From Utricularia gibba (taxonomy: Eukaryota > Plantae > Magnoliophyta): a stretch of 64,000 nt of DNA. Under the pieces are notes generated by a model. That model worked only from the letters and a program-made list of their open reading frames with translations. It was not told where the DNA came from and ran no database searches. Location: positions 1,302,001 to 1,366,000 of the forward strand of contig NEEC01000004.1 of the NCBI GenBank assembly GCA_002189035.1, given 5' to 3'. Shown here piece after piece: positions 1-64,000 of the stretch. A program made the position numbers and the translations under genes. Positions within the stretch are counted from its first letter, which is position 1. Each line of letters starts with the position of its first letter.

Positions 1-2
1 AC

Positions 3-2287
<2,285 letters not shown>

Positions 2288-2786
2288 CACCCACTCCCGA
2301 TAATCCTGGCTTCTTAGTTCAAAAACACAAACCCGAAAAAAGCCCCCTATCAAAGCCGGAACCTGATGACCCACAATGCGAGCGCACCTTCACACGAACA
2401 GGAGGTCAAGGAATTCAAAATCCATCACAAACCTAACGAAAAAATAAAACCCACAAGCAACGCGAATCAGACAACACACACACCACCCTGAAATTGAACG
2501 ATTGAACCCACAGATCTGACAAAAAAAACACCCGAATGAAAAAAAAAAGAGAGAGAGAGATCAAGACTATCGGACAAGAAAAAGAAGTTATCGTAGGGTT
2601 GTGTAATGGGAACGGTAGGGCAAAACTGAAACCTCCGATTCGTGCACCGATTAAGATCGAGTTGGAATTGCAGAACGCCTGAAACCGCGGGCAGATATTT
2701 TTAATGGAATTCGTTCTCCGGATTTTGTTTGGATTTTTGATTTGGGGCCGCCACCCCTTTCCATTGACTGACCACTGCCTTAAAAG

Positions 2787-2804
2787 CCCCCCCCCCCCCC
2801 CCCC
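2787..2804 (+). repeat. C18 homopolymer upstream of the poly(A) polymerase gene
   Basis: Run of 18 C read directly. Confidence 0.9.
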
Positions 2805-3945
2805 AAAATATTTAGATTTTTTGGTAGTAATTAATTTTTATTTTTTGGGTAAAAAATAACAAAATTATAAATCACGGGTACTTTAATGGATGGTTGGTAA
2901 CATGTTCACACCAACAACAATGTCTCATACACAACTACCATACTTGATTCAACCTTTAAAGTTGAAATTATTAAAATAAGATTTAAATAAAATTCAATAT
3001 TATCTTTAACTTTTAACATATTTTATATTTTGTTTATAAAATTCTATTAATTAATAAAAAGATATTAATGAAATATTTTTGTTATTTCAATCATCAACAA
3101 TGACACATGTTGTTGGTCTTTAGAAGAATTATCACTCAAAAATCATCATTGAATAATTTTCATTTTTTAATTGACATTCACAAATATGAATTGTAATTAA
3201 GATAATAAAAAAACATAAATATAATTAGATAATTAATTTCAAAGATTATCATCATGCTAAAAAAATTGACAATCATTTAACAATCCCTTTATTAAAATCA
3301 ATTAATGTATAATTATCAAATCCATTGGACTGAAAAATAATGGGACTTTTTTATTTAAATAATTCTTTGAATTAATTTTGTTTAATATTTATCCGTTCTA
3401 ATTAGATAAGAAGTCAGATTTTGAAATTAAATTAAAAATTTATTAAAATTTTTGAATATATATATATAATGATTAAATAAAATATTAATTAAGAAAATTG
3501 TATTATTTCATTTTTACACATTTTCATCATATTCAATTATATAATGAGTATATTAAATTTTTATAATATATACTTATATTATCTCATAAAACAATTTTAT
3601 AATTATAAAATAAATTTTATTCTAAATAATTTGTAACCCACTTTACATTACCATTCCAATATGATCATTAAACTAATTTATTGAATTTTTGTATTATAAT
3701 TTATATATGAATGTTGTATAATTAGCTTGATAATATTTTTAATTCATAGTTGAGAATGTGAATATGGTGATTTTATAGGCGTAACATTTATTCAATAATA
3801 TTAAATTGAAAAATATTAATTAGTTATATAGTTTATTTTATGTAATATACCTTTTTTTTTTTTTGCGAAGGGCTCTGATCTTATGGCCTCGCCGGCTCCG
3901 ACGACGGCCGGGTCAGATGCATTTCAAGCCTCCGTACAAAGGAAT

Positions 3946-4574
3946 TTACACCTCCAGATTCGGGTGAAGATGATGAAGCAGACCCGATTTACTGCTACCA
4001 AAACCCTGTCGTTTCGCTGCCGTAGAGAAGCAACAAGCCTTGGGCGTCGCCCCCCGCTTCGCGATCCTCGCCCTCGGAAGAGTGCACGCCTTGTAGCTAA
4101 GCCCGTTGCCGCAGCTGTTGGAAGCCTTGAGAAATCTTCTCCTGTACGGACAAGTTTTCTTGGCCAGATCCTCGGCGCTTCTTAGCGAACCCGAGAGCGA
4201 TAGCGACACGAAGGACTCCGATTTGCCCTGGTAGAACTTGGACAACCCTCTTCTGCGCAAAATCAGACCCGTAAGAAAAGAAAAGAAGAATTTTATCGAT
4301 GATGATGTGCTGATTCGACGAGGCAAAAAGGAAGGAAGCTTATTTACTTGATGGGTAGCTGATTCATGATGTCGGAGAGGTCGGAGAGGGCTCCGCCGGC
4401 GGAGGGGGTCTCCAACGAGGATGCGTCGTCGTTGGTTTCCGTTTCCGATGAAGCGCCGTTGGAGTCGATCGACGAATCCTCGCCGATGGAAGAGGAGGTG
4501 GTGCATTTGTCGTCATCACGAGAAGAATAGCGAAACCACGAATCTTGGATTAGGAAACGAGCTGCGTCCTCCAT
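3946..4574 (-). CDS. OXS3: OXIDATIVE STRESS 3-like protein, 2 exons (4574-4348, 4252-3946)
   Basis: Splicing joins LSDIMNQLPIK to RGLSKFYQGKSESFVSL, the OXS3-family motif. Ser-rich N-terminus. Phase-2 GT-AG intron 4347-4253. Confidence 0.88.
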
Positions 4575-4807
4575 AGAAATCTCTTGGATTATGCCCGGAA
4601 TGAGATGAAACCAAATGAACGTGGGGAGAAGAAACAGGATGCGGTTTTGTAATGTGAATTTTGACCGGTGGGACCCCCATTTCCCCTAATTTTCTTTATT
4701 AATTAATTTCCCAAGTAAAAGAAAGTGACACGCGGCAGAAAAGTGATCGACAACACAGCGCTCCCGATTGGATAAGCTTCAGATGTCGTGGACGGAGAAG
4801 GGGACGC

Positions 4808-4856
4808 CACGTGGAGCAACGCGAGTGGGGTTTGTTGCGCTCCACGGTGACGTGAC
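4808..4856. promoter_or_regulatory. G-box (CCACGTGG) and ACGT-core elements upstream of the OXS3-like gene
   Basis: gccacgtgga near 4808-4815 and ggtgacgtga near 4847-4856, about 250 bp upstream of the ATG. Confidence 0.4.
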
Positions 4857-5996
4857 TCCCTTGGGGAGTTTTAAAGAGATAAAACCCGACGCTTTTTTGC
4901 GCTTATCCCTGCGATCCGATAAAGCTTGCGTGCTGGCAATTTTATCTGTTATTTTTTGCATTTATCCATTCATTGAAAAGTTGGCTCATTTCCCAGCAGT
5001 CAGCGGATGGGGGAATTCGCGCAGCACAGCAGCAACCAGATGGATGCAACGCACCAAGTCTAATATATTCAGATTAAAAATAAAAAAGGCAGCCCTCCGG
5101 TGTACGGAAGGGCTGTTGCCGGAGGGTCCATGGCTTCTGAAATTCTAGTTGAAGCAGGGTTTTCCAATGTTTGCTCGGGCAAGGGGGGAAAGGAGCAGGT
5201 TAGCGAAAGCCTATACATGGGAGAGTGGTGGAGCAGGGCAGGGCAAGTGGGGAGAAATGAAAGCGATCCCTCGTTTCGGATTACACGGTGGGCGCCGCCG
5301 AAGTTGAGGTTTGCCGTAAACAGGGGAACCGCTCCCGGAAAAGAGCCCGGAACACGTTCCTTTTTTGATAAATTATCAATTTGTTTTTAATAATGTTTTA
5401 AATATGGAAATTCTTAAATTTTCTTTGACAATAAAATTCTACAAAAAGACAATGATTATTCGATACAGGTTTCGTTAATTCTATGATTAAGGAAATTAAT
5501 CCAAAATTAAAAACGAGGAAATTAATCCAAAATTACGATTTTTCATGAAAATTATAGAATCAAATTTTGAAAACTAATTTTATAAACCCTAAAAACAAAA
5601 AAAAACCGCTTAAAGCATTTTGGGAAACGGTAAGACTCTAAAAATTACTTTTTAAAATTATTTTACTGGAGCTGTCCTAAAGACGGCTCTTAAATTTGGT
5701 TAATTATTATTCTATATTGATTATCATCATAATTCAAAACATTATCATATATAATGTAATTTATGGGCCGCATTCGGATTCATGTTGTGGGCCCAAAAAT
5801 GATACACAGTCCAACATGATATAGAGCCCAACCCAATAATAACTTTGAGAATTAGGGTTCACAATTCACGATTTCTTCGGAGCGGCACCATAGAAGGGCT
5901 GCGTATGTGAAAAAAACCAGGGTTCCATTGGGCACACCAGAGATTACGATATTGGGGGTCCCGAAAGGAAACGATCAGATAACAAAGCACGATGCA

Positions 5997-6150
5997 TAAT
6001 GTGAGGAAGATGATTGTTGAACAGATTCAATAGATGAAATGAATCACAACTGCCCATCTTCCCCTGGAAATTCGATTTCGCAGAGAACACTTTCGAACGA
6101 GGTGCACTCTGAATTGAATTCGCACCACGCCGATACACACAATCTCTGCA
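5997..6150 (-). ncRNA. Box H/ACA snoRNA, predicted double guide for 18S and 25S rRNA pseudouridylation
   Basis: Two hairpins: GCAGAGA/UCUCUGC and GGGGAAGAUG/CAUCUUCCUC. G-U pairs work only on the minus strand. ACA (6002-6000) directly follows hairpin 2. Both pockets are complementary to conserved rRNA sites. The H box is non-canonical (AAAUCGA). Confidence 0.8.
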
Positions 6151-6264
6151 TTTCATCAACACGAATAAGAACGGGGACCGAGAGATCGCAAGAAGGAAAC
6201 CACAAAGAAGCAGAGAAAACAAAGAAATATGGAGAAGGACGCAGGCTGCGCACCTCGGAGGACG

Positions 6265-6290
6265 TTTAAATAATCGGCTGGGTAGGGTTT
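6265..6290 (-). promoter_or_regulatory. Telo-box (AAACCCTA) plus TATA-like TATTTAAA, likely promoter of the snoRNA host transcript
   Basis: Minus-strand AAACCCTA 6290-6283 and TATTTAAA 6272-6265, followed by a donor-like GAG|GTGCG at 6253 and a pyrimidine-rich tract. Confidence 0.5.
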
Positions 6291-6616
6291 AACAAAAAAA
6301 AAAAAGGAAAGGAGAAAGTCCCAGAATACCACTCCTCTACCTGCATACTGAGGCAAGAAAATATATTGGTTTTAGGGGTAAAGTGGGAATTTGTTGTACC
6401 ATGCCTTTTTTGTTTTGGATTTCTTAAATTGAAAAATGAAACCCGACCCGTTCTTTATTGAGTGGACGGACTACAGAAAAACATTGCTGCCTTCTGATGG
6501 CAGATATGAAGAACGCCCTGAAGAAGAAGAAGATCCTAAAGACGCTGCCTTATTGTCTGAAGGAGAGCTCTGTAACTGTTGAAGGATGCGCAAGATCAAC
6601 CGGGTGGCGAAGATGA

Positions 6617-7389
6617 TTAAAGGCCTTGATCGATAAGGTAATCTCCCAGCTTCTCCACGACCAGATTGCACTGGCCAGGAGTCATCGGCTCCTCGTACAC
6701 TCCCATGATCAGTGCTTGTGCAGTTTTCTTCACGGTGATCCCACCGGAGCCCTGAAACGCCACCAGATCAACGCGAAAATGTGAGACTGTAGTTATATCA
6801 CTGCTCTGCAAGACTGAAGCACGGCCGGGTGATCAAGAAGTGCACCTTTTTACCACGAATCACAGCCCCTGGTTCTCCTTGGATAACCATGTACTTGGCA
6901 CCACCAAGGTAGAGTCCGGTCGGAGCAAGGAACCCCGGCTCGTCGAAATCCCTAACAATGTTGGAAATCTCCTCTGCTTTGAACTGCAATCAATGATCCA
7001 GAACCAACGTATTAACTATCATGACACCTACAATGGCATCGCTAAAATGCTTGATTGTCAATACTACTCCATCATTTTGTTGAGGACAGTGGTGCGTCGA
7101 AATGAAGATCACACGATCAAGTGAAGAGCTGGAGTCGTGAAGCAGATGATTCAAATCAAAAGTCTATGAGGAAACACCTTCTACAGTCATATAGAACCAC
7201 CCAACTTTCTCGGAGAAAACAAAAAAAAAAATTCCATGACTAAAAAAAGTTTTTTTTGTTTCCCACCTGCGGAAATGTAGCGCTCTGAGCCCATACACTC
7301 CCGTCGACGCCTATGATCGCGGCGGCGGTGAGATGGACGCCCTCGACGTCGCACATCAGGTGATCGTCGACGTAATTCTGCCAAGACAT
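6617..7389 (-). CDS. PRF: Profilin, 131 aa, 3 exons (7389-7267, 6983-6846, 6751-6617)
   Basis: [13 protein letters not shown]...WAQSATFPQ|FKAEEI...[28 protein letters not shown]|[10 protein letters not shown]...[12 protein letters not shown]. Exon lengths 123/138/135. Confidence 0.98.
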
Positions 7390-7622
7390 CCCAACCCCTT
7401 ATCCGAAAATTGGTTTGGTGATCGATTCAGAAACAAAGTTCTCCCCTGCAACGAGAAAATGGTGAATTAATACCGACGCTTTATGGAGAAGGAGAAGTGG
7501 CATCCACCACCATCGCCACTGCTTCCCGACTTTAATGCCCGTCGATTTGAACGGGTGCGCGCACAATGCCTCCGCCCTAAGGAATACTGCTAATTATAGC
7601 ACTTCTTTCATCCCTCTCCTCC

Positions 7623-7643
7623 ATTATTATTATTATTATTATT
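7623..7643 (+). repeat. (ATT)7 microsatellite
   Basis: Read directly. Confidence 0.85.
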
Positions 7644-8276
7644 AATTTCATTATTCTTTGCAGAAATTAAATCGCAATCAAAGAAAAGGATTTATTTAAT
7701 ATCTGCATTAATGCATATTTTATCAGCCAATGATAAATATTTATTTTCTAATTTGTTTACTCGAATTTAGCCTTGTTCCTCATTTAATTTAAATTCAAAA
7801 TAATACGCAACAGAAAGCATACGATTTTGGCCTTCAGCAGTAACTGTACAGGGAACACACGACGCAAGGAATTTAAAGAGATGAATTCAAAGTTTCAAAC
7901 ATTCGAGTTTTGTGTTTAAACGCCAACTTCTTTTCTGGAAAGCAAGATGCGATTCGAACACCCGTTTCTTTTTTTGTTGACCAATCAGCGATTGGCCGGT
8001 GACGCGACGCTGCGCAACTTCTGTGGCCTTTCTTATTTTTGACGAACTGGAGACATGGAGTCAGGTCAGAGAGGAATAGGGTAACAGGGACGGCAGCGAT
8101 TGCTTAATAGTCAAAGGAATACCCGATTTCTGTGAAACCCAGAATTTGTTTCCTTTTATGAAGTGGGTTTTTCAGATTATTTATGTTGGTTATGTCCGGG
8201 ATTCAGATGGAGGATGAAGGGGAGGTGGAAGAGTGATCATGTATTGGTTTGATTGATTCAGAAGCCTGGGGTGTTT

Positions 8277-10201
8277 ATGGGGATCAAAGAAAGAAGGGGG
8301 AACCCTGAACTTTTGAAACTTGGATTAGGTTTGATTTTATCACTTGGTGGGATTGTTTTCACCTTTTTAAATCACAGAAGAGTAAAGTCACCGGATGCAA
8401 ATCTTCCTGGTAAGATTTTTGTTTTGCAGGGTTCGTTTTTCTATGCGTTTTTATCATGTTTTGTGCAGGGGAGGGCGGGTACTCGAAGTTGAAGAAGGAT
8501 CATCATCAGTATCAGGTATGCATCCAGATAGTTATGATTCTGTATGCCTGAGCTTATTTGGAAATTTTCATTTATACAGGATGATGACTCTGGTGCAGAG
8601 GATTCTTCTCCAAACGCCCTTCATGATCCTTCCTCGAGTAATAAGGATGGCTTTTTATTGCCTGAGTTTGATTTGCTCGTAGAGGCGTACTCCATGGGAG
8701 ATGAAGCTCCATGTAGAGTAAATTGGCCGTGTCCTGTTCCGGTCGCCGAGGCACCTGAAGGAGATATGCTTTCTGAAGAAAAGGAAGATGGGAACAGGAT
8801 TAGGAACCTGGAGAATAAGGTCATGTCTCTTGAAGCCAGGGAGAAGGTCCTTGAGAGACAACTGCTTGAGTTTTATGGTTTTAAGGAGCAGGAGATGGTT
8901 ATCAAGGAGCTTCAGGACCGGCTTCGAGTACATAATTCGGAAGCCAAAGTGTATCAGCTGAAAATCGAATCCCTCCAGGAGTGCAACAGGAAGTTAGAGG
9001 CAAGAGTTGCTGATTATACGAAAGTGGTGATGGAGTTGGAAGAAGCAAAAGCCATGCTGAAGGTCCTGAGAAAGAAACTTCGGTCTGAGGCGCACCAGAA
9101 TAGGGAGCAGATTTTAAATCTTCAAGAACGAGTGATGAAGATGCAGGAAGAGCAAATGGGGGATCGAAAAAACGTTGCGAATTTAGATGCAGGGTCTGAT
9201 GAAACCAGGGAGCTGGAGATGATGAAGAAAGACAACGAGAATCTGAAGATGGAGAACTCACAGTTGGCTTCTGAATTGGAAAAGATGCAAATCCTTGCCA
9301 CATCTGCTTTAGACAAGCGACGGGTAAGTCTTGTCACCACCTTTCTCCCATAGATTTCAGATTCGACTATTTCCTCTGCTGGCTGTGATGAAATGATATG
9401 CCACAGGTTGAGGAACTGGAAAGAGAGAATGGGCATCTTGCAGAGCAAAACAAGGCTTTGAACGAGGAAATCGAGCGACTACAGACAGATCGGTGTGCTG
9501 ACGTCGAGGAGCTTGTGTACCTCCGATGGGTAAATGCTTGCTTGCGGTATGAACTGAGGCACTACCAACCCAATCCTGGGGAGACCACTGCAAAGGATCT
9601 CGGCAGAACATTGAGCCCCAAGTCGGAGGACAATGCGAAGCGGCTTATACTCGAATATGCAATGAGAGAAGGCGCACAGGAGAAAGCATTGAGCTTTGAT
9701 TGCAGCCAGTGGCATCCTGATATGCTGCCATCTGCAGAGCTGTCACTCAAGAAGCCAGACTCTTCAAGGCACTCTACAGTATTTGCAAAGCTGGCAAAGA
9801 TATGGAGAGAAAGGGACAATAGGGATCATGATCAGAAACCTGCTGATGACAGCATTGTAGCCGGGGAGGTGATCAACTTGAAAACACCTGGTGCATCGTC
9901 ATTACCCTCACACAGATCTTCCTTCGACCACCATGGGTCAGATTCAGGATGGCAGATGAGCAGTACCAGTGATGGAAGCACCCCTTTCTCCCGAAGAACA
10001 AGTGAAGATCACGACTTGACAATATTTAGGAAAATCAGCAGCGTCCGAGGAAGTAATGACAGTTCATCCACAGCCTTTCCACCTCAGGAAGATTCAAAAG
10101 ACTCATTTAGAGATGAGCTGGTGAAGTATGCAGAAGCCCTGGAGATATCCCATCCGATGCCCCCGGCCCGCCGGAGGTCAGTCCAGTTTAGCTCTTTTTG
10201 A
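8277..10201 (+). CDS. CHUP1-like coiled-coil protein, 4 exons (8277-8409, 8469-8515, 8580-9323, 9407-10201)
   Basis: Hydrophobic N-terminal anchor (LLKLGLGLILSLGGIVFTFL), LLEFYGFKEQE, long coiled coil and the CHUP1-family motif DVEELVYLRWVNACLRYELR. Exon phases are consistent. Confidence 0.9.
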
Positions 10202-11166
10202 CGCCATTAATCCACACCCATATTGTGTTACAGGTATGATGACTAACTTAGCATAGAAAAGAAGGCAGACAGGGGGCATAGAATGCGTTGTGCAGAACAA
10301 TAAGCAATGCACAAGCCATAGTTGAAGATCTTCTGTTTATCCCACACAATTTTGCACTAGCATGAAATGGTTAAATGGGGCACAGAATCAAAGGATTATC
10401 TCAACCATATGATGTGATCTATTTATTGCACAGAAAAGCGGCATGGAGCGTCTCTTCGAATTTTAAAAAAATATTCATATCACTCATCTTCAAAATTTTG
10501 GAAGGTTTTTATTTCACTAAATATTATCTGATAACCAATTTTTATGAATTTTTTTATTGTAAGTAAAACATTGATTTAAATAAAATAAAATAATTATTTA
10601 AATTTAATATTTAATCATAATTTAATAATATCATTTTAAACATTGTCATTTTTTGCAAATTAGAAGATTTTATATGTTCTCAGACTGATTATTAGGTTTG
10701 TTTTGTCACTAAAATTTATTGAGTTTAATTTTTATATATTTAAATTTTCATCTTTTTTATAAAAAAAACTATAAATTCAGATTTCGATATTAATTTAAAA
10801 AAATATTGGATTTCTTTGAATCCTCGGTTTCACAATATTAATTAAAAAATAACATTATTCAATTTTTATATATTCTAAAATACATTTGTATTCTCATATT
10901 AAACAATTTCAATACTACTTAACAATTTAATTTACTATTCTTACTCACCCATCAAATTATATAATATGTAATTTTATCATATTTTACAAAATAGTTTTAT
11001 AATATAAAATTAAATATTATTTATCATTATTAAAATGATTTTATTATACATATTCTGAAAACACGAATAAAAAACATAAAATGGACTCCATAATTTTATC
11101 AATTCATTTTAAGCAGGTTGAATACAGAAAATGGATTTTCTTATTGAATTGGATTTGTGTTTTGTT

Positions 11167-12119
11167 TCATCCGTGTCCTGACTTTACGGTCTCGGGCGGC
11201 GGCTGCATGGAAAATGAGATGCTTGAGACCGGAGGTAAAATTCCACCGGCTCCGTGACCTCGGCCCTCCAGAGCTTGGAGGAGGTTCACCTGTTCAAAGA
11301 AACATATTGTCTGATAGCCGAAACTCGTGCTGTTAGCGGGATGGTGTTGTTTGTTACCTGAGACCTCAAGAACTTGAGGTAGTTTGCAGCTTCATCGAGC
11401 ATGGAGGCCGTGTCCATTTTGCTGCCCCCCGGAACCAGTTTCTGCAAAACTCTCATCTTCTCGCTGATCTTCTCCCTCCGCCGACGTGCTGCAGCCGTTT
11501 GTGGGTCTTCGGAGAGTTTCACATTCTTCCTTTTTGGCTTCTCCGGTTTCTCCACCCCCGTGCCCACCGGCCGGAGAGCCGCTGCTCTGTAAATCATCTC
11601 CTTCATGCACGCAAACGCCTCTGTGTCGGACTCGGGCGTCGATGCGCCGGACTGGAAACTTATGATCGATGACGAAACCGATGGTTGTGAGTAGATAGAA
11701 AATGCGGCTGCAGGGGTTGCACGCTTTTTAGCTTTCGGTATCTGGAAATTGGGTTTCCATCTGCGCTGCTTCTCGGTAAGAATTGGGTGATCGAAATGGG
11801 TGGTTGTGTCTCCGGCGTTTGATGTGACGGAGTACAAATTTGGTTTCCGTCTTCTCGAAGAAGATGAAATCGCGTCACCTTCTCCGAGAACAGAGTCTCC
11901 CATGAAATCCCTATCACCGGAATACACCGTGGTGGCGCCGCCGCCTTCATTTTCTACAGATGCAGGGGAGCAGCAAGTGATCATATCTTCAGACAGAACC
12001 GCCGCCATGGGATCAAGGATCAAGGCATCCTCCCCACAGAAATCAATCCCCAGAAAAATAGCTTCTTCCTCTTCCCACTGAAACTGAGGCATCAAAAAAT
12101 CAGCTTCCGAATCCGCCAT
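11167..12119 (-). CDS. bHLH87: bHLH87-like transcription factor (HECATE/IND subfamily VIIIb), with a probable 68-nt intron (11357-11290) at the end of helix 2
   Basis: [14 protein letters not shown]...[61 protein letters not shown]|VNLLQALE. Unspliced reading would stop at 11286. Confidence 0.9.
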
Positions 12120-14856
12120 CGCCAACCTCCTGCTCAATCTCCCTGCACAAATTCATCCATTTTAAAGCCACTCCACGCAGATTCAGGCACCGAAAACACG
12201 AAAATCTAGCACCCTTTTCAGTTCCTTGTAATAATGGAGGTCTCCAAAAACAAGCATCACCTTGTAACTGAAATGAACCAGATGACGATTGTGATCAACA
12301 GCTCGAGAAAGAATACGATGACACGGGGACACCGGACACGGGCTGAGTCCGGTTTATCGACCCCGGTGGATGCCACCGGTCAGCATCAAACGTCAAATGG
12401 AACTTGAGAAGCGTGCTCTCTGAAGGAAGATAAAATGCGAACACGGTGCGCCAAGCCAATACATAGACCGTCGTTGAAGAGATTGAACCGGATTGGCTAT
12501 TATTATTTTATTATTTTTTATATCTAATAAAAAAAAGTCTACACGAATGCAAAATTTACTAACAAGAACAATTTTTTAATCCAATGATGCGTAAATTAGA
12601 TAATATTACAATTAAAATAATGTGCAAACAATTATTGGGCTTTTTAATCTTTGTGTATGTTTCATGGGGTTAATCACGTGATCATTACGAAGCTTCGAAT
12701 TTATCAGGTGCAAAAACTAAAGGAACGTTTGAAAATCAATTCTATTCCGTAAAATTGATACTAACTTTTAAATGTGTACTTGATTCTATTCTACAAGAAT
12801 AATTTTGAATAATCACTTTAATTTTATTAAAAGCAAAAATGGATAGTTTATTATACAAAATCATTTTCTAAAAATTGATCTTGATAAATGAATTTACTAT
12901 TATACATATTTTTTAATAAAAAATTATAATTAATACTATTTTTAAAATAAATATTGATTTACATTCTTTTTTTATCAAAATTTAAGATTATTATACCTAT
13001 AAGGTTGTAAAACTTTTCAATTGACATCAAATAATATTTATTTTAATAAATATAGATAAATATATCATTTATTTATAATATTTATTTTTTTCAGATTTCA
13101 AATATTAATTAACTTAAATTCATCTTCGGCTATACTTCTTCAAAAACACAAGTGTCGTGCTTTTGCATCTTCTTAAGAATAATAAACGTTTCGAGATTTT
13201 TGAGTTTTTTGTATTATAAATTATTTATGTTTTCGAACAAAACAATTTTTCAAAAATAAATTTATTACTAAATATGAAGAACTTCTTCTTGAAGCTAAAA
13301 TTAGAATCACTTCTTATATTAAATTAGTGTTTTGGAAAATTTATGAAACCTGTTTTTACTTTTTAAAATTATTTTAAAAAAATAGAAATAAGAAGTAAAA
13401 GTAATATACTCATTATTTTTCCCAAAATAATTTTTATAGTATAATTTCAAAAGTATTTTTTGATAGAATTATTTTTATAATTGATATTATTTTAGAATAA
13501 AATTATTTTTACTTTTAAAAAAATTTCAGAGCATGTCTAGATATTCGATTTTTGCATAAATAATAATAACCAAACCGAGGGGACGTTGAAAGGTTATATT
13601 AGACGGAGAAAGGAGAGGGAGAGACAATCCGGTGATGGGTGGGTGGCATCGAAGTTGGAGCCACCTGACCCAGTTTGGGAGTTTGAGAGGCTTGACTTTT
13701 GGGTGTTTCGGTTTCCGATCCTGCGATGCGATGCGATGGGGCTTTTCCAAGTGGGTGATCATCGCATTGCAGGTAGGAGATAAGGAAGGCTATCCAGGAG
13801 CATCCATCCATCATCTTCCTCCCTTGGCCTTGAGCTGAGCTGATCTGATCTGATCTGAGGCAGACCGCCGACGGCCGACCCACTGGTTGGGATGAGTTGG
13901 GGTCCATAATTGGCCCAATCCGCTCAAGCTTCTCAGCAGCATCCTCCATCCAAGTTGCTGATTTTTCCCTTGTCTTTCTCACCATTTCACAGTTTCCGAT
14001 GTGTGATATCTGTGTAGCATTTTTGGCACATGTTTAAACTAAACGGAGTAGCTTCCCAAAAACCCTAAAACTCTCATTCCTCCCCAATTCATATGAATTG
14101 GTTGAAGGGAGGAGGATAAAATAAGTTTAGTTTGCTTACATTTAAATAAACGTAATATAAAAGAATTAGCTCTTTTTTTTTAGTAGTGTTCGCCTAATAG
14201 AATTAGAACTGATATTAAATAAAATAAAAAAATATATGATTTTAAAGAAACATATGTACATAGGATTAAAAAAAATCTTCGTAATCTCAATTTCTTTTAA
14301 ATTCATAAAATAAATGCAATATAATTTACAATCGTTACGATATTGGTGACTCAAAAAACTAGGAAATGAAATGTTGATGAACGATGCGACTACTAAAGGA
14401 ACACAAAAAATTCAAATAATACTTATAAATGACTTATACAAATGGACTTCATCCTTAGAATAATACTTTAGTCATCTTGTGCTCGCGGGAACATACAGTT
14501 ACGGTGGTCAGAACAATAGCACTCTATCATATTATTGTTGTAGCAAGGTACCCCATGAATTAATTAATAGGTAAGATGTTTGTGCATTATAAGTGAAAAA
14601 ATATGCTAGGGATGTGTGTCACTTGACACTACTCCAAAAAAAATTACTGCATGTACTATTAAAATTATAAATTTAAATTATTATTAATTTGGTATCATTA
14701 AAAAATAAAATTCTAATTTAAAAATGTAGATGGCATTATATATTACAAATTGTAACTACACCACTGATCACATTGCATTTCAATGGAGAGGCCAATGGAT
14801 CTACTTTAGTCAATCATATATGACTTTGATTGTGTTTGATAGTTGGATATAGAAGA

Positions 14857-14999
14857 TTTATACTCAAATTTACACATATACCATTATTTGATTTACTATT
14901 ACATGTGTCAATCTCGTATGATTATATTACTCAAAGAGTATTTGATAAAAGAGTATACAGAGTTTATACTCAAATTTACATATATACCATTATTTGATT
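14857..14999. repeat. 37-bp direct repeat (1 mismatch), period 106 bp, in an AT-rich spacer
   Basis: TTTATACTCAAATTTACA(C/T)ATATACCATTATTTGATT at 14857-14893 and 14963-14999. Confidence 0.85.
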
Positions 15000-15656
15000 A
15001 ATTAGTATATGTATACTAATTTTATATGACAATATCACTCATATAATCATTTTTTTAAGTATATGAATAATATATATAAATGGAGAGTGAGGATTATATG
15101 TATATTATTCACATATTTAAATTTATATTTTTGAATATCAAACGTTATGTATAATTGAATATGTAAATACCAATACATTGGTGTCAAATAACCTCTTTAT
15201 GATATATATATCTAGTATGATAATTTAATTAATAATATATTTAAATAAATATTTTTGTATATAGATTTTACAGATGTGTTGTTAGTATGATATTGTTTTT
15301 CATGCATATGTTGAGAATATATAGAAAAAAAAAATTGAACCTTGCTTAATTAAGAAAAAAAACTCAATTTTGAAAAACATGAACTATATATAGATTTATC
15401 TTCTTTATTAATTGATAAAAAATTTGTCCGAGTACTTATATGTGAGATGAAATGATGAAGCGTTTCCGGCTCTCCCTGCGTAAGCTGCGGTATATCGGTC
15501 TATAGACGTACGGAAGCGATATGATACGGCGTGTACAGTATACCAGTGTGGAAGATGAAGAAGGTGGCTGAGTAGAATTTGGGGTATGCGCATTCTGCTA
15601 TGCTTTTTAACATAAAAATCACTTGGGGTGGTTGGAGCTGCTACCTGTAGCAGCCC

Positions 15657-16253
15657 TCAGCCATCGTTTCTATGGTGGAGGGGCTCTGATGCAGCAATGC
15701 TTGTATACTCATAGTCGTAGGGTTCTGATTCACTACTGGATCCACAGCTTATGGCTTTGAAGCTTGTCCTGTCCGCCCGCTGTTTCCCGTAAGAAACAGC
15801 ATATGCAGACTGTTTTATGGAGGGGGTAGGTGAAGAAGGTGGCGTAGTAGAATTTAGGGAGTATGGGGGTGCTAAAATCAATATCCACAGGCGTAGGCTT
15901 TTAGTTTTAACAAGAGGGAGAGGGAGAGGGAGGGGAGGGGTGGCTAAAATGGCCGTGGAGTCAGAAGTGGAGTGCCGAGTCATTATTCCATTCCCTTTTC
16001 CCGTACATCGGGATCCTGTTGTTGCCCCATGCGGAGTGGAGATCAGTGCCATTGGGGGGATTTGTAGCGACAGCAGGCGCAACCCATGAACGCCGCTTAA
16101 CTTCTGCGTTGAATCTCGGTGATGTGAACCGTTGGAGCGACAATTTAAAGCCGCTGAAAATGGTCTCCAGGAAAAACTTCCGTTATCGTTGTTAGCACAC
16201 TCCCATACGTTTTTCCTGTGTATTAAATCACCCCCGCAATCTTCTGGATTCAC
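15657..16253 (-). CDS. Hypothetical Pro/Ser-rich protein; true start and coding status uncertain
   Basis: 198-codon open frame in a GC-richer island. A partial degenerate copy lies 275 bp downstream. No family recognised. Confidence 0.3.
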   Translation of the reverse strand: MNPEDCGGDLIHRKNVWECANNDNGSFSWRPFSAALNCRSNGSHHRDSTQKLSGVHGLRLLSLQIPPMALISTPHGATTGSRCTGKGNGIMTRHSTSDSTAILATPPLPLPLPLVKTKSLRLWILILAPPYSLNSTTPPSSPTPSIKQSAYAVSYGKQRADRTSFKAISCGSSSESEPYDYEYTSIAASEPLHHRNDG

Positions 16254-16441
16254 GGTGATGTTTCATGTCCCTCGCTGCGTTATTGGGTACGAGATTATCG
16301 AATATCAAGTGGATTTGATTCTGTTGGAAGACTTGTGAAATTTCATCGTGTTTGGATTATCTGGGAGTGGGACTCATGTTTAAGGGGTAAGGATGTTCGT
16401 CGTCTGGTACTGAGAAATCTACTTTCATATTGTAGTGAAAG

Positions 16442-17693
16442 ATGCTGCAGGCGAGAACAGGGAGCTCTGGTTCATTAGAGGAAGGCAACAATGGGGCGCC
16501 TGGTTTCAGAACGATAGGCAAATCTTGGAGACGATTTCCATTGGCATTGAGAACTCTCAAGGTGCTTTTGTTTCTGTTGGGAATTGGAATAGTCTTCTCG
16601 TTTCTGTGTATGTACACCAGCCGTTTGATTAAAGTCACCAATGAGCTCCCTGTGAGAGTAAGATTTCAACCTTGTGCTCAAGATCATGGGAATTTAGCAA
16701 GCTGGATTAGAGCTCCTTCTAAGGTGAAGCATGATATGAATGATACTGAGCTTTTTTGGCGATCTTCGTTTATTCCAACGATTCAGGAATTCCCATTCAA
16801 GAGGATTCCTAAGATTGCATTCATGTTCTTGACTAGAGGACCTTTACCCTTGGCTCCTCTTTGGGAGAGATTCTTCCAGGGAAACAAAAAGTATTACTCT
16901 ATTTATGTTCATACATCACCTTCTTATCAGCCTGACTTCTCCCCTTCATCAGTCTTCTATGGCAGGCAAATTCCAAGCCAGGTAACAAGCAAATCTGTTG
17001 ACCATGATTGTAGGAAAGTGGTGCTTTCTGATCACATTGCTGTGTTTTTACCAGGTTGCTGAATGGGGGATGATGAGTATGTGTGATGCTGAAAGAAGAC
17101 TTCTTGCCAATGCATTACTTGATATCTCCAATGAATGGTTCATCCTGCTCTCAGAAGCTTGCATTCCAGTAATGAGCTTTGATTTCATATACAGTTACAT
17201 TTCAAAGTCAAGGTACAGCTTCATGGGTTCTTTCGACGAGCCTGGCCCTTATGGAAGAGGACGATACAACACTAACATGTCACCTACAGTCAACCTCACA
17301 GATTGGCGGAAAGGTTCACAGTGGTTTGAGATAAACAGACATCTTGCAGTTAAGATTGTTCAAGACAAGAAATATTACCCCTTGTTTGAGCAGTTCTGTC
17401 GACCAGGCTGCTATGTTGACGAGCATTACTTCCAGACAATGCTGACCATGGAATCACCTCATCTTCTAGCTAACCGAACCCTTACATGGGCGGATTGGTC
17501 AAGAGGGGGAGCTCATCCGGCCACCTTCAGTGAACCTGATCTAACACAAGGTTTCTTTGAGAAGCTCTTCCGTGGTAAGCCCTGCGAATACAATGATCAG
17601 CTCGCCACTGTCTGCTTCTTGTTTGTCCGGAAGATTGCTCCCAGTGCGTTGGATCATTTGTTAGAGAATTCTTCCAATTTTTTAGGGTTCTGA
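16442..17693 (+). CDS. Core-2/I-branching beta-1,6-GlcNAc transferase family (DUF266/BC10-like) glycosyltransferase, 2 exons (16442-16981, 17055-17693)
   Basis: N-terminal TM segment; PKIAFMFLTRGPLPLAPLWERFF, YSIYVH, AERRLLANALLD, WRKGSQWFE, CYVDEHYF and RTLTWADWSRGGAHP. Confidence 0.95.
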
Positions 17694-18009
17694 TTCCAAT
17701 TCAAAGCTTGCTTTCTTTCCAATAGTTTTTTTTTTTTTTCATTGAGACAAGCTGCAGCTTGGTCAGTGTGTCTCCCTATACTCAAAAGTCCTTTATTGAT
17801 GCTATGTTAAACACACTATTCCCACAGTTTAGATGCTAACATTAGTACTTCTTGGCTACATAAACACACACCATGAGAGGGTTATAAACAAGATCTCAAA
17901 GATGTGAAGGGATCAAGAGTAGAAGTCACCAAACCAGAAACAACTACACTTGAAACCCTGAACAAGGTATTAGAAAGTGGTACATTCACTAGGCCAAAAG
18001 CCTGCAACT

Positions 18010-21000
18010 CTATACACATCCTTGATCAGCCATGCTACTTGCGATCGCTAGGAAGGAGGCGATAGCAGCTCCATGAACCAGTACCCTGTACGAGAGATGC
18101 AGCAAATATGAGGTAACAGGCCGATGGTTGAACATCATTTATAAAGATTCATTGAGTGAAGAATGTGATGGTTGTCTTTACTCCGGACTCTCTTTGGAGT
18201 AACCAAAATCGCAGGCGGCTTTAAGAGTTCTTTGGTATGTCTGTTTCATTGCATCTTGTAGTTTTGTTTCAAAATCTTCAGGAGACCAATTCAAGTTGCA
18301 CTCTTTCAGTTCGAGTTCCCCAGCAACTACCTGCAATAGTTTGGCTGCTGCATCATCCAGAGACAGCTTGAAATGATATCAAGAGAGTTGGATACTCATT
18401 GATACTTACCCCTGCCACTCCGGCAGCTATGGAGGGGGCAACAAGAACGTTGGACTTCCTCAGAACATCATTGGCTTCAGGGGTACATGGCATGTTGGAG
18501 CCTAAGAGTTTTAAAACAAATTCTTGTTGAAGGGTAATCAGGAATCTAAGGCTATATACTCAGAGCAGGGACTCACCTTCTACGAGAATACGGCAACCTG
18601 AATTAACCAAATTGATGGCATCTGATTGATCAATCTCGTTCTGGCAAGCACAAGGAAATGCAACATCACAGCTTTCACTCCAGGGCTTTGCTTCATCATA
18701 GTACTTAGAGCGGGCATACGTTTTGGAGTAATCCCTGTAGCTGATTCCCATGAGCTGATGCATACCAACATTTAACAGCAGCAGAAAACAGTTGCAAACC
18801 TCAGACTTCTGTTCTGTTCTTTTATTTCTCTTAGGAAGGATATCTTCACGAAATCGAAACCATCCTCATCCATCAGATAACCCTTTGAATCTGCAGGATA
18901 AAAAAAATGCATTAGTGATACCATCATGATAATGGGTGATTTACTAAAGTAACTACCCACGCAATATTGCAACAGCAATAACACAGGAAATGAGGAGCTT
19001 GGCAAACCTGAGACAGTGACTGGTACTGCACCGTATGCAATAAGTTTCTCCAAAACATGCATTGATATCTTTCCAGAGCCACTAACTGCACATCTGGAAG
19101 AATGAATTTTTTACACCAGGGCTAAGAGCCAAAAGATGCAAAGAGGAAAAGGAAATTTCAGGCAATGACATCAAGAATGTGGATCCCAACCTGAGCCCCT
19201 TGAGATCTTTATTCATATCAGCAAGCATGAGTTGAGCAAAGAAGACCTGAAAATCATGGAAGCCATATTCCAATGACGAAGCTAGAAGCATACTGGAAAA
19301 AAAATAGATATAGTTACCAATCCATATCCTGTAGCTTCAGTTCGAAGGCTAGAGCCGGACCAGTTGACTCTGGGTCCTGTGAAACTACCCTGCAAACTAA
19401 GTCATGAATAACGGATTGCCAAAATGGGATGACTCCACGTTAGCATGTCCAGCTCTAGCTAAAAGTAAAGACAACGTAGAATTCAATACATTTTATCAAA
19501 TGTGAGCATAGGTGACACAGAACAACCTGAGAATGACCAACCAGACGCCTATAATGACCATATAAATAACCCATTTCACGCGTTCCGACCCCCATTTCTT
19601 CTGAAGGAAGATCCTGAGTATTCCCTTGAGTTAGAAGAAGTGCGTGACTGAAAACTGCAGAAGTAAACTGGATAATACCTTATCTGGACCCAAGTAACGG
19701 TACAGCTCGTTCATGAAGCTTTGACAGAACCGCAAGATCTGCATATAATTACAATTTTGAAAACACAGGTTACTGTTTGCATGACATCAAATGGACTATG
19801 GCACCAGATAAAACACCTCACTGTTACTTTTTCCCTTAGGATCAAAATCACTTCCACCAGAAGAGCCTCCAAGTCTGTATGGAGATAATGCATTCTTTAA
19901 GGTCTGCATATACAATAAAAACAAAGCATGAATCGAATAACATGAAAAGAATTTTCCAGAAATGATTTCGCGTATCAGATACCAATTTAAGCATTTAGAA
20001 TAAGGAAAAGGTCTATAATACTAAATGGTGAATAGCAGAAGCATCCAGAAATAAAATTTAATAGTTTCAGACAGCAGTTCAATCAGACTCAACATGTTTT
20101 CTGAATTATATAGCAGCAGTCAACAAATGATGGTAGTATGCAACACCTGTTCAAAACCAAGAAACTTTGCAATGCTCAAGTTCATCGAGGGATGGAAACG
20201 CAAACCACCTCTACACGGGCCCAGGGTCTGGTTGAAGTGAATGCGAAATCCTCGGTTAATATGTGTCTCACCCATGTCATCAGTCCATGGGACCCGAAAG
20301 ATGATTATACGCTCAGCTTCTAGCAGGCGTTCCATGGAGTTGACATAGCTGTAACATTAAGAGCCACAGCATGAACCCATATGCTGGTCCAGGTAGATAA
20401 AAATATATACAAATAACAAAGAGATCGCACTTGGAATTTTTTGAAATTACTCTTTCTAGAGCATGAACGGCTTCTTGAACAGACTGGATAAATTCAGCTT
20501 CAAGAGGATCTCTTCTCAGTACAGCTTCAACAATAGAACTAGCAGTTTTCGACATAAGAGCTGTCCCAGTGGACTCAGCACCGGAAATAATGTAACAGAT
20601 GCTATCAGATAATGAACAATATCCAATGGACATCAAAAGCATATCAATATGAAAACACATGGAAGCTCTCTATCATAGCATGGAAGTCAGAGGAAACCTC
20701 TTCTTCATGCTTATTAAAGAAAGATATAATTTTCATTGGAGCACAAAAACAGAAGAACGCATATAATTAAACAAAGAAACCGAAAGAAAAGAGAAGAAGC
20801 TAGGCAATAAAGAACTCCACATGCTAAGTAGAAAAGACACTACATTGAAATACACCTTTTACATAGATCGGCTTCTCAACAATTATCTTTTCTTTAGATG
20901 CTTGCTGTAGCCTAAGTGCCTCTTTGTGAAGCAAGCTGTTATTGTGCTCCTCTAGAGCACTCATCTGCATATTCCTACTACCTTCATTTCCATAGGGGTT

Positions 21001-21411
21001 ACGCCTATGCTTCCTGCCATACTCTCTGCACACTGAACAGAATATTCTAGCTGTGTTATCCCGAATATCAGCATAAGCCCATTTGTACGTGTCCGCCCAC
21101 TCCTCTCTCCACCTTTTAACGACCTTCTTCTTCCTTTTCCCAGACTGTGTCTTTAAAAAACCTGGATCTTCAGATGGATGTTGAGAACCCATAATAAGCT
21201 TGTCTTCAGAATTATCTTTTACAGAGGAATCATGGGATTGACCACCAAGAAGAGTTTCATCTGCATAAGGCGGGTCATCATCCCCAGGGCCTATTTCCAA
21301 ATCAATCTCCTCACCAAGTTCCCTAACAACAAGATGATGCCTATGAGCCTGCTGGATTAAGTTAATATCATCCATTCTAGTAGTCATACCAACTCCAGAT
21401 GGAAGCAACAT
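18010..21411 (-). CDS. GDH: NADP-specific glutamate dehydrogenase (GdhA-like) with N-terminal zinc-finger-like extension; multi-exon
   Basis: First coding exon 21411-20856 splices to ALMSKTASSIVEAVLRRDP. Later exons give FRVPWTDD..NRGFR..GPCRGGLRFHPS, SEATGYG, DSKGYLMDEDGFD, CDVAFPCACQNE and the end ...SMADQGCV* (TAG 18012-18010). Confidence 0.95.
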
Positions 21412-21842
21412 TCAGCATAAGACCTTCGTCATAAACTACAGACAGCTAAATAACCCCACGATAAAATTCAATAAGTACTAGGATCATTTTTCATCATGAC
21501 AATCTAACCCCATGAGCATATTAAAGCTGAATGAAGTATGAGGATCCAATTATTTCAGTTTCAATCTAGAAACTGAATCTTAAACTCCCTTCATTCACCA
21601 ATTCCAGTATCTTCAGTGAACATACGGTAGGAGTTCCATTTTTTTCATCAAGGCAGCTGTATCGTAAAACAGTACCACGAAAACAAAACAAATTTTCCTT
21701 TTTCGACCCAAACCAGCTATCCAACTACTAGTACGGAGAACCTGCAAACACCAGAAAGCATTTAATTGATCAAACCGTAAGAATTGATATTTCGTTTATG
21801 TTACAGAAATGCGTTAGCAATAAAACAAAAAAAATCATGAAA

Positions 21843-22195
21843 GGGAATATTTTGACAATCTGGACAACAAGCAACAACCACTACATTTCCGAACCAATGA
21901 AAACCACGAAGAAACTACACAGGCTCAAGTTTCCAAACCCAGAAAACAAAAACCAATACGCCATAAATGAAAATAGTACCTCAAAGGAAATGTCTCGAAT
22001 TTGCTATCGGTGAAATCTAAGGAAATCATTTCACAATCTCGAAAACAAGCTACAAAAACCACACCTCCGAAGCAATGAAAACCACGAAGAAACTAAACAG
22101 GCTCAGGTTTCCATACCCAGAAAACAAAACCAATACGCCATAATGAAACTAGTACCTCAAAGGAAAAGCCTTGAATTCGCTATCGCTGAAATCTA
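21843..22195. repeat. Tandem duplication, 2 x ~178 bp, upstream of the GDH ATG (probably in a 5' UTR intron)
   Basis: Both copies carry CAATGAAAACCACGAAGAAACTA...CCAGAAAACAAAA..CAATACGCCATAA...TAGTACCTCAAAGGAAA...GCTATCG.TGAAATCTA. Copies start near 21843 and 22021. Confidence 0.9.
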
Positions 22196-22947
22196 CGCCT
22201 GGGGTTTGTTCCTAATGAAAAGCTAATTAATGGGTATCACCTTCCGGATCGGATCACCTCCTCAAATGTTTCTTACAAGAAGAGCAAAACGTCCGGAACG
22301 CTCGGCTTCTGAAGGGAAGACAAAGAACGGCTTCTGAAACAACAGCTTGAGTTTTAGGATGGCGCAAAAAGCGACGGAGTGAAAAAAAGAAGTCAATTCC
22401 AACTACTACCGTTGCTGTTAGCATCGAGAAAATGACGCCATTCAGAATTAATTGCAGAGCAGACGAAGAAAGGGCCGAGCGCCCATTTTCGTGTAAACAA
22501 CACTAAAGAAATAATCGATCCAAAATTACGAACTTTGCCCAAGCGCCATATTATTGCAAGCAGCAAATTTGATTCTCCCGGTGGATTCTCCAGATCGTTA
22601 ACATTAAGTTTGTCCTGTCTTCAGTTTAATTTATGATTTCTATGTAAAATACGAAGTTTAGACAATGATGCACCGACATGGCATTCATATGAGAAATATG
22701 CTTACAAACATTACATCCGCATCAAGGTATTCATGCACCCAAAGTAGCTTAACATGAAGAGAAGTGATTGCATTACCAGCAGGCAACTGGAAAGTTTAGA
22801 TCTTTGAGTAAAAAATTTCCAGAACATTCAGTTTCAGTGTTGGCTGAAGCTCCCTGGGAGGTTACAGTGACATGAAACCGGAAAGGCGTAGCGTTCATTC
22901 TTTTAAACTGGAGCTTTAGCAAAGGCAAGCACATGTAGCTCTCTTCT

Positions 22948-24069
22948 TCAATAGAAGTATCCGAGCACTTGCCCACCTACTTTCTGTCGAATCGCCTCTT
23001 CGTGGTCCAAAACTCCATTAGGGGTGGTGATCACGACATAACCCCACTGCAGGAATAAAAGGCGAGCAGATTTCTTAATACAAAGATGACAAAGAACACT
23101 ATTACGGTTAAACTAGTGCATCTTAGAAGCTCAAAGGCATCAAGACTTTGAATGGCATCGTTCTTCCATCAAAGGCAATGCAACAGGGGGACAGCCCTTT
23201 TTTTCTATACAACCGTTGATGAAAATGCATCTCCATCGTCTTGGACGTGAAAAGATAATGGCATTACAGATGACCTAGGAGGTCCAGATTCCTTCTATGC
23301 AATCTCCCCTGTTCGGACCAACAATTCACTATTTAACCCAGCAGCCAAAAGCAATCAGCTATCAATGCTACTTGACAGCCAATAATTCACCATTTGGACA
23401 AAGGTTTTGTTCCATCACACTTTTAACCCAACCCGCTTATGATAAGACTCATTGAAAATCAGCTAGAAGGTTTAAAATTCTTTCAATCCAATCATCAAGA
23501 CTGTTGAAGTAAAAAGTGATAGTATTGTTCCATCGCAGATAGTACACCCACATTCCGCGTACATTGACGAAGAAAACCACATAATTTAGCAGACCAAGCA
23601 GAAATGCAGATCTATAAGAGCAATGGCTACAAATACTGACCTGATGAGTGGGAAGGTAACGTGTTTTGAACGCATCGATATTTTCCGCCTTAATATCTTG
23701 CCTATACATAATGGCTCGGCAATCAGTGACCCTCCCCAGCAGCTGCACCGCTATTTTCTCCACTCTATGCTGCTCGTGCACTTCAAAATCTTTGATATAA
23801 CCTGCAATTTCGCATCTTTTTTCATTCCTAATACCTACGGAGCGCTTTGAGAACACCCTTCTTTTTTCAATTCAAATTTATTCAATGCGATGAATTCTCC
23901 GAATCGTACGACTATAGAAAGTAATAACAGTACGCATACCACGATACTTCATGATCTGCAGAAAAGAGGAGATGATATTGGAGGTTGGTTTCAGCTCGGC
24001 GGAAGCGAACCCTCTCTTCTCAGCGTTGACGATCGTTCTCAGCGCCTCGTTGAGTATTCTTCTTCCCAT
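22948..24069 (-). CDS. RPS15A: Type II ribosomal protein S15a (mitochondrial-type uS8), 129 aa, 3 exons (24069-23940, 23801-23641, 23046-22948)
   Basis: [20 protein letters not shown]...|YIKDFEVH...[19 protein letters not shown]...LPTHQ|[32 protein letters not shown]. Exon phases sum to 130 codons. Confidence 0.95.
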
Positions 24070-24432
24070 CCTGCGCTAAACCCTCACTCTGGACTCCCCA
24101 ATTCAGCGTTGTCTCGCGGCCTTAAACCCTAGACCCACACGTAAATGCAAGAACATAATATTATTGCAAATATTATTTATTTATTTACTTTCCCACAAAT
24201 ATAATATGAATATCCAGTAAAAAAAATTAATCAACATTATCCCATTCTTAACCTAACCTGCAACGAGGCAGGCAAATACAACACAGATCAGATATAAATT
24301 CTGCATCATCTTGTTTTCCCTTCAGTTCCCAGGCCTCAACAGCTTTCCTCTCCCCAGCATTTCCGAATTCAAACTCAAGAAACGTCGGTGATGCAAAGAG
24401 GTGCAGGGCAAATGGGTATGCAGCCATCTAAT

Positions 24433-25126
24433 CTAGTCATCATTTGAGACCAGCTTCTGCTACTTCCATCTGATTGCAGCTTCCAGGATCTTGAGATTTG
24501 TGGTTTGAGTTTCTTCTGGGAATAAGTAGTCGATGTACTCCTCGTACCTGCAACAGGTCTGATTGTTATGGAAGAACCACCCATTTACAACAGGAGTAGC
24601 TGCAGGCCAGCCACCAGGACTTGGAACACATGCTACTTTTTGCAAAGAGAATGAAACGAAGTGAATACCCTGCCGGAGCATCCTCAGATTTTATCTGCTT
24701 TCTCGTTTTTTCAGTTTCTTGGGTATCTTAAAACGGATCGATTCAATGTTCCCGAGCTCTGCAAAGCTGCTTTTCATGTTCAACCACTCTTCCAGCAGCA
24801 TGGCTCTATCTTCTTATAGTTCTGGGGCGGAGTTTCTGAAGTGGCTGAGGGCTCTTTCAAAAACAGCTGGTGGAAAGTAGATGATTAAGGGAAAATATGC
24901 AAGAAGGCTAGAAACCAAATGTATCATGGGGTTTAAAATCACCTCTTGCACGTTCAACACAATCATATTCTGGGAGCCCAGTAGATGATGTTGTTGTCTT
25001 CGGGGAGGCCAGATTCTGGAACTTCTTCAACTGCAGATGCCTCAAATTTGGCATAGATGATCCACACCTTCAAGTGTTTCGTTCTGACTCAGATATTGCA
25101 AAGTCAATATATGCCTGCCATAGGAG
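24433..25126 (-). pseudogene. CRN: Crooked neck (CRN/CLF1, HAT-repeat splicing factor) C-terminal fragment, disabled
   Basis: LLWQAYIDF, KHLKVWIIYAKFEASA, SAPEL*EDRAMLLEEWLN, YEEYIDYLFPEETQTTNLKILEAA..WK*QK. In-frame stops at 24816-24814 and 24462-24460, at least two frameshifts, intron 24668-24548 retained. Confidence 0.88.
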
Positions 25127-26636
25127 TAGATAATTAGATCGGAAATGAAAATAACAAAAAGACCTGAAGCTTGCGCAATGTAATTTATGAAAGGGATAAA
25201 AAAAACTAGCCATGGATGAGAGGCCTTTCCTCTGGTATTTCCAACCTGCCAGTCTATTCAACAGAATACAAATGATTCATTCCATCCATGACTCACTTCC
25301 AAGAGTTCAGAAGCACAGTGTACAAAAAATCGCCAACACTACTACACACAATGCACGAAAATTTCGTACTCACCAAGATACCACAATTACGATCACCCCA
25401 TAAACGAACATTAGTTTATACCTGAAAACATTATTTAACAAAAATGAAAAATCGAAAGTGCAGTTGTCCGAAAACTTCGATATCAAAACATTCCATAAGA
25501 ACAGGAGACATCGTAAAGGAAGAAACTTCGCCTCCGGAAAAACTGAGAAAGCGCTTGAAGAAAATAAACCGAATTCCAGGTTCGGAAATCCTTCATTACC
25601 CAACTCTACCTGTGTCGAAGGCTTAAAGTCGACGTAAAAACAAAAACAATAAAAAAGAAAAAGAAATACAAACCGGATGTTTTGAAAAATGTAGAATACA
25701 CAAAAGGCCAACTGCATATGGCCCATGGACTCATCAAGATTCATTGGCCCATCTATCAAAAGGCCCATATTTTTTAATGGTTGGGATTTAATGATGGTTT
25801 TCAAATATGTTTTATTTAAGATTTACGTTTAGGAAGAAGCTTTAAATTAAATCATTAATTTAATTTAAAATAAATTAAAATCATATATATAATTATTAAA
25901 CATTGAGAAGATAGTAGGTTTCATATTAAACCACGTATTTATTTCTAATTTAACTTTCTTCTTACTTTTATTTCAAAATAAATATAAAGTTAATTATTTG
26001 AAAATACAATCTAAATATTTTTATAATAAAATATAACATATCTAAACTTAGCTATCAAACACATTTTATATCTGAAATTATAAAATATATTTTATATTAA
26101 ACTATATAACTAAAATCTTAAATCAGCTATCAAACACCACCTAAATCTTATCCCAAAAAGAATGATGAAGTGTGAAATATGTCACGATAGGACTCGTAGT
26201 GTATTGTACAACTAATGAGTTTATAAGAGCCCGTATTGAACCAATTTTGTCAATTTAGTCAATTTTTTCAAAATTAATTCCCATTGTCACAAAGAAAATG
26301 ACTCAAATGAATTTTTAAAATTAATTAATTCCCTTATCAAGAATAAGTTCTATTGCATAATTCTGTTCTCTTGGATTAGATGCCAAGTGTACCAATCACA
26401 TCCATGGACATTGGAGAATCAATTTTCTTAAAAACCAGCCACAAATTAGATATGCGGCCAATTTGTGGGTCTGTTATAAATTTAGTATAAATAATCAATA
26501 AATAGTTTTAATTCATCATAAATTATAAATTAAAAATTTTGAAAAGGAAAATCCTAGGCAGGATTAAATTGAAATCATGATTATATTGTGAAATTAATTT
26601 AGAAAATCTGTGTGAATCTTCTCAGGAACAAGATTG

Positions 26637-26919
26637 GAATATTCTCCGGCAGTTACACATCCACGTTTTCTTTTGTTCCACGAATTTCCGGAAATAAGAA
26701 TATTCGCTTATTCCTCGATTTTCCTGTTAACGGATAAGCGGATACCCACCGTCGGATCACTTTCCAACGGTTGAGATCATCCGGAACGAGGGAAAATGGA
26801 GCTCAATTTCGAATGGCTCAGCTTTCTGTCTTCGCTTCCATGATCCCACCTCCACTTCCAGAGTAATATTCCGATGGCATATTCCAAATCCTAATCCCCT
26901 GAACTCGTCTCTATATAAA
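26637..26919 (+). promoter_or_regulatory. Three P1BS (GNATATNC) phosphate-starvation elements plus TATA box
   Basis: GAATATTC 26637-26644, GAATATTC 26698-26705, GCATATTC 26877-26884; TATATAAA 26912-26919. Confidence 0.8.
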
Positions 26920-26982
26920 CGCAGCCCTCACATTGGTGACCCCAGCACAAACAGTACGTGAAAAATAGAGAGTTCTCGGAAG

Positions 26983-28032
26983 ATGGCGGGAATCGTGGTG
27001 GTTTTCGATTTCGACAAGACGATTATCGATGTGGATAGCGATAATTGGGTAGTCGATGAACTGGGTTTCACCGATTTGTTCAATCAGCTGCTTCCCACAA
27101 TGCCTTGGAACACATTGATGGTGAAAACTCTCGATTTTTTTCGGGTTTTGGAGGTTTTCAAGGTGAAATCTTTGTTTACGTTTTTCGTGATGTTTACAGG
27201 ATACAATGATGAGGGAATTGCATCTGAATGGGAAGAGTGCGGATGAGATTAAACAAGTGTTGAAAAGAGCCCCGATTCATCCCAGGATTGTGCCCGCCAT
27301 CAAGAAAGCGCATGCTCTGGGGTAACTGACTAACTGGTTTATTTTCTTGTTTCCTGCTCTTCGTGGTCTGTGTTTATCGTTAATGACGATGGTGTTTGTT
27401 CGGCTTCCAGATGTGATTTGAGAGTAGTGAGCGACGCAAATGTCTTCTTCATTGAAACGATCCTTGAGCATCTTGGAATCAGGGATTTGTTCACTGAAAT
27501 CAACACAAATCCTGGTTATGTTGATGAAGAAGGACGAGTTAGAATTTCTCCCTACATCGATTTCAACACCTCTCCCCACTGTTGCCCCCGTTGCCCTCCA
27601 AACATGTGCAAGGTAAACATACAGAATCAACTTAAAAGCGTTAACTTCTGGCCACTAAACCTGTGTCGTTTTGGTTAAAAGGGACTGATCATAGAGAGGA
27701 TTCAAGCGTCACTGACGAAAGAAGGGAAGAAAAAAAGGATCATGTATCTGGGGGATGGATCAGGCGATTTTTGCCCAAGCTTGAAACTGAAGGAAGATGA
27801 TTTCATGATGCCGAGGAAACATTTTCCAGTATGGGATTTGATCTGCGAAAACAGGAGCCGTGTTCAGGCTTCTGTTCACGAATGGAGCGACGGCGCGCAG
27901 CTTGAGCATGCTCTACTGAAGCTAATCGTCAACACACTCTCTCCAGCCGTCGACTACAAGTTGGAGAATTTCCCGGTCATCCTACCCGCCGCCCACGAGG
28001 CGTCCCTTCCTGTTCTGAAGGTTCGTCACTAG
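26983..28032 (+). CDS. Inorganic pyrophosphatase / phosphoethanolamine phosphatase (PPsPase1/PECP1-like, HAD family), 4 exons (26983-27120, 27200-27321, 27411-27612, 27682-28032)
   Basis: HAD motif FDFDKT, DSDNWVVDE, VSDANVFFIETIL, CPPNMCKG and IMYLGDGSGDFCPSLKL. Exon phases are consistent. Confidence 0.95.
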
Positions 28033-31000
28033 GACGATCCGACGGCTGCGAGTCAAACATGAGCATCCCATCTGACCGTTGAAAATTACTCCTTGGTATC
28101 TAGCAAACCTTGTTCTTAGCACTTTAGAATTATTGGGCCTACATAGTGGGCTTTAGAGAATCTCTATATTAAGAAATGTGTCATGCAGCCCTGACAGGCC
28201 CATTTCACAAGTTTTTATCCTCTGTACGCGAGTCCACCAAAATTGAGCGTCAAGCAGATTAGACCTCCGATTAAAGAAACCAAAAAGAGCCCACATAAAT
28301 ACTATAATATTTTTTTAAAAAAAATACCATTAAATATTCCAGTATTTAAAAATAAAATAAAATTGAACCCTTAAGGTACGGATCTTAATGGTCCAGCCAA
28401 ATCCCGATAGACTACTACACATAATGAATGGGGGCCTATGTCACGTGACACATTAAAGCCACACCATCATATTCCTCTACATTAATAAAACGTGTCCCCA
28501 CAAGGGCACAATCACGCCTAAGTCGTCATAGGATGGGGATGGGCCCATCCTATCAATCTATCCTTCCATCAGAGGCACGAAAAGCCCCTATCTTGGCACG
28601 ACACGACACGACACGAACCGCGTCCCCAACAAAAGTCATTAACCAACGGTTCACGGTTTTGTCCTTTTGAACCCATTCTCCCCGTTATTAATGTTTTAAA
28701 TTGTCCAAAAAAACCATGAATAAATAATTCCTTATTTGAAAAGTTTAATGATAGTTTAAATCATAATTGAACTGTTTATTTTTTAAAAAAATCAAATCAT
28801 GGTTACACTATAGTTCAACTGTGATGGAATTAAAGTTGAATCGTGATTTGATCTTAATTCATTTTTTATATTTTAAAAATTTTCAAATTTAATCCAATCG
28901 TGTTTACGACATATTTGTAGTTTAAATCGATTTTATTTAATTTTAAAAATCAAATAATATATAGAAAACATTAATTATTATCTTACAACATGTTTATCTA
29001 AATTTTATTAGGATCTTAAGTAACGTTTGGTTGTAGAATTTGATAGATTTAAATGTACAATAATAAATTATTAAACATTTATTTCATGGATTTAAATAAA
29101 CTTGAGATTACATACATTTTTTAATTTTAAATATCTAGGCTTCTTTAAAAACATATCCCTTTTAATTTATTTAATATAACTTAATTCTAATTTTCATTTC
29201 ACTAATTAAGCACGAATTATGCCATGTGCCTGTGAAAACTATCTACACAATTTTATTTATTTATTTATTTTAATGTGGTGAATCATCACACTAGGTTTAC
29301 ATATGGGGAATATCAATGAAGCATGTGATGGCATGATCGGGTGTGGGATTGAACTTTTTGTGGCACGATTGATTAGTTGGGTGCGACATGTGTGTGTTTA
29401 ATGCAGTCCAAGATGAGTTGATGTAACTAGGACATGAACAACCGATGGACACTTAGTGAACTAGGCAAGGCAACAATTATATCACCTTCAGTCTATGGCT
29501 GTCCCCCTCCCGGTCATCCCGCCTTTTAATTACTTTTACTTTCAGCATTTATAATGTCACTTTAGAGATACAAATTATAACCAAAATTAAAAATATTTAG
29601 AATCTCGTTTACAAAATTGACCTACACACAATAAATTAAAATTTTTACATTACGGATGCCCATTTTTCTTGTACATTGAAAAAAAGATGATTATATTTCT
29701 AATAGATTCAATAATGATAAATTACTATTTTACTTTTGATTGATGGGTTTCCACTTTTTATTATTCCTAATTATATCTTAGATTGGTTTTAGATGGTATT
29801 TTATTTAATATAGCTGTTTGTTAGAAAATTTTAAATTAAACTAATAGTTTATTTTAAAATTAATTTTAGATCTTTATTCATTGAAAACAAAAGGAAAGAT
29901 TTGTTTTATGTTAAATTTACAGATGTTTTTTTTATTTAATATATTTTAATTCAGCAATTAAATAAATTTTGAATTGAATGATTAAAATATGTTATTTAAT
30001 TAAAATTTTATATAAAATATTAATTTTAATTTAGGCAAAAAATCAGATAATAGCTCTCTCTGCTGTGCTCTGCACCTCTACGGCTTTTTTGGTCACGTCT
30101 ATTGTGGGAGCATCACTGCATCAGCAATGGGGTGGGTGGTTTAGGGTTTTTTGTTCTTATCTTAACTGAATGGGGTAAGCAGAATTGGAGTGCTGTGTTT
30201 TCCGGCCGCGGGCCTACTACACCCACCGAGGTATAATGGGGCTAACACAGGCTTTTTCTAGGTTGAAGAAGGCATGATAAGTTAATGCTCGATTGATGCC
30301 TTGATCTGGGTGGATGGTGTTGCTACTGTGCCGTAATCACTGCGTTCGCCACATGGGAATGAGGGGGGTTGGTGGGGATGGTTGCTTCTTTTTACCTTGA
30401 AAGTTCAAAAAAATTAACCAGTCCCCTCCACCTCCGTTTCACGCAGCCTCTCACATTTTAGCGCCCTCATGAAACAATTGACTCTGGCCTGGGACGTCTC
30501 TTTCCAGTACTGCGTCTGAGTTGATGGTGGGGTAAGAGTTTCAAGTAAAATGGTGCTGTTGCTATGGAGAAGCTAGTTCGTCGTTCCAGCCGGTGTTTCC
30601 TGTTTTTGGGTTGCGATAATCGAAGGAAGATAGCTAGTTCATGGAAAAAAGTGACCTCGTGAGTGTCGTATCTGATAGATAACAACGAGGCATTAACCGT
30701 ACCCAACGCTTCCGGTGTCTTTTCCAGATTTGTTGTTTCCTACGAGTCAAGCTCCACAGGATTCTACATGGTTTTTTTCTTTTTTGTTGGCTGTGGAAAG
30801 AAAGACGCATCACCTTTCGTAAGGAAACCGTAGAGCCCCATTCCGTGTTTCCTGGATTTCAAACGTAGAACAACGCCACTTTTCTTTTCTCTTCTTTTAT
30901 TCAAAATCCCAGACTTGTTGGCTGGTTGCTTCTTGTTGAGGGTGAAAGTGTATGCGTGCGTGTATTAGCTGTATCGATGTATGTATTCCTTCAAACAGAT

Positions 31001-31423
31001 CATGTGCCCAACATTTAAGCCTTATTCTTGAAAAATACTTGTTTTGAACATCCTTTTCATATGGCTGTCAGGGCAGGGACCTGGGTGGATGAACATTTGT
31101 CTCATTACGCAAAACCCGGAAGGATTTCAGTTTGTTGATTGGAAGAACGGACGGAAAACACGTGTAAGATAACTTTATTGTGCTCCGAAATAAGCGAATA
31201 CTCGGTTAAAAGAATGTATTTTCACCATGCGTCCTTCATCTGCTAAGCATTTTCATCTTGGAGAAACACTCAGAGGTGGGGGCTGAAGGGATAATAATGC
31301 ACCGGTTCTTTCTTGTTGCAGGCAGACGTTGACGTAGTGCTCGCGTGAAGTTATCTATTTAAAGTCAGAAGTCTTGTTTTTAGAGCATTTGGCGTTGTAG
31401 TGAGGACTACTTTGGCTAAAGAA

Positions 31424-34400
31424 ATGAGCAGAGTGGTGAAGAAAGCCGGGAAAAGGGAGAAGGATTCTGATGCAGCTGAGAAGGTTGTGGTGGCTGTTAA
31501 GGCTTCAAAAGAGGTCCCTAAAAGCGCTCTAATCTGGGCTCTTTCCCATGTTGTCCAGCCCGGAGACTGCATCACCCTTCTTGTCGTAGATTCTTCCCAT
31601 AGCGCAGGTAAAAATATTGCAGTAGATGTCTGCTTTGCTGCCCAGTCTTGGGATGGTAAAATGGCGCTCGTGTGCCCTATTGCTGTTCTATTTTTCAGCT
31701 CTATCTCTGCATTATGATTTAATTGAAAGATTTGAAATTCAACATTTTTCTGCTCTTGAGGCTTATCTCATTTCTTTCTCTTCTTGTTGCAAGTACGTTG
31801 TCAATCTAGTACATGGGTTGTATCAGAGTTCAAAGTGGATTTCTTGGTTCTCGTTTAAATTTGGCCTTTTCTGATCTGCTTGCTTATCCAGTTAAAGCAA
31901 CAATGTCATTGCCAACCTGAACCAGGCCGATGCATGCACCTGCTAATCCCAGATTTCAGAATGATGTGATCCAGTTGTTCCGATATTTCATTTTTTAGTT
32001 TTTTTATTTGCTATGAATTCAGGTAGAAGAACTTGGGGCTTCCCAAGGTTTGCAGGAGACTGTGCAAGTAGCGCCAGGAGGTCTTCATCTGCTCCAAGCG
32101 CAGAGCAGAAAGTTGATCTGACTGATTCATGTGCACAAATGATTCTCCAGCTTCACGATGTATACGATCCCAATAAAGTAAGTATTTATCTTGAGAATCG
32201 CGATGATGGATTTTCTCGTCAGAAAGGCATATGATGGCGGATGGAATGTTTTTTCTTTCTCAATTTTCAGATAAATGTGAAGATCAAAATCGTTTCTGGA
32301 GCATCTTGTGGAGCAGTTGCTGCCGAGGCCAAGAAACATCATGCTAATTGGGTTGTTCTGGACAGGTATGGTCTACATCCTCGTTGTGTTTTTCTAGCTT
32401 CTGTTCAGTACCTGCTTATTATTGAGACATACATTCAGGCACCTCAAGCACGAGGAAAAACGTTGCATGGAAGAGCTACAGTGTAATATTGTTTCCATGA
32501 AGCGCTCCCAAGCAAAAGTTCTGCGGCTGCATCTAGTTGGATCACCCAAAAAGGAAATAGCGGCTATGAGTTCTGACAATAAGCAGTTGCCAAGAAAGTA
32601 CGAAGAAGGGAAAGATGGTAAGAATCCAACTCAAGGGCCATCTGTCACCCCATCTTGTAGCCCAGATGCATTTACTGCAACGGAAGCTGGAACCTCATCT
32701 GTGTCAAGTTCGGATCTTAGAACTTCTCCATTCACCAGAAATGGTCTGCGTAATGGCTTGAAGCAAAATGAACCATTATCTGCAAGACATGAAGATATTG
32801 GAGAATATTGTTCCGGTACTGATGATGAAAGTCTGTCTTCGTCCTCGAGTTTACGGTTTCAACCATGGAGGTCTGAAATTGTTACATCACGATGCCAATC
32901 TTTAGATCATATTTGTGAAAGCTCAGGTCGCTCCAGCAGTAATATCCAGAGTTCCAGCGCTAGAGCTCTGTTGGAAAAGCTCTGCATGCTTGATGATGAA
33001 TATGGTTTTCAATCTCCCAACAACCCGTTAAATCCTGAGGATTTTAAAGGAAGGTTGAGAAGTGTGATTTCTGTCTCAAGGGCCTCACCCCTTGGACCTC
33101 CTCCCCTGTGTTCTGTATGTCAACATAAAGCACCCGTGTTTGGAAAGCCACCGAGATGGTTCACATATGCTGAACTGGAGCATGCCACTGGTGGATTTTC
33201 ACAGTCTAGTTTCTTGGCTGAAGGTGGGTTCGGCTCAGTTCATCGAGGAGTACTCCCTGATGGTCAGGCAATCGCTGTCAAGCAGCACAAGTTGGCGAGT
33301 TCCCAGGGTGATCAAGAATTTTGCTCAGAAGTCGAAGTCTTGAGTTGTGCTCAGCATCGCAATGTTGTTATGTTGATCGGTTTCTGCATCGAGGATGGCA
33401 GGAGATTGTTAGTTTACGAATATGTATGCAATGGATCTCTTGACTCACATCTGTATGGTAATGCCTCATCCTCCACACCATGACTTGATTTCTTATTTGC
33501 CTTTTTGTTCATTGATCATTTATTCACATATGTCACAGGGCGCAATCGAGGAACACTTCCCTGGTCTGCACGACAAAAAATCGCAGTGGGGGCTGCACAG
33601 GGACTGCGGTACCTTCATGAAGAATGCAGGGTTGGTTGCATTGTCCATCGTGACATGCGGCCCAACAATATCCTCATCACACATGATTTTGAACCACTGG
33701 TATGAAATCCTTGGCTCCCTTGTCCCATGAAAACGTTTTCTCCAGCATCACTACTTAGATTCCTAAGGTGTTTTTGTCTCTTACCTCAACCATCATTTGT
33801 TATAAAGGTTGGAGATTTTGGCCTGGCCCGCTGGCAACCTGATGGTGAAGCTGGAGTCGACACGAGAGTAATTGGAACATTTGGGTACTCCACGGATGAT
33901 CACCTGTTCTTCATTTTTATTGCTCATGGTGTAACATATTCCTTTTTTTATTGAAAAAAAGGTACCTAGCTCCAGAATATGCTCAAAGTGGTCAGATAAC
34001 TGAAAAGGCCGATGTCTACTCATTTGGAGTGGTGTTAGTGGAGCTCCTCACTGGTTTGAAGGCCGTAGACTTCAATAGGCCTAAGGGCCAACAATGCCTC
34101 ACAGAATGGGTAAGCAAGCCATCATGTGCTCTCAGTGGCAAATTCCATGATCCCTCTGTAGATCCATTGATGAAATTCTTGCAGGCAAGACCACTACTTG
34201 AAGCTCGAGCTGTCAAGGACTTGATAGACCCATTTTTAGGGATCGGTTACTATGAGCAAGAGGTCCTCTCTATGATGCATGCTGCATCTCTGTGCTTGAG
34301 TCGAGATCCTCACACCAGGCCACGAATGTCGCAGGTACTTGTTAGGTGAACTTGTCAGAGCCTTGAGGTTGGAGTTCTGATCGATTGCTTTGCCCATGTT

Positions 34401-34513
34401 GTCTTCAGGTGCTTCGGATTCTTGAAGGGAATCGTATGGACCTGAGTCAAGTGACTGCAACTGGTTCGGATGCTGGGATCAGATCTGGGGATCACTCCAG
34501 CAGTAAGAGATGA
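31424..34513 (+). CDS. Receptor-like cytoplasmic kinase with N-terminal USP-like domain; multi-exon
   Basis: [101 protein letters not shown] and RPRMSQ|VLRILEG. Stop 34511-34513. Confidence 0.94.
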
Positions 34514-34785
34514 AGTTACAAGAGCGTGCTTTGAGTTGGATTGTGCAAGATTTCTCTTCACATAATGTGATGAAGATGCCATTTGTTATCACACGTCAGT
34601 GAAAAATTTGCGTCATGTTCATACTCCACATTCAATCTAGTAAAAGCTGCTGAGCTGCAGAAGATGGTAATAAGAATGTTAACCACAGACACAAGGTCTT
34701 GTTTCTTGCGAGTTATAAAGCTTCACGCCGATTCCACTGCATCAGAACCACAATGGTGGCTGGAATCCAAGGCCTTGTAAGAATA

Positions 34786-35861
34786 TCAGGACTGATAAGC
34801 GTCATCATCAGGGTGGTGAAGAGAGCCATCACTCTGATCTGCTGTGTTATGAGCAACAATGGCATCCTTCAATCTCTAGAGCTGCAGCACATTTTCTTCT
34901 GTATAGTTATGATTCCTAAATGCTAAGATCCCGCAGAAGAGTAGAATAGAGAAAAGTTTACTGTGCCAAACCTTTGCAAGGGAGCAAGAAAATGAATCCA
35001 CCAAGCCATCAGCTCCCCTGTAGAAGTGGAAATATGGTAGGACTTTCACATTCAAACTCTTGCAGAGGGATTTATTCTGATCAAAGTTCACTTTGAGGAA
35101 AAGAATTTCCGGGTGTTGCTCAGCGAGTCTGCAGACCTAGTCAAGCAAAAGCATCTGAAAAATGTAGCTGAATGAACCGAACACAGAACACAACTGAAAC
35201 TATGAAGCAGAGAAGCAAATCACTCACTTTGGGATACAGAGCTCTACATGAAGCACACCAGGTACCAAAGAACTCGACGATGACCAGCCCATCACTGGCC
35301 TGACTTAAACAATCCAGAAATTCTTCTGCAGAATGAACATCAACCATATTTGGGCCAGCATTCTTCTCCCACCATTTTGACTCATTTGTTTGAGCAGCAG
35401 TTGCATGTGCCTGAATGAAGTACTTAGCTCAATAAACTAAGGATCTGACTAATACCCACAGATTCTACTGCTTCAACAGCATCCAAACCAATAATAAAAC
35501 ATACAACGCGTTCCATTGACATTTACACATCTAACAAATGCCCCAAAAGTACGAATCCAACTGTCTAATACAACCAAAACTCATCCAGCTCAATCAGTGT
35601 AACAGAAAATATGCGGTTACCCACTGCCCAGATATTAAACCCGTGCCCAAAAAAGGAAAACACTGGGTCTTTTCTCACCTTCGATGACAAAAGTCGCCTT
35701 CTCCGTACACTGCCCAAGTTGTGGACAACAAAAGAATCAGCAAATGTGGCAGTCTTGGAAATTAGCTTGTTTTCACTACTGGGAACAAGAAAGCACGTCG
35801 TCTTTGAAAACAGGACGACACCCGAAACGTCGTACACTAGTTTAAGAGAACCCCACTTCAT
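34786..35861 (-). CDS. Chloroplast thioredoxin-like 2 (ACHT/Lilium type, WCASC active site); multi-exon
   Basis: Transit-peptide-like first exon; [33 protein letters not shown] and [27 protein letters not shown]. The last-exon acceptor is ambiguous (see findings). Confidence 0.9.
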
Positions 35862-36482
35862 GGTGTATGCAATTTCCCCTTCTCCTGGCTCCCGATCAAT
35901 GTGCAACTCTCGGATACCGCTCCTTCAAGCAACTTCAAGCAGCAAAACGCCAAAACCACGACAAGACTAGTAGAAGGTTCCTAAATCCAGTGGCGGAACG
36001 GTGACGATGACCCCCCGACCGGGCCGTCGGAAGACGGTCCCATTGTTTTCGAATTTCGATTTAACAAAATAAAATATTTAATTTCCATCCTTTATTTTTT
36101 TATTATTTTAGTGTTAATGTTCTGTATAAATCCATTGGTAAAGTTATAATTTAAATTTACATAATAGTCTTTCTTTACACAATATTTTTATAATAAATTT
36201 AATTGAGACCAATTTTAAAACACTTTACTTTGGAAGTTTGAAAAACAAATAATGTTACAATTAATAATATGAAAAAGCATAGATTGCATCCTCAGTGAGG
36301 AGCTGGTGGCTTCCAAGAACAAGCAACAGATACCCAACACATTCCACATAATGGCATCGCTCCTCCAAAGATCATATCACTGTGAGGGAGGGGAAACCAA
36401 GCAGACTTGCACCAAATCATCAGCCAGTACTGAAACCGCAGGCACAGCAACAAGAAACACCTTTAGACTGTTGAAAGTGAGT

Positions 36483-37493
36483 TCAGAGGTTTGGAATGGA
36501 CTTAGCTCGAATGAACTGCTTGAGAACAGCTTTGTCTTCATCGAGCCGCTTTTTCTCATCACGGCCTTTTGGCTTTACCTTCCTTTTCTCTTCCAGGATC
36601 CATCTGAAGAGTTCCCTCTGTTGATCCTCAGGGATGGGATCTCGTGCCTTCGGTGTCACCACAGTAATGGGAACTGCAGGTTTTTCAGTTGTTGAGATGG
36701 TAGCAGAAAGCGTGGAGGGAGGGGTTGAGGGTGAAGCAGAGGTTTCAGTATCATCCTTGATTTTCTCAGTCTCTGTTGGGCTCTCGGTTTTCAATGTAGT
36801 TGTCCATAGAGCATAACCTGCACATTGGTGTTTGCTAATGAAAATCCTCAGAATTTCAACACAAGGATGAGTGAAACTTCAACAGAAATTGTGAAGGCAG
36901 GATTTTTCCATTCCACAGTCATCACAAGCTATCCAATGAATCATATCAAACCGTGAGGATCCAACCACTATGTTCATTGGATGAACACCCCATCACATAT
37001 GATGCAATGAATGAAGAAGGGTGAACACGCACTGAAGCGTATGTCTCAGGAATTTGAATCAATCCTCCAAACCAAAAATTAGATAACTTTAATCCCATCC
37101 CACTCCGAAATCACAGAACTTGCTTTCATTGGTATCATTCTATGCATGCATATAGCTAGGTTTTTTTTTTAAGTTTAACGGTTGGCTTGAATTCTGCAAT
37201 TAACCCAAAAGCAAAGGAAAGTAATCAGAAAAGCAGCAGCAGCAGCATATTCTACTATCTTCTACACAAGAAATGCCTCAGATTACGCTTCACCCGTTCA
37301 ATTCAAGAAGCAATTAGTCAAGCAATCGAAAAATTGAGCAAAGAAAAAAAACGACCTCACAAATTGAAAGTAAAAGGAAAAGCAAGGGCGAACCTCCGGC
37401 GCCAGCGCCAATAAGAAGCAGAAATGGCCAGAGAGGCCTAGACCGCCTGATCACCGGAGGCGTCTGCGGAGGATTCGGAGGCGCTTCCGCCAT
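36483..37493 (-). CDS. Uncharacterised single-pass membrane protein, 2 exons (37493-37394, 36817-36483)
   Basis: MAEAPP...PLWPFLLLIGAGAG|GYALW..., Thr/Ser-rich linker, and a C-terminus I recognise as conserved in plants: ELFRWILEEKRKVKPK...KAVLKQFIRAKSIP. Phase-1 junction fits. Confidence 0.8.
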
Positions 37494-49800: not shown

Positions 49801-51092
49801 ATGGCCACCTACCTCAGCCGGGTAAGTTTTCTGCGTCATTCGACACGGATCCGTTACCGGATCTGAGGACGGATCAGATGGGATCCGGCGACCACTTGTA
49901 ATCGACGTGTTTTTTTTCGTCGTAATCGCGAGGTTTGGATGGTGATTGATCGAAGTTTTTTGGATTTTAGGAGGCTTGTCCGACTATTAAGAACATTCTT
50001 CTATTGGATTCGGAAGGTAAACGCGTCGCGGTTAAGTATTACTCAGATGACTGGCCGACCAACACCGCGAAACTGGCTTTTGAGAAGTCTATTTTCACCA
50101 AAACTCAAAAGACGAATGCTCGCAGTGAAGGTGCAATCTTCGGATCCAAACCCTTGATTTGTGCCTTTACAGATGAGGGGATTTTTTTCCTTAGTAGCTT
50201 TTGATGTGCATACACAGCGGAGATTACCATGGTGGAGAACAATATCATTGTGTACAGATTTGTTCAGGATCTACACTTCTTTGTGACTGGTGGAGATGAT
50301 GAAAATGAGTTGATCCTTGCGTCTGTGCTGCAAGGATTCTATGATGCAGTCACCATTCTGCTCAGGTTTGTATTCGAGCTAGTATCTAGGTTGCTTGGTG
50401 TGTTCACACTGTTGACAATTTCTGGTGTCTTCGTTTTATTGTTCTAGGAACAATGTTGACTTAAGGGAGGCACTTGAAAATTTGGATCTCATTCTCTTGT
50501 GCCTTGATGAGATAGTCGATGGAGGGTACGCCCTCACCTCTGCTCTTTTACGCTGCTTTACATTCCAGACTTCTTGCTACAAGAGGACATCACCATTGAA
50601 CTTCCAAAGCCATCACATATCTACATGGTTGCCAGATAGATGCTCATGCATGAATATGGGGTTATTTGATTACTGATATTTAGCAGGAAGAGCTACGATT
50701 TTTTCGTTTTCTTCCTCTTCATTTCACCCCGACTGCTGCTTTGTGCATTTTACAATTGTTCTAGCATCCGGGAATGTTGCTTTGCATTCTTGTATTCACT
50801 GAACTCCTTTGTCTTCCCATGTTTGTTGAAGCATTGTGTCTGCATTTCAGGATCATTCTAGAAACCGATGGCAATGTCATTGCCAGTAAGGTTGGGTCAG
50901 CTAATGCAGAGGATGGTGCTCCTCTATCCGAGCAGGTGATTTATATGTGCATTGTTTTCCATCCAATACACTGGCCCTTCAGTCCGTATTCCATGATTTC
51001 CTGATGAAACTTGGCTTTGGTTAATTTCACAGACGATCACCCAAGCTCTGGCTACTGCTCGTGAGCATCTGACTAGATCGCTTCTGAGATAG
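49801..51092 (+). CDS. COPZ: Coatomer subunit zeta; multi-exon
   Basis: MATYLSR|[30 protein letters not shown]...|[15 protein letters not shown]...[17 protein letters not shown]...|[25 protein letters not shown]|IILETD...|[19 protein letters not shown]. Confidence 0.96.
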
Positions 51093-51922
51093 ATGGATGG
51101 ATTACTTCCACCCCAGGCCAATGTTTCAAGGATCATTCTATTTTGTTCTGTTCAGTGAGAAACAAAAGAATCAGTGTTGTAAGGTCACCTCCTGTTTGAC
51201 TCAAAGGTTTGGGACGATCGAAATCGTTGTTAAGTTTTTAAAAACCGAGATGTTTCAAGGATAAAACATGTCCCAGAACAGCCAAACTTGCAAGTCATTC
51301 ATCACGGATGACAAGCAAGCATTAAAGTTCTGTTTTTTGAATATCAGGGGATGGATTCATCAGGCAAAGCAGGCAGCCACTGTTCAACAACAGGCTCCTC
51401 CCAGCCACATCCCCATAACTTCTAGTTTCCGATACTCAAAAACACCATCTCTCAGCAAGCTTACACACGCCATTGACAACAAAGGTACTGACTTTGACGC
51501 TTCAGCTACATCTCAACCCTAGAAAAGTTTTCGGACTAATCGGAACTACGTCTTTCTCTAGTAAATTGCACCATCCTGAAACAACCAGAACAGCGGGGAT
51601 CGAAACGCTGTAAGAGAAAAGCCTCAAAATCAGCTTCATCGATGCCTGATTCTTCATGATGGCAGTCTATCCAACAGAACGGCATAAAAAGGTCGCATCC
51701 TAGCAAAACGATGCCGAAATAAAGGAACGAAAAACCGACGACAGCATCAGGGGCCTAGGCGAACTGCCAAAATCACCAAATCTAGCGTGAAATCGAAGCT
51801 TCGAACTGAAATCAGCATCGTTCAGGGCTGATTTATTTAAGAAGAGCATAAGCGCGGCGGCGGAGAAGAGGATATGCGAATCCTAGAGTTTGTAACCCTG
51901 CAACAGATGACAAGCCCTTTTC

Positions 51923-51943
51923 TAATTGGGCTAAGCCCAATTT
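51923..51943. promoter_or_regulatory. Palindromic pair of site II elements (TGGGCT/AGCCCA)
   Basis: AATTGGGCTAAGCCCAATT read directly. Confidence 0.5.
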
Positions 51944-54432
51944 AGAATAAGTGGTTTCTTGGCTAACGACCTATTCATCATAACGCTCATCGCCCTATTT
52001 GGAAGAATCGTATCCGTTGATCCACTTACTGCTATTAAATCAACGGAGAGGAACGAAAGACCGAAGATTGAGTCCCGTGGGTTCCTCGATTTCCAACCAT
52101 GTGCTGTACAGATGCCTCATTTCACAGTCATCAGAGTTCGTGTACTCTCCAAACCCTGAACAAGAAAATCTGTATAAAAAAATATGGCAATTCTGGAGGT
52201 GTAAAAGCAACAACATGATGCATACAGTGACTGGTGAGTGGATCTCCATTCTTCTCGGTGGCTGCAGAACAGGAACAGTTCGAATGTCGAAACAAGCACG
52301 AATTCTTGCATCTCTACACAGTAAGATTAACCGAGAAGGGCTTGCCACCTAAAAAACCTGGGAATTTCGATCAATGGAGAGAGATTATCAGCACCAGACA
52401 AACAACCAACCTAAGACAACGAGGTGGTAACTACATGATGCATACCAGCGCCCTCTGCTAATTGTATTCACCAATGCATGATCAATGAGTATGTGCTGCT
52501 CTGGTGAACAAAATAAAAGCTCCCACAATGAGAGGTCAGTAAAAAATCAAAGATGTAAATCTGGAGCAACTTTTACGTAGGCTTCTTTAGACAAGAAAAG
52601 GGAGCAATGAATCTCTTACAAGAGAACATTTTTTTTTTCAGATTCTTGCTGCGTATTGGCAACTTTGATTCGATAATTTGGTAGCAGGGTGTCCGAAGAA
52701 AGGAATGATTTCGCTATTGGGTTTCACACTTTTGCAAGGATTGAAAAAGGTAAAGCCACAGTGCTGCTTTCTTTTGATTTTTGCATGCTCGTTTTTTGGG
52801 ATCTTGGATCAGCAGCATGCAGCTTTTGTTCTATAATATGGTGTACACTGTGTTAGCGTTGATATTTCCTTCTTTGCCTTTAACTTTGAAACCCTTCTTT
52901 ACTACTTCGATAATGTTTTTTCTTGGTTTCCTTATTATGTTCATCATTTTGGTCATAATGCATGGTATATTTGTATAATATTATTCGTTTTGCATATCCA
53001 ATCTTCATAATTTTATATTTTTCTTTTTCTTAAAAAAAGTATCATATAAGTTTATGAGTGTATCAATATTTAATCACATATTATATTCTATTTATAATCA
53101 ATGTGGTATATCTTTACTAGACTCTTGATTTTATATTCCTAGTTTTCATCTCTCTCTCGCCATTGAGATTGGTACTTAATATTTTTAAAAATTAAAAAAT
53201 TATTTCCAACATGTTATCCCATATGTTTTAGAATAATGTCAAAATTAGTTTATTTTATGTTAACACATTGATAAAATTGATTCCTAATATTTTAATAATC
53301 AATAATTGAATACAAATAATTTCATTGCATGAAATAATTGATATAATTAATTTCCAATTAGATCAAATTAAATGCAACCAATCATGTCTAGTTTTTGAAT
53401 CGTGAAATACTGATTATGCTGGATATTCAAACAATGAAAACTAAAAAAAATCTAAATATAAAATTTTAGGTGCTTAAATATGTTTCATATACCACTCTGG
53501 AGAGTAATTATGTCTAATACACTAAACCTTAGAGATCCATTTTATTAGTAAAGACAAATTATGCAATTTATACAAAAATATGAATCAAAATATTAACAAT
53601 TTTTCATTATAATTTCCTCTTTCTCTCTCATACCATATGCCCTAATTTTGAACTGATCCAATAATTTCAAGAGTAGCGACTGAATAAATGTTGTGTGTTT
53701 TTTTTTTTTAATTTCCAGACAATTTACACTTTTTGTGAATTATCTTCTTGTCGATGGTGGTCTTATTTGACGAGTCATTTAGAAAATGTAAATCCTTGTT
53801 TAATTTATAGTCACTTTTATAGTATAATATATTAGTTATTTCACCCGAGAGCATGTGCGCGTGAGTTTAGTCTAACCGGCACCAGGCGAGGCCACCACAG
53901 CATGTCAGTAATGAACTTGGGAGACATCCTTTTTCCACACGCGCCTTTGAATTCATCACAATCTTGCCTCCTTTATTCGCCCGCAACACCATCCATCATG
54001 TACACACGAGCAGCCACGGGATAAAGTTGGTTTAGTTACATAATGGGATACTATATTTTTGAGTGATTTTGAAAAATACCCACTGTCAATTGAATGCATA
54101 AGAAAATTATACATTATTAATGTTTGAGAAATCATATATTTTTAGTGTATTATAAAATTGAAGACCCCAATATACAAATTTGATGTGAATATGCGAAGGA
54201 TGAAGTACCCACTAGTATAATAAATGACTACAGGGAAGGGCTCTCACATTGCACTCCACCCCATGTCGATCATTTTGCTTGGTATGTGTGTTGTTTTTTG
54301 AAGGTAAAAGGAGTAAAAAATGGTTGGGATGATTTTGTTACCTTAGAAATAAGGTGTATTAGGAGAGCCGTTTCGTTTCTAGTATAAAGCCTGGTGCCCC
54401 TGCAGCTGCTCTGCTGCATTTGTGCACAACCG

Positions 54433-54451
54433 TCTCTCTCTCTCTCTCTCT
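54433..54451 (+). repeat. (TC)9 microsatellite in the BG1-like 5' leader
   Basis: Read directly, downstream of TATAAA near 54385. Confidence 0.85.
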
Positions 54452-54685
54452 GTTTTTTTCTCTTTCTCCGGCTTCGTGGGCGGCCGTGGATTCCCGGCGG
54501 GGAGCTATCATTGGTTGGTTTACTTTGGGGCAAAGCAAAACACAGTGGGAAAAGGGGTTCTGTTTGTGTGTCTCTTGTGGTGTCTACGATTCTCTTTTTG
54601 CAGCTTTTGGTTTGTGTGTGTGCGGACAGTAAAGTGTTTGTCCACGGGATTGTCTTGTTTGCGCAGGGTAATAAATTTTAAACCC

Positions 54686-55708
54686 ATGGCGGAGAGGAGA
54701 GGCCATGGCAGGGAAGCTCAGGCTTCGTCATTGCCGCGATTCGGGTACTCTTCTCGAAGCCCCTCTTTCTCTTCTTCGCTGCTTGACGCTGTGTATCGGT
54801 CGATTGATTTGGGGGAGGAGGAGTTGGCTCTTCGTGGCGAGACGGTGAAAATGAAGGAGCGGCGTCTTCCCGGCGGGGGGATCAGGGGAGTGGAGAAGGA
54901 ACAGGGGAGTCTGCAGAGGGCGTCTGTGATTGAGAAATGGATCCAGGAGAAGAGCATTCAGGGGAATATTGGTGAACGGAGGAAACCTGGGGGGGTGTAC
55001 TACTGTGGCAACGCCGTGTCGGCGAAGGATGTGTTTCAGGGGCCGAGGCCGGTACGGACGGCGGTGGAGAAAAGCAAAAGTAAAAGTAAGGGTGGTGATG
55101 AAATCGAGGGTGGGGAGAATAAGCGTGAAGGAGGAGGATTTTCGAAGACGAAATCGCGGGCGACTAAAATCTACTGCGAATTGAAGAAAGTGAAACAGCC
55201 GATTTCTCCCGGTGGGAAGCTCGTCGAAATCCTAAATTCCCTTTTCGCCGGCAACCAAAAGAAGCACAAAATCGGCGCCGACACCCACTCCGGCAACACC
55301 TCAACCTGCTCCTCCGCATCCTCATTCTCCCGCTCAATCAACACCACCCAAACTCCCTCCTCCGCCGCCGCAAAAAGATCAGTCAAATTCTCCTCCGCAA
55401 ACGAGTACATCTCCAGAAACCCAATCCGCACAACCATCAGAAACGCCATCGACGCCGAGCTAACCACCGAATCCTCAACAGATCCGAAAACCCGCAACGA
55501 CTCCTACACAAAAGGAAAACATAATCCAACCCTTGACGAGGACGACGGAGCCAGCTGCGCCAGCTCTGACTTGTTCGAGCTGGAGAACTTGTCGGCCATC
55601 GGAATCATTGAGAAGCACAGGGAAAGCGGCGAAGACGATGAATTACCCGTTTACGAGACAACCAATCTCCGCACCAACCGCGCCATCGCGCAAGGCCTCA
55701 TCCTGTAA
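54686..55708 (+). CDS. BG1: BIG GRAIN 1-like protein, intronless
   Basis: PSFSSSLLDAVYRSID, LKKVKQPISPGGKLVEILNSLF, STCSSASSFSRS, DDGASCASSDLFELENL and ELPVYETT. Confidence 0.93.
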   Translation: MAERRGHGREAQASSLPRFGYSSRSPSFSSSLLDAVYRSIDLGEEELALRGETVKMKERRLPGGGIRGVEKEQGSLQRASVIEKWIQEKSIQGNIGERRKPGGVYYCGNAVSAKDVFQGPRPVRTAVEKSKSKSKGGDEIEGGENKREGGGFSKTKSRATKIYCELKKVKQPISPGGKLVEILNSLFAGNQKKHKIGADTHSGNTSTCSSASSFSRSINTTQTPSSAAAKRSVKFSSANEYISRNPIRTTIRNAIDAELTTESSTDPKTRNDSYTKGKHNPTLDEDDGASCASSDLFELENLSAIGIIEKHRESGEDDELPVYETTNLRTNRAIAQGLIL

Positions 55709-56927
55709 ACCTAATCCCCTACGTGGCAGTTCCATTTATTTAAAATATTATTTTTATTTCCTCCCTAAAAAAATATCACGCCTATTAATTAATAAATCAA
55801 CACGAAATCAATTTAATTAATGTGTCAAAATTCACTTAATTGTCCTAGTGACGGCGCGTTCAGTTAGTGATGGCGTGGTCATTGGATTAACATGTTGTCG
55901 GTTATTAATGAATGCATGCTCCCATGTGTACATTCATCGCCCACATGATGGTTTCGGTGAGCATACCAAAGTTCATATTAAATTTCACAATCGGGAATGT
56001 GATCCAAATTTAATTTGATTTGATTTCGAATTTAATTCACGTTAAATTCAGATTAAGTCAACTAATCACATTCAATATTTCTAGAAAGATATTTAAAAAT
56101 ATTGATAGTATAAATTTAAAACCGTGATTCAAATGATATAAAATAAAATCTATAAACAGAATTAATTTTGATATTATAAAATTGTTTGGATGATTGTATA
56201 AGATTATATTAGATAATTTAATCAAGTAAAATACATATTATAAATTTTATATATTTAAATTATTATATAAACTTATTTTTAATATATATAAATATTGAAT
56301 AATATAATTTTCTAATTAATCTTTATTTAATCAATAAAACATATATTCAATAAATTTAATTTCTTAAATTTATCACAGAATTCAAATTTATGATTTTAAT
56401 AAAAAATAAATAAATATTAAATAAAATCAATTCAAAAAAATATATACTCAGTTCCTACATTTAGATCAAAAATCGTTATGAAGTAATTTTAAATAAATGA
56501 TATGTTTTAAGCATGAAATGGAATCGAAATGTGCCATTGTGGGTTCGGTTATTTCGGTTATATTACTAAATGGATGGTCTTTATTTTCATTAATGTTATT
56601 CAGCTATAATTAATGCTTTTTTTTTACTCGTTCAATGAATCGAGTGAGCGCGATGGGGATCGAGCTGTCGCTGTCGAGGGTGTCCCTTTTGATTTGAGGC
56701 CAAATATTTCGGATGGTCGGGGATTGCAATATATTCGAAAATTCAAAAAATAAAATAAATAAAACTAAAACTACATATTTAATTCCAATATATTTAATTG
56801 AGAATTAGGTGGCCGGTTCGATTCAAGAATGGCGGTTTGGGGGTTTATTTGAAAAAAAATAAAAGAAAATAATTATTTTACTGTACCGCGGCTACAAAAT
56901 GAATATTTATTAAAAAAATAATTATCC

Positions 56928-56950
56928 GGGGGGGGGGGGGGGGGGGGGGG
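56928..56950 (+). repeat. G23 homopolymer
   Basis: Read directly. Confidence 0.9.
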
Positions 56951-58593
56951 ATTTAGGATTATTGCAACGTGGGCGTGGCCACACGGACGCCTTCATCCAA
57001 AACGCTGTCGTCTGGTGAGAGTACAAGTCACATCCGCCCGCACGTGACGGGCTGCCCCTCGTGCCCCTAAAAAGAGCACCGCCTGTTATCCAGCGCTTGC
57101 CTTGTCGTCTCCCATTTCAAATTTTCGAATTTTTTTGAACCAAAATAAAATAAAAAGGTTTTTTATTTCTTGCTAAGCGACAGAGGAATAGGAATTCAAA
57201 TTTGTTTATTGTTTGAAATAGATTTCAACGATTGCGGACCCTCTTTTGGATATTAAAAGATTAATGGGTTGAAATGTAAAATTGGACGTTTATGAAAAAT
57301 ATAAAATATCTTATTTGTGGACAGATCAGAATATTAATTAATATTGCATGATTGGATAGTTTTTTTTTAAAAAAAGTCTTAAATAAACTGTAGACAGGTT
57401 ATGGATTGGATTTTATGAAAATTATGCTTGAAATTATGTAAAATAGAATCAGTTTTAAAATTATGTGCATAAACTAAATTTGAGATTATAAAATTGTTTT
57501 GAGAGATAATATAAAATTTAATAAATTAAAATATATATTATGAAGTTTAATATATTATGATATAAATATATTTTTAAAATAGAAAAAAAATTAAATAACA
57601 TAATTTTTTTGATTAATCTATTACTTAATTTCTGAAACATAGGTTGAAGAAATTCAATAATTTCTAAGTTAATAATACAATTAGAATTTCTGATTTTATT
57701 ATCGAATGTCTAAAAATTACAATTTTAAAGAATTAAATAAAATCAATTCAAAAAATTAATAATACACCCGTCCTAGAACATGGAACACAGGGAACTCCCA
57801 ATTGGTAACATGTGTGGTCTGGTTGTGGCATACAAGTAGGAGAAGCCCACTTAGAGGTGGGTTCGATTCCGAACCGTCGGTTCCAAAACCGCGGTTCACT
57901 GTAAACAACGGTTCCGGTTTCGATTCGGAACCGTACGGACGAAGCCTTGAACCGAACAGAAACCGGAACCATACGGAAGGTTTCGATTCGAAATCGGAAT
58001 CGAGATTCGGGAACCGAACCGTAACCGGAACCGATCGGTTACTGTTTATAGGTGTTTTCTAGATATCCATATGAATCATTGTGGGTGCGTGACAGTTAAA
58101 TTTGTAATAATAATTATTATTTTTATATTTAAATATTATCAAACAATATATTTAATAATATTAATTTTTGTATTTAACTATATATATTATGTAATATAGT
58201 ATATTAATTTATAAAAAACTATAACTTAAATTACTTGATAAACTATCTCAATAAAATATAATTAAAATAAATATAATTTGTGACTTAAATAAATAAAATA
58301 AATAATTAAATTATTAGTATTTGAATATATATTTGATAAAATTAAATTTTTTAAAACAAATATAACAAGATTACAAATCATATAAAACGAATGGAATTAT
58401 TATTTATATATTTATTTTTTTAAAATGAAAATATTTATATAGTTGTTTTATATAATCTTTTATAAGTATTGTGTATTTTTCAAATTAAAATAAAACATCA
58501 TATATTTCATATATTTTGGAAACAAAATATTAGAAGTATTAAATACATTGGATTTTCAAAATTAACATAACATATTTCACGTCTTTTAATAAT

Positions 58594-58792
58594 CGTTAAA
58601 GGTGTACAGACTCCAGAGAAGATCCCAGACACCCTCAATAACGGATTAGAGTGGTTGAATAACCTCTAATCACAACCCTAATTCTAAAGTGCACACTGCC
58701 TTCGTTAAGAGTGTACAAACTCCAGAGAAGATCCTACGTACCCTGAATAATGGATCAGAGTACCTGGACGACCTCGAACGACAACCCTAATT
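58594..58792 (+). repeat. Diverged tandem repeat, period 109 bp, inside the hAT element
   Basis: CGTTAA..GTGTACA.ACTCCAGAGAAGATCC...ACCCT.AATAA.GGAT.AGAGT...ACAACCCTAATT starting at 58594 and 58703. Confidence 0.85.
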
Positions 58793-59173
58793 TTGAGTCT
58801 CACGATGTCGAGGCATTAGAGCCACCCTTAGAAATCATTATACGTGACTCAAAAATGAATTTAAAGGATCACTATTTACTAGAACTATCGAAATTATTCA
58901 ATAAATTTGAGTAATTTAGTATTTTTATATTGAGTTTATACATTTTATATTTATTAATTTCATTCTAATTTTATAATTTATAGTATATAAATAAATGAAA
59001 TAAATTATTAAAATGATAAAATTATCAGTAATTGAAAACATATATAATAAAATTAAATTTTTTTAAGACATCAATATTAGCTTGTGAGTGTTCAGGAAGA
59101 ACATCTCAAAGACAAAGACCAGCCACCCGCATTTACTCATGGCTTATGTAAAAGTGTTATGAGGGCGCCTGAA

Positions 59174-59213
59174 ATCATTTTCCAGTCACCTATATCATTT
59201 TCCAGTCACCTAT
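59174..59213 (+). repeat. Perfect 20-bp tandem duplication inside the hAT element
   Basis: (ATCATTTTCCAGTCACCTAT)x2. Confidence 0.9.
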
Positions 59214-60125
59214 ATCTATCATTTACCCACTTCCATCGTATGGGTGTTTGAAATCATATACATTTATTTATTTATTTTTTAATTTTTTAATTTTTTTTAA
59301 TTTTTTTTAATTTTTTTCAAATTTTTATTATTTTTATTATTTTTATTTCGATTCCGAACTGACGGTTTTGGTTCGGAACCGTGAACAGTACGGTTCATAC
59401 ACGGGTCGGAACCGTCGGTTCCACGGTTCCAAATTGCCGAACCGAATCAGAACCGTACGGACATCCACCTTCTGGAACCGAACCGGAGCCACGGTTCCGG
59501 TTCGAACCGAACCCACCTCTAAGCCAAGTGAACCAAAATCCACGGTCTTTTATTCTCTCTTGCGTTTTTGTGGGCTTTTTTTTCTTGGGGGAAAATGAAA
59601 GCAACGGAGGATTTGTATGGAAAAGAGGTAAGTTTGTGTGTTATTTTAAACTCCATGGATCTTTGATGCTGGAGGTTCGAGTGGAAATTTATCTCTCCAA
59701 AGAGCAAAGAGGACGCAAATGCTGTTCACAGAAGGACTACTCTGATCCAATAATGGGGATCAAGCGGAGTGATTAACGTCCAAGTGCATATTCTCGAAAG
59801 GAGTAGTGAAGATGGGTTGACTTTCCATTTGTATGCTGCTGCTGCTGCCCAAGATGGGTTTGCAGAGGTAGCGTCTGAACTTAATGCAAGAGTGCATGCT
59901 TGTTTCACAGGGAAAGCAGTAATGAGGAGCTATGAGATCAGAGCTTGTTCATGTAGAAGAAGCATACAAATGTTGGGCTACAAGGCAATGGCATCACGAG
60001 ACACAGCTCTGTGAGTGGAGGTGTATCCATGTTACATAAACTCGTTAATACAGATAAGACTGGGGAGGGAGATGATGCCTTACAATGAAGATAAAGCTTA
60101 CTTTGGGAGTCATAGTGTCTGTCCG

Positions 60126-60473
60126 TTAACTACTGGGTCTAATTCTCTTGTGTCCACCTTGTCCATCTGATTTGCTTGTCCCTGCAGAGTCTGCTTCAGA
60201 AGAAGCCTCCATGGATTTGGTGAAGGAGCAGGAGAGATCGGCATAGATATCGACAACCCTTCTGATGTTGTTATTGAGCTCTCTGATCAGACCCACGTTT
60301 CGGGTCAGGTTCACGGGGATCTTTGATTCTTGGTTCTGGTTAATCTCGTTGATTAAAAGGCGGTTCTGGTCAAGAATGTTTTGAACTTGCATGAAGTTTT
60401 TCTGCAGCTTCTGGAGAACCTTGCTCTCCAACTGTGCTGCATCCACAATCCCAGAAAACATATCGTCTTCCAT
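60126..60473 (-). CDS. EFL4: ELF4-like protein (EFL2/EFL4 type), 115 aa
   Basis: FMQVQNILDQNRLLINEINQNQESKIPVNLTRNVGLIRELNNNIRRVVDIYADLS. Probable 5' UTR intron about 61079-60498. Confidence 0.95.
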   Translation of the reverse strand: MEDDMFSGIVDAAQLESKVLQKLQKNFMQVQNILDQNRLLINEINQNQESKIPVNLTRNVGLIRELNNNIRRVVDIYADLSCSFTKSMEASSEADSAGTSKSDGQGGHKRIRPSS

Positions 60474-61770
60474 AATAACCTTACAGCTTCAACATTCCTG
60501 TAAGTTCACAAGAGAAGAAACATATGGGTGTAACTGGCCGGATCATAGCTTGAAAATCTGAATGCAAATACAGAATTTCTTGATCACCCACAAAACCTTA
60601 CTAGATTCAACGAAGAACACGAAAATCAGAGAAAACGCAGCTATAACAACAGGCTCAGTAGTGTTAGTGTTCTCTTTTTTCACAAAGAAGATGGTGCAAG
60701 AGGCGATGTCATGTAACAAAAATTCCATTCTCCTCCCAGGAGCTAAACAGAGTACAAGAATTCGATGCATGGAGATCCATTTGGGAACTCATGAAACATA
60801 AAAGGGCATGCGCTACAGAAACCTTTTAAGAATTCAAAATGCTAACAAGTACAAAAAGGTAAAATCTATTCAAAAAACACCACACTTTTCAGCAGGGTAC
60901 ATGAATTCCGCGACAAAGATTCAACCAAATGCAAATCTTTCTAAACGGAGGAAAGCCCAAGTTGTGGATCACAAGCCAACACATCCCAATTAGCCAACGC
61001 TCAGAAACCCAGATACAAAACTAGCCAGAACATAGAAAACGGGGAATACTCAGATCGTAGCGGAGTTGAGAGACTTACGACACAGTTCCGTTTTCTGCCC
61101 GAAAAGTTAGATACCAAAATTGAAGCCTTGTATAAAACAGGATCAGCCCCGGAATCAGGGAAAAAGAGGAGGCCTCCACCAACAAAAATGTTCGCGCATC
61201 TCGGATTCAACAACGACTCAACAGTAGCCCTCTGCTGTCGGCTTCTTGTATTAAATTCACTCTTTTCTCCTCGAAATGACCATTTCTGCTCTTACATACA
61301 CGAACGACTTTCTATAAGTCTTTCCGATTTTGCAGTTCAGTGCTTCTACTCTTGGCTTATTCCATCTTAGGTCCGGCCCAATACATTTTCAGCCCCAGTG
61401 AGGCCTTGGCCTCCATTGACAAAAAAACAAAGAGAGAGATTTGGGGTGCGCAGGTATGAAATTTTTCGATTTCAAGAATCCAATTTTTAGGGTGTGTTAA
61501 GAGTACATTATTTCAAAAACATGTTGAGAAACATATTCAAATAAAAGGAATATTAAAACAAGAAATCATTCAATTTCAAAATTCAAATTAAGGAATAGAG
61601 AAATAATAGAAAGAACATATAAACATTAATTAAAGTATATATATATATATACACACAAACACTTTGCACGCATCTGATTTCCCACGAAATCGTAACCCAA
61701 TTGCACGTAGCTCCTATCTTTGCTATAGAATACGGAATACTGTGTTCTAATTTGAAAGTCTATTTATTTA

Positions 61771-61980
61771 GAGTACGTTTGGTAAATTGGATAAATTATA
61801 TCAAGTATAATAAGGAATATATTAATAAGGATGATATGATAATATAATTTTATACTAACTTTTATTTTCTAATTATTTTATCTTATATTCATATGAGTAT
61901 AATTTATTCTATCTATTAAACATATTATTTTCTTTTTTTCATTTAATTATTCATTTTATACTTTACACCAAACACAATCT
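61771..61980. mobile_element. Possible degenerate Tourist/Harbinger-like MITE
   Basis: GTTTGGT (61777-61783) and ACCAAAC (61967-61973) bracket 210 bp of AT-rich DNA flanked by TTA and TAA. The TIRs are short and imperfect. Confidence 0.3.
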
Positions 61981-62221
61981 TAATATTTTCCCGTAATAAA
62001 CTGCTGCATAACCATGAAGGCAAGTGAATGTTAAAGAATTCAACAAGGAGTTACTACAGACATACCAACATGCATTTCCTACAATTAGTTACAGTGAATC
62101 AGGGGGCTCAAAAAACCTGACGTGCAGATGGAGCTTCTTCCTTGCTAAATTCCAAAACCGGGTGCACAGATGGAATGCGGAGTCCAGACTCTATACCCTT
62201 GTGGAGATCAGTAAGAGATCC

Positions 62222-64000
62222 TTAAGAAACATATACCCTTACGGAGCCTCTGACTGACTGCCTACAGACGGGGCAAAGGGGTGCGGTTTCTCGTTCTATT
62301 GTGAAGGCACAGCGTTGGCAGCAGACAAGATGACCACAAGGGGTGAAGGCAACTCGCCGCCTATGCATCACACAGACCACACATAATTCACCATCAGGAA
62401 CATCACCAGAGTCTTCTTCTGCCGTGCTCTCGGGAGGAGGAGCTTGGCTGGTCATCGAGCTACTTGCAGATCGGAGATGCCTCCGTTCCTTCCATCTTCT
62501 CCAATGCCTGTAAGCCAACTGGTCAGCAATGTGGTATACAATGGACTGGGTTGTAAACCTAATATAAGTGCGGGTTTTCAGCAATGTACCTGCGCATAGA
62601 GTAACCCAAGATGCCTACAGCAAGGGAACCGAGAACTAAACCACTGCACATCAGAACTTTCATCTTTAAGGAAATATCTGAAACCATTTGACTCTTAGTC
62701 TTCTCAGACCTAGGCATATGCATTGCAAACATTTGTGAGAAGGGAAAACCAATATAACTAGCAAAGAAAAATTAAATAAACAACATCTAAACAAAGTTGC
62801 ATACAAGAAATATGGAAGATCATCGCATGATTCAATCTCTAAAGTCCCATGATCCTTTGGACGACAAATGCCAATAGCAGTTATTTCCTTGCCAAAAGGT
62901 AGTATCTTCTCTTCATATAGAACTCCAACCTGCGAGAACGCTAAGTTAATATCGATTTGGGAGAAGTTCCAAATGACATTAAAGTGACGAAAAACTTACT
63001 GGATACTTAATACCCGCCAACGCACAAAATATACTGAAGGAGTGGCACCAGTTGCCTGAAAGTCCTGATAAACTGCCTTAAGGGTAGTGGATGCGTTGAT
63101 CCCTCAAGATTGACAAGAACAAAGTCAGGCAGTGATGGGTTCCCTGGGTCAACCAGAACAAAAGGAACCTGAGAAGGAGGCATGTTCTTAGAATATTAAA
63201 CATAAAAAATCAATGAATCCATCGGTTGCTTCAAGCTCAAGCTTGCACTTCCGAACAAAAAATAGATCAGGACAATGTCAGCAACTATTTGACATGACGT
63301 TCACATAGATTCAAAAGTAACAAATGCGAAACTCATACTAAATACAAAGTAATTCCATATTCAGTGGATCAGCCAGAAATGGACTTACCTTCTTCAAAAT
63401 GAGTGACTGTTTTTCGCCCCAGGAGCTTGAAATAATCGACCAAAGATCAGAAGTCCACGCAAAAGCTCTCCTCCATTCGTTGTAAACACACTTTTAGACA
63501 GAAAAAAAAAAACAAAGTAAAATTAGTGAAACATATTTTTTTGCCACAAAATTTTAAGCTATCAACAAGTTTCCAGTCCCCATACTACTTCCAAATCACT
63601 CTATGCATGCGGAATGCAGAATTAAGAAGTTCAAAATTCTATAACTTGAAGCGAAAACCCCACCAACTGATCACAACAAGAAATCACTGAATTGGTACCA
63701 TATACAAACAATCGCCAAAGAAATGCAGAACTCACCGTTTGAGACTGCTCCAAAACAACACCCTTCTCCCCGGATTGCGGAGAAATAACAAAACTGTTGC
63801 CCTTCCGATCCCCCTTCGCAGCTTCCACGACACCTCTAACAATCACCAATTTTCCAGAACCGACACCATCTTCCCGATCATCATATCCTGAAAGGATGGT
63901 GCGGAGGTCGGTAGGTTTCACTTCCGACGCTGATTGGATCTCTAGCCGAGCAGATGAAAATTGGGTGTACTTCTGGATGCAACGATACGCTACGTATGCA
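62222..64000 (-). CDS. SPL2: E3 ubiquitin ligase SP1-like 2 (GIDE domain + C3HC4 RING); 5' end runs off the right edge
   Basis: KLVIVRGVVEA, VPFVLVD, ILGHEYP...EEKILPLGKE and C-terminal DVPDGELCVVCVMHRRRVAFTPCGHLVCCQRCA...CPVCRQSVRGSVRVY. Frame is open to the window edge. Confidence 0.92.

Follow-up and report, generated by a model that had tools for sequence, protein, structure and literature searches.

A solitary snoR135 box H/ACA snoRNA gene in Utricularia gibba and a candidate guide pocket for 18S Psi1630

We analysed a 64-kb stretch of the Utricularia gibba genome (64,000 nt, hereafter the window) and found that its minus strand from 6152 to 5997 almost certainly encodes a member of the snoR135 family of box H/ACA snoRNAs (Rfam RF01431). 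The explanation that we favour as a whole, to which we assign a probability of roughly 0.8, is that this snoR135 orthologue forms its own transcription unit and serves as a dual guide of 25S Psi2181 and 18S Psi1630. The locus itself is an ordinary representative of a curated and already catalogued family, and its novelty is low: Arabidopsis snoR135 was described and validated by northern blot in 2009–2010, hence the Utricularia gibba RNA is not new. What is plausibly new is the fit, predicted in six plant species, between pocket 1 and an 18S pseudouridine that has no listed guide.

Materials and methods

Since the window contains no rRNA, plant rDNA was fetched from other assemblies. Bacterial genome assemblies were scanned with a 25S motif, which returned many contaminating eukaryotic rDNA units, ten of them with an angiosperm 5.8S motif. 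The target scan used the 18S, 5.8S and 25S of three units (L080, L063 and L071), delimited by Rfam; the rRNA scanned is therefore plant rDNA contaminating bacterial assemblies and not that of Utricularia gibba. Every uridine (about 1,170–1,200 per rDNA unit) was scored against each pocket; pairing was counted along the arms starting at the upper stem, and two nucleotides at the top of the pocket were kept unpaired. We also let the pocket register vary over 216 combinations with arms no longer than 10 nt, which gave many higher-scoring sites; we regard these as a multiple-testing artefact because all of them need the conserved upper stem to be unfolded. Metagenome rDNA contigs, of which 42 were recovered via the angiosperm 5.8S motif and the long ones were fragmentary or chimeric, were left out of the target scan because none extends to 25S position 2181. 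A scan of viral contigs for the 25S motif gave one match, which was not used.

The search for rDNA yielded two observations in their own right. More than 100 bacterial or archaeal assemblies (among L043–L162) carry eukaryotic rDNA contigs as assembly contamination, and at least ten of those contigs have an angiosperm-type 5.8S, including those of the leaf-nodule 'Candidatus Burkholderia' L045 and L080, whose rDNA is probably that of the host plant. In addition, metagenome contig L029:1-3045 is a chimera in which plant rDNA (18S, 5.8S and the beginning of 25S) is fused to a bacterial coding sequence resembling acyl-CoA synthetase.

Orthologues were fetched via the genomic surroundings of OXS3-like homologues, and Arabidopsis snoR135a/b were represented in comparisons by the Rfam consensus. 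Assembled contigs of four Utricularia gibba RNA runs, which are unstranded, were aligned to positions 5500–7600 of the window.

Results

The Rfam scan of the minus strand matched RF01431 with 117.3 bits (gathering score 45) over model positions 1–143 of 143. A preliminary description, made from the sequence alone, had proposed a two-pocket plant H/ACA snoRNA, possibly of a known family, and had suggested a covariance-model search of Rfam; this search named the family with a match over its full length. The same description had called the snoRNA hidden, which holds in that the gene is small and non-coding, but Rfam detects snoR135 at once. Its motif coordinates for the minus strand are exact in every case, and it had placed the RNA correctly downstream of profilin: the profilin exons precede snoR135 on this strand, and their stop codon is at 6619–6617. 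The features of the locus and the positions of the orthologues are collected in Table 1.

Table 1. Features of the snoR135 locus in the window, and positions of snoR135 orthologues in five other species.
Feature	Position	Strand	Basis or remark
snoR135 box H/ACA snoRNA, 156 nt by model boundaries	5997-6152	-	RF01431 and similarity to orthologues
Hairpin 1 lower stem, 5' half GCAGAGA	6143-6149	-	MFE fold; pairs with 6086-6080
Pocket 1 5' guide arm UUGUGUGUA; last 7 nt pair with 18S UACACAC	6134-6142	-	Unpaired in MFE and RNAalifold
Hairpin 1 upper stem and apical loop	6093-6133	-	Conserved stem base UCGG / (C/U)CGA
Pocket 1 3' guide arm AAGUGU; AAG pairs with CUU directly 5' of the target U	6087-6092	-	
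Hairpin 1 lower stem, 3' half UCUCUGC	6080-6086	-	MFE fold, RNAalifold
H-box position, AAAUCG then A (ANANNG, not ANANNA)	6072-6078	-	Six-species alignment
Hairpin 2 lower stem, 5' half GGGGAAGA	6057-6064	-	MFE fold; variable outer pairs, with covariation
Pocket 2 5' guide arm UGGGCA; pairs with 25S UGCCCA	6051-6056	-	Invariant in six species
Pocket 2 3' guide arm AAUCAU; pairs with 25S GUGAUU	6010-6015	-	Invariant in six species
Hairpin 2 lower stem, 3' half CUUCCUC	6003-6009	-	MFE fold
ACA box, directly after hairpin 2, 3 nt before the model 3' end	6000-6002	-	Rfam model
Unspliced precursor transcript, ~430 nt	5798-6224	- (inferred from the snoRNA)	RNA-run contigs
TATA-like element TATTTAAA, 120 nt upstream of the snoRNA	6265-6272	-	Sequence motif
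Telo-box AAACCCTA, 138 nt upstream of the snoRNA	6283-6290	-	Present in six orthologous loci
Profilin mRNA; CDS exons 7389-7267, 6983-6845, 6750-6617	6429-7551	-	ORF translations and contigs
OXS3-like (OXIDATIVE STRESS 3) gene, two exons, downstream neighbour	3946-4574	-	
snoR135 orthologue, Buddleja	L164:2822-2968		
snoR135 orthologue, Paulownia	L169:6233-6389		
snoR135 orthologue, Nyssa	L170:6185-6330		
snoR135 orthologue, Euphorbia	L166:3341-3491		
snoR135 orthologue, Ricinus	L172:3451-3603		

A permissive Rfam scan of positions 3500–8500 returned no other RNA family at the locus, SNORA70 (at E <= 5) and snR32 included. We considered a second snoRNA in the same transcript, and found none in that scan and no conserved block by BLAST of the 600-nt flanks. 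A C/D-box reading was considered as well, in which UGAUGA (6158–6153) and CUGA (5978–5975) flank snoR135; we take these boxes to be there by chance because no orthologue has UGAUGA at that place and similarity ends at the edges of the snoRNA. Elsewhere in the window, the only other Rfam match is a tRNA gene at 47889–47962 on the minus strand (RF00005, 72.2 bits), which has the anticodon loop CUGUUAA and is probably tRNA-Asn(GUU). On the plus strand, 8253–10201 holds two long ORFs in different frames (8544–9353 and 9398–10201) with much coiled-coil-like sequence, which resemble exons of a single gene transcribed divergently from profilin and possibly CHUP1-like.

The minus-strand MFE fold has the order hairpin, hinge, hairpin and tail, with both pockets formed and pocket 1 open (-50.4 kcal/mol, z = -2.9). 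The plus strand reaches -39.3 kcal/mol, 11 kcal/mol worse, in agreement with the strand that had been called earlier. [quoted passage not shown] Upper stem 1 is separated from the H motif by 14 nt, and upper stem 2 from ACA by 13 nt; that is, the boxes begin at the 15th (pocket 1) and the 14th (pocket 2) nucleotide, which agrees with the rule of 14–16 nt from the pocket top. The preliminary description had given these same distances, and they recur in six of six species.

Five of the six single-sequence MFE folds share this form of pocket 1, and Buddleja prefers an Rfam-style stem. The Rfam consensus structure draws another upper stem 1, GUGUAU paired with AUGCAC, which buries the 5' arm of pocket 1. 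We tried this stem as the working fold for hairpin 1 and rejected it because it breaks the box-distance rule and RNAalifold favours the other stem; it may represent an alternative conformer, as in Buddleja. A separate feature of the hinge (6066–6079, minus strand) is a small inverted repeat, GAAAU-CGA-AUUUC, from which the MFE fold draws a 5-bp mini-hairpin over the H-box position. This repeat is absent from the five orthologues.

No hexamer in the hinge fits ANANNA, and the box at the H position, which the preliminary description had already found atypical, has G and not A at position 6, which is usually conserved. The RNA contigs read the same as the genome, hence the variant is genuine. Four orthologues have canonical H boxes at the aligned position (AUAUCA, AAAUCA, AAAAUA and AUAUAA), and Nyssa has ACAUUG followed by A, with the same G at position 6 as Utricularia gibba. 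Since this G recurs in Nyssa beside intact pockets, we read it as a tolerated variant and not as decay, and the comparison across species suggests that the Utricularia gibba copy is most likely functional despite its ANANNG box. The 3' box is ACA in five of the six species and AUA in Ricinus, where it lies at L172:3598-3600 in an orthologue that is otherwise highly conserved (140.7 bits). As for the 3' boundary of the Utricularia gibba snoRNA, the model ends at 5997 and cross-species similarity at 5998.

In five other species, profilin lies upstream of an OXS3-like gene on the same strand and Rfam places snoR135 between the two. These syntenic orthologues score 115–141 bits against RF01431, and their loci show that the order profilin, snoR135, OXS3-like is common to asterids and rosids. 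BLAST of the 600-nt flanks limits similarity among the orthologues to 6154–5998. Pocket conservation in relatives had been named beforehand as one of the tests of the snoRNA reading, and the pocket arms are largely invariant in the six species. In the six-way alignment, both arms of pocket 2 are invariant, and so is the 5' arm of pocket 1 except for one inserted base in Buddleja. The 3' arm of pocket 1 reads CGA-AAG-nn-U, with AAG and the final U invariant and with UG, AA, AG, AG, UA and UG at positions 4–5; one of these two variable positions mismatches 18S in all species, and its neighbour pairs in four of six. The apex of hairpin 1 diverges in sequence and length, and the apical loops, hinge and flanks diverge too. 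Reading the alignment by eye, we see in the upper stem of Euphorbia a U-to-C change that is compensated by A-to-G on the opposite side of the MFE-type stem.

No profilin and no snoR135 occurs within 10 kb of the OXS3 homologues of Acer, Drosera, Coffea, tomato and Corylus, and these loci are probably paralogous. Two further observations concern the neighbourhood. The interval from the profilin stop to the snoRNA is 465 nt in Utricularia gibba, compared with 1.3–2.2 kb elsewhere when measured from the end of the called profilin gene. Moreover, tRNA genes of identical score lie a few kb beyond the OXS3 homologue at L165:15949-16022 (Acer), L166:14539-14612 (Euphorbia) and L172:18094-18167 (Ricinus); their anticodon loop is CUAAUAA, probably Ile-AAU, and the shared tRNA suggests further conserved synteny.

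Contigs of the RNA runs cover the snoRNA at 5859–6224 (X1), 5854–6203 (X2) and 5798–6171 (X4), X1 and X2 coming from one study and X4 from another, and over 5798–6224 they have no joints and no differences from the genome. RNA depth is zero at 6225–6428 in all four runs. The separate contigs and the zero depth between them place the snoRNA outside the profilin 3'UTR and in a unit of its own. The profilin contigs are spliced (introns 6751–6844 and 6984–7266, with the 3' end at 6429–6443), hence the libraries are RNA, and the depth of the snoR135 locus is similar to that of profilin in the same contig sets. What the contigs show is a precursor-sized transcript of ~430 nt, from which a mature RNA of ~150 nt would arise. 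The contigs start (6224) about 40–50 nt downstream of the TATA-like element. In the six loci, the telo-box is found 18–37 nt upstream of the nearest downstream TATA-like motif, and in the five orthologous loci the TATA-like motif stands 115–176 nt before the snoRNA.

In all three rDNA units, pocket 1 ranked the 18S site CUGCCCUU[UG]UACACAC first (score 25 versus 17–21 for the next site), and pocket 2 ranked the 25S site GUGAUU[UC]UGCCCA first (28 versus 20). When the orthologues' own arms were used, the same 18S and 25S uridines ranked first in six of six species. Both target strings put forward in the preliminary description thus exist in plant rDNA and pair as it had stated: pocket 1 with 18S through 7 bp and then 3 bp, a mismatch and 2 bp (12 bp in total), and pocket 2 with 25S through 6 + 6 bp. 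Across the species, 7 + 3 bp of the pocket 1 pairing are conserved, the 3' arm providing only three contiguous pairs. By experiment, guide pairing requires at least 8 bp and tolerates an uneven split, as in yeast snR81, which naturally has 9 + 3 (De Zoysa 2018); the predicted 7 + 3 conserved pairs of pocket 1 exceed this minimum. Shuffled guides reached the score of pocket 1 somewhere in rRNA in 58 of 2000 cases (2.9%) and that of pocket 2 in 1 of 2000. The complementarity of pocket 1, taken alone, is therefore only moderately unusual.

The numbering in the scanned units (U1633–1636 and U2191–2193) is offset from that of Arabidopsis. We take the scanned 18S site to be the equivalent of Arabidopsis U1630 and human U1692, in part from established knowledge of this conserved region, and because the sequence context is identical and an 11-nt spacing matches. 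This spacing separates U1630 from Cm1641 in Arabidopsis, as it does U1692 from Cm1703 in human (PMC8351944). 18S U1630, in helix 28, is a mapped pseudouridine corresponding to human U1692, with its guide entered as "nd" or "unknown snoRNA" (PMC8351944). 25S U2181, attributed to snoR135, is also mapped (Streit & Schleiff 2021, PMC8351944, Suppl. Table 2), and 25S U536, attributed to snoR135a/b, is predicted only, being unmapped and having no yeast or human counterpart (PMC8351944). By our own count from the tables of PMC8351944, about 78 of ~1,180 U are mapped pseudouridines, so that a top match would fall on a mapped site by chance in ~7% of cases; for the score and the mapped site of pocket 1 together, we roughly infer a joint chance of ~0.002. 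In a plant 25S, the region around 536 (505–575, wide enough for numbering offsets of at most 11 nt) is a GC-rich variable segment in which pocket 1 scores no higher than 7. A literature search for a guide of Psi1630 returned irrelevant matches only.

Published work on Arabidopsis bears directly on both pockets. Chen & Wu (2009, PMC2685112) describe snoR135 as a northern-validated RNA of 141 nt in the ncRNA At2g46192, inside a cluster; their target for pocket 2 is 25S Psi2181, the counterpart of Psi2191 in yeast (guided by snR32) and of Psi3674 in human, and they name none for pocket 1. According to Kim et al. (2010, PMC2875012), Arabidopsis has two copies in the cluster snoR157/68/159/145/135a/135b, with 25S 536 as the target of pocket 1 and 25S 2181 as that of pocket 2. 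The target named for pocket 2 in the preliminary description, yeast 25S Psi2191, hence corresponds to a published and mapped Arabidopsis site. Its suggestion for pocket 1, the equivalent of human 18S Psi1692, coincides with the mapped Arabidopsis 18S Psi1630, and our tests favour that assignment. Its statement that SNORA70 (U70) guides human Psi1692 agrees with two papers (PMC9610020, citing snoRNABase, and PMC13204842); a third gives the reverse, SNORA64 for 18S U1692 and SNORA70 for 28S U4975 (PMC7760958), which is probably a swap.

Discussion

We propose that snoR135 of Utricularia gibba forms a short, unspliced transcription unit of its own, read by RNA polymerase II from a promoter with a telo-box and a TATA element. 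The precursor is presumably trimmed to an RNA of ~150 nt, which would assemble with the dyskerin/Cbf5 complex. In 25S, pocket 2 (UGGGCA / AAUCAU) would then pair on both sides of the uridine that corresponds to Psi2181 in Arabidopsis, Psi2191 in yeast and Psi3674 in human. In 18S, pocket 1 (GUGUGUA / AAG, extended by two pairs in Utricularia gibba) would pair on both sides of the helix-28 uridine that corresponds to Psi1630 in Arabidopsis and Psi1692 in human. The scheme builds on what was observed of the locus, namely its family, fold, complementarity, conservation, synteny and transcription, and it extends to the mature ends, the assembly of the RNP and actual modification in Utricularia gibba, which it would predict. 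On the strength of base pairing and conservation, the predicted target of pocket 2 is very probably the equivalent of 25S Psi2181. For pocket 1, the equivalent of 18S Psi1630 is a likely target because it ranked first in an unbiased scan, the site is mapped, the pairing nucleotides are invariant in six species and the geometry is correct. We also lean, with a little less assurance, towards a broader statement: that hairpin 1 is the missing guide of Psi1630, replacing the U536 assignment, that the guides of plants and animals for this uridine are unrelated, and that the gene, with a telo-box promoter of its own, has stayed between profilin and OXS3-like across asterids and rosids.

Compared with known systems, Arabidopsis snoR135 as published has the same two-hairpin H/ACA layout and the same pocket 2 target, 25S Psi2181. 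The arms of pocket 2 match the snoR135 model consensus, as do those of pocket 1 except for one position of the 3' arm, which is a in the RF01431 consensus and U in Utricularia gibba. Other traits differ. The H box is AAAUCG in Utricularia gibba and AUAUUA in the consensus, and the apex of hairpin 1 is longer than in the model. The northern-validated Arabidopsis RNA is reported at 141–142 nt and comes from a cluster, whereas in Utricularia gibba and the five other eudicots snoR135 is a solitary gene with its own telo-box/TATA promoter. The proposed pocket 1 target, 18S Psi1630, also departs from the 25S U536 published for Arabidopsis; that older prediction is probably wrong.

Human SNORA70 guides the equivalent helix-28 uridine, 18S Psi1692, which would make it analogous in function to pocket 1. 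The two share only the target site, and SNORA70 does not belong to the family, the Rfam scan of 3500–8500 having detected no sequence or structure homology. Unlike snoR135, it has 18S 1232 as a second listed target, and its host gene is RPL10 (PMC13204842), whereas snoR135 of Utricularia gibba is driven by a promoter of its own. In yeast, the uridine that corresponds to the pocket 2 site is 25S Psi2191, which is guided by snR32; the locus has no Rfam match to snR32. At the 18S position equivalent to the pocket 1 target, yeast has no pseudouridine (PMC8351944).

The preferred reading has to be weighed against one in which the RNA guides only 25S Psi2181 through pocket 2, while hairpin 1 is structural, guides 25S U536 or acts on a non-rRNA target, and the invariant 5' arm of pocket 1 owes its conservation to pairing in the alternative upper stem of the Rfam structure. 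We consider this unlikely, though several points speak for it: Kim et al. (PMC2875012) give 25S 536 for pocket 1, the Rfam consensus pairs GUGUAU with AUGCAC and the Buddleja MFE fold adopts that pairing, the 3' arm retains only AAG, and 2.9% of shuffled guides fit some rRNA site equally well. However, U536 is unmapped as a pseudouridine and lacks a yeast or human equivalent (PMC8351944), and its variable, GC-rich surroundings score at most 7 compared with 25 for the 18S site. The Rfam-style stem would set the pocket top ~23 nt from the H box, outside the range of 14–16 nt, as opposed to 14 nt in the MFE and RNAalifold structures, and the compensatory change seen by eye in Euphorbia supports the MFE-type stem. 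Moreover, in six of six species the best site is an orphan mapped pseudouridine, which is hard to obtain by chance.

Doubt could also be cast on this particular copy, which might accumulate poorly or be a non-functional paralogue that has lost the H-box A while another copy does the work. No hinge hexamer matches ANANNA, the aligned box is canonical in four of the five orthologues, and redundancy is possible given the two Arabidopsis copies listed in PMC2875012. Yet the same position-6 G followed by A persists in Nyssa, and thus in two species, both guide pockets are intact, as is the ACA box, and a compensatory A-U pair is retained in the lower stem. The locus is also transcribed at profilin-like depth with contigs identical to the genome, and it is the syntenic copy and not a dispersed duplicate, which together make decay very improbable. 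A last possibility is that there is no RNA gene and that the hairpins arose by chance in intergenic or profilin 3'UTR sequence. Only the general caution that AT-rich spacers fold would recommend it; the 117-bit covariance-model match, five orthologues with similarity confined to the element, and a separate transcript, with the profilin mRNA ending more than 270 nt upstream, have already refuted that reading.

Our preferred reading, a dual-guide snoR135, matters chiefly for Psi1630, which is by our count one of 13 mapped 18S pseudouridines without a guide in Streit & Schleiff 2021 (PMC8351944). The residue lies in helix 28, the neck of the small subunit, at a site that is modified in humans too, and the conserved 7 + 3 bp fit of an expressed snoRNA offers a concrete guide candidate for it. 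The recurring ANANNG H box gives a view of the variation that the motif probably tolerates in plants, and the conserved order profilin, snoR135, OXS3 provides an easy route to the gene in unannotated eudicot genomes. If the pocket 1 assignment is true, the same decoding-region uridine would be modified by unrelated guides, snoR135 in plants and SNORA70 in animals.
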